A DNA stretch of 64,000 nucleotides from an uncultured Planctomycetaceae bacterium (lineage in GTDB: Bacteria; Planctomycetota; Planctomycetia; Isosphaerales; Isosphaeraceae). The position numbers were made by a program, and so were the translations under genes. The notes beneath the pieces are model-generated. The model was not told the origin of the DNA. It was given only the letters and a program-made list of their open reading frames with translations, and searched no databases. Positions 1 through 64,000 of the stretch are shown in pieces (positions within the stretch are counted from its first letter, which is position 1; each line of letters opens with the position of its first letter). The stretch is taken from contig CAWIAD010000002.1 in NCBI GenBank assembly GCA_963833985.1, forward strand, positions 1,088,001-1,152,000, in the 5' to 3' direction.

Positions 1-243
1 CTGGTCTCTTGCGGCGTATCGCGCGATCCCTCGCCGCCGGCAAAGGAAATGCGGTGACCCGCGCCGGGACCTGCCAGAATCACCTGACAAGCGGGGGACT
101 GCCGATTCTGATACGAAGTGTCGCGGATCGTGCGTCCGGACTGGTGGAATGGCACGGACGCACAGCGAAGACTCACGTGCAGGGCGAATCGCCGGGATCG
201 GACCCGTCACGCCTGTTCATGCCATGGGGCCGAACCTGGTCGC

Positions 244-423
244 CTACCGGTCCGGGGCGTCCGCGTCAATCAAACGCAATCCGAATCCATGATCGGCTTC
301 CGCTCTTTGCACCACTTGATTCTCGGCCGACATGTACTGGGCGAACCTGGGGGTGAAGTAAACGACGGCCACGAGGATTCCAATCACGGCACAGCAGACC
401 AGCAGATCTCCTAGCTGTCGCAT
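244..423 (-). CDS. small single-TM membrane protein, 59 aa
   Basis: GAGGAG RBS upstream of ATG at 423; hydrophobic stretch LLVCCAVIGILVAVVYF; stop at 244. Confidence 0.5.
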   Translation of the reverse strand: MRQLGDLLVCCAVIGILVAVVYFTPRFAQYMSAENQVVQRAEADHGFGLRLIDADAPDR

Positions 424-1028
424 GGTTCCGTTGCTCCTCGGAATAAATCGGTTCAAAACTCTCCGGAACTGATCACTCAACCGATTCCAGACAGCCCAGG
501 CCGGCGCTTCCCGGATGGCGGCCATCCCCTGGCACCGCAATCTGCAAGCCCCACGATGCTGACCACGGGCCACTCCTGCCCCGGACGACCTTCTCCATGA
601 CCCTGCTACTTCTAAGATGGAACAGAATTGCAACGCCGTTCGCGTTTTTTGTGACTTTCATGATGAGAAAAGGCAACATGCCGGTTTCCGGTCCACGATC
701 GGGATGACCGTCGCGCACCGGAAGTGTCCCGGCGAGCGTTCTACGAGGGGCTACCGCGCCACCTTTCTTCGCTCGCCGCGACCCGAACATCTCTCAGGGG
801 TGCGCCTGAACATGCATGGTCTGTAAGTGAGACGAGCTCTGGAAGGAGTGGACTATCCGGGTAACTCGCAGAACCGCCACCATCGGCCTGGCCCTCAGAT
901 CTCCGGCGGTCTCTGTCTTCATGAAAAAGACGTTTGTCTCCGATTCCACTTCATTGTAGATTCACGACACAGCGGTCCGTTCGACCGTTGTGCGCCGGCT
1001 CCCCATCTTTCAGTCCCAGAGTCGATCG

Positions 1029-3448
1029 ATGAACACGCCCGACATCACGGTTTCCTTCCCGTCGTCGGGCACGGTGCGGCTCGAGAGCCGGTCTCTCTTC
1101 GCGGACCCGGACCATCTTGATTGCCGGAGAATCCTGGAACGCATCTTCCAGGACCCGCATATCAGGTCCGTCACCATCACGGCAGATGGCCGCCCACGCG
1201 CGGAGCTGCACTACTCCCCGCGCGAATCAGGGTTCAAGGAGCTGACGAAGCGAGTTGCCACGCTGCTGGCCGCCGGCGGGGTGCAGCAGGATGGTTCGCT
1301 CCAGGTTGCTCCCGCCGTGACGGCCCGAGATTTCCGGGGGGTGGTCCGCTACCACCGTCATGGCTCCGCGGTCAGCGGCTGGGAGCTGATTTCCGAGCTG
1401 CCGGGCCGCTTGCGGCTGCGTAACCTGGTCTTGCTGCGCCGCGGTTCGCTGTGCCGCACGCTCGAGCGCGAGTTGACCAGCGTGCTGGGCGTCGATCGCT
1501 TCAGGACCAGCCCGGTCACCGGCACGCTACTCCTGTGGCATGAACCGCAACGGATCTCCCGGTTGCAACTGATCGAGATCCTCGACGCCGCCTTGCTCCG
1601 CGCCGAGCCGCCGGCAGCGCCCGATCGGCCCGATACGAACCTGCCGGTCTGCACCGTCTCGGTGCCGCTGGCGGCCGCGGCCCAGTTCGCCGCCCCGGCC
1701 CTTCTGCCGGCGGCGGCTGTGCTGTTTGTCTATTCCTCGATCCCCACGTTCAAGGAGGCGCGGCGGGTCCTGCTCGAGGAAAAGCGCATCGGGGTCGATG
1801 CGCTCGACGCCGTCGTCGTGGCCGGCTGCCTGGGGACGATGTCGATCTTTCCGGCGCCATCTGCTGCTGGTGCCTGAGCTTCGGCCGCAGCCTCGTCAAG
1901 AAGACCCGCGAGAGCTCCCAGCGCCTCCTCCTGGACGCCTTCGGCAAGCAGCCCCGGCACGCCTGGCTGGTGCGCGGCAACGTGGAGGTGCAGGTGCTCG
2001 CGGAAACCCTTCATAAAGACGACGTCATCGTCGTTCATACCGGCGAGACCGTGCCCGTGGACGGCCCGATCGTCCAGGGCATGGCCGTGATCGACCAGCA
2101 CACCTTGACCGGAGAATCCACGCCTGCGGAGAAGGGAGTCGGCGACCGCGCGTTTGCCTCGACGGTCCTGGTGGGGGGAAGAATCCACGTCGCGGTCGAG
2201 CAGTCCGGCCAGGAGACCGCCGCGGCGCGGATCAGCCAGATCCTCAGCAACACGGCCGGCTACACGCTCAGCTCGCAGCACAAGGGGGAACGCCTGGCGG
2301 ACAGGGCCGTGATCCCCACCCTGGCCGTGGGCGCGCTGGGCATGGCGACGATGGGCCCCGTGGGCGCCGTGGCCGTGCTCAACAGCGACCTGGGCACGGG
2401 CATTCGCATGGCCGCGCCGCTGGCGATGCTCAGCTCGCTTTCGGTCTGCGCCCACAAGGGCATTCTGGTCAAGGACGGCCGCGCTCTGGAGCAGATGTGC
2501 GCTGTCGACACCGTCCTCTTCGACAAGACCGGGACCCTGACGCACGAGCGCCCCGAGGTGGGCCGCTTGATCGCGATCGACGGCATCTCCCAGGAACGGG
2601 TGCTCCAGCTTGCCGCCAGCGCCGAGCGCAGGTTCCAGCATCCCATTGCCCTGGCCATTCGCCACAAGGCCGAGGAGCTGGGGCTCGAGCTGCCGCATGC
2701 CGACGACACCCAGTACAAGGTCGGCTACGGGATCACGGTGAGTATCCAGGGCCAGACCATCCGCGTTGGCAGCCGGCGTTTCATGGAACTCGAGGGGCTG
2801 GCCATCCCCTGCCCGATCCTGGTCGCGCTCGAGGAGGCCAGCCAGACCGGTTCCACGATGGTGCTCCTGGGTGTGGACGACCGGCTCGCCGGCGCGATCG
2901 AGCTGCGCGCGGCGGTACGCGCCGAGGCCCTGGAGATCATCCGTGGTCTGCGCAGCCGCGGGATCAAGCACGTGGCGATTGTCTCCGGCGACCATGACGC
3001 TCCCACGCGGAAGCTTGCCGGCTTGCTGGAGATGGACCGCTACTTCGCCCAGGTCTTGCCCGCCGACAAGGCGGAGATCGTCGAGCGGCTCCAGAAGGAG
3101 GGCCGCAAGGTCTGCTTCGTGGGCGACGGCATCAACGACTCGATCGCCCTCAAGAAGGCCGACGTCTCGATCTCGCTGCGCGGGGCCTCCACGATCGCGA
3201 CCGACACGGCGCACGTGGTCTTCCTGGAGGGCGGGCTTTCCAGGCTCTGCGAGCTGCGGGACATCGCGCAGAACCTGGAGAACAACGTGAGCCGGAGCTG
3301 GTCGATGATCGTCGCCCCCAACGTCTCGAACGTGATCGGCGTGTTCACGATGGGCTTTGGCATCATGACCTCGGTGCTCACCAACAACGTCGCCGCGCTG
3401 GCGGCCCTGGCCAATGGGCTGCTCCCTCTCCGCAAGGTCCCGCGGTAG
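1029..3448 (+). CDS. P1B-type (heavy-metal) P-type ATPase with two degenerate N-terminal HMA-like domains; frameshift near 1855-1865
   Basis: TGES, DKTGTLT, HP and GDGIND motifs; ORFs 990-1877 and 1970-3448 join into one protein if one indel is corrected. Confidence 0.9.
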
Positions 3449-3454
3449 CCTGCT

Positions 3455-6400
3455 TCATGCCACCGCCAGCCTGGCGAACGTGCGCCGCAGCCGGGCCGGC
3501 AGCGGCTGGGCCAGCTCCCAGGTCACGTTCATCGGCCGGCTGCCGGTATGGCTGAGGTAGCGGGCCGGTCCCAGGAACAGGAACGGCCGGGCAAGCTGGT
3601 TCATGCTGCGATGCTCCCTTCCGAAGAGCAAGATCGTGTGCCCGCGCGACTCGTGTTCGATATACCTTCGCCCGGTTGGTGAGTCCGCGGAGGTCGTGCT
3701 CTGGGACTGCCAGTGAAACAGGCGATCGTTGATGGCGTAGTCCTGGTACATGGTCGTCGGCGAGAAGTGGGCCTCGGACTTGTGCAGCGTGAACAGAAAC
3801 GCGTCGACCCGAAGCGCAGGCAAGTGCACAACGCCCTCGCGCATCTCGCGCTGGCTCCCGCGCGTCCAGTGGCCCAGGCCGGCGAGGATCTCATCTCGCG
3901 TGTAGGGCGCGTGCAGCGTCAGGGGACAGGCAAACGGCAGTTCCAGGGGCGGAGCAACCGATTCCACGGCGCTCAGACGGTACTCCAGGAGTTCTCGCAA
4001 TTCCTCTCGCAGCGTCGGATTCCGTACCAGCCGTGATCGACTGTCCGCGATCGAGGCTGGCAGGCCTGGCCCACGTCCCCAGAGCGAGAGATCCATCATG
4101 AGTACGCGGCGCTCGTCCATCGTCGCCATTTCAGAATCCACACCACTCGAAAGGCCGAAGTCGATCCAGGTCTGCAAAAAACGGATCTGAGCGGGATCGG
4201 CGCCATGCGAAAGCCGACGGAATCCCCGGGTGAGCTGCGGCTCGTCGGGCTCTGCGAAATCAGGGGCGAGCCTCGCTTCCACACAGAGGCGGGCGTAGCT
4301 CATGTTTCTGCGGTACAGGTCGTCCAGATCCGTGCTGGTCCGATCGAAGAACTCGCCCAGCGTGGGACGCCCACCCTGCTCGGCAGCCAGTTCTCCCAGA
4401 TCGCGGATCAGGGTGTTTCGCGTCTGGCGCAGGGACTGGCGGATGTTCTCCAGGATAGACTGGCGTGCGACGCGCTCCATGAGGATCGTGCACCCCGCCG
4501 GCAAGTGCGAGAAGCCCTTCTCAACCTGCTCCTCCAGGGAGATCGATGGATCCGTCAACAGGGCACGGTAGCGGAGATCGAACCGAAAACTGCGATGCGC
4601 CTGCCCGACGAAGTCGAGCACCGTGAGGCATTCCTTCTCCTCGAAGAGACGAAGGCCGCGACCCAGTTGCTGCAAGAAGACCGTCAAGCTTTCGGTGGGT
4701 CGCAGGAACAGGACGGTGTCGATCTCGGGGATGTCGATGCCTTCGTTGTACAGATCGACGACAAACAGGAAGTTGATCTCCCGGTTCCGCAAGCGATTCT
4801 GGACTTCGAGACGTTCGTTGCGCGGGCTCTCGGCCGACAGGCTCTCGGCGGCGATGCCGTTGCGCCGGAACTGGACCGCCATGTAGCGGGCGTGGGCAAT
4901 GCTCACGCAGAATCCCAGCCCGTGCGCCCGCCGCGGATCGAGCAGGATGGACCGTACCTTTTCCACGATCAGGCCCGCTCGCACATCGTTTCCGGTGTAA
5001 AGCTCGTCGAGCTGATCGAGCCGATACCCGCCGCGCTGCCATTGCAGACCCTGAAGATCCACCACGTCGGTCACCGCGAAATACTGGAACGGCGAGAGGA
5101 ACTTGCGATTGATCGCGTCCGGCAGACGGATCTGGGCACTGAAGTGGCCGCCAAAATGCCGCAGGACGTCCAGCCCGTCCGACCGTTCCGGCGTCGCCGT
5201 CAGCCCCAGGAGAACCCTGGGCCTGACGTGATCGAGGAGCCGCTCGTAGCTTGGCGCCGCGGCATGGTGAAACTCGTCCACGACGATGTAATCGTAGCGG
5301 TCGGCCGGCTGCTCATGAAGCGACCGGCTGTTGTAGCTCTGGATCGAGACAAAGAGGTGATCCGATTGCTCGGGAGTACGGCCGCCGACGAGCAGGTCAC
5401 CGAAATTGGGATCGCGCAGCACCGCCCGAAAAGTGGTCAGAGCCTGCGAGAGCAACTCCTCGCGATGCGCGACGAAAAGTAGCCGTGGCCGTTCCGCGGC
5501 TGCGGCCTCCACCTCGATCGTCCGGCACCAGTTGCGATAATCGAATGCCGCGATGATGGTCTTGCCCGTTCCGGTCGCCGCGACAACCAGGTGCCGGTTG
5601 CGACCTTGCAGGACCCGTTCCGCGTCCAGCCGCTCGAGAATCTCGCGCTGGAATTCGTGAGGACGGAGGTCAAAGAAGAAGGCGTCGCCGCCTGGTTCCG
5701 CATCTCCATGGCGCTCCGACTCCAGGGCGATCGCAAGCCGTTCCCGGTCCAGTGAGCTGTAGGGCTCGAACTCGCCGTCTTGCCAGTACGTCTCGAAAGT
5801 ACCGGCAACACGATCCCAGAGCGCGGGCGACTCGTACTGGCTGACCTTGACTGTCCACTCCAGCCCCTCCGTGAGCGCGGGCCGGGAAAGGTTCGCCGAC
5901 CCGATATAGGCTGTGCCAAACACGCTATCGCGGTGAAACAGGTAAGCCTTGGCATGAAGCCGCGTGCGGTGAGTGTCGTAAGAAACCCGCACTTCCGTGT
6001 TCGGCAACGTAGAGAGCAGGTCAACCGCCTTGAGATCCGTCGCGCCCAGGTAGCTGGTCGTCAGGACCCTGAGCCGGCAAGCGGATCGAGCGGTGAACGC
6101 ACGAAGGTCATCGGCGAGAATCCGGATACCGCTCCACTTGATGAACGAGCAGAGGATATCGACCCGATCCGTCGAAGCCATTTCCTTGCGGAGTTGTGAA
6201 ACCAGGCTGGGATCGAGTCGTGTGCCAGCCAGCAGGCACCCCAGTCCCAGTGGCGTGTCGGGACGGTCAGGCCGAACGGCCGAGCTGTCGTTGGGCCAAA
6301 CCCCCAGCAGCCGGCGAGCCGGCTCGGCGAGGATGTGATCATCCTCGCCCTGGTCGCCAAGCAGCGCCAGAATCTGATTGCACAGAGCGACCTGGTGATG

Positions 6401-6622
6401 GAGTCGCTGGTCGGTTGGAACAGCCCCGAGGGCCTCGCGAACGACCCGCCTGAGATGATCGGCAAGGACAGCATGGCTTTCACTGACATCGAGCGGCAGA
6501 ACCTCGGCAGCATGCGCATTTTCCGGAAGCGCTCGCAACAGCCTATCGATGCCTCGATCGACAACCCGCTCGTAAACGCCTGATGGAATCGCGTCAGAGC
6601 TGGGGCCTTCAGGAGTGGGCAT
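3455..6622 (-). CDS. PLD (HKD) nuclease - SF2 helicase - DUF3427 protein, SauUSI-like type IV restriction enzyme candidate
   Basis: LHAKAY...GSANLS PLD motif; Walker A ATGTGKT; DEFHH; TAT; QQLGRGLR; C-terminal YQDYAINDRLFHWQSQS typical of DUF3427. Confidence 0.88.
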   Translation of the reverse strand: MPTPEGPSSDAIPSGVYERVVDRGIDRLLRALPENAHAAEVLPLDVSESHAVLADHLRRVVREALGAVPTDQRLHHQVALCNQILALLGDQGEDDHILAEPARRLLGVWPNDSSAVRPDRPDTPLGLGCLLAGTRLDPSLVSQLRKEMASTDRVDILCSFIKWSGIRILADDLRAFTARSACRLRVLTTSYLGATDLKAVDLLSTLPNTEVRVSYDTHRTRLHAKAYLFHRDSVFGTAYIGSANLSRPALTEGLEWTVKVSQYESPALWDRVAGTFETYWQDGEFEPYSSLDRERLAIALESERHGDAEPGGDAFFFDLRPHEFQREILERLDAERVLQGRNRHLVVAATGTGKTIIAAFDYRNWCRTIEVEAAAAERPRLLFVAHREELLSQALTTFRAVLRDPNFGDLLVGGRTPEQSDHLFVSIQSYNSRSLHEQPADRYDYIVVDEFHHAAAPSYERLLDHVRPRVLLGLTATPERSDGLDVLRHFGGHFSAQIRLPDAINRKFLSPFQYFAVTDVVDLQGLQWQRGGYRLDQLDELYTGNDVRAGLIVEKVRSILLDPRRAHGLGFCVSIAHARYMAVQFRRNGIAAESLSAESPRNERLEVQNRLRNREINFLFVVDLYNEGIDIPEIDTVLFLRPTESLTVFLQQLGRGLRLFEEKECLTVLDFVGQAHRSFRFDLRYRALLTDPSISLEEQVEKGFSHLPAGCTILMERVARQSILENIRQSLRQTRNTLIRDLGELAAEQGGRPTLGEFFDRTSTDLDDLYRRNMSYARLCVEARLAPDFAEPDEPQLTRGFRRLSHGADPAQIRFLQTWIDFGLSSGVDSEMATMDERRVLMMDLSLWGRGPGLPASIADSRSRLVRNPTLREELRELLEYRLSAVESVAPPLELPFACPLTLHAPYTRDEILAGLGHWTRGSQREMREGVVHLPALRVDAFLFTLHKSEAHFSPTTMYQDYAINDRLFHWQSQSTTSADSPTGRRYIEHESRGHTILLFGREHRSMNQLARPFLFLGPARYLSHTGSRPMNVTWELAQPLPARLRRTFARLAVA

Positions 6623-6772
6623 GACAGGATGCTTTATTCCAGGGTATGCCGAGTTGAATGGACACGGTCAGCCTCGTGATCCGCGAGGAAAAAGGCGCGG
6701 CGAGGAAATAGGGGCTGGAGACAAGAGACGTCACTGAATAGGACTTGTTTAGCTCCTCAGACCGTATCGTGG

Positions 6773-6826
6773 GTTATTTTATAACTTTTAATATTAATAT
6801 ATTATATATATAAATTTTGTATATTC
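6773..6826. other. extremely AT-rich tract
   Basis: gttattttataacttttaatattaatatattatatatataaattttgtatattc is almost free of G/C in a high-GC background. Confidence 0.8.
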
Positions 6827-7479
6827 TTGCGTCTTTGTCAGGCACTCGCCCGAGTGGGGATCCATCACCGCGCGAGCAACCATGAGCGGACGTATCTCAG
6901 AGTTCAAATCAGCAGATGCGTCTTGGAGACAGGCGCTGAAGGTAAATCTGGCAGCGTCGCCGGTCAAGGAAATAAGGCGACACCCCATGCTTTTCCTGAA
7001 AACGACGGATCCAGCGCTGTGACAGCGGTACGCACCGCCTGGTTCCGATACGAGACGTTTCGCAGTCCCACGGACGGGGTGCGGGTTTTCAAGGTATCAG
7101 GCATCAAGGTGGCACAATCAAGAGTGTTTCGGGAGAGCGAAGGTCGGGGGTCCTTGCGGTGAGCCATCAGAAAGCCATCCCCGCGCCGTTCGTGGATTGG
7201 TGCGTCGTCGCTGCGCTGAACGCACCTTACAAGTGTGGGACGGTCCACAGTTCCCCACCAGCAGCAAGGGAATCACCGGTTGGAGCTCGTCGAGCTGGTG
7301 TTGTCCTCACCTTGCCCGTGGGGGATGCACCGGAGCCGGCTCCCGCCATCCCCGGATTCGGCGAGAAGATTCGCCCACAGCGACCGGTGAAGCCGATGGG
7401 AGAACGAAACGGCCCTGGGCGCCCGGCGTGGATTTCCCCGCAAGGAAACGCGCGGCTGCGGCAACTATACTGGCAAACC

Positions 7480-8109
7480 ATGAACGCGCCAGAGCCAGAG
7501 CCTGTGATGGGATGTGCCGGAGACGCCGTCGCGGCCGGCTCACCGGCTGGCCCAGCCTTGCTGGACTGGACGGCGATCCTGGCAACGCATGAGCGCTGGC
7601 TGCGGCGCGTGGTGCTGGCGCGAGTGCAGGAAAGCCAGGCGGTGGACGAGGTCATGCAGGATGTGGCGCTGGCGGCCGTGGCCCAGCGCGCGCCCTTGCT
7701 CGACCCGGCCCGTCTGGTCGGCTGGCTCTACCGCCTGGCCGTGCGGCAAGCCCTCATGTATCGCCGCAGGGCAGGACGCCACCGCGCTTTGGTTGGCCGT
7801 TACGCGATCAGCCAGGCCGCCAGCAGCGAGGATGCGGGCGTGTCGCCCCTGAGCTGGCTGGTGCACGACGAGCGGCGCACCCTGGTGCAGCAGGCCCTGC
7901 ACCGGCTGCCGCCCCGCGATGCGGACCTGCTTCTGCTCAAGTACGCCGAGGGCTGGAGCGCGCGCGAACTGGCCGAGCGGCTGGGCGTGAAGACCGTGGC
8001 CATTGAGGCAAGACTGCATCGCGCCCGCGGCCGGCTGCGTGCCGAGCTGGCCCGGCTGACGTCCGAGTTTGCCAATGCGGAGAAGGGCTTCGACGATGTC
8101 CGACCATGA
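7480..8109 (+). CDS. ECF-family RNA polymerase sigma factor
   Basis: sigma2-like (DEVMQDVALA, GWLYRLAVR) and sigma4-like (LHRLPPRDADLLLLKYAEGWSARELAERLG...RLHRAR) regions; start ATG 7480 or 7507. Confidence 0.9.
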   Translation: MNAPEPEPVMGCAGDAVAAGSPAGPALLDWTAILATHERWLRRVVLARVQESQAVDEVMQDVALAAVAQRAPLLDPARLVGWLYRLAVRQALMYRRRAGRHRALVGRYAISQAASSEDAGVSPLSWLVHDERRTLVQQALHRLPPRDADLLLLKYAEGWSARELAERLGVKTVAIEARLHRARGRLRAELARLTSEFANAEKGFDDVRP

Positions 8110-8891
8110 ACCGAATGAAGAGCAGACCACGAGCCTCCTGATCGACCGCGTGGTGGATGGAGCGCTCCCGCCGGCCGAGCTGCGCGGCCATCCAGCGGCT
8201 GGATGCTCGGCCCGACGGCTGGCGACGGTGCGCGCTAGCGTTCCTGGAGGCCCAGTGCTGGACCGAGGCCTTGCGTCCCTGGGACGGAACCGTGCCGGCT
8301 GCCCCGGAAGAATCCGCCACGTGGACCGGCAAGGAATCATGGCCCGGTCGCGTCGTGCCGGCTGCTTTGCCTGCCTCCCGATCACCCCGGCGCTGGATCG
8401 GCCCGGCCCTGGCAGCGGGCATGGCCCTGGCGGCCTTCTCCGCGGGCTGGCTGGGGCACGCAGTCCGTGATGAGGGAGCTGCCCGTCACACGGTCGCACC
8501 TGCCCCTCAGGAGCAGGTGAAAACGGACGAGCGTGCCCCAGCCAGGATCACTCCGGCCGACGCACCGACAGAGCCGCTCCGGCCGGGCTCGATCGCTGGC
8601 CTGCCCACCGAGCGCCTGCCGACGGTCCGCGAGGTGGCCCGGTTGCGCTTCGGCGGCCGCGACGGCACGATTGCCGAGGTGCCGATCCTCGCCGGTCCGG
8701 GGATCAACCCGCTCTGGCTCATGGAACAACCGCCGCCGGTCTCGGAGCAGGAGCAAGCCCTTTTACGACGCCAGGGTTACGAGCTCGACCAGCAACGCCG
8801 ACTGGTGACGGTTCCCCTGGCGGACGGCCGCCGTGCCGCCGTGCCCGTCGATCGCGTTCGGGTTCGCTATGTCGGTCAGGTTTCCCTGTAA
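8096..8891 (+). CDS. putative anti-sigma factor, single TM; frameshift near 8185
   Basis: overlaps the sigma factor stop; N-terminus IDRVVDGAL.../LDARPDGWRRCALAFLEAQ; TM ALAAGMALAAFSAGWLG. Confidence 0.75.
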
Positions 8892-9014
8892 GAACTGGAA
8901 TCCGCAGCGGTCAACGGTCACTGCGCTCCCCGCGCACGACGTCTGGCCGGAGTTTCCCGTTTTGCTTCTGAGTCCGATGTCCTTTCGACTTTACCTTTCA
9001 GGAGGAACACGAAG

Positions 9015-10145
9015 ATGCGTCTCACGACAATTTCCGCGGGTGCGCTCGTCCTGGCTCTGGGGGGCCTGGCACACGCCCAGACCGCAAAGCCGAGTACGAA
9101 CGGAAACATCAGGGTCGACGTGCAGAATACGATTCCTCGCAACGCCTCCTATTTCACTGCCTTCTACCCTGACGTGAATATCACCCCACTGACCCCCCAG
9201 CCTTCCGACCAGTGGTCCAATCCCAATCTCTCATACTGGATCACAGGCAATGGCGATCAGGGATCGGGCCTGACCCTGGCACCCGTGGACGAGGCCAGCC
9301 GGAATCAGCTCAAGCTGCCCAGGGATCAGGGCTTGATCGTGACCTCCGTGGCGCAGAACAGTCCGGCCGCGCAGGCCGGAATCCAGGAAAACGACATCCT
9401 GCTCACTCTCGGCGATACTCCTCTGGGCAAGTACGAGGACATGGAGGCTCACCTGAAAGCGGCGGGAGACAAGCCGCTCTCGCTCGTGCTGCTCCATCAG
9501 GGCAAGAAGAAAACCCTCCAGGTTCAGCCCAGGATCAGGGTCACTCTGGGACCAGTGCAGCCCGCTCCTCCGGATTTCTGGATCGGCATCTCGGTGACCC
9601 CCATCACGGCGGTCCTGCGCGACCAGCTTCAGATCGGCGGCGGGCAAGGGCTTGTGGTCACGAATGTCGTCGACGGCGGACCCGCGGCCAGGGCGGGGCT
9701 CAAGGCCAACGACATCCTGCTCTCGATGAACGACTCGAACCTGGTTGAACCGGCGGACCTCGTCAAGCTGGTTCAATCGAGCGGTGAAAAGCCCATGACC
9801 GTCAAGCTCCTGAGGGAAGGCGAGCGCAAGTCGATCGATGTGACGCCGGAGCACCGGCAGGACTCCCATCATCTCTCGGTGCGGTTTACCAACGAGAACG
9901 TGTTCGTCGTCAACCACCCCGCCGTCATGGTCCCCAACACTCCCCTCAACGCAACGGTGCAGTGGGCGAACGATAGTCCGTGGGTGAGAGATCTTCAGTT
10001 GCAGGGTGTTCGATCCCTCAATGGCACACCACCAGACCGGCAGGCCGACGAGCTGACCAGGCGGCTCGACGCCATGAGCGCGGCGATCAAGGAGCTGCAC
10101 GCCGCCGTCGATGAGCTGAACCAGCAGCTCAAGAGCAAGAAGTGA
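9015..10145 (+). CDS. secreted tandem-PDZ-domain protein
   Basis: AGGAGG RBS; signal peptide; two PDZ-like units (GLIVTSVAQNSPAAQAGIQENDILL; GLVVTNVVDGGPAARAGLKANDILL); C-terminal coiled coil; no protease domain seen. Confidence 0.85.
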   Translation: MRLTTISAGALVLALGGLAHAQTAKPSTNGNIRVDVQNTIPRNASYFTAFYPDVNITPLTPQPSDQWSNPNLSYWITGNGDQGSGLTLAPVDEASRNQLKLPRDQGLIVTSVAQNSPAAQAGIQENDILLTLGDTPLGKYEDMEAHLKAAGDKPLSLVLLHQGKKKTLQVQPRIRVTLGPVQPAPPDFWIGISVTPITAVLRDQLQIGGGQGLVVTNVVDGGPAARAGLKANDILLSMNDSNLVEPADLVKLVQSSGEKPMTVKLLREGERKSIDVTPEHRQDSHHLSVRFTNENVFVVNHPAVMVPNTPLNATVQWANDSPWVRDLQLQGVRSLNGTPPDRQADELTRRLDAMSAAIKELHAAVDELNQQLKSKK

Positions 10146-10185
10146 GCCCGGCGGAGGGATATCTTCGCCTGCCGACTACTGAGAC

Positions 10186-12081
10186 TCAGGCGATTCCCTG
10201 GACTTCCTGGGGGATCGCCTGTTCTTCTTCCTCGCTGACCGGCTCGTCGAGCAGGTCGCCGTGCGCCGAGCGAACCAGCTCGGCGAAGGCGCCGTTGCGG
10301 TGCAGCAGCTCCGTGTATGTGCCGGTCTCGACAATCCGGCCGTCGTCGAAGACGAGGATGCGGTCGGTATCAAGCAGGGTGGTCAGGCGGTGGGCGACGA
10401 GGATCACCGTTCGTTCGCGCCGGGCGGCGTTGATTGCCTGCTGGATGCGCTTCTCGCTGATGTTGTCCAGCGCCGAGGTTCCTTCGTCCAGGATGAGGAT
10501 TGGCGGGTTCTTGAGGAAGATCCGCGCCAGCGCGAGCCGTTGCCGCTGGCCGCCGGAGAGATTCTGCCCACGCTCGGCGACCCGGGCCTTGTACCCACCG
10601 GGCATGTTCAGGATTTCATCATGGATGCATGCCAGTTCGGCGGCGTGGCGAATCTGCTCGGGCGTGGCGCTTGCCGTGCCATAGCCAATGTTGGCCGCGA
10701 TCGAGCCCGAGAAAACGAACGGGTTCTGGCCGACGTAGCCGATGAGCCGGCCGATCGCCTCGCGCGAGATCGACTCGATCGGGACGCCGCCGAGGAAGGC
10801 CGCTCCTCCCGTGGGATGAACCAGCCGCAGCATGGTGCGCAGCCAGGTGGTCTTGCCGCAGCCCGATCGGCCGGCCACGCCGATCGTCTCGCCATGGCGG
10901 ATGACCAGGTCGACCCCCTTGAGCGCGGGGCTCTTTTTCTCGGGGGCGCCGCCGGGATAGATTACGGAGAGGTTCTGGGCGACCAGGATGGGCGCTCCGA
11001 CCGTGAGTTCGGGTTCGCGGACCTCGACCGGCTTGAACGAGCGGTCGACGGGCTCGCGCAGCAGCTTGATGAGGTCGCCCACGCGCAAACTGGCCTCATG
11101 CGCCTCGTCGATGAAGCGGTGCACCTCGTTGAGCGGGCACATGACGTTGAGGTAGAGGACCGAGAAGGCGAGGATGTCGCCGATCTTGATATGCCCGTTC
11201 ACGTACATGGTCACGGCCACGGCCAGGACGAGGATATGGAAGAAGCCCTCGTTGAGCGCCTTGCCGCAACCGAAGAGCGACATCTCGAAGTGGTGGCGGA
11301 TTTCCCTGGAGCGCTGCCGCTCGGCCGTGCGGGCGACGCGGCGGATTTCCTGGCGGTCGGTGTGCGATGCGCGAACGTAATCGATTCCGGAAAGGAGCTC
11401 GACGACGGTGCCGTCCATCACCTCGCGGGTACGCATCAGGTCGATCCGGATCCCCTTCTGGGTAATGAGTTGCCAGACGGTGAGCCCGAGCGAGATCGGC
11501 ACCACCCCGACCATCACCAGTGCGATGATGGGCCGCATGGACAATGCCGCCAGCAGGGCGAGGCTGCCGGTGAACAGCGCGGGGACGAAGTCGAGGAAGC
11601 TGATCCGCAGGAACCGGACAAACCCCTCCGCGCTGCGGGTGATCCGGCCGTACAGCGCCCCGACCTGATCCTGGGCCAGGATGGACAGGTCCACCTTCAT
11701 GAGGTGGGCGACCAGGCGAACGCACATGTCTTTATTGATGCGCGTGCAGGTGTTTTCCACGAGATATCGGCGCAGCACGTTCATGGACTCACGCGTGAGG
11801 TAGGCCAGCGCGAGAAGCCCGAGGTAGACCGCGGCGCCGCGGAGGATGTTGGCACGGGAAAGTCCCTGCGTTTTCTCGGGACTGACCGCGTCCACCAGCC
11901 TGCCCATGAGCACGGCGACCGCCGTATTGCCCACGCTTGCAAGCAGGACGATCACCAGGGCGCCGCACAGGGCCCAGCGGTGCCGCCAGGGAACGAGCTG
12001 CCAGACCTGACGCCCGCGCCGGCCGATCTGCCGGAGTTCGCGCCAGATGCCCCTGAGTCCGCCGGTCTTGCTGCCAGCCAT
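10186..12081 (-). CDS. ABC exporter, fused permease/ATPase (MsbA-like)
   Basis: N-terminal TM helices; GRSGCGKT, LSGGQRQR, ILILDE, AHRL. Confidence 0.93.
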   Translation of the reverse strand: MAGSKTGGLRGIWRELRQIGRRGRQVWQLVPWRHRWALCGALVIVLLASVGNTAVAVLMGRLVDAVSPEKTQGLSRANILRGAAVYLGLLALAYLTRESMNVLRRYLVENTCTRINKDMCVRLVAHLMKVDLSILAQDQVGALYGRITRSAEGFVRFLRISFLDFVPALFTGSLALLAALSMRPIIALVMVGVVPISLGLTVWQLITQKGIRIDLMRTREVMDGTVVELLSGIDYVRASHTDRQEIRRVARTAERQRSREIRHHFEMSLFGCGKALNEGFFHILVLAVAVTMYVNGHIKIGDILAFSVLYLNVMCPLNEVHRFIDEAHEASLRVGDLIKLLREPVDRSFKPVEVREPELTVGAPILVAQNLSVIYPGGAPEKKSPALKGVDLVIRHGETIGVAGRSGCGKTTWLRTMLRLVHPTGGAAFLGGVPIESISREAIGRLIGYVGQNPFVFSGSIAANIGYGTASATPEQIRHAAELACIHDEILNMPGGYKARVAERGQNLSGGQRQRLALARIFLKNPPILILDEGTSALDNISEKRIQQAINAARRERTVILVAHRLTTLLDTDRILVFDDGRIVETGTYTELLHRNGAFAELVRSAHGDLLDEPVSEEEEQAIPQEVQGIA

Positions 12082-12505
12082 GCAGTTCCCCTTCCAGCAA
12101 TCGAGCCAACCTCGCTCGGCGTTGTCCGGCCGTCGGACCCGCTGCCGGCGAAACCGGCGTGCAGCGACCTGCGCGACTTGCGGGTTCTCCCATTTCGTGG
12201 AAACCAGACAGATTCTAGAATCGTATAAGCCACCCTTCGTTTTCTCCAGGCCGGCCGCTTTTTTGTGGGGACTTTCTTTTTTTCTTCTCCCACGAATCCG
12301 CGCGGAATCGCGTATTCATTGTGTGAGGAAGAACGGCGGGTCCGACACCAGTCGGCACGCCGGCACAAACGAATGGCCCATCACACATGCACCCGTGTTT
12401 GAAACGGTATCGAAATAGAGCTCGTTAAAACTCTTCCCGTTCGGCCCAACTCTTGCAACACATCAGCCCGGTTTTGAACAGGCAATCGAGGAAGGATTCA
12501 GGTCC

Positions 12506-12780
12506 ATGAATCAGAGCGACAGCGTGTTGTCTCCCGCACTGAGAGGTTCTCTGTCAGCGGGGGCGCCGGGTCGGTCGATGCACGTCAGGTCCGTCCGCGG
12601 ACACGTTTCGAGGCTGTAGAGCAGCCGCTTCTGGGCACTCGAGACGAGGCGCTCATCGTCGATGAACGGGCCCACCTGCGTCCCGCACAGGTCGTCGAGA
12701 GCAAACTCACCCGCATGCTGAAGAACGCCTCTCTTCCGGTCAGCCATCTCCAGATGAGGGGGTTGCTTCGAGCCCGCTGA
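12506..12780 (+). CDS. possible small hypothetical protein (~91 aa) split by one indel
   Basis: GAGGAAGG upstream of ATG 12506; a second frame runs open to TGA 12780; no recognisable motif. Confidence 0.2.
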
Positions 12781-12851
12781 TCAGCTTTGCCAGGCCGCAC
12801 CGCCGCGCTGACCGGTAGAGACGCTCGGCGCACGGCGCATCATTGATCGGA

Positions 12852-15800
12852 TCATGAATTTTCAATGAATGCCCGGACGTCATGAGTGCGGCCATCATCG
12901 GCCAGCGGGATGGACGGGCCTTCCAGTCTGCCACCATCGATCTCGATGGCATGAATTCCACGTTGCTTGCCGTGCGGGTTCTCCACGGTGATGCGATAAC
13001 TGGCCGAGCCGAACCTGTATCTCACGGTGAACGTCTTCCACTCAGGCGGAATGCACGGGTCCAGTGTGAGCTGGTTGCCTTCTCTACGCAGGCCGAGGAT
13101 GGACTCCAGCCCCACGCGATAGAGCCAGGCCGCCGAGCCGGTGTACCACGACCAGCCTCCCCGGCCAGCCAGCGGTGGCTGGCTGAACACATCGCCAGCC
13201 AGGACATACGGCTCCAGCTTGTAGCGATCGCGGGTGGCCGGATCGGCGGCATGCCGGATCGGGTTGAGAATCTGGAACAGCTCGAACGCGCGCTGACCGT
13301 CACCTAGCAGGGCGGCCGCCTGGACCACCCAGGTGGCTGCATGTGTGTACTGGGCGCCGTTCTCCCGGACTCCCGGGAGATAGCCCTTGATGTAGCCAGG
13401 GTCCATCGGGGCATCGTCGAAGGGCGGCGTGAGCAGCAGGATCACCCCCTCCTGAGGGCGGACCAGGTGGCGCAGGATCGCGTCCATGGCCTGCCGCGCC
13501 CGCGCCGGGTCGCCGGCCCTGGAGATCACGGCCCAGGACTGGGCGATCGAGTCGATCTTACATTCGCGATTCTGAGCCGAGCCCAGCGGGGTGCCGTCGT
13601 CGAAGTACGCGCGGCGGTACCAGCCGCCATCCCAGCCGTGCCGCTCGACGGCCGCACCGAGCGCGTCGGCCTGCTGCCGGTAGCGGGAGACGCGGGGCTG
13701 ATCGTCGCGGCTGGCGGCGATGCCGGCAAATGAGCGCAGGCAATCGATCAGGAACCAGGCCAGCCAGATGCTTTCGCCCCTCCCTTCCACGCCGACGCGG
13801 TTCATCCCGTCGTTCCAGTCTCCGGTCCCGATGAGCGGAAGGCCGCGTGGTCCCAGCCGCAGCCCGCGCTCGATGGCCCGGGTGCAGTGCTCGTAGAGCG
13901 AGCCGGGCTTCTCGGCACTGGAGGGCACGCGCAGGTCGTCCTCCTGGCCGCTTTCCAGGGCGGGTGCCTTCAGGTACGAGACACTCTCGTCGAGGATCGC
14001 CGCATCGCCCGTGGCTCGCACATACCGTTCCGTCACGTAGGGTAGCCAGAGCAGATCGTCCGAGATCCGCGTGCGCACGCCCCGCCCCGCCGGCGGGTGC
14101 CACCAGTGCTGCACGTCGCCCTCGACGAACTGCCGGGAGGCCGCGAGCAGGATGTGAGCCCGCGCCGCCTCCGGCGCTGCGTGCAAGAGTGCGAGCACAT
14201 CCTGCAACTGGTCGCGGTATCCGAACGCGCCACCGGACTGGTAAAACGCCGACCGGGCCCAGACCCGGCAGCTTGCCACCTGGTACAGTAGCCAGCCGTT
14301 CATGAGCAGGTCGAACGACGGCTCGGGCGTGACCGTCTGTACCGCGCCAAGGATCTGCTCCCACCGGTTCTTCACCGCACCGAGAGCCTGCGCCGCGGAA
14401 TCAGGCTGCCGATACCGGCGGATCAGCTCGCGTGCGGCGCTCAGGCTCTCCGCCTCACCCAGCAGGAAGAGGATCTCCGCCGATTCTCCGGGAGCGAGCT
14501 CGAACTTCGTCTGGATGGCCGCGCAGGGATCAAAACCAGCACCCGTGCGGCCGGAAAGCGCGAGCGCGTGCAGGGCGGCTGGTGCGGCCACCGAGCCGTG
14601 GCGGCCCAGGAATTCCACGCGGTCGGCGGTGAGGGTCCTGGGATGCCGGTTCACATGTGCAAAGGCCAAGCGGTCGGCGAAGTCGGAACGGAAGGTGTTG
14701 CGGGCCAGCAGCGCCTCGGTGTCCGGGTCGACCTCGCTCACCACGTGCATCGCGCCGGCGTCGCGCGTTGTCCCCAGGACCCACTCGGCGTAGTAAGTCG
14801 CCGACAACGAACGTGGCTCGCTGCCGGCGTTGCGCACCCGCAGGTTGAGGAGCTTGATCGGGTCGTCGAGCGCGACCAGCAGCGTCAGCTCGTGCTCCAG
14901 GCCGTGCGACGCGCGCTGGAAGACGGTGTATCCCTGGCCGTGGCGGACCAGGGTCGGCTGGGGTGCGGGAACCGGCAAAGGGGTGGGGCACCAGGTCTGG
15001 CCGGTGGCCTCGTCGCGCAGGTAAATCACTTCGCGGGCCGGGTCCATGACCGGATCGTTGCTCCAGGGCGTGAGCCGGTTGGTCTGGCTGTTGCCGGCCC
15101 AGGTGTAGCCCGATCCGCTCTCGGTGATGATGCAGCCGAACCCGGGGTTGGCGATCACGTTGCTCCAGGGCAGGGGAGGCAAGGCCGGATGCGGAGTGAA
15201 CGGAACGGCGGCGAGCGGCCCGTTCTGACGGCCCGACGCGGCGTCCTGGACCGTGATCAGCACGCAGTACTCGCGGCCGTCGGCCGAGAAGCCGCCCAGG
15301 CCGTTGAAGAACTGCAAGCCGGCGGGCAGCCCCACTGGCACATCTTCCCAGTGCTGGGGCGGCCGGCTGGGAAGCAACGGTTCGGGATGCGCCCGGGCCC
15401 ATTCAATGCGGTCGAGCTGGCCGGCCAGGGTGCCGCGCGCTCCATCCAGCACGGCGCGTGCCGCGGCCTCCAGCAGCAGGACCTCGTCCTCGCTGATGCT
15501 GGCCCGGGAGATCACGTACACGCCGCCGGGCCGGCCCAGCCAATCTCCCAGACCGGCGTCGCGGACCATGCCCGCAACCTGCTGGGCCAGGCCCTCGCTG
15601 CTGCCCGGATCCTCCTGAACCAGGACCACCAGGTCGATCTCCACGCCCCTCTGCCGCAGAAACTCGCGTGCGGCCATGAGTTGCCGCACGAGCGGGAACT
15701 CCGCGGCCTCGGCAACCTGGACCAGCAGGATGGCCCGGTCGCCCGCCAGGCCATGCCGGCCCAGCGCCGCCTGGCCCAGGCGGTTGGCGGCCAGGGTCTG

Positions 15801-18800
15801 CGAGTGCACCCTCAGGGCCGAGCCCGCGAACAGCAGGTGCGACCCCAGCCGCTGGTACAGGTGGTCCTCGGGCACAGCGCCGCGATGGCCATGCTCCACC
15901 TGGCTGCGCGCCCAGGCCAGCTCGAACGCGCGGGCCACCGCGCTGGAGCCATGATAGGCGTCCGCCAGGGCCAGGGCCTCGTCTCGCGATTCGGCCACCG
16001 CCAGCGTGAACCCGGCCACGGCCGACCCGCCCGGCTCGAGGCGAAACCTCCGCCGCAGGCTGAGGACAGGATCCAGCACCGGCCCGACGGTCCCCGACAG
16101 GGGGGTGTGCGGGCCCAGGGCCGCCGGATCCGCCAGGGTCCTACCCCGGCCCACGAACTGCGCGCGGTCGGTCTCGTACTGCAACGGCCCGACGACCGTG
16201 CAGCCCGGGGCCGAGCGGTCCACGGCCAGCACGTGCACGGCCCAGATCGGCCGCTCCTGCGCCGATCGGGGTCGCCTCCGGCACAGCAGCGCATCGCATC
16301 CGGCGAGGTGCTCGGTCTCCAGAAACAGCTTGCCGAACGCCGGGTGCGCCAGGTCGGCGCCGTGGAAGTTGATCACCGGCTCAACGTAGCTGGTCAGCTC
16401 CAGCTCGCGCGGCTGGCTGCCGTGGTTGGTGAGAGTGATGCGGCGGACCTCCGCAAGCTGTTCGGGCGAGACAACGATCTCGAGCACGGTCTCGACGTCG
16501 CCATCGCGGCGCCGCAGCAGCGCCTTGTCCGCCGAGAAGACCACCTCGTAATCCTCTGGGGGCCGGCAGACCGGCTGGTAGCCGGCCGACCAGACCTGCC
16601 CGGTCAGCACGTCGCGCACGTAGCAGAAGTGTCCCCAGCCTTCGGAGATCGCGTCCTCGCGCCAGCGCGTCACGTCCAGGCCCTGGCACCGGCTGAATCC
16701 GGAGCCCGAGTTCGTGACCATCACGTGATAGCGCCTGTTGGAAAGCAGGTGCGTGCGTGGAGCGGCGGTGGCCGGAGTGGTGAGCCGCCGGCTCAGGGGC
16801 GAACCCGCACCCGCATCCGCGGGCCGTGCCAGGTCCAGCCGTGCCGGGGCCGCCTCGATGATCGGCGAGTCGGCCGGAATGCGCTCTTGCAAGAGCAGCT
16901 CGGCGGCGCGGACCATGGGCTCGGCGTGGAAACGTCGCGGCATCGGATCGTCGAGCAGGACGTTGGCCAGTGCCACCAGGCTCATCCCCTGGTGGTGCGC
17001 CATGTACGACTTCACCACGACATGCCGCTGGCCCTGGGGCAAGCGGTCGGGCGTGTAGTCGACGGCCTCATAGAACCCGTACCTTCCCTCGGCGCCCTCG
17101 GCGGCCAGTCTTCGGAGGTTCGCCAGGGCCTCGCCCGGGGCAACCATCGCGGCCATGGCGGTGGCGTACGGGGCGACCACCCGGTCGATTTCCAGCCCGC
17201 GCTTCAGTCCCAGGCCCGGCACGCCGAACGACTGGTAGCGGTAATCGCCTTCCAGGAACTGGCTGCTGTAGGCCGATTCGGAGACTCCCCAGGGAAGGCC
17301 GAGCTGGTGGCCGTACTCGATCTGGCGGGCGACGGCGGTCCGGCTCGCCTCGGCCAGAAGCGTGCCCGGCAGGCTGCGCAGCAGCAGCCGCGGCATGAGG
17401 TACTCGAACATGGTGCCGCCCCACGAGATCAGGCCGATCCGCCCGGCCGCGTGGATGTACGGCCGGCCAAGCTGGAACCAGTGACGGCGCGGAGCGTCGC
17501 CCCGGGCGACGTTCAGATAGCTGGTCAGGCACGACTCGGAAGCCAGCAAGTCGTAGCAGGCGCCGTCGACGTTCCCGTGGCTCAGGTTCAGCCCGATCGC
17601 GTAGAGATGCCGCTCTGACTTGTAGAGCGGGCGGAAGTCCATCGCTGAGGCGATCGCCTCGGCCCGGCCGGCCAGGTGAAGCAGCCGTTCGCGGAGCAGC
17701 CCCGCGGTGCCGGCGCAGGGCCGTGACCAGGCCTGGTGCCGGCTGGCGATCGCCGTTGCCCGTCGGCCCGCCCGCAAGCTCGGCCAGCACCGCCTGCGCG
17801 CGCCGGGCCAGGTCGTCCAGGCTGGCTGGTAAGGCCAGCAGACCGTGAGCGGAGAGGATTCTGTCCGCGTCTCCGCCTGGCGCGCGCTCCAGCGCCAGCC
17901 AGGGCGCCAGCTCGGCCAGCTCGGCGCGGCGTTCCTGCACCTGGGCCAGCAGCGCCTCGGCCCAGTCCTGCGCCTCCCGGGCATCGTCACCGCGGCCGGC
18001 AGCCGAGACGATTCGCCCCCGCAGCTCCTCGGCATCACGCTCCACCCGGGCGAGCCATTCATCCCAGGCCGGCAAGTCGGCGGGGTGCTCCTCGAGCAGG
18101 CGTTCCAGCCGCGCCGCGTCGCGCCGCCAGGAAGCGCCCACCAGCCCGAAGGTATCGGCCAGTCCCGCGGCCGTGGCAGGGCCGAAGAGTGGTTCCCCCA
18201 GCTTCTCGAACAGGCCTTGCCGTAATGCCAGCAAGCAGCCCAGCAGGTTGCCGCTGTCGACGGTCGAGATGTAGGCGGGGGGAAGCATCTGGAGCGTGCG
18301 CGTATCATACCAGTTGTAGAACTGCCCCCACTTCTTGTCCATGCGGTCGAACGCGTCGAAGGTCTTCTCGAGACGCTCCGCCAGCCTGCCCGTGCTCAGA
18401 TAGCCCAGGTCGTGGGCCGCCAGGGTGGAGAGCAGCAGCATTCCCTGGTTCGTGGGAGAGGTGCGATGCGCGATGCGGCCGTCGGGGACCTCCTGGTAAT
18501 TGTCAGGCGGCAGCCAGTGATCGCCGTCGCCCACGAAAGTCTCGAAGAAATGCCAGGTCTTGCGCGTGATCCGTCGCAACGCCCTTCGCTCGGCGGTCCC
18601 GAGCGCTTGATCGCGCGGCTTCTTCGGGCGGCTCACCAGGAAGGCGGCGAGGGGAGAAAGCAGCCATGCGGCCAGGAACGGGCTCGCCGCCCAGAGGGCC
18701 CGCGGCCGCACCAGCGTCACCAGCAGCGCGCACACCGCGGCCATCGCCAGCGTTCCCCACATGCCCGAGAGGAAATCCCGCAGCCCTGACCCCAGGCGCT

Positions 18801-21730
18801 GCTCGGTGGACGCCGCCGTCTCCCACTCCAGCAGCCTGCGCCGGGTGAACAGCAGCCGGATCAACGTGCGCGCCACGGCGTCGCACATGATGCGCGCCTG
18901 GTCGGCAAGCAGCACGATCGCCAGCAGGCACTGCCCGGCGATGTGCGGAACATGCTGCCGCCAGGCCGTCAGGCCCGCCATGGAAGCCGTGCGCGCACAG
19001 CCCAGCGCGGCGCCGATCGCCCACTTCACCACGGGGAGAACCAGCACGCCCAGAGCCAGGAATGTCCAGAGCCAGGGAGAGCCCGGCAGCACCGTCCAGC
19101 CCAGCACCAGCATCGCCAGCAGCGCGGGGGGAACCAGGCTGCGACGCAGATTGTCCAGCAGCTTCCAGCGCTCGATGACTGGCAGCGGGTTGGCGCGCGT
19201 GCCTTCGGGAGCAGGCACGCGCCGGCCCAGCCATGGCAGAAGCTGCCAGTCGCCCCGCACCCAGCGGTGCTCCCTGCGCATGGGCGTGGTAGCGGGCCGG
19301 GAAATCGTCGAACAGCTCCGTATCGCTGAGCAGGCCGCAGCGCGCGTAGTTCCCCTCCACCAGGTCATGACTCAGGATATGATTCTCAGGGAACGTACCA
19401 CCCGTGGCGGCCTCGAACGCGTCGACGTCGTAGATCCCCTTGCCTATGAAGCTCCCCAGGCCGAAAAGGTCCATGTAGGTGTCAGACGCGGCCGAGGAGT
19501 ACGGGTCGATGCCTCCCGACGCCGCCAGCAGCGCCGCGAAGTGCGAGTGCGTGGCGGCCGTGAGATGGAAGCTCACCCGCGGCTGGAGCACGCCGTAGCC
19601 CTCGAGCACGCGGCCCGATCCCGGGTCGAAGCGGGGCTGGTTGAGCGGGTGGGCCAGCGAGCCGATGAGCCGGCGCACCGTGTCGCGGGGCATCTGCGTG
19701 TCGGCGTCGAGCGTGATCACGAACCGCGTGCGCGTGCCGGACGTGGGGTCTGCGCTCGCGAGCATGTACGTGGTGCCGCGGTCGCCTCGCAGCAGCCGGT
19801 TGAACTCGGAGAGCTTGCCGCGCTTCCGTTCCCAGCCCATCCAGCAGCCCTCGGACGCGTTCCACATGCGCCGCCGGTGAAACAGGAAGAACAGGTCGGG
19901 AGCATCCGGGGCATAGCGCTGGTTGAGTGCCCGCACCCGCGCCAGGGCGTCATCCAGCAGTGCCTGGTCCGCGGGCATTACCTCCTGCGGCGCATCGGCG
20001 AAATCAGTCAAGAGCGCGAACCGGAGGTTGGCCCCGGGATTGGCCAGGTAGTGGGTCTCCATCCGCTCGCAGAGCACCTCGGCGCTGCGCGGCCGCACCA
20101 GCATCGACGGCATCACCACGAACGTGGCGAACTCTTGCGGCACGCCCTCCTTCAGCTCGAGCTTCGCCAGGACCCGGGGGGGCAACAGCAGGGTCATCAG
20201 GTGGTTCACCAACCCGACGGCCAGCTCGCTGGCCGGCAGCAGGGCGGCCAGTGCCGCGACCGTCAACCCGAGCCACCCCGGCGCACGGCTGGTGCTCGAA
20301 ATCAGCAGCAGCAGGACGCCGATCAGGAACGCAAGCAGGCCGGCGATCTTGCCGAAGTAGACGGTCCGGGGATGCGCCAGCACCCAGTCGAGCAGGCGCT
20401 CCTGTCCGTCGGGCCTGTAGCCGAAGGCCTGGCGCAGCTCGGCCTCGCCGCGAGAGACCAAGTAGTAGCCGACATGTCCTCGTGCCGCCGAGACCGCGCC
20501 GCCGGCGCGGGCCAGCTCGATGGCCCGCCGCGCCACGGCCAGCTCGTCGGCCTTCGAGCCCCGGGCGATCTTCTCCACCACCTTGCGGTAGCGGTCGCTG
20601 GTGGCGAAGTCCTGGAGCGGATAGATCCCCGACGGGTCTTCGCGGAGGATCGTCTCCACCAGGCTGGTGCGCTCGAAGAACGCGTTCCAGTCCACCGCCG
20701 AGAGCAAGCGGAGGCTGAGCACGCAGTTGCCGACAGTGATCTGGTTAACGGCCTGGAGATGGTGCTCCTCGCCCAGGACCTCGTCCGAATCTCGCCCCAG
20801 TGCATCCAGCGCGGCTTCCAGCCGCCGGAGCAGGGGAACAGCCGTGGGGCCCTGGTCGCGCAGCAGTTGCACCAACCGCACGACGAACGGACCGCTCGGC
20901 GCGGTGACCGGCGGCAGCCCCGAATCGACATCGGCACCGGCTCGCTCAGCTCCGGCACCGGCACTGCCCACAACGGCCATCGCCTGCTGGAACCAGGCGT
21001 CGGCCCGCGCCCATTCCTGCCAGCGCCCCAGCATCTGCTCGGCGAGCCGGCGCAGGTTCTCCAGCAGCACCAGGCGAAACATCGTGGGCAACGCCCAGAG
21101 CTCGCCGATCGTGAGCGGGACGTTCTCCTGGAACGCCTGGACGAACCGGCCGATCCGCGGCTCGTCGAGCTCGCTGTCGGTGTGCGCGATCAGGGTGACC
21201 GCCAGCGCGTACACGCGCGGATAACCGGCCAGCGGAGCGCCGCCCAGCTTGGGCAGGATCACATCGTAACCCCGCGGCAGGTCCTGGCGCACCTCGCGAA
21301 GCACGTCGTCGACAATATGGAAATTGTCCGCCAGCCACTCGGCGTCGATACCCTGGAGCTCGATGCGCTCGTGCTGGAAGATCTCGCGGCGCGCCTGCAA
21401 CAGCAGCCGCTGATTGTCGTGGAAGCGCTTCAGGAGGGGACTGTTGATCCGCTGCCGCGCTCCCAGCGTGCATGCCGCGGCAAGCCTCCGCGCCTGGCTC
21501 TCCAACCCTTCCATGCCGAGCAGCTCCGCCCGGATCACGCCCGATTGCCGCGGATCGAGCAGGGGAAGAATCTCGGACTCGGTGCCCTTCGCCGCGGGAG
21601 ACGGAACCTCGAGAAAAGAAGAGCTCATGCCGCTGCCGTTCTCCGGAACGCTCCACACCGAGCCACCCTGGCGCTCGGGCATCCTCGATCGCGGCCGGCG
21701 GCCTGGCGTGGAGCGGGGCGGCTCTTCCAC
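12852..21730 (-). CDS. ndvB: cyclic beta-1,2-glucan synthase/phosphorylase (GT84 + glucoamylase-like + GH94); frameshifts near 19280 and 17700
   Basis: EWLADNF, WMGWERKRGKL, LSHDLVEG, RWVRGDWQL, PPDNYQE, YDLLASE, SWGGTMFEY, YQSGGAFGYRDQLQD, GDWNDG, RENGAQYTHAA; three ORFs tile the known Cgs/NdvB/ChvB architecture; start could be 21628. Confidence 0.93.
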
Positions 21731-22175
21731 GCCGGGTCGAGGAATCGTCGATGGTGCCGCGCCCGGTCACGGTCCAGGCTTGCCCTGCACCTCTGACTGC
21801 CTTCCAGGACGCTCGCGCCCGCATCCCTGTATCGCATGCCGATCCTTGAAAAAGCCGTATTCAGGGAGCATTCATTTTAGGATAACTCGGCCCGGCGTGA
21901 AACGGGGCAGTGCCCGGCGAGCAGGCGCCGGACGTCTTCAGAGCGCACATTCGTTACCGAAGTCAGCTCCGCCGGATTCTGAATCAGCGCGGCTCCTGGT
22001 CCCATCGCCTCCAGAGCAGGAAGCAGGCCAGGGAGACCTTCTTCATCTCTCCGTGGTCCAGCACAAATCCCACCTTCGGATCGTAGGCCTGGCATTACGT
22101 GCCTGGGATCGCTTCATGCAACCGCCTGTTGTTAAGATTCAAGATTGATCGAATCGTCAAGGCGGGGAGGCTGCG

Positions 22176-22736
22176 ATGAGCGAACCAAAGAGATCGACGG
22201 GGAAGATTCTGGTTCATCTCCTCCGGCCCGGCGTCGGTGCTGAGGACTATCAACTTTCCGATGGCGCTACCCTCGCCGACCTTCTGGGTAGGGCGGGTGT
22301 CACGACGAAGAACAAGGCCGTCATCCTTGACGGTGTCCTGGCCGAGAGATCCGCTCCCCTACAAGATGGTTCGATCGTGACGATCGCGCCGCGGCCCAGG
22401 AATGCGCGCGCTTTGTACGAAACCTACAAGCTAGACCCAGCCAGGCAGGCCGTGCCGGGCTTCATTGACTGGCGGGATTTTGAACCGTCCTGGCTGCCCG
22501 GCGGTGAGCAGGCACCACTGGCTACCGAACTGATCACCTATCGTGACCGCCTTGACGAGTTGCTCGAGCACAAGGGCCAGTTCGTCGTCATCAAGGGAAA
22601 ATCGGTCCTGGGATACTACCGCGACCTCTCTTCCGCCCTCGCAGCAGCTTTTCAGGAATTTGGTGCTGTCCCGGTCCTGGTGAAGCAAATCGTTGACATG
22701 GAACCGGTCCGCCAACTGGGACGTGTTGTCTCGTAA
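22176..22736 (+). CDS. ubiquitin-like (ThiS/MoaD beta-grasp) domain fused to a DUF5678-like domain
   Basis: GGAGG RBS; N-terminal GATLADLL...AVILDG...LQDGSIVTIAP; C-terminal YRDRLDELLEHKGQFVVIKGKSVLGYY...ALAAAFQEFG...LVKQI. Confidence 0.7.
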   Translation: MSEPKRSTGKILVHLLRPGVGAEDYQLSDGATLADLLGRAGVTTKNKAVILDGVLAERSAPLQDGSIVTIAPRPRNARALYETYKLDPARQAVPGFIDWRDFEPSWLPGGEQAPLATELITYRDRLDELLEHKGQFVVIKGKSVLGYYRDLSSALAAAFQEFGAVPVLVKQIVDMEPVRQLGRVVS

Positions 22737-22855
22737 TGCCTCGGTTATCAGTCGCGCTACTGCCCGCCGGTGCCTTCCTCGATGTGGGTGTTGGTGCATC
22801 TCCGAACCTTACAAGTCCCGCTCATCGTCCTGCCACGTGGAGGGCACCCATCAGC
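22736..22855 (+). pseudogene. N-terminal fragment of a probable retropepsin-like aspartyl protease
   Basis: TAATG coupling to the upstream gene; MPRLSVALLPAGAFLDVGVG...WRAPI resembles the lead-in to RALIDTG, but the DTG motif is absent. Confidence 0.4.
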
Positions 22856-22966
22856 AAGATGGTGACGACCGGCGGCTACCATTTACCAACGGCCCGTTCG
22901 AGCCGTGGGACGCCCGCGACCGGGCGGGATCCGGCCGCGAGCGATCCGTTCATGCTGGTTCCGGGA

Positions 22967-23647
22967 TCACCGGCTCGTCCGGCCGACCCGGCTGGCCCTG
23001 CGCCTCGCGCCGAACCAGTACAGTGCGGCCGGCACGCCCATGCCGATCAGAATCGCCGAGGAGGGCTCGGGGACCGCCGAGTTGACTTGAAGGATTTCAG
23101 GCCCGTAAGAGAGTGGATACGTGGTCCAGCTCGACCCGTTGTTCTGGCTCCTCGCGATCATGTTCAGCGAGCCCGACCCCGTGTAGCTTGTGCTATCGGT
23201 ATATCCCCATCGGAAGAACGCGGAGGTGTCCGTCCCGCTTGCCGAAAGGATGAACCAGTAGCTGGTATTCGCACTGAGCAGCACGTTCGAGCTGGGCATG
23301 AAGACCTCGTCGTGATACGTCGATCCGGTGGGAATCGTGGGAATGGTGAAGGTGGTCAGCACGGTGCTGCCCGGCTGGCCGCCGTTGTCTGCCACCAGCT
23401 CCGCGGAGGCGGTGAACGTCCCGGTCGCATCGCCCACCAGGGCGACGACGGTCCCCAGCTCCACGCCCTGGTTCCCCGTGATGAACTCCTGGGCGTACTC
23501 CTGGGGCGGCCCGGCAGCATAGATCGTGCTGTGCCCGTTCATGGTCTCACTGAGATTGCTGATGATGGTCTCGGCACGCGACGGCACCGAACCGGCAATC
23601 AGCGCAACCGCGAACGCGCACACGAGGTTCATCTGCATGTTCCGCAT
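22967..23647 (-). CDS. PEP-CTERM sorting-domain surface protein
   Basis: AGGAGG RBS; signal peptide; Ser/Thr-rich body; VPEPSS + TM + RRR tail. Confidence 0.9.
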   Translation of the reverse strand: MRNMQMNLVCAFAVALIAGSVPSRAETIISNLSETMNGHSTIYAAGPPQEYAQEFITGNQGVELGTVVALVGDATGTFTASAELVADNGGQPGSTVLTTFTIPTIPTGSTYHDEVFMPSSNVLLSANTSYWFILSASGTDTSAFFRWGYTDSTSYTGSGSLNMIARSQNNGSSWTTYPLSYGPEILQVNSAVPEPSSAILIGMGVPAALYWFGARRRASRVGRTSR

Positions 23648-24232
23648 GATATCCTCCTGGTGTTCGAGTCTCTCGATCTTCGCGGTAAGCCGTCCAATCG
23701 CCCGTGGAACTCCGAAGCTTGCCGCAAGCCGCTACAATCTACGCGAGACCCGTTCGATCCCTGTGAACCTCGAATGTAAAGAAGATTAAGAATTGAGAAC
23801 GTTGTCTAATCTCGACGAGCCCATCGGAACCTTGCGAAAAAACAAGGCGAACCCACATGCCCCTCGCCTGGAAGGCTCCCGCGGACGCTCCTGATGCCGA
23901 GACCTGCGCGAAGCCTTGATCTCGTCCCCGGTCCGTCCAGGTCAGGATCACGAGCTTGGGACCATCATGACGAAGATTCGCTGCGTACGCATTCACAGCC
24001 GTTGATACTGATTAAAGCCCTTCTCCACGGTGCCGGCCGGCGCCAGCCCGGCTTGCAAGTCCTGTCTGCGGTTCCGCATGAAGCTGCAAGATGCGACCCT
24101 TGCCTGATTGACTCGGTTTGCTGGCGTCGCATACAACTGCACGTTTGAACGGTCGCTGCCAGCGCCTGGAGCCTGTTCGAGCGATCGACCCGGACGGGTC
24201 CTGTCCACAGCGTCCTTGTTGGGAACCACGCC

Positions 24233-27200
24233 ATGCCCATGCCCATGCCATCCAGTCACAAACCGTTTGTGGGGCTTGCCGCTTGCGGTCTGATAGCCAT
24301 CCTGCTCGGGTGGCCGCTTGTGCCGGCCTGCGCGGGGGAGTTCAAGCTGGGCGAGCGCACGCTCAGGGTGCCGGCGGGGTTCACGGTGGAGCTGGTGGCG
24401 GGGCCGCCGCTGGCGGATCGGCCGATCACGGCAGACTTCGACGAGGAAGGCCGGCTCTACGTCGCCGATTCGTCGGGCTCGAACGACAACGTCCAGAAGC
24501 AGCTTGCCGAACGGCCGCACCGGATCCTCCGGCTCGAGGACCGAGACGGCGACGGCACGTACGAGATCCGCACCATCTTCGCCGATCACATGATGTTTCC
24601 CGAAGGCACGATGTGGCACGATGGCTCGCTTTACGTCTCGGCGCCGCCGAGCATCTGGAAGCTCACCGATACCAACGGCGACGGCGTGGCCGACCAGCGC
24701 GTCGAATGGTTCCAGGGCAAGACCCTCACTGGCTGCGCCAACGACCTGCACGGGCCCTATCTCGGGCCCGACGGCTGGATCTACTGGTGCAAGGGTGCGT
24801 TCGGCCGTCAGACCTACGAACGCCCGGGCAAGCCGCCGTTCGTCACCCGCGCGGCGCACATCTTCCGCTGCAAGCCCGACGGCTCGAACATCGAGCCGGT
24901 CATGACGGGCGGGATGGACAACCCGGTGGACGTCGCCTTCACGCCGGGTGGCGAACGGATCCTCACCTGCACCTTCTTCCAGCACCCCGGGGGCGGCAAG
25001 CGCGACGGGCTCATCCACGCCATCTACGGCGGCATCTACGGCAAGGTGCACGCGCCCATCTTCGAGCCGGCACACCAGTGGACCGGCCCCGAGGTCATGC
25101 CCGTGCTGCTGAACATGGGCCCGGCCGCGCCCTGCGGCCTGACGCGCTACGAGTCGGCGGCGTTCGGCCCGGAATACCGCGACAACCTGTTTGCCTGCTA
25201 CTTCAACCTGCACAAGGTGGGCCGGCATGTGCTGACGCCGGCCGGTGCCTCGTTCACGGCGGCCGACGAGGACTTCGTGACCAGCCGGGACCTCGATTTC
25301 CATCCCACCGATGTGCTCGAGGACGCCGACGGCAGCCTGGTGGTGGTGGATACCGGCGGCTGGTACAAGCTCTGCTGCCCGAGCTCGCAGCTTCAGAAGC
25401 CCGATGTCCTGGGCGGCGTGTACCGCATTCGCAAGCAGGGAGCCGCCCGCATCGACGACCCGCGCGGGCTCAAGCTGTCCTGGAACACGATGACCCCGCC
25501 CGAGCTGGCGCGCCTGCTCGATGACCCGCGACCGGCCGTCCAGCATCGGGCCATGGCCACCCTGGCCCGGCGCAGTGAAGGGGCAATCGCCGTTCTGGCC
25601 CGCCAGGTCGCCGCGGAGCAATCGGTCACGGCGCGGAGGAACGCGATCTGGACCGCGGCGCGGATCGACCGGCCGACCGCGCACCTGGTCATCGCCGCAG
25701 GGCTGATCGATCCCGACGAGACCGTCCGCCAGGCCGCCTGTCATGTCGGGGCCCTGCGGCGCGATGCCGGCAGCGTGCCGTCCCTGGTGCGGCTCCTGAG
25801 CAATGCTTCGCTTCAGAACCGCCGCGCCGCGGCCGAGGCGCTGGGGCGTATCGCAGACCGCTCCGCCGTGCCCGGGCTGCTGAACGCCCTGACCGCGCTT
25901 TCCGCGCCCGACCGCGTGCTCGAGCACTCGCTCACCTACGCCCTGATCGAGATCGGCGATCCGGCAGCCACGGCGATGGGCCTCAAGAACGGCAACCTCC
26001 GCACGCGCCGCGCGGCACTGATCGCGCTCGACCAGATGGAGGGCGGCCGCCTCGACCCGGCAGCCACCGCGGCACTGCTGTCGAGTCCCGATCGGGAACT
26101 GAAGGAGGCGGCCTCATGGATCGTCGGCCGTCATCCCGAGTGGGCCGGCACCCTGGCCGGATTCTTCCGCGAGCGGTTGTTCAACGGCGCGCTGGCGGCC
26201 GGCGACCGGGCCGAGCTCGAGCGGCAGCTCGCCCGGTTTGCGTCCGCGTCCGAGATCCAGACGCTCCTGGCCGGGCCGCTGGCCAACGCAGGGGCGCCCG
26301 TCGAGGTCAAGCTCAGCAGCCTGAAGGCCATGACGGCTTCCGGGCTGAAAAACGTGCCCGCGCCGTGGGTCGAAGGGCTCGCCCAGGTGCTGGCCGGGGA
26401 CAACGCCGAGCTCAAAGCACAGGCCATTGCGGCGGTGCGTGCCTTGCCGCTGGCCGGGAAGAGCGCGAATGCGGTCAAGCCGCGTCTGCTCGCCCTGGCG
26501 CGCCGGGCCGAGGCACCGGCGAGCTTCCGCCTGGCCGCGCTGGCTGCGGTCCCCGGCGGCCTGGATCGGGTCGATCCTTCCCTGTTCTCGTTCCTGCTGG
26601 GGCAGCTTGACCCCGCGCAGCCGGCGAGCGCCCGTTCCGCGGCCGCCGATGTGCTGGCGCACGCCCGGCTGGACCGGGCACAGCTCGACGCCCTGGCCGA
26701 CGTGCTCGCTCATGCCGGGCCGCTGGAGGCCGATCGCCTGCTCTCGGCGTTCGAACAATCCAGCGACGAGGCCCTGGGCCGGAGACTGGTCGAGCGCCTG
26801 GGTGCATCGCCGGCGCTGACCAGCCTGCGGATCGACGCGCTGAAGCAGCACCTGGCGAAGTTTGGTGCGCCGGTGCAGACGGCCGCGCAGGCTCTGTACT
26901 CGCGGATCAATGCCGATGCCGCCCGCCAGACGGCGCGGATCGACGAGCTGGTCACGAGGATCGTCGGCGGTGACGCCCGGCGCGGGCAGCTCGTCTTCCA
27001 CAGTGAGAAGGCCGCCTGCTTCACGTGCCACGCCATTGGCTACCGGGGCGGGAACGTGGGCCCCGATCTGACGAAGGTCGGCCAGGTGCGCTCCGAGCGA
27101 GACCTGCTGGAGGCCATCGTCTATCCCAGCGCCAGCCTGATCCGCAGCTTCGAGCCGGTGCTCGTGGCCACGGCGGACGGAAAGGTGACCAACGGCCTGC

Positions 27201-27385
27201 TGCGCAGCGAGAGTTCCGACGAGATCGTGCTGGCGACCGGTGCCAACCAGGAGGCACGGATCCGCCGCGCTGACATCGAGGAGATCCGCCCCAGCAGCGT
27301 CTCGGTCATGCCCGCCGGGCTGGACCAGCAGCTCAGCGCGCAGGAGCTGGCCGACCTGGTGGCGTTTCTCAAGGCCTGCCGCTGA
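24233..27385 (+). CDS. PVC-type heme-binding CxxCH protein (dehydrogenase-like beta-propeller, HEAT repeats, cytochrome c)
   Basis: FTVELVAGPP, DxDGDG repeats, GPDGWIY; C-terminal CFTCH...GPDLT...SVMPAGL. Confidence 0.9.
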   Translation: MPMPMPSSHKPFVGLAACGLIAILLGWPLVPACAGEFKLGERTLRVPAGFTVELVAGPPLADRPITADFDEEGRLYVADSSGSNDNVQKQLAERPHRILRLEDRDGDGTYEIRTIFADHMMFPEGTMWHDGSLYVSAPPSIWKLTDTNGDGVADQRVEWFQGKTLTGCANDLHGPYLGPDGWIYWCKGAFGRQTYERPGKPPFVTRAAHIFRCKPDGSNIEPVMTGGMDNPVDVAFTPGGERILTCTFFQHPGGGKRDGLIHAIYGGIYGKVHAPIFEPAHQWTGPEVMPVLLNMGPAAPCGLTRYESAAFGPEYRDNLFACYFNLHKVGRHVLTPAGASFTAADEDFVTSRDLDFHPTDVLEDADGSLVVVDTGGWYKLCCPSSQLQKPDVLGGVYRIRKQGAARIDDPRGLKLSWNTMTPPELARLLDDPRPAVQHRAMATLARRSEGAIAVLARQVAAEQSVTARRNAIWTAARIDRPTAHLVIAAGLIDPDETVRQAACHVGALRRDAGSVPSLVRLLSNASLQNRRAAAEALGRIADRSAVPGLLNALTALSAPDRVLEHSLTYALIEIGDPAATAMGLKNGNLRTRRAALIALDQMEGGRLDPAATAALLSSPDRELKEAASWIVGRHPEWAGTLAGFFRERLFNGALAAGDRAELERQLARFASASEIQTLLAGPLANAGAPVEVKLSSLKAMTASGLKNVPAPWVEGLAQVLAGDNAELKAQAIAAVRALPLAGKSANAVKPRLLALARRAEAPASFRLAALAAVPGGLDRVDPSLFSFLLGQLDPAQPASARSAAADVLAHARLDRAQLDALADVLAHAGPLEADRLLSAFEQSSDEALGRRLVERLGASPALTSLRIDALKQHLAKFGAPVQTAAQALYSRINADAARQTARIDELVTRIVGGDARRGQLVFHSEKAACFTCHAIGYRGGNVGPDLTKVGQVRSERDLLEAIVYPSASLIRSFEPVLVATADGKVTNGLLRSESSDEIVLATGANQEARIRRADIEEIRPSSVSVMPAGLDQQLSAQELADLVAFLKACR

Positions 27386-27408
27386 AACCGTGCGAGACGA
27401 GGCCCACC

Positions 27409-28308
27409 ATGCCGCTGAAGCTGGCTGCCTTTCCGAAGTGCTTTATCGACCAGATCGCCGGCGAGCGGTCGATGTCGGTCTTCGACTGGATCCACATGGC
27501 CCGGGCGCTCGACGCCGACGGCCTGGAGATGTACGACGGCTTCTTCACGGGCCTGGACGACGCGTACATCGACCGCGTGGGCGAGGCGATTCACGCAGCC
27601 GGCTTTGCGATGCCCATGCTCTGCTGCTCGCCCGATTTCACGAACCCCAGCGCCGACGGCCGCAAGCGGGCCATCGACCGCGAGGTGGAGCTGATCCGCG
27701 CGACCCGGCGGCTGGGCGGGCCGCGCTCGGTATGCCGCGTGCTCTCCGGCCAGCGCTATCCCGAGGTCAGCCGCGAGCAAGGGCTGGCCTGGGTGGTCGA
27801 GTGCCTCACGGCCGTGCTACCCGCCGCGCGTGAGCTGGACATCGTGCTGGGCCTGGAGAACCACTACAAGGACGGCTTCTGGAAGTATCCCGAGTTCGCC
27901 CAGAAGCAGGACGTCTTCCTGGAGCTGCTGGCGGCCATTCCCGAGCGGACGCACTTCGGCGTGCAGTACGATCCGTCAAACGCCATCGTGGCCGGCGACG
28001 ACCCGGTTGCGCTGTTGCGGGCCGTGGCCGATCGGGTCGTGAGCATGCACGCCAGCGACCGCTACCTGGCCGAGGGCACGTCGCTCGACGACCTGCGCCA
28101 GAGCGACGGCACGCTGGGGTACTCGGCGAACCTCCGGCACGGCGTGACCGGACGCGGACTGAACGATTATGACGCCATCTTCCGCATCCTGGCAGAGCAT
28201 AAGTACCGCGGCTGGGTGAGCATCGAGGACGGGATGAACGGCATGGACGAGATGGCCGAATCGCTGGCGTTCCTGAGGCGCATGAGCGCGCAGTACTTTC
28301 CGGACTAA
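27409..28308 (+). CDS. sugar phosphate isomerase/epimerase (TIM-barrel, AP endonuclease 2 family)
   Basis: LENH, YDPSN, MHASD, VSIED metal-ligand pattern. Confidence 0.85.
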   Translation: MPLKLAAFPKCFIDQIAGERSMSVFDWIHMARALDADGLEMYDGFFTGLDDAYIDRVGEAIHAAGFAMPMLCCSPDFTNPSADGRKRAIDREVELIRATRRLGGPRSVCRVLSGQRYPEVSREQGLAWVVECLTAVLPAARELDIVLGLENHYKDGFWKYPEFAQKQDVFLELLAAIPERTHFGVQYDPSNAIVAGDDPVALLRAVADRVVSMHASDRYLAEGTSLDDLRQSDGTLGYSANLRHGVTGRGLNDYDAIFRILAEHKYRGWVSIEDGMNGMDEMAESLAFLRRMSAQYFPD

Positions 28309-28317
28309 GGTGGCGGT

Positions 28318-29430
28318 ATGAACCGCGTGCGGACCGCCGTGATCGGTTGCGGCAAGATCGGCCAGACCCAGGCCGAGGCGCTGCGCCTCTTACCCGAGTC
28401 GGAGTTCGTGGCGGTCTGCGACAGCGACCGGCGCAGGGCCGAGGCCTTCGCCGCACGTCATGAGGCCGCTCCGTACACCGATGTTCCGGAGATGATCCGC
28501 ACCAGCGCGGTGGAGGCGGTCTGCATCTGCACGCCGCATCCGGCCCACGCCGGTCCGGCCGTTGCGGCGGCGCGTGCGGGGGCCCACGTCCTGGTCGAGA
28601 AGCCGCTGGCGGCCAGCCTGGACGATTGCGACGCGATCCTCGCCGCGGCGCGGGAGAACGGGGTCTTGCTGGGGGTCATCAGCCAGCGCCGCTGGTATGA
28701 GCCGGTCCGCAGGATGCAGGCCGCCATTGCTGCCGGCAAGATCGGCCGGCCCGTGCTGGGCGGGTTCACGATGTATAGCTGGCGCGATGAGGCCTATTAC
28801 CGGTCCGACCCATGGCGCGGCCGCTGGGATACGGAAGGTGGCGGCGTGCTCATCAACCAGTCGCCCCACATGATCGACCTGCTCTTGTGGCTGATGGACG
28901 ACCATGTGACCGAGGTGAGCGGTTACTGGGCGAACCTGAACCATCCCTACGTCGAGGTGGAAGACACCGCGGTGGCCATCCTGCGGTTCGCGCGCGGCGG
29001 GCTGGGCTCGATTGTGACCAGCCTGTCGCAGCGTCCTGGCATTCATACCAAGGTTCATATTCACGGGTCGAACGGCAGTTCGGTGGGTGTCGAGACCGAC
29101 CGCGGCGCGACGTTCATCGCGGGCATGAGCACCATTGCCGAGCCCCCGCTCAACGACCTCTGGACGATCCCCGGCGAGGAGCGGCTGCTGGAGCAGTTCC
29201 AGGCCGAGGATCGCGCCCGGTTTGCCGGGCTCGACCCGGTCACGCACTACCACGCCTTGCAGATCGCGGACTTTCTTCAGGCGATCCGGCACGGCCGGGC
29301 CCCTGCCGTGGGCGGCGAGGACGGGCGTGCGGTGGTGGCGGTCATCGAGGCGATCTATCGCTCGAACCGGGAGCAGGGCCCGATCCGGCCCGGCGGCCGG
29401 CCATCCCCGGGCGTCCCGAGCGTTCAGTAG
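28318..29430 (+). CDS. Gfo/Idh/MocA family oxidoreductase
   Basis: IGCGKIG, HVLVEKP, GGGVLINQSPHMID. Confidence 0.92.
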   Translation: MNRVRTAVIGCGKIGQTQAEALRLLPESEFVAVCDSDRRRAEAFAARHEAAPYTDVPEMIRTSAVEAVCICTPHPAHAGPAVAAARAGAHVLVEKPLAASLDDCDAILAAARENGVLLGVISQRRWYEPVRRMQAAIAAGKIGRPVLGGFTMYSWRDEAYYRSDPWRGRWDTEGGGVLINQSPHMIDLLLWLMDDHVTEVSGYWANLNHPYVEVEDTAVAILRFARGGLGSIVTSLSQRPGIHTKVHIHGSNGSSVGVETDRGATFIAGMSTIAEPPLNDLWTIPGEERLLEQFQAEDRARFAGLDPVTHYHALQIADFLQAIRHGRAPAVGGEDGRAVVAVIEAIYRSNREQGPIRPGGRPSPGVPSVQ

Positions 29431-29972
29431 GGCACCTTGTCCGGGAGGCTGGCGTACTCCTTCCAGACCTGGAGCGCCTCGTCGCGCAGAAGCTGCACCT
29501 GGGGCAGGTCGCGGAGGCCGGCGGGCTGCTTGAGCTGGTCGTAAAGGTACCGGTCGTCGAAGCCGCCATAGGCCCTGGCGTCGTCCACGGTGGCCGCGTA
29601 CACGATGCCGTCCAGCCCTGCCCAGTAAGCGGCCGCCAGGCACATCGGGCAGGGCGCGGACGAGGTGTAGAGGATGCAGCCATCAAGCTTGAACACGCGC
29701 AGGAATGAGCAAGCGTTGCGGATGGCCTCCATCTCGGCGTGCCAGGTGGGGTCGAACCGGGAGACCACCTGGTTGGAGCCCTTCCCCACGATATGGCCGT
29801 TGCGGTCCGCGATGACGGCACCGAAAGGCCCTCCGTTGCGTGCCACGATGCCGGCTTCCCGTCCCGCGGCGATCGCGGTGCGCAGCAGGTCCTGCTGCCT
29901 GGCCAGTGCGTCGCGTGCCTGCCCGTCCTGCCCGGTCGGCCAGGAGTTCCGGAAAGCCGGAGAAAATACCAT
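29424..29972 (-). CDS. CDA-fold nucleoside/guanine deaminase
   Basis: GGPFGAVI, DPTWHAE, PCPMC zinc motif; purine-rich RBS upstream of ATG 29972. Confidence 0.88.
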   Translation of the reverse strand: MVFSPAFRNSWPTGQDGQARDALARQQDLLRTAIAAGREAGIVARNGGPFGAVIADRNGHIVGKGSNQVVSRFDPTWHAEMEAIRNACSFLRVFKLDGCILYTSSAPCPMCLAAAYWAGLDGIVYAATVDDARAYGGFDDRYLYDQLKQPAGLRDLPQVQLLRDEALQVWKEYASLPDKVPY

Positions 29973-30425
29973 GACCCGGTTTGCCTTCCCTTTCATCTCA
30001 GAGAACTGCACCACGATTCCGGTCAAGCCGTGCCGCAAGTCGAGATATAGCAAACACCAGGCCATTTTCTTGCCGCCCGGGAGACACAACGCGCTTGTCC
30101 GAAACCGGCGTTCGACATACCATGTGCTAAGAATCCTTGAAGAATTGGTCCCTGATTCCATGAAGGACGCCGGTCCTTCGGAGCGGCGTTTGCGTGGGAG
30201 CCTCGTAGCGGTCCAGCCGGGTCGGGTGCTACACCGGCACCTGTGCCGTCGACGAAGCGGCAAGCCGGATGATCTGGAGCGCCGGGCAGTGTGCAAGCCG
30301 GCTGAAGCCGCGAGGCCGACGCATTGACGAACATTGGTGAGCAAGCCAGTCAAAAAACCGAGGTTGAAGTGATCAGAGAGCAGCCCCTCGAACAGCCATT
30401 CAAGGTGGGTAAGTTTGACCTGGGC

Positions 30426-31640
30426 ATGTCCGCGCGGTGGCTGGAAGCGCGGGTCCGGCATCCGGTTCGGCGTGGAGCGCTGAGCCCCCGCGAGTCGGCT
30501 CTGACCGAGCGCCTCAAGCGTCTCAAGCGCGAGGCCGGCTCGCACTCGCCGAGCGCTCCCACTCTGGCCAGGATGATTCCTGAGCTCCGGCTGCGGGTCG
30601 ACGCCTGTTTTCTGTCCAATCCTTACGCCACCGACCTGTTCCTGGAATACCTGAATCGCGAGGTCATCCGCACCGGCAAGCTGCGCCGGCTCCTGGAATT
30701 CTACCCGTCGCAGAACCGCGTGATCGCGTCGAAGCTGAGCACCGCGGTGGGGGTGCCCGCCAGCGACCTCTTCGTGGGCAACGGGGCCGTCGAGATCATC
30801 CAGGCGATCCTCCACCGCTTCACCCGGGACAAGATACTGGTCAACCTGCCCACATTTTCACCCTATCATGAGTTTGTGCGTCCGGACACCCGGGTCGTAT
30901 ACAATGTGCTGGACAGGGACGCGGACTTCCGGCTGGATCCCAGGAAGTACCTGGAGTGCGTCCGCCGGGAGAAGCCCGACACCGTGGTGCTGATCAACCC
31001 CAACAACCCGGACGGCGGGTATATCCCTTATGCCACGCTCGTGAGCATGCTGGAAGAGCTGCGCTCGGTGCCGAACGTGATCCTCGACGAGAGCTTCATT
31101 CACTTCGCTTGCGAGGGAGACGATTACGCCTACCGCAGCATGAGCGGCGAGGTTGATCGCTTCCGGAACCTGATGGTCGTCAAGAGCATGTCGAAGGACT
31201 TCGGCATTGCGGGCATCCGCGCCGGCTATGCCGTGATGGCACCCCAGCGCGTGCAGGCGCTCCTGGAGAACGGTTACCTCTGGAACTCGTCGGGCCTGGC
31301 GGAATACTTTTTCGACCTCTACTCCAGGCCTGAATTCCACGTGGAGTACGAGCGCAAACGCGTCCATTACATCCGCCACTCGCGGCGGTTCTTCAAGGCC
31401 CTGTCGCTGATGCCGGGCCTGCACGCCTATCCGACCTCGGCCAACTTCGTGCTCATCGAGCTGTGCAACGGCATGACGGCCGAGGAGCTGGTCTGCCGCC
31501 TGCTGGTGCGCAGGGGCATCTACACCCGGACCTGCGACGACAAGAAGGGCCTCGAGCCCGGCAAGTTCATCCGCGTCGCCTCGCGCTGCCGGTCCGAGAA
31601 CCGGTTCGTGCTCCGTGCTTTCCGCGATATTCTAAGGTAA
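30426..31640 (+). CDS. PLP-dependent class I/II aminotransferase (HisC/CobD-like)
   Basis: GNGAVE, NPNNPDG, LDESF, KSMSKDFGIAGIRAGY, ANFVL; start uncertain (30324-30426). Confidence 0.88.
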   Translation: MSARWLEARVRHPVRRGALSPRESALTERLKRLKREAGSHSPSAPTLARMIPELRLRVDACFLSNPYATDLFLEYLNREVIRTGKLRRLLEFYPSQNRVIASKLSTAVGVPASDLFVGNGAVEIIQAILHRFTRDKILVNLPTFSPYHEFVRPDTRVVYNVLDRDADFRLDPRKYLECVRREKPDTVVLINPNNPDGGYIPYATLVSMLEELRSVPNVILDESFIHFACEGDDYAYRSMSGEVDRFRNLMVVKSMSKDFGIAGIRAGYAVMAPQRVQALLENGYLWNSSGLAEYFFDLYSRPEFHVEYERKRVHYIRHSRRFFKALSLMPGLHAYPTSANFVLIELCNGMTAEELVCRLLVRRGIYTRTCDDKKGLEPGKFIRVASRCRSENRFVLRAFRDILR

Positions 31641-31747
31641 ACAAACCTAAATAAAATAGCTCGGGCGCTTCGCCAGCAACATGTCCCGGTCCCGGTGGTC
31701 ATGGCCCCTCGGGCCTCGGCGACGTCCTCGCTCCGCTCCGTCAGGCT

Positions 31748-33217
31748 TCAGGCCAGCAGTTCCTTGACCACGCGGGCCGGCTCGACGCCGGTGAGGCGCT
31801 GGTCCAGTCCCTGGTAGCGGTACGTGAAGCGATGATGATCGAAGCCGAGCAGTTGCAGCACGGTGGCGTGGAAGTCGCGGATGTGCACGGGATCTTTGGT
31901 GATGTTGTATGAGAACTCGTCGGTCTCACCGTAGATCGTGCCGCCCCTGGCGCCCCCGCCGGCCATCCACATGGTGAAGCAGCGCGGGTGATGGTCGCGG
32001 CCGTAATTGTCGTGCGACAGGCCGCCCTGCGAGTAGATCGTCCGGCCGAACTCGCCGCCCCAGATGACCAGGGTCTGGTCGAGTAGCCCGCGAGACTTGA
32101 GGTCCTGGATCAGCCCCCAGCAGGGCTGGTCCACGTCCTTGCACTGGAAGGGCATTCGCCCCGAGACGTTGGAATGATGGTCCCAGTTGTTGTGGTAGAT
32201 CTGGACGAAGCGCACCCCGCGCTCGACCATCCTCCGCGCCAGCAGTGCGGAGTGGGCGAAGCAGCCCGGTTTCCTGGCCTCCTCGCCGTAGAGCCGGTAG
32301 GTGGAAGGCGGCTCGCCAGCGGTGTCGGTGAGCTCGGGCACGCTCGACTGCATCCGGAAGGCAAGCTCGTATTGCTCGATGCGGGTATGCGTCTCGGGGT
32401 CGCCCACCTGCTTGTAGTTCAGCTCGTTGAGCGCACGCAGGCCGTCGAGCGTGTTGCGCCGGACCTCGGCGGGCACGCCGGGGGGGTTGTTGATGTAGAG
32501 GATCGGGTCGCCGCCACTGCGGAACGAGCAGCCCGCGTGCTCGCCTGGTAGGTAGCCCGAAGACCACAACCGCGCCGAGATCGCCTGGATCTGCTCGGTA
32601 TTGGTGGGCTTGGCCACGAGCACGACGAACGTCGGCAGGTTGTCGTTGAGCGATCCCAGGCCATAGGAGGTCCAGGCGCCCAGGCAGGGGCGGCCGGTGA
32701 TCTGGTTGCCCGTCTGCATGTAGCTGATGGCCGGCTCGTGGTTGATCGCCTCGGTGTGCATGCTGCGGATGAAGCACATCTCGTCGACCATCTGCGCCGT
32801 GTGCGGGAGCATCTCGCTCACCCACATGCCGCAGTCGCCGTGCCGCGCGAACTTGTACTTCGAGGGGGCGATGGGGAACCGCTTCTGGCCGGAGGTCATC
32901 GTGGTCAGGCGCTGGCCCATGCGAACCGAGTCCGGCAGGTCCTTGTCGAACCAGCCGTTCATCTGCGGCTTGTAGTCGTAGAGGTCCATCTGCGACGGGC
33001 CGCCCACCATGTGCAGGTAGATGACGTGCTTGGCCCTGGGCGGGAAATGGGTCTTGCCCGGTTTGAGGGAGCTGTCGAGCTCTCCAGCCGCCACGGCGGG
33101 CGCCAGGCCCTCGCGGCCAAGCAGCGCGGCCAGGGCGCCCCAGCCCACGGCGCTGGCGCCGCGGCTGAAGAACTGGCGGCGTGTTTCCAGGCGAATATAT
33201 TCATGAAACGGGTTCAT
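31748..33217 (-). CDS. DUF1501 family protein (Tat-like signal)
   Basis: TRRQFF, GGPSQMDLYDYKP, ARRMVERGVRFVQ, GGEFGRT, GRDHHP. Confidence 0.92.
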   Translation of the reverse strand: MNPFHEYIRLETRRQFFSRGASAVGWGALAALLGREGLAPAVAAGELDSSLKPGKTHFPPRAKHVIYLHMVGGPSQMDLYDYKPQMNGWFDKDLPDSVRMGQRLTTMTSGQKRFPIAPSKYKFARHGDCGMWVSEMLPHTAQMVDEMCFIRSMHTEAINHEPAISYMQTGNQITGRPCLGAWTSYGLGSLNDNLPTFVVLVAKPTNTEQIQAISARLWSSGYLPGEHAGCSFRSGGDPILYINNPPGVPAEVRRNTLDGLRALNELNYKQVGDPETHTRIEQYELAFRMQSSVPELTDTAGEPPSTYRLYGEEARKPGCFAHSALLARRMVERGVRFVQIYHNNWDHHSNVSGRMPFQCKDVDQPCWGLIQDLKSRGLLDQTLVIWGGEFGRTIYSQGGLSHDNYGRDHHPRCFTMWMAGGGARGGTIYGETDEFSYNITKDPVHIRDFHATVLQLLGFDHHRFTYRYQGLDQRLTGVEPARVVKELLA

Positions 33218-33247
33218 TGGCGGGTCTCGCTCGGGTCCGGCGTGCGC

Positions 33248-36200
33248 TTACTTGTTGAGTACCTCGTCCAGGTTCAGCAGCTCGTTGGCCAGCATGGTCC
33301 AGGCGGCAAGGATGGCCGGTTCCTGGCTGGTGATCGGCCTGAGCTCGCCCACGGCCAGCAGCCGGTCCGCGTCCTCGGGATGCGACTGGTAGTAGGCGAT
33401 CAGGCGCTCGGCCGAGGAACGGACGACCTTCAGCTCCTGGGTGGCAAACGGACGGCAGAGCAGGCGCCTGGCCATGAAGTCGATGCGGGCGTCGAGACGG
33501 TCGCTCGCCTGCTCCAGCGTGTGCTGGGCCAGCGCCCGGGCTGCCTCGACAAACTGTGGGTCGTTAAGGGTCACGAGCGCCTGGAGCGGCGTGTTGGTCC
33601 GCTCGCGGCGGACGGTGCAGACCTCACGGCTGGGGGCATTGAAGATGTCCATGGAGGCCGGCGGCGCGGCCCGCTTCCAGAACGTGTAAATGCTGCGGCG
33701 ATAGAGGTTCTCGCCCCGGTCGGGCTGGTACAGCCGCGTGTTGCTCTCGGGCATGGCAACCGCTTCCCAGACGCCTTCGGGCTGGTAGGGCCGCGCGCTG
33801 GGGCCGCCCACCCGAGTGGCCAGCAGGTTGCCGCAGTTCAGCGCGTAGTCGCGGACCATCTCGGCGTCCATGCGGAACCGGGGTCCACGTGACAGGAGGC
33901 GGTTCGACGGGTCTTTCTCGTTCTTCTCGGGTGTGCTGGCCGCCGACTGGCGGTACGCCGCCGAGGTGACCATGAGCTTGAATAGCCGCTTCACGTCCCA
34001 GCCGGTCTCGCGGAATTCCACGGCCAGCCAGTCCAGCAGCTCGGGATGCGAGGGGAGCTCGCCGCTGACCCCGAAGTCCCCGGCCGTGCGCACCAGGCCC
34101 GTGCCGAAGACTTCCTGCCAGAACCGGTTCACGGTGACGCGGGAGGTGAGCGGATGCTCCGGGCGCAGCAGCCACTGCGCCAGGCCCAGGCGGTTGCGCG
34201 GCAGGTCGGCGGGCATGGGCGGCAAGACGTCGGGCGTGTCGGCCTTCACCGCTTCGCGCCGCTTGTCGTACTCGCCGCGGTAGAGGACATAGGCCATCGC
34301 GGGCTGGTTGCGCTCGTGCGCGACGTGCGCGATGGTGCCGCGCGACCGGATCGCGGACTGCTCGTGCTGGAGCTCGCTGCGCCGGGGTCAGAAGCGCCCG
34401 GGTCTGGGGGTCGCGCGACCTGAGCCACCAGGCCAGCACGGCCTCGGCGTCCTTGTCGGTCCGCTCTTTCTCGGGCTTATCACGCAAGGCCAGGGCGCGG
34501 CCCGCCACCGACAGGTCGGCCGCCTGCTCGGCCTTGAGGACGGAGCGATAGAGCCGGACGTCGCTGATGCCGACGTTGTCCAGCCGCGCCGACGAGTGCC
34601 GCTGTCCGACCTTGAGCGGAACCGTGGTCTTGATCGTGGCCGTGAGCTGGTTCGTGGCGACGTCGGCCTCTTGAATCTCGCCGTTGACATAGATCTTCAC
34701 GCCCGCGGCCTGCGACGAGCCATCATACGTGATCAGCACGTGGGTCCACTCGTTCAGGGGAAGCTCCGGACGAGCCACCAGCTTCAGCGCGTTCTCGGGC
34801 CACCTGTTCACGAGGTGGGTGGCGACTCTCCGACCCTCAATCCAGAGGTCCCAACCGCGGTAGTCGTGCTCATCGTCCATGCGGGCGACGACCGACCCGG
34901 ACTGCCCGCCCCGGCCCAGCCTGATCCAGGCACCGAAGGAGAAGGCGTCGGAGCGTTCGAAATCGCCCGAATCGACACTCTCGAAGGCCGGCCTCGGCGG
35001 ATTGTGTGTCTTGCTGGAGTTCAGCAGGTCCGCGGGGCTCGACCCCAGGGCGAGCCGCAGCTCCTTGACGGGAACCAGCGCCGTCAGCGTTTCACGGGTC
35101 TGGGAAGCCAGCCACTTCGTGAAATCGGCCCGGGCGGCCGCCGTTCGTGCCGTGATGCGGCCCTGAACCTGGCCCAGCTCGAGTTCGAGCTTCGACCAGC
35201 GGTCGCGATCCCCGGATTGCGGCACGAAGATGATCGGGGGCGTGTTCTCGATGTTCCCGTCGAAGGCGTCCTGGGTGGTGTTGTTGAAGAAGGCCGACAG
35301 CTCGTAGAACTCACGCTGGGAGAGCGGGTCAAACTTGTGATCGTGGCACACGGCGCAGTTCGCGGTGAGGCCGAGCCACACCTGCGAGACGGTCTCGGTC
35401 CGATCGCGCGTGTAGTTGACCAGGTTCTCCTCGGCGATGGTCCCTCCCTCATTGGTGGTCATGTTGCAGCGGTTGAAGCCCGAGGCAATCTGCTGGTCGA
35501 GGGTGTGCCCGGGGAGCAGGTCGCCGGCGAGTTGCTCGACGGTGAACCGGTCGAACGGCATGTTTTGGTTGAACACGCCGATCACCCAGTCGCGGTAGGA
35601 CCACATCTCGCGGTAGTTGTCGAAGTGGTAGCCGTGCGTGTCGGCATAACGCGCGGCGTCGAGCCAGTAGCGGGTGCGATGTTCGCCCCAGCGGGTCGAT
35701 TCAAGCAGGCGGTCGACAAGCCTCGCGTACGCGTCCGGTGCCTGATCGGCCACGAACGCCTCGACCACCTCCGGCGCCGGGGGCAGGCCGGTCAGATCAA
35801 GGCTGAGCCGCCGGACCAATGTCCGCCGATCGGCTTCGGGGGCGGGTTTCAGCCCTTGCTCCTCGAGCTTCGCCAGGATGAAGCGATCGATCGGATTGCG
35901 GACCCACGCCTGCTGCTTCACCGCGGGCAAGGGCGGCCGGCCTGGTGCGATCAGCGACCAGTGCGGTTGATACGCGGCGCCGGACTGGATCCATTCCTTC
36001 AGGAGATCTTTCTGCCGGGACGTCAGCGTCTTGTGCAGCGCGGGCGGAGGCATGAGCTCCTTGGGGTTCGTGGCATTGATGCGCGCGAAGAGCTCGCTAC
36101 CCTCAAGATCGCCGGGCGTGATGGCCCCGAGCTCGATGGCGGCCTCGCGGCGATCGAGCCGCAGGTCGGCCTTGCGGGACGCGCTGTCGGGCCCGTGGCA

Positions 36201-36392
36201 AGCGAAACAGTTCTCCGCCAGGATCGGCCGGATGTCGCGATTATACTGGGGCTGCTCCGCGGCCGGCGCGGGGCTGCACGCGAGCGCCAGCAGCAGCGAC
36301 CGCATCAGGGCGGCACCAGTCCAGCTCCTGCCATTCGCCCGGCGGCATGCCAGGCCCAGGCCGGCCAGGGTCTCAGGAAGTCGGCACATCAT
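33248..36392 (-). CDS. planctomycete cytochrome c / DUF1549 / LamG-like / DUF1553 protein; frameshift near 34385
   Basis: [52 protein letters not shown]. Confidence 0.9.
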
Positions 36393-37137
36393 CGCTTTCC
36401 TCGACAGGAACGGAAGGATTCTGGGGCTGGGACGGCCCATCCGGCAACGCGTTGCACCAGTAGGACATGCCCGACGCAATGTGGCTGGCCATCGCGCGGA
36501 CCGCCGCTTTCCGGTTGCCGGCCAGCAGCGCCTCAACAATTGCCAGGTGCTCGCTCGCCTCGGCATCCACGCGGTGGAAATCCTGGCGTGATTCCGAATG
36601 GTTCCACGCGGCGTCACGGAACGCGCAAAGAGGTCCTTCAGCCGGCCCAGCTCGCGGGCCAGGAACGCGTTGCCGCAACGGCCAGCGATCAGGTCATGGA
36701 GCCGGCTATCCACGGCCCGCGCTTCCTCGATGAACCTGTACCGGTCGCGCGACTGCACGGCGGTGAGCTTCCTCAGGTCCACCATCAGCGCCTCGAGGTC
36801 GCGGGCCTCGATCCGGCCACACGCCAGGCGTACGGCCTCGCACTCCAGGGCCGAGCGCCACCTGGCAGATCTCGCGGACCTCTCGTGCCGTGAGCGTGCG
36901 TACGATGGCCCCGCGGTTCGGCGTCACATCGACAAGGCCCATTCCCGCCAGCATCACCAGGGCCTCGCGCACCGGCGTATGGCTGACTCCGAAGCGCCGC
37001 GCCAGGGCCTGCGTGACCAGGTGCTCGCCGGGGCGGACCTGGCCGTTGACAATCTCCTTGAGCAGCGATTCCACCAGCACCTGCCGGCGTGAGCCATGAT
37101 TCCAGCGCGGGGCGGTGGATCGAGCGGAAGTCAACAC
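36373..37137 (-). CDS. GntR/FCD transcriptional regulator; frameshifts near 36858 and 36628
   Basis: wHTH LARRFGVSHTPVREAL; FCD segments DSRLHDLIA...GN and EHLAIVEAL spread over three frames. Confidence 0.85.
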
Positions 37138-37422
37138 GGGAGGGCCCCGATGAATCTATATGCACTCACGGATGGAATCGAACGCGATGGCGGGCGGGTC
37201 ATCATCCGGCGTGCGGACCACCCGGACCCTTGCGATCCTACTCCCCTGCGCCATCCCCTGACAAGCCAAATTCTATAGAATCTTCCAGGCCAGGTGAATG
37301 ATCGTCCCCCGTCGAGCGAAAGGCTCCTGCAAGCCGATGTAGTGTGGCAGCCGCAAGCGTGGGATGATACCTGCTGGCGCCACTACGGCTTGCGGTCGGT
37401 CGGCCCCCCAGGGGAGCTCTCG

Positions 37423-38088
37423 ATGAAGATTTCGTTCGCATGTCCAGCCTGCAATGCGAGTGGGTCGGTCGATGATGTGCACGTTGGAAAGCAGGTGCGA
37501 TGCAGGCACTGCAACGCCCGGTTCGCCATCCCCGGTCCGGCGGACCCGGAGTCCGACGTCTACGCCCTGGAAGAGAGCGGGCAGCCGGAGCAGCCGACCG
37601 GAGAGGAACCCTGGAGCCGGCCGGCCGAGGAAGCGGTCTTCGTGCGGGCGCGGTCGTCTGAGTCCGGGTCGCGACAGAGAGAGCGTCAAGGTCATGAGCA
37701 ATCCCAACCGGCGCGGCGCCGGCGGCGAAATACGAGTGATGTACATGCCTGGCCCTGGCAGACCTGGCTGGTCCGTGGATGCGTGACGCTCGCCCTGCTG
37801 CTGGTGGCAATCACGCTCTTCGCGCCTCATGGAACCTGGCTGGCGGGGTGCATCCTGCTGGGCGTCGGCGGTCTGCTGGTGCCGCTGGGCTTCTTCGCCG
37901 GAGCGTTCGGGGCCTTCAGCGAGGATCCGGTCTACGGGTTCTTCTACCTCTTGATCCCGTTCTACTCGGCCTATTATCTGGTGACCCGGTGGGAGGACCT
38001 CTGGCCCTGGGTTGCCTGTGCGACAGCGGGTGTGGGCCTGGTCCTGCTGGGGACCGAGATGATCCGCTGGGCGGCAGCACCCGTTTGA
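37423..38088 (+). CDS. zinc-ribbon membrane protein
   Basis: CPAC...CRHC at the N-terminus; about four C-terminal TM helices. Confidence 0.75.
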   Translation: MKISFACPACNASGSVDDVHVGKQVRCRHCNARFAIPGPADPESDVYALEESGQPEQPTGEEPWSRPAEEAVFVRARSSESGSRQRERQGHEQSQPARRRRRNTSDVHAWPWQTWLVRGCVTLALLLVAITLFAPHGTWLAGCILLGVGGLLVPLGFFAGAFGAFSEDPVYGFFYLLIPFYSAYYLVTRWEDLWPWVACATAGVGLVLLGTEMIRWAAAPV

Positions 38089-38193
38089 GCCGCCCCGAGC
38101 GCGCGCTCGAGCGATCAAGGTCGGGTGCTGTGCCCGGCGGGCCCGCGGTCAGCGGAACGCGATGCGGTCTTTACCTTCGGCGCGGGCGGCCCA

Positions 38194-38742
38194 TCAAACG
38201 GCCAGGACACCGGTGCGGATGAGGTAGGCGAGCCGCTGGCGCTGCTCGGGGGTCAAGAGCGTATGAATCTGCTCGAGCGCCTGGATCAGCGTGTCGCGAA
38301 CCCGCGCGGCACTGGCGACGCGGCGCTCCCCGGCGCTTCGGGCCCTGGCCGAGTCGAAGGCCTCGCCCGCGACGGCGTCGGAGAACTCGGCCAGGGCGCG
38401 GCGGTCGTCCACCTCGGCCTGGGCTCGTTCGGTCTTCAGCTCGTCGAGGATCCGCGCCAGCTCGGTGATCTGCTTCTCGTTCAGCTCCAGCTTGTGAGCG
38501 AGGAACCGGAGCGGCCTGCGGACGCCAAAGCCGGAACGCGCCTCGAAACGATCTCCCTCGTCGTGATGGTGATGAGGTGGAGGGCCATGGCGGGGCATGA
38601 AGAAATCTCCGCGCTCACGGGGGTCGCCTCCGTGCAGACGGGGGTCATCGTGCCGATGCCCGTGGTGCTCTGGTCGTTCGGATTCGTGGAAGGAATGGGA
38701 ATGTCTGTGGCGCTCGCGGTGGCGCCATGCGGCGTGACACAT
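38194..38742 (-). CDS. Spy/CpxP (LTXXQ)-like protein with His-rich N-terminus
   Basis: LELNEKQ and LLTPEQR motifs; GGAG RBS; N-terminal HRERHRHSHSFH...HHGHRH...HHHH. Confidence 0.75.
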   Translation of the reverse strand: MCHAAWRHRERHRHSHSFHESERPEHHGHRHDDPRLHGGDPRERGDFFMPRHGPPPHHHHDEGDRFEARSGFGVRRPLRFLAHKLELNEKQITELARILDELKTERAQAEVDDRRALAEFSDAVAGEAFDSARARSAGERRVASAARVRDTLIQALEQIHTLLTPEQRQRLAYLIRTGVLAV

Positions 38743-38848
38743 GAGAGGATCTCCAACGCGCCGAGGCGTTACGCACCCGGCGGGGACTTGATTGCGTGGG
38801 CCCGATGCCACACACTTGTGGAATGGTAGGGCGGCCTGGGCACCCGGT

Positions 38849-38893
38849 CAAGCCCACGGCCGCCTGACCAACAAGCCCACAGCCGCCTGACCA
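38849..38893 (+). repeat. tandem duplication of a 22-bp unit
   Basis: caagcccacRgccgcctgacca twice, one mismatch, 1-nt gap. Confidence 0.8.
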
Positions 38894-38935
38894 TGGTTGT
38901 CACGCGAGTTGCGTTCGCGAAGATCGAAGGGCCAG

Positions 38936-41900
38936 CTACCGGGGTTTGTCCGGGGCCGGCACTTGCCGGCTCGCCGCCAGGTATGCAAAAAGGTCGCGGA
39001 TCTCCTGGGGCGTGAGCCGCTCGAGCTGGCCTTCCGGCATCATCGAGACCGAGGTCGGTTTGATCTCGTCGATGTCCTCGCGCGACAGGGTGATCCGCTC
39101 GTTGGCCGTCTGGATGGTCACGGAACGATCAGTCTGCTCGCGGACGATCCCCGAGACCAGCCGGCCATCGGTCGTGGCAATGTTCGTGACCGTGTAGTCC
39201 CGGGCCACCGAGGCGCTGGGGTCGAGCACGTTCTCGAGAATGTAGTCCGGGTTGGCACGGTCCGAGCCGGTGAGCTCCGGGCCGACGTCGCCTCCGCCAT
39301 CGAAGAGCTTATGGCACTGATGACAGGTGCGGTTGAAGACCAGGCGGCCCCGACCCGGGTCGGCCGCCGGGTACTGGTCGGTGGTCAGCAGTTCCTTGTA
39401 CTTGCCGATGAGGGACGCTTTCGCGCTGGAGGTTGGCCGGACGGTCCCCCACACGGCCTCGAGCCGCGTACGGATGTTGTCCTGCCCAAGTGCCAGCAAT
39501 TGCCGGGCGGCCGTGGTGGTCAGGTCGCGGCGCGGAACGGTCCTGGCGGCGATGGCGTCCAGCAGCGCCAGGGCCCAGGCCGGCCGTGCGGAGAGCGTGG
39601 CGATCGCATCGTCACGTTCTGATTCCGAAAGTGCGGCATAACGGTTGAGGATCTGCCGGGGCGTGGCGGGATCGTTGTAGGCGGCCAGGGAGCGGATTGC
39701 CGCGCTGCGCAGCGCGGGGTCGTCAAGCAGTGCGTGCAGCTTTTCGGGGAGGCCGGGAACGTGGTGCTCCACCAGTGCGGTCAGGGAACGAGCGCGGAGA
39801 GCCGGCGGGCCGCCGGCATCGGCAACGACCAGAAGCAGGGCGCTGGTGGCCCTGGGTTCGCCCACATCCAGGGCCAGGAGCAGCATCCGTTCAACGACGT
39901 CCGGATCACGCGAGGCGAGCAGCTTCTCCATGGCGCCTGACCAGCCCTCGGGCCGGACCACCTGCTTGCGGCCCCTGAGCGCTTCCAGGACGCCGGCCAG
40001 CAGTGCCTTCCGCGCGCTGTCCGAAGCTTGCACCAGCACGGGCAGAAGAGCGTTCAGGCCGGCAGTGGCATCGGCTGTCACAGCGCGGCGGGCCAGGTAG
40101 GTGCGGTGCAACGGCAGGGTGCACTGGCCCGCAAGCTTCGAGGCACGGGCCGGATCGCGCCCGGCCAGCGGCTCAACGCCGTACCAGATCATGAGCGGCA
40201 GCATGGGGTCCGCGGGGTCGATCTTCGCCATCGCGAGTACTTCGGCCAGCGGCCAGCGCTCGGGGAGCGGAACGCGCTGGAGGGCGGACGCCAGGCAGAG
40301 CTGAACGCGCGGGGAGGAATCGCTCCGGGCCAGGGCAACCAGCCGCGCGATGGCCTGCGGGGACGGAGCCGCACGGTCGCAGAGCAAGCGGATCGCCCAG
40401 CCGCGCAGCGTGTCGTCGCGATCGTCCAGCAGAGCGAGGCAGGCCTGCTCGCCGAGCCCGGAGATGGCGTTCAGAGCCCAGAGCGCCCGCAGCCGTCGGG
40501 TGCTGTCGGCAGGCGTGGCGAGAATCCCTTGAAGGACCTCACGGCACGCGCCGAGATCTTCCCCCGCGCGGCTCGCTCCTGGAGCAACCGGCGCGCCGTG
40601 CGGACGTACCAGTCGTTCCGGTGCAGTTGCAAGCGTGCCAGCTCGGCGCTGCTGGACGCCGCCAGGTTGACCTTGACCGGCCTGGGTTCACCATACCAGA
40701 TTTTGTAGATGCGTCCATTCTCGCGATGGGCATTGTCGGCGTCGGTGTCGTGGCATTCACCGCGGTCGGTCCAGTCGGTGAAATAGACCCCGCCGTCGGG
40801 CCCATACTTTAGCTCCAGGCCGCGGAACCAGGTGTCGTTGGCCAGCAAGAAGTCGGGCTCGTGATGGGCGACGTAGCCCGAACCCTTGCGCTCCAGGCGG
40901 TCGAGATTGGCGCGATGGCCGTGCAGGTTGAACGTGATCACGGTTTGCCGGAAGCGATCAGGCCAGGCGTCGCCCAGGTAGATCATTGCTCCCACATGGG
41001 CGTGGCCCCCTCCGGCAGCGCTATGCTTCTCGTGCCCCTTGCCCTCACGGCTCTCGGTCCATTGTCCCCCCGCCCAGTGGATATGATCGGCGCATGTTTC
41101 TAGCAGGCCGTAGAGGTTGGGATTGAAATCCTGCCCGAACATCCGCTGGAAGTGAGCGCCCGGGACGACGTGAAACAGGTGGGGGATCACGCAGTTGGTG
41201 ATGAACGCCTCACCACTGTCGTCAAAATCCAGGCCCCAGGGGTTGGTCGTGCCGTTCGCCACGACCTCGAAGACCTTGCCCGTGGGATGATACCGCCAGA
41301 CGCCGCAGTTGATGGGCGTACGGCCGGCGTCGGGCGTTCCCGGTTTGCCGACTCGCGAGTTCGAGAGGATGCCGTTGCAGCCCCAGAGCCAGCCGTCGGG
41401 ACCCCACTTCAGGCCATTGAACATGTTATGCTCGGCCTCGGTGTCCCAGCCGTCGAGCACGACCTCCGGAGGCCCGTCGGGACGATCGTCGCCGTCCTTG
41501 TCGGGGAAGAAGAGGAGGTTCGGCGTGGAGCAGACCCAGACGCCGCCAAATCCGAGTTCAATGCCCGTGAGGTTCGTCCCCTTGTCGAAGAAGACGGTGC
41601 GGCGATCGAACCGTCCGTCGCCATCGGCATCCTCGAAGATGAGGATCCGGTCCTTGCCCTCGGGACCTCCCAGCCAGATCGGGTAAGCCACGTTCTGGAT
41701 GACCCAGAGGCGGCCTTTCGGGTCGATCGTGAAGGCGATGGGCTGCACAACGTCCGGCTCGCCCGCGAAGAGACCGACGTGGAACCCGTCAAGCACCGAC
41801 ATCCGGCTTGCGGCCTTTTCCGGCGCAACCGGCGCCTGGGCCATGCCTGGGCTCTTCGCGTCGGGCCCGTCACCCCGGCAATGCGCCGGCAGGCTGAAGA

Positions 41901-41952
41901 GCATGCATCCGGCGACCAGGCACACACTCAGAGAAACACGTGGCACGATCAT
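38936..41952 (-). CDS. second PVC-type heme-binding CxxCH protein; frameshift near 40565
   Basis: FAGEPDVVQP, DADGDG, GPDGWLW, NPWGLDF; C-terminal CHQCH...GPELTG...SMMPEG. Confidence 0.88.
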
Positions 41953-42083
41953 GACCGTCGGCTCCGGATGGCTGGTGATTTTTCGTCCGTTCGAGGATAC
42001 GATCTGGCTCTTTGATCAGCAACTCGACGGTCAGGCGTGAAGCCCCATCGAGGTCATGAAAAGAGCCCGGGCAGGAGCAGAGC

Positions 42084-42671
42084 ATGCCGATCACCTATGA
42101 GCAAGCCGTGCAGAAGATGGAGGAGTGGACCAGGAGCCCGGCCCTGAGAAACCACGCGCGTGCCGTCGAAGCGTCGATGCGCAAATCGGCCCACCGGTAC
42201 GGGGCCGGCAGCGACGACGAGCTGCGCTGGGCCATGACCGGGCTGCTGCACGATGCCGACTACGACCAGTGGCCCGACGAGCACCCGCGGCTCATCGTCG
42301 ACTGGCTGAGCGAGCAAGGAGAACCGGAGATCGCACACGCCGTTTCCGCCCACTTCTCCGCGTGGGGCGTGGAACCGGCGTCGCTTCTGGACAAGGCCCT
42401 CCTGGCCTGCGACGAGCTGACCGGCTTTGTCATGGCCTGCTGCCTGGTCCGTCCCGACGGCATCTCCTCGCTCAGCCCCTCCAGCGTCAAGAAGAAGCTC
42501 AAGGACAAGGGATTCGCCGCGAAGGTCGACCGGGGCGACGTCTACGCCGGGCCCGAGCGGCTGGGCACGACCCTCGACGAGCACATTCAGCTCGTGATCG
42601 ACGCCCTCGTTCCTCACGCCCGAGCGCTGGGCATCGCCGGGTCGAGCCATCCGTCCGGTAATGGTTCATGA
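42084..42671 (+). CDS. HD-domain phosphohydrolase
   Basis: H...GLLHDADY...HP...AH...ACDELTG. Confidence 0.88.
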   Translation: MPITYEQAVQKMEEWTRSPALRNHARAVEASMRKSAHRYGAGSDDELRWAMTGLLHDADYDQWPDEHPRLIVDWLSEQGEPEIAHAVSAHFSAWGVEPASLLDKALLACDELTGFVMACCLVRPDGISSLSPSSVKKKLKDKGFAAKVDRGDVYAGPERLGTTLDEHIQLVIDALVPHARALGIAGSSHPSGNGS

Positions 42672-43762
42672 GCCGATCCGTTTATGAAAAGCTCGGGGTG
42701 CGTCCCCTGATCAACGGCATGGGCACGTACACCGTCCTGGGCGGGTCGCTCATGCCGGCCGAGGTCGTCGGGGCGATGGTTGAGGCTGCAAGCCACTTCG
42801 TGGACATGGTCGAGCTGCACGAGCAGGCCGGCGCCCGGATCGCCGGGCTGCTGGGCGTTCCCGCGGCGATGGTGACGGCGGGAGCAGCGTCGGCGATCAC
42901 GGTCGCCACCGCGGCCTGCATCACCGGGGGCGAGGACAAACTGCTGGAGCAGCTTCCCGACACCGGCGGCAGGGCTCCCGGGATCATCCTTCAGAAAAGC
43001 CACCGGAGCGGCTATGAAGCACAGATGCAAATGGCCGGGGCAAGGCTCGTGTGGGTCGAAACGGAGTCCGAGCTCGAAGCCGCAATCAGTGAGCACACTT
43101 GCATGCTCTTCTATCTCAACCGGCACGCCCCGCTGGGACGAATCTCTCCGGCACAGTGGGTCCGCGCGGGCAGGACGCATCGCGTGCCGACCTTGCTCGA
43201 CGCCGCGGCCGATGTACCACCGGCAAGCCACCTCTCGCGTTACGTGGACGAGGGCTTCGACCTGGTCGCCCTCTCCGGCGGCAAGGCGCTGCGAGGCCCG
43301 CAAGGGACCGGCCTGCTGCTTGGCCGACGGGACCTGGTCGCCGCGGCCAGGAAGGCGATCAGCCCGCACGAGGGAATCGGCAGGGGGATGAAGGTCGGCA
43401 AGGAGGAGATCATCGGTCTGGTCGCCGCGGTTGAGCGTTACCTCAAGCTCGATCACGCCGCCGAATTCCAGCTCTGGGAATGCAAGGCGGCGTCCCTGGC
43501 GTCCCGGCTGGCGACGGTTCCGTGGCTTGAGGTTCGTTGCGAGGTGCCCGAGATCGCCAACCACGCGCCGCACGTCGTTGTGGAGTGGAGCGGCGAAACA
43601 GACGGCTTTCATGCCCAGGAGATCGCCTGCCGACTGCGGCAGGGTGACCCGCCGATCGCCATCCTGGCCGAAGGCGAGCACACGCTCCGGATCGCCGTCT
43701 GGACGCTGCAAGGCGACGAGCATGAGCTTGTCGCCGCGCGGCTGCTGGCGCTCTTGCTGTGA
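42668..43762 (+). CDS. SelA/DgaE-like PLP-dependent enzyme
   Basis: LGVRPLINGMGTYTVLGGS, DAAA, SGGKALRGPQ, GRGMKVGKEE; ATGA overlap with the HD gene. Confidence 0.85.
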   Translation: MSRSVYEKLGVRPLINGMGTYTVLGGSLMPAEVVGAMVEAASHFVDMVELHEQAGARIAGLLGVPAAMVTAGAASAITVATAACITGGEDKLLEQLPDTGGRAPGIILQKSHRSGYEAQMQMAGARLVWVETESELEAAISEHTCMLFYLNRHAPLGRISPAQWVRAGRTHRVPTLLDAAADVPPASHLSRYVDEGFDLVALSGGKALRGPQGTGLLLGRRDLVAAARKAISPHEGIGRGMKVGKEEIIGLVAAVERYLKLDHAAEFQLWECKAASLASRLATVPWLEVRCEVPEIANHAPHVVVEWSGETDGFHAQEIACRLRQGDPPIAILAEGEHTLRIAVWTLQGDEHELVAARLLALLL

Positions 43763-43840
43763 ATGAGGCGAGTGGGCCTTGCCTTGCCTTGCCAGGCTTG
43801 GCCCACTCTCAAGGAATGGCAGATCGAAGCGAGCGCGGGC

Positions 43841-46558
43841 TCACTTCGCCGGGGTCTTCAGTGCCTCGATCTTCTTGCGGAGATCCTTGACGAGGCTTTC
43901 CAGGCTTTCGGCTTGCTTCTCCAGGTCGGTCAACGGCTTGGAGGCGGTGTCGCCTCCGCTTGCCGTCGGCCTGGCGGGTTCACCCTTGAGCTGCTTGACC
44001 GCGTTTTCCAGGATCTGATGGGCCGAAAGGCCGAAGCCCCCGAAGCCCAGCGACCCGCTTTCCTTGCTCAGGCGCGCTTCGAGCGCGGGCAGGGCCTTCT
44101 TGAGCTTCAAGCTTTCGGCCAGTCTCCAGGCTCGGAAGCGGACCGTGCGGTCGGGATCGTCAATCATCGGGATGATCAGGTCCTGGAGCGCGGGGTCATC
44201 CTTGGCCAGACGGTCCAGCGCGCTCATCGCCGCCGAGCGGAGCGCGGGGGGCTGCCCGTAGACGGCGTACAGAGCGGTGAGCTCCCGGCTCTTCGGGCCA
44301 GGCTGCTCAAGTTGCAGCTCGAGGGCCGCGGCTGCCAGCCGGTGCTTGCCGGTGGGCACCTTCAGTGCCGTGCTGAGCAGCTCGTCGGCATCCTTGACCT
44401 TCCAGTTCACCAGCGTCCGCAGCGCGGTCGACCGGGCGGTGTAGGCTTCCTTGGGGTTGTTCCAGGCGCCTCGCAGGATGGCCTCGGAAGCCTCGTCGCG
44501 CTTCAGGCCCGCGAGTCCGCGAATGGCAGCGACGCGCACCCGCGCCTGCGTATCCTTGGCAGCCTCTTGAAGGGCATGGCGAAATGCCTCATCACCATTC
44601 GGCGGAGTCTCGGTCCGGGAGCCGAAGAGCGTTCTCCGCCGCCGTCCGCCCGTCTCGGGCACGCCGCTGATCAGGGTGACCATCTCGGTGCGTCCGCTGA
44701 GGCTCTTCTCCTTCTTCCACGCCTCGGCCAGCGCGTGCTTGACCTCGGGAGAGGACTCCGCCTGCTTCAGCAACGCCCTGGCCGCGGTCACGCGGCAGAT
44801 CACGCAGGAGGCGTGCTCGAGCTGGAAGAGGTTCTCCTCGGCCGTCTTCTCGAAGTCCAGCTCCTTGATGAGCGTGCAGTTCTGGTCGATCTGCACCATC
44901 TTCGGCTTGGTCCCGCAGGGGATCACGAACTCGTGGCTGGCGCCGTCGATGACGATGGGAACAGACCGGCTCTTGCCCACCGCCTCGGTGATTTCCAGGC
45001 TCGTGGGGAGGCGGAAGAGCGGCGTTTGCTCGTCGGTCTTCTGGGTCTGCTCGATCTTCACGCGGACGGTCCTGTCTTCCGGCTCATAGTGCCACCGCAC
45101 CTTCAGCTCGGGATGCCCCGCCTTGTACAGCCACTGGTCGAAGAACCACTTGAGCTCCTTGCCGGTGGCCTCCTCCATGGCCTTGCGGAAGTCGTCGGTC
45201 TCCACGACCTGGAACTTGTGCTTCGCCACGTAGTGGCTGATGCCCTTCCACCATTTCTCGTCGCCCAGCAGCCCACGCAGCATATGCAGGACACAGCCGC
45301 CCTTTGAGTACGTCATGCCGTCGAACATATCCATGGGCGAGTTGTACTTCGTTTCGACGATGGGCCGGCGGTACATCCGGTCGTTGCCCAGGTAGCTCTT
45401 GAGCTCGCCGTCCATGCGGAATCGGAACTCGTCCGGCCCTCGGTCGTGCTCGATGAAGAGCGGGTCGAAATAGGAGGCGAAGCCTTCATTGAGCCAGATG
45501 TGCGACCAGTCCTTGCAGGTCATCAGGTCGCCGAACCACTGGTGGGCCAGCTCATGGGCCACCAGGTCGTCCTGGTCGCGCTCCAGGCCCTCGATCTCAT
45601 CGAGCAGCGCGCCGTCGGTCATGGATGTTGCCGAGGTGTTCTCCATTCCCCCGCCAAACTCCGGCAAACAGATCTGAGCATACTTGCACCAGGGGTACGG
45701 CTGGCCGGTCTTCTCGCTGAAGAAGCGAATCATCGCGGGGGTCTTGCCCATGAACCTCCGGGCCGTCGCCTCATCAACGTGCTTCTGCACGTAATAATCC
45801 ACGGGCAGGCTGCCAACCTTGTCATGGAACTCGGCGAATTCCGACGCCGTGACCGTGATCAGGTAAGTCGACAGCGGCTGATCCATCTTCCAGTGAAACG
45901 TGCGGCTGCCGTCGGCGTTCTCCCGGGTGGAGATGAGCGCACCATTGGAGACCACGCTCAGCGGCCTGGCGATCGTGATGATCATCTCGGTGGTGACGCG
46001 GTCGTTGGGATAGTCGTAGCAGGGGAGCCAGTGGTGGTTGTCCTCGGCCTCGCCCTGGGTCCAGACGGCCGGCGGCTTCTCCGGACTGGCCGGATCGGTG
46101 GGAACGAAGCGCATCCCCGAATCCGGACTGCCGCTGTACGTGATGGACAGGTCAATCGTCTCGTCGGTACCGTACGGCTTGTCAAACGTGATCGCCAGCT
46201 TGTCCTTGCTGGTGCTGAACTTGCAGTCCGCCTTCTGCGGGCCCACCGTCACCTTGCTGACCTTCAGCTTGGGGCCGCAATCCAGCTCGATTCCACTGGT
46301 GTAGGGATGAAGAGGCGTGAGCGTGTGCGTGACCGTGCCGTGAATTTCCTGCTTCTTGGTGTCGAGCATCAGCTCGGCCTTGATATGCTTGATGTCCGCC
46401 TGGCGGATCCGTTCCGTCTTCCGGGTCGTCTCCACGCTGGCGAACGGACGCCGATTGGGCCGGCCCGGCTGGCCGGCGCCTGGAGCTTGCGCGCTTGCGG
46501 TCATTGCGGCCAGGCTCAGGACCAGGCCGGCGACAGGGAGTACAATGCGTCTGAGCAT
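43841..46558 (-). CDS. M1 family aminopeptidase with C-terminal HEAT repeats, secreted
   Basis: GGMEN, HELAHQWFGD...WLNEGFA, YSKG; signal peptide. Confidence 0.93.
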   Translation of the reverse strand: MLRRIVLPVAGLVLSLAAMTASAQAPGAGQPGRPNRRPFASVETTRKTERIRQADIKHIKAELMLDTKKQEIHGTVTHTLTPLHPYTSGIELDCGPKLKVSKVTVGPQKADCKFSTSKDKLAITFDKPYGTDETIDLSITYSGSPDSGMRFVPTDPASPEKPPAVWTQGEAEDNHHWLPCYDYPNDRVTTEMIITIARPLSVVSNGALISTRENADGSRTFHWKMDQPLSTYLITVTASEFAEFHDKVGSLPVDYYVQKHVDEATARRFMGKTPAMIRFFSEKTGQPYPWCKYAQICLPEFGGGMENTSATSMTDGALLDEIEGLERDQDDLVAHELAHQWFGDLMTCKDWSHIWLNEGFASYFDPLFIEHDRGPDEFRFRMDGELKSYLGNDRMYRRPIVETKYNSPMDMFDGMTYSKGGCVLHMLRGLLGDEKWWKGISHYVAKHKFQVVETDDFRKAMEEATGKELKWFFDQWLYKAGHPELKVRWHYEPEDRTVRVKIEQTQKTDEQTPLFRLPTSLEITEAVGKSRSVPIVIDGASHEFVIPCGTKPKMVQIDQNCTLIKELDFEKTAEENLFQLEHASCVICRVTAARALLKQAESSPEVKHALAEAWKKEKSLSGRTEMVTLISGVPETGGRRRRTLFGSRTETPPNGDEAFRHALQEAAKDTQARVRVAAIRGLAGLKRDEASEAILRGAWNNPKEAYTARSTALRTLVNWKVKDADELLSTALKVPTGKHRLAAAALELQLEQPGPKSRELTALYAVYGQPPALRSAAMSALDRLAKDDPALQDLIIPMIDDPDRTVRFRAWRLAESLKLKKALPALEARLSKESGSLGFGGFGLSAHQILENAVKQLKGEPARPTASGGDTASKPLTDLEKQAESLESLVKDLRKKIEALKTPAK

Positions 46559-46820
46559 GATGGATTCCAGGGGCAATTCCGGATCGGCGGCCAATCCCGG
46601 TTGATCCGGCAGGGCGTTGTCTTGAACCAGGTGATGAACAGAGCCTACCCGGCAAGCGGTGCTCGAAGCCGTTGAAGGCGTGCGACTACTGTTCTACTCT
46701 CGGAGGAGAGAGCCGGTCAATCGGGCGCTCTCGGGGTTTCGTGAGGATCATGCCGGTGATAGAGCCTGGGCGGCCAGAGCCGGGTAAAGGCAAGAGCGGC
46801 ATTGCCGCCGGGTATGTTCC

Positions 46821-48858
46821 ATGAACCGGTTCGGTTTCGTCCGCGTGACGTCTGCGTCGATCCGGATCTCGGTGGCCAACCCCGAGGCCAACGCCGCCGA
46901 GATCCTCCGCGTGCTCGACCAGGTGCGCGACAGCGACATCGTGCTCTTTCCGGAGCTCTGCATCACGGGCTACACATGCGCCGACCTGTTCGGCCAGTCG
47001 GTCCTGCTGCAAGCCGGCTCCTGCGCGGTCAGGCACATCGCCCGGGCCACGGCCGGGCAACGCCAGCTCGTTGTCGTCGGCTTGCCGGTACCGGTGGGAA
47101 ACAGTCTCTACAACGGGGCGGTGGTGCTGGCAAACGGTAATGTCCTGGGCGTGGTTCCCAAGCAGCTTCATCCCCAACTACAAGGAATTCTACGAGAGCC
47201 GCTGGTTCCGGCCCGCCGACGGGTCCGAGCCTGCGGAGATCGAATTTGCCGACGGCCGCGTCCCCTTCGGCATCGACCTGCTCTTCGTGAGCGAGAGCCT
47301 GGTGACGGCTCCTGTCGTGGTGGGGATCGAGATCTGCGAGGACCTCTGGGTGCCGCTCCCTCCCAGCTCGACGCAGGCGGGTGCGGGGGCGACCATCTTG
47401 CTGAACCTCTCGGCCAGCAACGAGACGATCGGCAAGAGCCAGTACCGGACGGACCTGGTGGTCGGACAGTCCGGCCGGTGCATCGCCGCGTATGCGTACG
47501 CGGGCGCGGGACCTTCCGAATCGACGACCGACCTCGTCTTCAGCGGCCACTGTCTGATCGCCGAGAACGGCCGGCTCATTGCCGAGTCTCCCCGCGTGGG
47601 CGACGGCCAGGCGATCCGCCGCGACAGCTACTGGATCACCCAGGACATCGACGCCGCCAGGCTTCAGTCGGACCGGCGGATCTCGACGAGCTTCGAGCAG
47701 GGACCGCGCTTCTCGCAGCCGTTCCGCCGCATTCCCTTCGAGCTGGCCGCGGACATGCCCGGCCTGAAGCGGTTCGTACCCGGGACGCCGTTCGTGCCCG
47801 CGCAGGGTCCCGAGCTGCATCGCCGCTGTGCCGAGATCTTCGGCATCCAGTGCGCGGGGCTGGCCAAGCGGATCGAGCAGCTTCCCTCGGGCACGCCCCT
47901 GAACATCGGCATTTCGGGCGGGCTCGACTCCACGCTGGCACTCCTGGTGGCCGTCAAGACGTGCGATCTGCTGGGAATCGATCGCAGTCTGGTTCACGGC
48001 CTGACCATGCCCGGCTTCGGCACGACGGCCCGGACCCGGAAGAACGCCCTGGCCCTGATGCAACACCTCGGCGTCTCCTCCCACACTATCGACATCCAGC
48101 CGCTCGCGCTGCTGGCCTTTCAAGAGATTGGTCATGCCCCCTTCGGTCTGAACTGCCATGAGATGGACCTGCGTTCGTTCCAGGCCGCACTGGCGCAGGT
48201 GCCTTGCGAGGCGCGCAAGGACCTGACGTTCGAGAACGTGCAGGCCCGGCTGCGCACCTTCTTGCTCATGTCGCGCGGGTTCGTCGTGGGCACCGGCGAT
48301 CTCTCCGAGCTGGCGCTGGGCTGGTCCACGTATAATGCAGACCACATGAGCATGTATAACCCCAATTGCTCGATTCCCAAGACCCTGGTGAAGTTCCTGG
48401 TGCGTTACGTCGCCACGAGCGAGTTCCCCGATGGCCCGGTGCGCGAGACGTTGCTCTCGATTGCGGCGACGACCATCTCTCCCGAGCTCTTGCCGTACTC
48501 CGCCGCCGGCGAGATCGAGCAGTCCACCGAGGCGACGCTGGGACCGTACGAGATCCACGATTTCATTCTCTTTCACGCGATCCGCTACGGTGACTCGCCC
48601 GAGAAGATCCTCTTCCTCAGCGAGTTCGCCACCTTCACCCAGCCGTACCCGCGGGAGCTCATCGAGCGCACCATGCGCACCTTCTTCACGCGCTTCTTCA
48701 GCCAGCAGTACAAGCGGTCCTGCGTTCCGGACGGGCCCAAGGTGGGCACCGTCAGCCTCTCGCCGCGCGGCGACTGGAGGATGCCCAGCGACGCCGATGC
48801 CGCCGAGTGGCTGCGCTGGGCGGCCGCATCGAATAAGCCCGGCGACGGGCTCGTCTAG
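46821..48858 (+). CDS. nadE: glutamine-dependent NAD+ synthetase; frameshift near 47165
   Basis: FPEL, PK/FIPNYKEFYE, EICEDLW, SGGLDST, ENVQARLRT, QQYKRS. Confidence 0.95.
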
Positions 48859-48878
48859 ACGAGCAAGACCTCGGAACG

Positions 48879-51170
48879 ATGCCAGCGCCCGCGCTGGGTA
48901 CCGTTACGGCCTCTCTCCCAGGAGCGAAAACCGATGAACGCCTCTCTCTGGCTGGCGGCTGCTTTCCTGTGGCGCAGCTCGGCGGCTCCGCCGATCCGAC
49001 CTCCATCCCCCGCACCCCGGTCGACAACGTGTCGCGCCTCCATCCCGCGGTCAGCAAGATCGTCGCGGTGACCTTGTACCAGGGCCAGGCTCTGGTCACC
49101 CGCGAGGTGAGCGTTCCCGATGGCGTGGGGAACGTCGAGCTCGTCGTGGCCCCGCTGCCGTCGCAAACCGTGCAGAGCTCTCTCTACACCGAGGGAGCCG
49201 ACGGTCTGCGCATTCTCAGCACGCGCTTCCGCACACGCACGCTCAAGGACGACAGGCGCCTGGAAGTTCGGGAAAAGGAGGCCCTGCTCAAGCAGCTCTC
49301 GGACGATGCCCAGAAGCTTCAGAAGGAGATCGAGGTCCACGCGCAGGACCTGCAATACCTCCAGAAGCTCGAGGGCTTCACCGGCTCGGCGCTCTCCAAT
49401 CTGACTAGGGAGGGAAGACTTGACAACGAGGCGATCCTCTCGCTGAGCAAGTTCATCATGCAGAGCCGCGCCACGAAGTCGGCGTCCGAGACCGACCTCC
49501 GCCAGCGTTTGCAGTCGAATACGAAAGCGGCCGAGCTTGCCAGGAAGCAGCTCGCCGAACTCTCGGACGGCTCCGGACGGACCGAGCGGGACGCGGTGAT
49601 CATCGTCAACAAGACGCGGCCGGCGGCAGGCGCCGTCCGGCTTGGCTACCTGGTGAGCTCCGCCACGTGGTCCCCACAATACCGGTTGCGTGCTACAGCC
49701 GACAACGCGCCCGTCCGGCTCGAGTATCTCGCCGCGGTGGTCCAGCAGACCGGTGAAGATTGGCCGGGCGTGAACGTCACGCTCTCCACAGCACGGCCTT
49801 CGCAGGACGCGGCACCGCCGGAGTTCCTCCCCCTGTCCATGGCCATCGCCAGCGCCGCAGAGTCCGGCCCGGTCGAAGCGAAGGATGACCGCTCGCAGAA
49901 GATCACGGCCGAGCTGGGCAAGCTCATGGACATGCCATTCGCACGCGAGACTCCGCTCGAGGACGTTATCAAGTACGTCCGCGGCAACACCAGGAGTACC
50001 GCCTTTCCCGATGGCGTCCCGATCTACGTCGATCCCGTCGGACTTCAAGAAGCCGAGCGGACGATGGCCTCTCCAGTCACCTTCGACCTCAAGGAGGTCC
50101 CTCTGAGAACGTCGCTGGAGCTCCTCCTGAGACAGCTCGGTCTGGGCTACCAGGTGAAGGACGGCCTGCTCAGGATCACCTCGCAGGAATCCCTCGACGA
50201 GTCGGAGCGCGATGCCGAAGTCCGCAAACGCTGGCTCGCGGGCGAACCGCCGGGCGTCGGCAACATGGGCGGCATGGGTGGCGGCATGAGGGGCATGGGC
50301 GGAAGCATGGGCGGCATGGGGATGTCCCTCGAGCAAACTCAGGCGGTCGGAGTGGCGCTGCTCAACCGGGCAGCCGCCACCGATCAGGCCAGAGAGCTAC
50401 ACATTGCCGATGGCCAGGTCCCGGGAACGGCAGCGGCCGAGAAGGATGGGCCAAGCGTCGCGTTCTCGATCACGGGCCAGATCGACATTCCCTCCCGCCA
50501 GGACCCTCAACTGCTGGAAGTGGCCCGCCTCAACCTCCCGTCCGAGTACTACGCGAAGGCCACTCCCGTCCTGACTCCGCGGGTGTACCGCCTGGCCAGG
50601 CTCACCAACCGGAGCGACCTCGTGCTGCTCCCGGGCGAGGCCACCGTCTACGTGGGCCTGGATTTTGTCGGCCGGATGAAGCTTCCCCTGGTGGCCGCCG
50701 GCGAGCCCTTCATCGCCGGTTTCGGTGTGGATCCCCAGCTTCAGGTCAGCCGGCGGCTGGTTCGCAAGACACGCTCGGTGCAAGGCGGCAACCAGGTCTT
50801 CGACTATGAGTTCCGCATCGGCCTGCGCAACTACCGCAGCACTCCGGTCAAGATCGAGCTCTGGGATCGATTGCCCCGACCGCAGGGCGAGGCGGTGGCC
50901 GTGAACCTGGTGAAGACCTCGACGGAGCTGAGCACCGATCCGCTTTACCTGCGCACCGCCCGGATGGATAACCTGTTGCGCTGGGATATGAACATTCCCC
51001 CGAACACCATTGGTGACAAGACCATTTACGTGAACTACGCGTTTCGCCTGGAATACGCCCGCGACCTGCCCCAGCCTCGTTTCACCTCCGGCGGCCTGGG
51101 AGAAGCCCCCATCGGCGGCGGCGCGATCGGCGTTGGCGGGATGATGGGCGGCATGGGCGGCATGCAATAA
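48879..51170 (+). CDS. DUF4140/DUF4139 (MuiA-like) protein with an internal STN-like insertion
   Basis: VTLYQGQALVTRE, QQTGEDW..V.VTLSTARP, LLPGEA.VYV...FVG, FGVDPQLQV; true start uncertain. Confidence 0.8.
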   Translation: MPAPALGTVTASLPGAKTDERLSLAGGCFPVAQLGGSADPTSIPRTPVDNVSRLHPAVSKIVAVTLYQGQALVTREVSVPDGVGNVELVVAPLPSQTVQSSLYTEGADGLRILSTRFRTRTLKDDRRLEVREKEALLKQLSDDAQKLQKEIEVHAQDLQYLQKLEGFTGSALSNLTREGRLDNEAILSLSKFIMQSRATKSASETDLRQRLQSNTKAAELARKQLAELSDGSGRTERDAVIIVNKTRPAAGAVRLGYLVSSATWSPQYRLRATADNAPVRLEYLAAVVQQTGEDWPGVNVTLSTARPSQDAAPPEFLPLSMAIASAAESGPVEAKDDRSQKITAELGKLMDMPFARETPLEDVIKYVRGNTRSTAFPDGVPIYVDPVGLQEAERTMASPVTFDLKEVPLRTSLELLLRQLGLGYQVKDGLLRITSQESLDESERDAEVRKRWLAGEPPGVGNMGGMGGGMRGMGGSMGGMGMSLEQTQAVGVALLNRAAATDQARELHIADGQVPGTAAAEKDGPSVAFSITGQIDIPSRQDPQLLEVARLNLPSEYYAKATPVLTPRVYRLARLTNRSDLVLLPGEATVYVGLDFVGRMKLPLVAAGEPFIAGFGVDPQLQVSRRLVRKTRSVQGGNQVFDYEFRIGLRNYRSTPVKIELWDRLPRPQGEAVAVNLVKTSTELSTDPLYLRTARMDNLLRWDMNIPPNTIGDKTIYVNYAFRLEYARDLPQPRFTSGGLGEAPIGGGAIGVGGMMGGMGGMQ

Positions 51171-51180
51171 TCCGGCACCA

Positions 51181-51283
51181 GGTAGGGCATGCTCTTGCAT
51201 GCCGATTATGGCCTCGTAACGCCGGTAGGGCATGCTCCTGCATGCCATTTCCGGCCCTGGCCCGCATAGATAGTATGCCCTAC
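51181..51283. repeat. GTAG-type REP cluster (two direct copies plus one degenerate inverted copy)
   Basis: gtagggcatgctcYtgcatgcc at 51182 and 51225; gcatagatagtatgccctac at 51264-51283; lies between convergent genes. Confidence 0.8.
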
Positions 51284-51327
51284 GAACATGCCGGATTCCG
51301 CGCGAATCTCCTTTGCCGCGGTGCGGC

Positions 51328-52830
51328 TCACGCCAGCAATTCCTTGCGTACGTGGCCGTCGCCCTCGACCCCGATGAGGCGCTGCTGCAACCCCTGGTAG
51401 GGGAAGCGGAAGGTCTCGGCGTCCAGGCCCACTAGGTGCAGGATCGTGGCCTGGAGGTCGTGCACCGTCACGGGACTGTCGGTGATCTGGTAGCCCAGGT
51501 CGTCGGTTGCGCCGACGGAGATGCCCGGCTTGAAGCCGCCGCCGGCCACCCAGAGCGTGAAGCAGTGGGGGTGGTGGTCGCGGCCCAGGAAGGCGGAACC
51601 GCCCCGCGCCTCGTTCATCGAGGTCCGGCCGAACTCGCCGCCCCAGACCACGATCGTCTCGTCCAGCAGCCCGCGCCGCTTCAGGTCCGCAAGCAGCGCG
51701 GCGACGGGCCGGTCGATCTCCTTGCACTTCTTCGGCAGGTGAATGACGATGTCGTCCCCGGCGCCCGTGCCATGACAGTCCCAGCCCCAGTCGAAGAGCT
51801 GGACGTACCGCACTCCCCGCTCCACCAGCCGCCTGGCCAGCAGGCAGTTGTTGGCGAACGATGCGGCCCCTGGCTGGGCGCCGTATTCCTCGATGATCTT
51901 CGCCGGCTCCTGGCGGATGTCCATCACGTCCGGGACCGACATCTGCATCCGGTAGGCCAGCTCGTACTGGCTGATGCGCGTCAGGGTCTCCGGGTCGCCG
52001 AACTCCTTCAGCTCGTACTCGTTGAGCTGCCGGAGCGCGTCCAGCGTGCGCCGTCGGTCCGCCCGGTCCATGCCCTTCGGGTCGCTTACATAAAGGATCG
52101 GGTCGCCGACCGTCCGGCACTGCACGCCCTGGTACACGCTGGGCAGGAACCCCGTGCTCCAGAGCGCCTTGCCGCCGGTGGGGTCGGTGCCTCCGCTGAT
52201 CAGCACGACGAAGCCGGGCAGGTCCTGGTTCTCCGAACCCAGCCCATACGTGATCCACGAACCCATCGCCGCGCCGCCGTTGCGCGGGGTGCCGGTGAAG
52301 ATGAACAGCTCGGCCGGGGCGTGATTGAACTGGTCGGTGTGCATCGAGCGGATGACGGCGATGTCGTCGGCGACCGTGCCGAGGTGGGGCAGCAGGTCGC
52401 TGATCATCTGGCCGCTCTCTCCGCGCTTCTGGAACCGGTAGGGCGTGCCCAGCAGCTTGGGATGTCCCTTGATGAACGCGAACCGCTGGTTCTTGAGCAG
52501 CTCGTCGGGGCAGGGCTGCATGTGGTGCTTGACGAGCGTTGGCTTGAAGTCGAAGAGGTCCTGCTGGGGCGGCCCGCCCGACATGTGCAGGTAGATGACG
52601 CGCTTCGCCTTCGCCGGGAACATGGGCGGCCGCGGCGCCATGGCGTTGTCGGCCGCGGCCGAGAGCCTCCCGGCCGGCTTTGGCACGCCATCCGCGGCCC
52701 GCCCCGCGCCGCCCAGCAGCATGTTCAGGGCGATCGCCCCCAGGCCGGTCTGCGAGTGCTTCAGGAACTGCCGGCGCGTCACGGCGCGGGCGTGCTGCAA
52801 GCTCAGGTCGAGTTCCGGTTCCAGGCTCAT
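51328..52830 (-). CDS. DUF1501 family protein
   Basis: [45 protein letters not shown]. Confidence 0.92.
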
Positions 52831-52834
52831 GAGA

Positions 52835-55465
52835 TCAGCCCCTGGTCAGGACGGCGTCAAGGTTCAGCAGCACGTTGGCCACCGCGGTCCACGCGGCCAG
52901 GTCGGCAGGGTCCATCCCCTCCGGCAGCGGGCCCAGCGGCTCGGTCGCCAGCGCCCGGGCGGCCAGAATGTCCTTCGCGTAACGGCCGTGCTCGGCCTGA
53001 TGGAGCGCGACGAGCCTCTCAACCTGCTCGGACCGGGGCGGCCGGCAGAGGCAAAGCTGAAGGGCGTAGCGCATGCGGTCCTCCAGGCATGATCCTCCCT
53101 CCCGCACCACGCGCCGGGCCAGTGCCTGCGCGGCCTCGAGATAGACCGGGTCGTTGAGCGTGACGAACGCCTGGAGCGGCGTGTTGGTCCGCACCCTCTT
53201 GATGGCGCAGATCTCGCGGCTGGGAGCGTCGAACGTGGCCATCGAAGGGTAAGGCACCGTGCGCCGCCAGAACGTGTAGATCGCCCGGCGATACCGGTCG
53301 TCGCCGCGGCTGGTGGCCCAGGTGCGCTGGCCGTTGAACGCGGCCTGCCAGAGGCCGTCGGGCTGCGGTGGGAAGACGCTCGGCCCGCCAATCCTGGTGC
53401 TCAAGAGGCCGCTCAGCGCCAGCGCCTGGTCGCGCACGATCTCCGCCTCCAGGCGCAGGCGCGGGGCGTGCGCCAGCAACCGGTTGCGCGGGTCGCGCGC
53501 GAGCAGCTCTGGCGTCACGCGAGACGACTGACGGTAGGTCGCCGATGTCACCATCCGCTTCAACAGCGCCTTGGTGTCCCAGCCCGAATCCATGTAGGTC
53601 ACGGCCAGCCAGTCGAGCAGCTCCGGATGGCTGGGCAGCTCGCCCTGGGTGCCGAAGTCTTCCTCGGTGGCGACGATCCCCGTGCCGAAAAGCTGGGCCC
53701 AGGCGCGGTTCACCGCCACGCGGGCCGTGAGCGGGTTGCGGCGATCGACGAGCCACCGCGCCAGCGCCATCCGGTTCACCGGGGCGCTGGAGGGCAGGGG
53801 ATGGAGCGCCTGCGGCACGCCGGGCTGCACCGGATCGCCCGGGTCGAGAAAGTTCCCCTTGCGCAGCAGCTTCGTGACCCGCTGCTTGCCCCTGGGCAGC
53901 TCGACCATGACCGGCACGGTGGGCAGCTCCGGCTTGCTCTTCTCCAGCCGGGCGATCTCCTCGCGAAGCGGTTTCAGCTCCGGCGCGATCGACCGGAAGT
54001 AAGCCGCCAGTTGCTCCGTTTCAGCCTGGCTGCGCTGCTTGACCGGGGTCGCGACGATCTTGAGGACCTCCTGGGGAACGTGCTTCCGCGCCTCGGCGTG
54101 CACCGGTTCGGCGGCAACGCTCGCCTCCCATTTCGCCTCCGCGGTCTGCAACCCGGAAGCCCGGCCCTCCTTCTCAAGCCGCCTCTTCAGATCCTCCAGC
54201 TTGCGGTTAATGGCCTCGGTCTGGGCCTTGATCTCGGCCGTGGGGGCGGTGATCACCGGCGCTTCGTCGGGCTGATCGGTGTCGGCCGTCTGGTTGAAGA
54301 TGGCGAAGAACTTGTAGTATTCCTCATTCGTGAGTGGGTCGTACTTGTGGCTGTGGCACTTGGCGCAGCCCATCGTCAGCCCCATCCAGACCTGCATCGT
54401 GGTATCGACCCGGTCCTTGATCGCCGCCACGCGGAATTCCTCGTCGTCGGTTCCCCCCTCGGTATTGGTCATCGTGTTGCGATGGAACGCCGTGGCAATC
54501 TTCTGGTCCACCGTGGGGTCCGGCAGCAGGTCGCCGGCGATCTGCTCGACGGTGAACCGGTCGTAGGGCATGTTCCGGTTCAGTGCGGCGATCACCCAGT
54601 CGCGGTAGCGCCAGATGGTGCGGAGCGGATCCGAGCCGTAGCCGGCCGAGTCCGCATAGCGCGCCAGGTCCAGCCACAACCGCGCCCAGCGCTCGCCGTA
54701 GGCCGGGTCGTCCAGGAACCGGTCGACGGCGTGCTCGTAAGCATCGGGGCTCGTGTCGGCCACGAACCGCTCGACCTCGCGGGGCGATGGCGGCAGCCCG
54801 CGCAGGTCCAGGCTCACCCGCCGCAGCAGCGTGTACGGGTCGGCCTCGGCAGCGGGTCGCAGTCCCTCCTGCTCCAGGCGGGCGAGGACCCAGGCATCGA
54901 TCCCGTTCCGCGGCCAGGCGGCCTCCTGCACCCGTGGCAGGGGCCGGGCCGCGGGAGCCACAAGCGCCCAGTGCGGCTCGTACTTCGCGCCCTCCGCGAT
55001 CCACTGCGTCAGGATGGCGGCCTCGGCGGGCGAGAGCCGCTTGCCGGCCTTGCGGGGCGGCATGCGGAGCGTGTCGTCCTCCTCGCTCACCCGGGCGATG
55101 AGCATGCTGGCATCCGGGTCGCCCGGAACGATCGCCGGATCGCCGCTCCTGAGCGGCTTGACGGCCGCCTCGCGGAGGTCGAGCCGCAGCCCCCGCGCGC
55201 GCTTCGCCTCGTCCGAGCCGTGGCAGGGGAAGCAGCTCTTCGACAGGATCGGCCGCACGTCCCGGTTGAAGTCCACGCCCTTGCCCGCAGCCGCCGCCGA
55301 CGGTGCAGGAGCCAGGCCAGGAACCGTACCCGGCGCCGGCTCACCCGCCGCAACAGCCGGCCGGCACGCGGCGACGAGCCACCCAGCCGCCAGGGCCCCC
55401 GCAAGCGCGAGGCCGCGGCTCTTCCTCACGCGATCGATCGTCTGACTCATGGATCCGGCTCCCAT
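52835..55465 (-). CDS. planctomycete cytochrome c / DUF1549 / DUF1553 protein
   Basis: [43 protein letters not shown]; start 55465 or 55450. Confidence 0.92.
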
Positions 55466-55776
55466 CCCCTCGGTCGCGGACGAGCCTCGGCTGGCAAGCG
55501 CGTCTGGCTGGTGGTCGGCAGGCGGGTGGTCCGACCCCTGACAGGACGGACTCTATAGAATCGATTCTCACCCGTCGGCCCCATCCGGCTCAAGGGTGGA
55601 CTCCTGTCCCGGTCTCCGAGGACTCACCGCCGCGGGGCGCTCATAGTGTACTTTTGAATCGTATGCGGCCCGGCTCGAAGTGGGTTTCAAGACACCGGGC
55701 CAGGATGAATGTGGAAGCGCTCCCGGCACCGCGAAAGGAAAGGAATCATGCACCGCACTCGTCTCAGGCCATCCCC

Positions 55777-55875
55777 GCGAGAATTGGGTTCCTTCTGGCC
55801 CTCGAAAAAGCCAATTTCATGACGTAAGTCCATTCCCCAAAGCAACTAACAACTTCCGAAATTGGCTTCGTTCCG
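55777..55875. repeat. dispersed structured repeat, copy A
   Basis: aattgggttc...aagccaatttcatgacgtaagtcc-N~28-aaattggcttcg; homologous to 56232-56330. Confidence 0.7.
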
Positions 55876-55937
55876 CGTCGTCGCGGAATGCCAGTTGCGA
55901 GCCACCCTCACGTCGTGCTCGCACATGGTTGTAACTC

Positions 55938-56057
55938 GTAGGGTGGTTCATCGCAGCGCAACCCACCATCTGTGAACCACCTACGTGCAGCACCTCGCAC
56001 CCGCCCCGCGACGAGCACGACGATTTCGTAGGGTGGTTCATCGCAGCGCAACCCACC
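55938..56057 (+). repeat. two identical 30-bp GTAG-type REPs
   Basis: gtagggtggttcatcgcagcgcaacccacc at 55938 and 56028; partial inverted copy at 55973-55984. Confidence 0.85.
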
Positions 56058-56231
56058 GTATATCAACCGCTTGCGTGCGTCGACCTGCACGCCCCCCGCG
56101 GCGTCCGGTTCAAACTCTTCGTTCCCGGCCCGCTTGATCGTGCTCCACCTCCTCGCGACCGCCCGACCCGCCGGCGTTCTCTCCCGAACTCCACCGGATC
56201 GTGCAATACGACCCTGCCCGGCACCTCCCGT

Positions 56232-56330
56232 CGCGAAAATGGGTTCGTTCTCGGTCGTCGCGAAACCCAATTTCACGACGTAAGTCCTTGCGGTGTAAGA
56301 GTTCGATGGATCATGAAAATTGGCTTCGCT
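56232..56330. repeat. dispersed structured repeat, copy B
   Basis: aatgggttcg...aacccaatttcacgacgtaagtcc-N~29-aaattggcttcg. Confidence 0.7.
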
Positions 56331-56580
56331 CGGTGTATTTCGTGCGGCTCCGAGCATGGCCATCGGTTCCGGCCGCGGCTCAAGCTGCGGGCATCCTTCT
56401 AGATCCTGTGCGGTTCAAGCCGCGTGACGCTGCCCGCGCTGAGAATGCCCCCTATTGACAGCATCCGCTACGCGCGGCCGAACCATCTGCCTTACTTGCG
56501 GATTTTTTCCAGAATCTCCCATTTTCTTGAACTTGAACTCATGCCATCCGCTTCAGCAAGTTGCCCTTGCTCCATGGTTG

Positions 56581-56609
56581 TTGACACTCACCCCCGGGCG
56601 TGTTACTGT
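56581..56609 (+). promoter_or_regulatory. sigma70-like promoter
   Basis: TTGACA-17 nt-TACTGT with TG extended -10. Confidence 0.4.
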
Positions 56610-56795
56610 CCGATCTGGTCTTGCGTACAGGTGAGTTACTGATCGGGGTGCACCGCCACCGGCTGGAGCCTGCCGGGCGCAGCCTCGACCCGCCGCACAT
56701 GCACGCAGCCCAGGACATTTTGCATTGGTTCTTCATGCCACGACCATCGTTGTCGCACCCCCCGCTATTGATGAAGCCGGGCGCGAGGCGTTGCG

Positions 56796-57476
56796 TCAAC
56801 GGCCGTACAGCGAGCGGAGAGTACGGGCCTGAATGCGCTGCCTGTCGCTTTCTCTGCTTTCTCTTCCTTTCGTGTCCGTGCTGGTGAACAAACCTCTGAC
56901 ATCCTCCAGACGCTCGTGGTTCTCGATGCAGAGGCGACGAATCTCCCCAGCGTTCAGCTTGTGGAAGGGGTTGATGCCGAGGGTGGCCCCCAGCACGATC
57001 TTGAAGAGGTCGCTATCCGTGAAACGGTGCTCATCGACCTCCCGGAGCTGCTGGTAAGCCTGGAGGGCCTGCGGCGGGTTCTCGAGGATCAGGCGTCCGA
57101 TGTTCCGGTCGGTGTTCACCAGCAGGGGCCAGCGCTGGTCGCCGGTTCTCTGGGTGAGGAAGTCCCGCAGGCAGAGGGTCAGCCTCGCCTTCGGCATGCA
57201 GCGGGCTTCCAGGTCGCGAAAGAAGAGGGGGAGCTTCGCCCTGTCTCGGGTTCGGTCCACCAGGATGATCTTGGCGGCGGGGTCGTCTCGCAGGTTCTCG
57301 TACATCTCCCGCAGGGCAAGGTTGCCGCTGCAAAACAGCACGGTGAACCCGTTCTCCTTGGCCCAGCCATCGACCGCCCGTGCCCCGGCACAGATCATTC
57401 GCCGAGGGTCGCCCACGATGATGAGGGGTTCGCCTTTGAGGGGATTGAGCTGGCCGATCACCCAGGACTCGATCAT
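56796..57476 (-). pseudogene. truncated N-terminal part of a BREX PglZ-like protein
   Basis: MIESWV...LIIVGDP...KENGF.V......ALREMYE resembles, from memory, BREX-3-type PglZ N-termini; coding character is lost after about 56870; no phosphatase domain present. Confidence 0.5.
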
Positions 57477-57491
57477 GCGTTACATCTCAGC

Positions 57492-57892
57492 TCAGGGCGT
57501 GAGCCAATCCTCCAGCCGGAGTCCGCGGATGTTCTGGAAATCTGCGGTGTTGTTCGTGACGAGGGTCAGGTCGTAGACGAGCGCCACGGAGGCGATCAAT
57601 AGGTCAACTGGATTGACATTCGTACCTTGTCGCAGCAGATCTCTCCGCATCTGGCCGAAGATCCGGCGCAATCGTCATCGAAATCAAGCCGGGTCACCTC
57701 GTCACGGAGCAACCCCTCGATCGCCGACAATCGAGCACTCGGGTCTTCCTTCCCGAAGGCCCAGACGTAGAGTTCCGCCAGTGCGATCGATGACAGGTAC
57801 AGACGCCCGGAATACTGAACGAACCGGTGTGCGAGTCCACCGGGTCGTTTCAAGTAGACCGAGACGATGTTCGTATCGAGGAGATAGCTCAC
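57492..57892 (-). CDS. vapC: VapC PIN-domain toxin; frameshift near 57665
   Basis: [18 protein letters not shown]...LVTNNTADF...LEDW; GTGA overlap with the antitoxin stop. Confidence 0.85.
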
Positions 57893-58197
57893 TCCGGCAG
57901 CTCCCGCCACCTTGACGCCTTGCGGTCTGCCTGAATCTGGTCGAGAATCCGGTCATCCTTTTCCGTCCATTCATCCGCCAGGACGCCCGCCACCTTCGAG
58001 GGTGCGCCAGGGCTCCAGCCGGGCGGCGGTCCAGGCAGCGTCTTTGGAGTCTTTGGGAGCTGACTCGCTTCCGGTGGATGTTCCAGCGATCCGGAGGGGG
58101 TAACGACCAGCTCGACGGCTTGCCCTTCCCACATCCCAAGATCCTCGCTGATCACGATCGTTTTACCGTGAACAATTCCATGCAGGACTCTTGTCAT
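57889..58197 (-). CDS. putative antitoxin (DUF104/AbrB-like N-terminus)
   Basis: LHGIVHGKTIVISEDLGMWEGQAVELVV; AAGGAG RBS; directly upstream of the PIN gene. Confidence 0.7.
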   Translation of the reverse strand: MTRVLHGIVHGKTIVISEDLGMWEGQAVELVVTPSGSLEHPPEASQLPKTPKTLPGPPPGWSPGAPSKVAGVLADEWTEKDDRILDQIQADRKASRWRELPE

Positions 58198-58233
58198 TGC
58201 GATGCTCCTTTGCGTTCCCGGGTGAATCTCTTC

Positions 58234-59710
58234 CTGTACTTTCCGCGATTTCGCTCCCTAACTTCGTGAGCTGATTCGGGTAGACGAATGCCGGTCCGGC
58301 CGGGACGATGTCGGTTAGCTGACCAAAACATCAACCCGGACGGAGCCGGCCATGACATCTTCGCACCAGGATGTGCCTGCATGCCAGTGGTTCTCGCGCC
58401 TCGCCGAATTCCTCGACCGCAGATCGGCTCCCAGACTGGCCTGGCTGTTCCTCGGGGCGGTCCTGGCCCGCGGGCGGAGGACCGTCATCAGCTGGATCCG
58501 AGCCGCTGGCCTGAGCAGCCAGTTTCGACCCTGCTACACGACGGTCGCGGCTGCCGGCAAGCAGGCCAAGAACATCGCCGCCCGCCTGGTCTGCGAGGTC
58601 GTCAAGCCCTTGGTTGCCAACCAGACGCGGCTCACCTTGGCGATCGACGACACGCCCACAGAGCGTTACGGGCCGCTGGTCCAGGGAGCTGGCATCCATC
58701 ACAACCCGACTGCTGGCCCGGCGGGTTCACCACATGTTTACGGCCACATCTGGGTGGTGATCGGGCTCCTGGCCGCCCATCCCGCGTGGGGAGTCATCGC
58801 GCTGCCGCTGTGGGCGCGGATGTATGTTCGAGTGAAGGATCTGCCCGCGATCTACCCGCAGCATCGGCCGGAGTTCCAGACCAAGCTGGAGATGGCTGTC
58901 GAGCTACTACAATGGGCTCGCTCCTGGTTCAAATACCTGGGCAAGCCGCTGTGGGTCGTGGTCGACGGGGCGTACGCCAAGGCCCCGTTTCTGAAGCCGG
59001 CGATGTCGCTGGGGATGACAGTTGTCAGCCGCTTGCGCAAGGACGCGGCGCTCTACACGGTGCCGGGACCCCGCGTGGCCGGGCGTCGCGGCAGGCCGAG
59101 GAGCTACGGGGAGAACCGGATCGAGTTGGCCAAGCGAGCCGGGCAGCGTCGCGGCTGGACGAGCGAGGTCTTCAAGCTCTACGGCAAGCCGGCGAAGAAG
59201 CTGTACAAGACGTTCGTGGCGACCTGGCGGCCTGTCAGTGGCACGATCCGTGTCGTGCTGGTGGACGAGCCGGGGGGCTGGGTGGCCTTCTTCTGCACCG
59301 ACCCGAATGCATCGGTGGGCGAGATCTTGGAGGCCGTCGCCGACCGGTTTTCGCTGGAGACCACGTTTCGCGATTGCAAGGAGGTCGTGGGGGCTGGCCA
59401 GCAGCAGGTGCGGTTCGTGTGGGCAAACATCGGTGCATTTCACATCTGCCTGTGGACGTTCACGATGACCGAAGCGTGGGCCTGGAACCGTCAGGAAGAC
59501 GAGTTGGTGGACCGGAAGGCATCACCGTGGGACGATCCGAATCGCCGCCCGAGCCATGCCGACAAGCGTCGGGCCTGGCGTCGCGAATTGCTGGCCGCAG
59601 AGATTCGCGGCGTTTTACGCCCTGGGGTCACCGAGGAAGAATTCCAGGCCGTGACCGAGCGGCTGCTCGCCCTGGCGGCATGAAGCTACAGTCATTCGCG
59701 GAAAATGCAG
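58234..59710 (+). mobile_element. IS701-like insertion sequence
   Basis: imperfect terminal IRs ctgtactttccgcga (58234-58248) and tcgcggaaaatgcag (59696-59710), 13/15 match; no target-site duplication visible. Confidence 0.75.
58352..59683 (+). CDS. DDE transposase (IS701 family)
   Basis: LAIDDT, VVVDGAY, RFSLETTFRDCKE. Confidence 0.88.
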   Translation: MTSSHQDVPACQWFSRLAEFLDRRSAPRLAWLFLGAVLARGRRTVISWIRAAGLSSQFRPCYTTVAAAGKQAKNIAARLVCEVVKPLVANQTRLTLAIDDTPTERYGPLVQGAGIHHNPTAGPAGSPHVYGHIWVVIGLLAAHPAWGVIALPLWARMYVRVKDLPAIYPQHRPEFQTKLEMAVELLQWARSWFKYLGKPLWVVVDGAYAKAPFLKPAMSLGMTVVSRLRKDAALYTVPGPRVAGRRGRPRSYGENRIELAKRAGQRRGWTSEVFKLYGKPAKKLYKTFVATWRPVSGTIRVVLVDEPGGWVAFFCTDPNASVGEILEAVADRFSLETTFRDCKEVVGAGQQQVRFVWANIGAFHICLWTFTMTEAWAWNRQEDELVDRKASPWDDPNRRPSHADKRRAWRRELLAAEIRGVLRPGVTEEEFQAVTERLLALAA

Positions 59711-59934
59711 TAGTCAAGCGAGCCGCGGTTTTTTCTTCTGAGAATTTGCTCCTGCTTACGAGGATTTGGGGGTGTCGTCGATCTTAATCGTAGTTCTGTT
59801 TACGTAGTTTCTTCCTTTCCCCTCTTGTCGAGCCCGAGTTGAGCTCCAGTGGTCTACTCGATCGCCGCCTTCCGCGGCTGAGGATTCAGGACCTGTGTGA
59901 TGCTCCTGGTTAAACGGGAAGTCATCAATTTCAT

Positions 59935-60150
59935 GTGTGTGCACTTGATGGTCCGATGAGTTTCGCCGCCGGTTGTCCCATTCTTCTATCCGAGCGTTGG
60001 CCCAAAGGCCTAGCCCCAATGGGTGCTTCGAGACGGTTGAAGAGGACGACCCCATCTACAAACGAGCATCAAGCCCAAGGGTGGGGCGAATCGCCCTCTT
60101 CAGCCCGGGACGCAACGGTGATTCTCAATAACCAACATGCCTCGCTTTGT
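59935..60150 (-). ncRNA. candidate bridge/seek RNA of the IS110 element
   Basis: non-coding region 3' of the transposase with stems GCCCCA/TGGGGC, AGATGG/CCGTCT and ATGGG/CTCAT, and guide-like segments matching the target and the element end; boundaries approximate. Confidence 0.55.
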
Positions 60151-60162
60151 GAATCAATGTGT

Positions 60163-61186
60163 TCAGGCCGCTTGTTTCAGTTTGATCGGTCCTCCTGCGA
60201 CTTGGTGGAACAGCCAACGGACCCAACGGTTCCCGACCGCGGCGGCAACGACACAGGCGGGCTTGCCGGCCTGTCTCATCGTCGTGGCCAACGCCTTCCA
60301 GCGCGGGTTGTAGCGGATCAGTCGGTGGGCGGTCTCGATGATCGTGGCGCAAGTACTCGTTGCCCGCCTTGATCAGCCCAGCGTCGGCCTGACGTTGGCC
60401 GCTGGAGGCATTGCGCGGCGACAAGCCGCAGTATCGTGCCATCTGCTTGCCGGTGCTGAACCGATCGAAACGACCGATCTCTGCCCGCAAGCACCAGTCC
60501 GTCACCAAGCCGACTCCGGCGAGCAAGATCAGTTGGCTGACGACCGGGTCCTCGGAAGTCACCTGAGCCAAACGTACTTCGACATTGAAGATCGCGTCGG
60601 CGACGTCGCGGAGTTCTTCGATCAACCGATTGGCGACCCATCGGGCTTCGCTGCCGAGCCCTTCGGCGGTCGCCAACCACGTCAGCCAGGTCCGTCCCCA
60701 GCGCCGGGCCTTGGGTTCGACGACACGGTTGTCGCGGAGCAACGCGGTCACGCGAAGCTTGGTGTTGCGACGCCGGTTGGCGAGCTGCTGGCGATAACGG
60801 GTCAGGGTGCGGAGCTGGCGGACGTCCGCGGGTGCCAGCCAGACCCTGGGCAAATAGCCGACGCGGACCAGATCGGCGATCACACGGGCATCGACCCAGT
60901 CGGTCTTGTCGGGAGTCTGCTTCATCCGCGCGACATAGCCGGGGTGCGCGAGGTTGATGATCCAGCCATGCTTCGTGGCCAGTTCGTCGGCGAGGTTTGC
61001 GGCGCCAGAGCAGGCCTCAATGGCTGCCCGGACATCACCGCCGAAAGGTGCGACCAGCTTGACCAGGGCCTCAGCCTGATTCTGACAGGGCCGGTTCGCG
61101 AGCATCTTGCCAGAGGAGTCCATGACGCACACTTGAATGGAATCCTTGTGGTAGTCGAGGCCAATGTAAGCAGTTACCTTGGACAT
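60163..61186 (-). CDS. IS110 family DEDD transposase/recombinase; frameshift near 60348
   Basis: IGLDYHK, IEA, KTDWVDA, GVG, EIGRFDRF, GLSPRNASSG; the corrected frame ends ...VGNRWVRWLF...KQAA* at 60163. Confidence 0.9.
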
Positions 61187-61334
61187 GGTCTGTTGCTCCG
61201 CTCTGAGGGATGGGGTTCGACTCCTCCAGGGTAAACCCCGCGATCGTGTCGCGGCAGGAGCAACAGGCTTTCATCCCCATCTACAAGAGTGGAGACGACC
61301 GGGTGCGAGGGGTTTCGGGAATTACCGCGCGAGG

Positions 61335-61410
61335 TGGTCCGGTGGGTTGCGCTGCGCTGACCACCCTACAAGAGTGCCCACTGCCGACTGCCCACTGCCG
61401 ACTGCCTACT
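61335..61410 (-). repeat. GTAG-type REP plus heptamer (CTGCCNA) run
   Basis: ggtgggttgcgctgcgctgaccaccctac is an inverted copy of the 55938 family; followed by aagagtg and ctgccNa repeats. Confidence 0.8.
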
Positions 61411-61537
61411 CCCCACGGAAAACCATGGAGGCCAGGGGCTGCTGGAACGATATCATGGACGGCAGTCCGATGGCTCGTCGGGCGGCGGGCGACCGCAGGA
61501 GAGAAGGGACTCGTGAAATGGACAAACGAGGAGCTGA

Positions 61538-61773
<236 letters not shown>

Positions 61774-61774
<1 letters not shown>

Positions 61775-62148
61775 TGCGTTTCAAGGTCGACGAGAACCTG
61801 CACCCGGACGCCGCCGATCTCCTGCGGGCAGCCGGTCACGACGCCATGACCGTCTTCGACCAGGGGCTTCGTGGCCACCCGGACGAGGACATCGCCACCG
61901 TCTGCCAGCGTGAGCAGCGGGCCATCGTGACCCTCGACCTGGATTTCAGCAACATCCGCCAGTACCCGCCCGAGGACTACCCCGGCATCATCGTCCTTCG
62001 GTTGGAGAACAAGGGCCGCCCGTCCGTGGTGATCGCCCTCACGCAGATTGTCCCTTTGCTCGCCACGGAGCCGCTGGCCGGACACCTGTGGATCGTCGAG
62101 GAGCAGCGGGTGCGAATTCGTCAGGGCAGAACCAGCGGCTTGCCGTGA
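61774..62148 (+). CDS. DUF5615 PIN-like toxin
   Basis: MRFKVDENL, GHD, DEDI, IVTLDLDF, GIIVLR; TGATG coupling. Confidence 0.88.
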
Positions 62149-62446
62149 ACTGGGCAAAGAGATGATGGCGGCGTCACCGAACACCGGCTCCAGCCGAACG
62201 CCAGGCCGGCCGGGGACCCTTCGCCCGTGGTCCGGTCAAACTCCGATCGGCACTGAGGATCGCTCGCCGCGGACCTGACAACGCCAGCGGAGAGGTTCGC
62301 TCTCGAATACGGATCTTCTCTCCAGCCGCCGGTCCAATGGCTCGTCGATCGGCCAGCGACCACGAGTCAAGGGGCTTGCCACTTCTCCAGCCATCTGAAC
62401 AATCAGAGGAGAGGGCTCGGAGACCCGGAAGAAACAGGAGACCGCC

Positions 62447-62677
62447 ATGATTACCGTGACGATCCAGGAGGCCCAGACCGGGCTGCCGGAGTTGATCCGC
62501 CGTCTGACGCCAGGGGAGGAGGTCATCATCACGGACGACGACAAGCCGGTGGCCAGGCTGTCTCGCAGCGAGCCGAAGACCACGTGGCCGTGCAAGGCGG
62601 GTAGCGCCAGGGGCAAGGTCTGGATGGCTCCGGATTTTGACGCCCCGCTCGAAGAGTTCAGGGAATACATGGAGTGA
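62447..62677 (+). CDS. Phd/YefM-type antitoxin
   Basis: VTIQEAQTGLPELI...GEEVIIT..DKPVARL; C-terminal APDFDAPLEEF. Confidence 0.88.
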   Translation: MITVTIQEAQTGLPELIRRLTPGEEVIITDDDKPVARLSRSEPKTTWPCKAGSARGKVWMAPDFDAPLEEFREYME

Positions 62678-63060
62678 ACCTGCTTTTGGACACCCACACT
62701 CTGCTCTGGTTCCTCAACGACGACCCCAGCCTGAGCGTCGCCGCAAAGGCCCTGATCGAGGACCCGGTGAACCGCAAGCTCATCAGCGTTGCGAGCTGCT
62801 GGGAGATCGCCATCAAGGTCGGCCTCAAGAAGCTCGACCTCGGTGAACCCACCACGACGTTCCTGCCCCGGGAACTGGCGACGAACGGCTTCGATCTGCT
62901 CGGGATCGATCTGATCCATGCGACTTCTGTCGAGTCGCTGCCTCCGCACCACAAGGACCCTTTCGACCGGCTGATCATCGCACAGTCGATGATCGAGAAC
63001 CTGCCGGTGGTCAGCATGGACGCCCAGCTCGATGCCTACGGGATCACCAGGCTTTGGTAG
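62674..63060 (+). CDS. vapC: VapC PIN-domain toxin
   Basis: LLLDTHTLLW, S.WEIAIK, HKDPFDRLIIAQ, SMD; GTGA overlap. Confidence 0.92.
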   Translation: MNLLLDTHTLLWFLNDDPSLSVAAKALIEDPVNRKLISVASCWEIAIKVGLKKLDLGEPTTTFLPRELATNGFDLLGIDLIHATSVESLPPHHKDPFDRLIIAQSMIENLPVVSMDAQLDAYGITRLW

Positions 63061-63231
63061 GAGCTGCGATGAGCGCTGGGACCATGGCGAGCACCAGCGT
63101 CATCACAGCCCCCGGATCGACGATCGCCCGCCACGACGGCTCCTCCCTCCCGTTTCGCCGCGAGCTCGGCCGTCTGCTGATCCGGCGGACGCGAGACGTT
63201 GCGGCATCGCCGCAGGGAGACAAGCCGAGGC

Positions 63232-63396
63232 GGTCCGGTGGGCCAGCGCTGCGCTCGACCCACCCTACAAGAGTGCCTACCGCCTACTATTGACAGGCAA
63301 GAATGCCTGTCCTCCGCTTCCATTGACAGGCAAGAATGCCTGTCCTCCCTTCTTCACTGCCTACTGCTTGCTGCCTGCTGCCTGCTGCCTGCTGCC
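63232..63396. repeat. composite repeat cluster: REP, two 27-bp palindromic repeats, heptamer run
   Basis: ggtgggccagcgctgcgctcgacccaccctacaagagtgcc; attgacaggcaagaatgcctgtcctcc at 63289 and 63322; ctgcctg-type repeats at 63357-63396. Confidence 0.8.
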
Positions 63397-63485
63397 CGTT
63401 GACAACCAGGGGGTGGATCGGCATTTTGAAGCGGCGGGAGACGGAACGACTGCGGAGTGGACGGCGACGGGAGGAGCACCTTCTC

Positions 63486-64000
63486 ATGCTGCGACATACA
63501 TTCATTCATCTGCCGGGCGTGGGGCCGCAGCGCGAGCGGTCGTACTGGGAGCAGGGGATCCTCGACTGGGACCAGTTCCTGGAGAGCGCGGGGAGTGGTC
63601 GCGTGAAGGGCCGCGCTGCGCATCAGGCAGCGGAGCTGGTGCGGCACTCGCAGGCCGCCGTGGCGCGGGGAGACGCGGCGTTCTTCAAGCCTTATCTGCC
63701 GGCCAGGGAGGCGTGGCGGCTTTATTCCGAGTTCGCCGAGGGCGCGGTCTTCCTGGATATCGAGACCACGGGGCTTGCCGGAGATTACGACGATGTCACG
63801 GTGATCGGCGCGCTGGGGAACGGGGCGCTCGCGCTCTTCGTCAAGGGGATCAACCTCGAACAGTTTCCGGACTACATCGCCCGGTTCCCACTGATCATCA
63901 GCTATAACGGCATCCAGTTCGACGTCCCGTTCCTGCGGGCACATTTTCCCAAGGCCCGGCTGGACCAGCCGCACATCGACCTGCGTTTCGTGCTTGCCTC
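63486..64000 (+). CDS. YprB/RNase H-like DEDD exonuclease, runs off the window
   Basis: manual translation MLRHTFIHLPGVG...FLDIETTGL...SYNGIQFDVPFL...HIDL; GGAG RBS; absent from the ORF track because there is no stop. Confidence 0.85.
   Translation, partial: MLRHTFIHLPGVGPQRERSYWEQGILDWDQFLESAGSGRVKGRAAHQAAELVRHSQAAVARGDAAFFKPYLPAREAWRLYSEFAEGAVFLDIETTGLAGDYDDVTVIGALGNGALALFVKGINLEQFPDYIARFPLIISYNGIQFDVPFLRAHFPKARLDQPHIDLRFVLA

Follow-up and report, generated by a model that had tools for sequence, protein, structure and literature searches.

The locus at the end of the 64,000-nt window (the whole stretch of DNA analysed, from an uncultured Planctomycetaceae bacterium) holds an insertion sequence next to part of a REP, and the question it raises is whether the element is guided to this repeat by an RNA and, if so, which bases of the RNA read the target and the element's own ends. 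Very probably the element is a broken IS1111-type insertion sequence of the IS110 family, lying directly 3' of the GTAG tag of a host REP, whose four predicted guides likely pair with the REP target and with the joined ends of the element itself. The proposal, made in the original prediction, of an RNA-guided IS110-family recombinase system aimed at this REP family was thus upheld more strongly than a single sequence allowed.

The gene of the IS110-family DEDD recombinase is located at 60164..61186 on the minus strand. It carries PF01548 (DEDD RuvC-like domain) and PF02371 (serine domain), passes NF033542 with 176 bits against a cut-off of 140, and its putative catalytic residues D11, E57, D96, D99 and S262 align with the catalytic residues of IS621 named in PMC11208158. 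The reading frame is two bases short near 60346-60347 in comparison with five relatives that have two additional bases there, which confirmed the frameshift claimed previously. No other IS110 gene is present in the 10.2-Mb assembly, and no further copy of the element was found in its own genome by blastn, tblastn, Pfam or a profile search of the RNA. Only 94 bp lie 5' of the gene and more than 450 bp of non-coding sequence lie 3' of it, a trait of the IS1111 group; on sequence grounds the element is assigned to the IS1111 type by this downstream non-coding region, by its subterminal inverted repeats and by the order of its predicted guides.

The insertion site was examined together with the repeat family of the host. 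The left half of the interrupted REP (61281..61291, minus strand) reads CACTCTTGT, includes the AG core at 61282-61281 and agrees with the left target guide at 6/7 positions. An uninterrupted GTAG-tagged REP, whose 5' arm is one G shorter than the family consensus, is found 85 bp upstream of the insertion site (61341..61376, minus strand), and a second uninterrupted one with the same CACTCTTGTAG foot is found at 63237..63275 (minus strand). Allowing at most one mismatch, CACTCTTGTAG occurs three times in the window against 0.23 expected. All sequence strings quoted in the original prediction are present where it had placed them, and its statement that the IS interrupts a REP right after GTAG holds. 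The GTAG-GGTGG repeat GTAGGGTGG has 165 copies in the 10.2-Mb genome, 158 of them with the closing arm, and the triplet before the tag is most often TTT (43/158). Next to two of the seven Y1 (RAYT-like) transposase loci there are 11 and 9 copies, in line with what RAYT-associated REPs should show. With its many copies, its tag and hairpin, and a RAYT gene flanked by copies, the repeat is a true REP family; GTAG repeats have been reported in the PVC superphylum (PMC3733652). Around the element, toxin-antitoxin-like pairs were recognised by Pfam at 61541-63060 on the minus strand (Phd/PIN, DUF433/DUF5615). An 11-copy repeat in G000 (e.g. C1:1891959, C2:675944), probably another IS end, includes a stretch resembling the left flank of the element.

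To obtain relatives, 401 genomes of the class were searched, giving matches in 18 with the own genome counted; six of the 121 genomes of the family had the alignment. A metagenome scan confirmed 536 relatives, of which the best 80 were used. The resulting 121 loci were reduced to 108 for analysis by dropping one too short to align, five distant ones (about 30%) and seven duplicates. Singulisphaera sp. Ch08 has two copies, 86-87% identical (L032 and L033), which made a planctomycete host likely. In a quick tree of the relatives, drawn without named reference elements, the window element clusters with L019, L036 and L038 (SH-aLRT 98), and each of these three insertions is followed by GGTGGG and the closing arm.

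Intact relatives start with AG followed by ATGGGG-ATGAAAG and finish with TTGAC-N12-TTCAT-AGA-AG. Thus AG (GG in one lineage) is found at both of their ends as a core, without a longer target duplication; the window copy retains the left core only, and by comparison of the sequences an AG core appears to be a feature of its IS1111-type element as well. The left end (61264..61280, minus strand) begins with the 6-nt extension ATGGGG, the right donor half, followed by the left subterminal inverted repeat from 61274. The subterminal inverted repeats agree at 9-13 of 15 bases in seven relatives (of nine chosen), and the window keeps the left repeat only. The terminal extensions are 6 nt, the 2-nt core and 3 nt, values that depend on where the core and the start of the repeat are placed. 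The variable 3' tail (59711..59963, minus strand) ends in a conserved TTGAC at 59717-59713 and has no right inverted repeat, core or REP right half. TTGAC lies 17 nt before TTCAT in 80/81 right ends.

Several other features were seen in the tails. An ORF of 99 codons (59756-60055) overlaps the RNA and the tail, and relatives differ there by indels. A near-perfect hairpin of about 70 nt is present in the tails of L002, L036 and L038 and missing at that place in L019 and the window copy. Thirteen relatives (L003, L044, L047, L049, L050, L053, L055, L056, L057, L058, L059, L088 and L119) share, 3' of the guide RNA and before the right end, a conserved module that is about 85 nt long and contains two hairpins; the window element is without it, and no Rfam match at the gathering score was obtained for the module in the loci scanned.

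The right end had been placed at 59893, but the similarity of the window to L033 and L036 runs well beyond this point, up to the TTGAC at 59717-59713. From 59710 the IS1111 end is replaced by the inverted repeat of an IS701-family element (58234..59710, plus strand; NF049999), which has an intact gene (58352-59683), 15-bp imperfect inverted repeats and no flanking direct repeat. Because the IS701 inverted repeat starts at 59710, no REP arm follows beyond the IS701 element and the right-end motif TTTCATAGAAG has zero occurrences in the 10.2-Mb genome, the last 20 or so bases of the IS1111 right end and the right half of the REP were considered lost. The truncation at the IS701-family element also accounts for the absence of the other REP half at the right end presumed earlier, and since the own right junction is missing, the right target half of the window copy was taken from relatives. 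The simplest explanation for the loss would be that the IS701 element deleted the DNA next to it. The sequence following 58234 was considered as a remainder of the IS1111 right end; it starts with GAAG and is then unlike REP, and the resemblance was taken as chance. Beyond the IS701 element, a small toxin-antitoxin-like pair lies at 57596-58197 on the minus strand.

The RNA was predicted at 59964..60118 on the minus strand. The region from the window was aligned with 37 relatives picked for closeness and spread (38 sequences in all), which gave a consensus fold in the form of a three-way junction: a closing stem, a long stem that contains the target-binding internal loop and an inner hairpin, and another hairpin with a donor guide on either side. 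In this fold 89.8% of the cells are paired, two-sided changes are found in 14/28 pairs and none of 500 shuffles scored as high, figures that lean towards the fold as it was scored on the alignment used to derive it. The non-coding region of the window alone folds modestly (z -1.78), and its minimum-energy fold partly differs from the consensus. Rfam gave three chance-level matches on 59600-61500, none near the gathering score, and nothing at the gathering score on six relatives. The guides follow each other in the order right-target, left-target, right-donor and left-donor, and in the relatives, too, the right target guide comes before the left, that is, the top-strand match precedes the bottom-strand match. 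Covariation of guides with target and donor within a conserved fold, described below, marks this region as a predicted bridge/seek RNA.

The right target guide CCCCACCCT, i.e. CCCCACC+CT (60078..60086, minus strand), is complementary to AG-GGTGGG, the latter being the REP 5' arm. For its evaluation, 73 of the 108 loci were usable, having a guide that could be parsed and a right flank of 7 bases or more, with L002 excluded for its degenerate right end, and these gave 43 distinct guides and 35 different flanks. The 43 guides match their own right flanks at a mean of 5.53/6 positions, compared with 2.20 ± 0.18 after shuffling and 2.86 in the highest of 5000 shuffles, a statistic that, like the other shuffles used here, ignores kinship among the relatives. 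Complete matches were found for 31 guides, while six matched at 5/6, five at 4/6 and one at 2/6. For example, the guide CCCACCCT is accompanied by GGTGGG next to the element in 13/13 loci with a readable flank versus 1/62 other loci, and a closing arm follows GGTGGG in 10/12 loci with this right guide. The 43 distinct elements form groups of 25 and 18 whose cores are one base apart, with the loop strand constant at 10 nt. In the window the guide starts with C (60086), where the closest relatives and an environmental contig from run X2 have A; an A would pair with the next base of the REP.

The left target guide TTTGT+AG (60056..60062, minus strand) was tested against the left flanks of 51 distinct elements. 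At positions -3 to -6 the match is 0.94, 0.88, 0.71 and 0.55 versus 0.56, 0.49, 0.33 and 0.30 in shuffles, and covariation is absent at position -7. The earlier assignment of TTTGTAG as left target guide was thereby confirmed. It is followed by AT, as in 46/51 elements, which may represent a handshake dinucleotide. The decoded 13-base target TTTGTAGGGTGGG has 45 sites in the genome against 0.05 expected, and 43 of them are inside REPs.

The left donor guide ATAGA+AG (59983..59989, minus strand) reads the same as intact relatives do at their right end. This guide equals the last seven bases of the element in 83/87 loci, including those with the variants ATCGAAG and ATAGAGG, so that the donor role proposed earlier for GATAG(AAG) also stands. 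The right donor guide CCCA (60020..60023, minus strand) is the complement of TGGG, which forms bases +2..+5 at the left end of the element. It is fully paired in 64/67 elements, multi-copy ones collapsed, versus 54.8 ± 0.9 after shuffling, and it tracks a variant left end in six of nine elements; the exceptions L006, L054 and L094 have variant left ends without a matching guide. The six concordant changes are perhaps 3-4 independent events, and because of this kinship and the three exceptions the case for the right donor guide is weaker than that for the other guides. In a sublineage of L076, L098 and L106, the left-end extension is one base shorter and the right donor guide region is altered. 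No handshake covariation was detected after the left donor guide (0.26 vs 0.21 and 0.21 vs 0.19); as the donor AT is invariant (51/51), covariation has no bearing on the candidate AT handshake that follows the left target guide.

This reading of the guides differs from two others. In the original prediction, the RNA was decoded in an IS621-like order, with TTTGTAG and then CACCC as target guides, and GATAG and then CCATC as donor guides. The strings exist, and in this one copy CACCC and CCATC are complementary to GGGTG and GATGG. When homologues were aligned and guide covariation was scored, the left-hand guides TTTGTAG and GATAG(AAG) survived and the right-hand ones CACCC and CCATC did not. 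CACCC is constant in 28/43 distinct elements regardless of the target and indifferent to it (2.81/5 vs 2.78 shuffled, with 37% of shuffles as high); it overlaps the right donor guide CCCA, and it is the donor that its last bases follow. CCATC is present in 1/96 loci, namely the window's own. On the 38-sequence alignment, the stems proposed with these guides, AGATGG/CCGTCT and GCCCCA/TGGGGC, show no covariation beyond shuffles (76% of cells paired, 131/500 shuffles as high), and single-sequence folds of the two proposed loops are not significant (z -0.65 and +1.04). We therefore give this decoding next to no chance of being correct. It is also conceivable, although unlikely, that only the target loop works, as a short seekRNA like that of ISEc11, while the ends are recognised by the protein through the inverted repeats, the donor matches being either vestigial or needed for excision alone. 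It has been reported that an 82-nt seekRNA is enough for ISEc11 movement (PMC11187229); moreover, the right donor guide has just 4 nt without the core and fails in 3/9 variant cases, and the relative L041 has an extra target loop without a donor part. However, the left donor guide follows changes of right end and core in separate lineages (the 83/87 loci above), and the donor half of the RNA is conserved as much as the target half, which favours the reading with four guides.

A further question is whether the two lesions exist in the organism. The window copy is probably dead, given the right-end truncation and the 2-base frameshift, and probably immobile, since the end that the left donor guide would read is lost and the genome contains no intact partner. 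If the frameshift, the truncation or both were assembly errors, the element could be intact in the organism. In favour of this, environmental contigs from runs X1 and X2 contain the two bases absent from the window; these contigs come from other, related strains, however, with 11 and more differences per contig. Furthermore, the truncation coincides exactly with an inverted repeat of the IS701-family element, whose gene is intact, the right-end motif is found nowhere in the 10.2-Mb assembly and the IS110 gene is single. None of the contigs of four DNA sequencing runs spans the element. An intact element was thus judged very improbable, and the broken copy is retained as the preferred reading.

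By analogy with systems described in PMC11187229, PMC11208160, PMC11208158 and PMC13626964, an intact element of this type would follow a cycle of excision, a junction promoter and RNA-guided insertion. Excision at the AG cores by the complex of recombinase and RNA would yield a circle, as for ISEc11, ISPa11 and IS621. The joined ends may form a promoter that drives expression, with TTGAC just inside the right end; no clear -10 box was seen by eye at the predicted end junction. The sequences recognised by the target loop would be TTTGT-AG (bottom strand) and AG-GGTGGG (top strand), those recognised by the donor guides ATAGA-AG and TGGG. Through recombination at the AG of the GTAG tag, the element would then come to lie between the tag and the hairpin.

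The targets of the relatives indicate how far this programming extends. Hairpins of at least 5 bp start in 37 of 76 distinct right flanks versus 5.4 expected, and 51 of 88 left flanks end in GTAG. The same guide is found on separate branches of the quick tree (the GGTCCG target in L031/L040, L046, L086 and L109), which suggests repeated retargeting. The relatives in G149 and G171 (L129-L140) target hairpins with a GTGG tag, which they enter from the opposite strand at the tag/hairpin boundary, with 33 and 8 matching sites and none for the controls; the G171 lineage has a GG core that is mirrored in its guides. Most copies of the G398 lineage have a non-hairpin target, so the clade is not restricted to REPs. 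The tail of L041 (1620-1690), a single metagenome contig and one of 111 RNA-profile-matched loci, contains a second target-binding loop without a donor part. The right guide of this second loop fits the actual right flank at 7/7 positions (main loop 5/7), and the left guide of the main loop fits the left flank at 7/7 (second loop 5/7). In L031 (1340-1824), the right end is joined at an AG within its own recombinase gene, so that the RNA and the 3' portion of the gene are present twice, the result of either off-target recombination or an assembly artefact. A wider and distinctly doubtful idea is that the clade follows the REP families of its hosts by repeated reprogramming of a single guide of 6-7 nt, with insertion where tag and hairpin meet in one orientation or the other, perhaps via duplication of the target loop as in L041. 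If true, L041 would be a natural two-target element and would point to a route by which bridge RNAs retarget.

The closest model for the window element is ISPa11/ISEc11 of the IS1111 group and not IS621. As described in PMC11187229, seekRNAs of this group have the top-strand target match 5' of the bottom-strand match, and the IS1111 element ISPa11, which has a mapped seekRNA, is directed at a REP. The window element resembles ISPa11/ISEc11 in the non-coding region 3' of the gene, the subterminal inverted repeats, the guide order and the natural reprogramming between relatives, and ISPa11 also in the REP target (PMC11187229). It differs in host group and REP family, in a predicted junction of 11 nt between the inverted repeats (6 + AG + 3) compared with the 7+3 or 6+3 given in PMC11187229, and in that the donor guides of its clade were decoded by covariation.

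With IS621 it shares the aligned DEDD and serine active site (PDB 8WT6), four guides and a REP target (PMC11208160, PMC11208158, PMC13626964). The IS621 target ATCAGGCCTAC begins with GTAG on the other strand, so that its CT core would be the AG of the tag, at the same position as in the window element; the two would then use this AG from opposite orientations in the REP. Read from the CT strand, the target guides found here appear to stand in the IS621 order, and the AT after the second target guide resembles the A81/U82 handshake. In contrast, the RNA of IS621 lies 5' of the gene and not 3', its donor loop is simple whereas a three-way junction is predicted here, and its recombinase is distant (E 1e-11). 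The proposal of an IS621-like bridge recombinase was upheld in its predicted RNA-guided REP targeting and wrong in the left-then-right guide order, the right target guide being upstream of the left. ISPpu9 of Pseudomonas putida likewise uses REPs as insertion sites, with recombination at an AG dinucleotide (PMC12288879), and ISPpu10 of the same species is described as needing a target stem-loop besides guide pairing (bioRxiv 10.64898/2026.03.19.712850), to be compared with the 37/76 right flanks beginning a hairpin here; both belong to the IS110 group, without long inverted repeats and with the RNA upstream. The nearest named element in a plasmid collection, in which the best of 662 matching records has 31-32% identity, is IS5708, with an IS110-family transposase at 30.5% identity over 93%, which is too far removed to count as the same element.

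REP targeting by IS1111/IS110 elements (ISPa11, IS621) and the guide order are published, and the window copy adds a clearly readable example of an already described mechanism; since the copy is also probably dead, the finding changes no concept. Titles and beginnings of abstracts gave no publication on this planctomycete clade, a member of which may be catalogued in supplementary tables. The value of the finding lies in the data set. Donor guides in the multi-loop of IS1111 orthologues are described only as potential where PMC11208160 treats them, and about a hundred relatives now allow a base-level decoding of an IS1111-type RNA that includes both donor guides in the multi-loop. In addition, the recombinases of the clade are compact (341 residues), cover many natural target specificities and are distant from named plasmid elements, with 31% identity or less.
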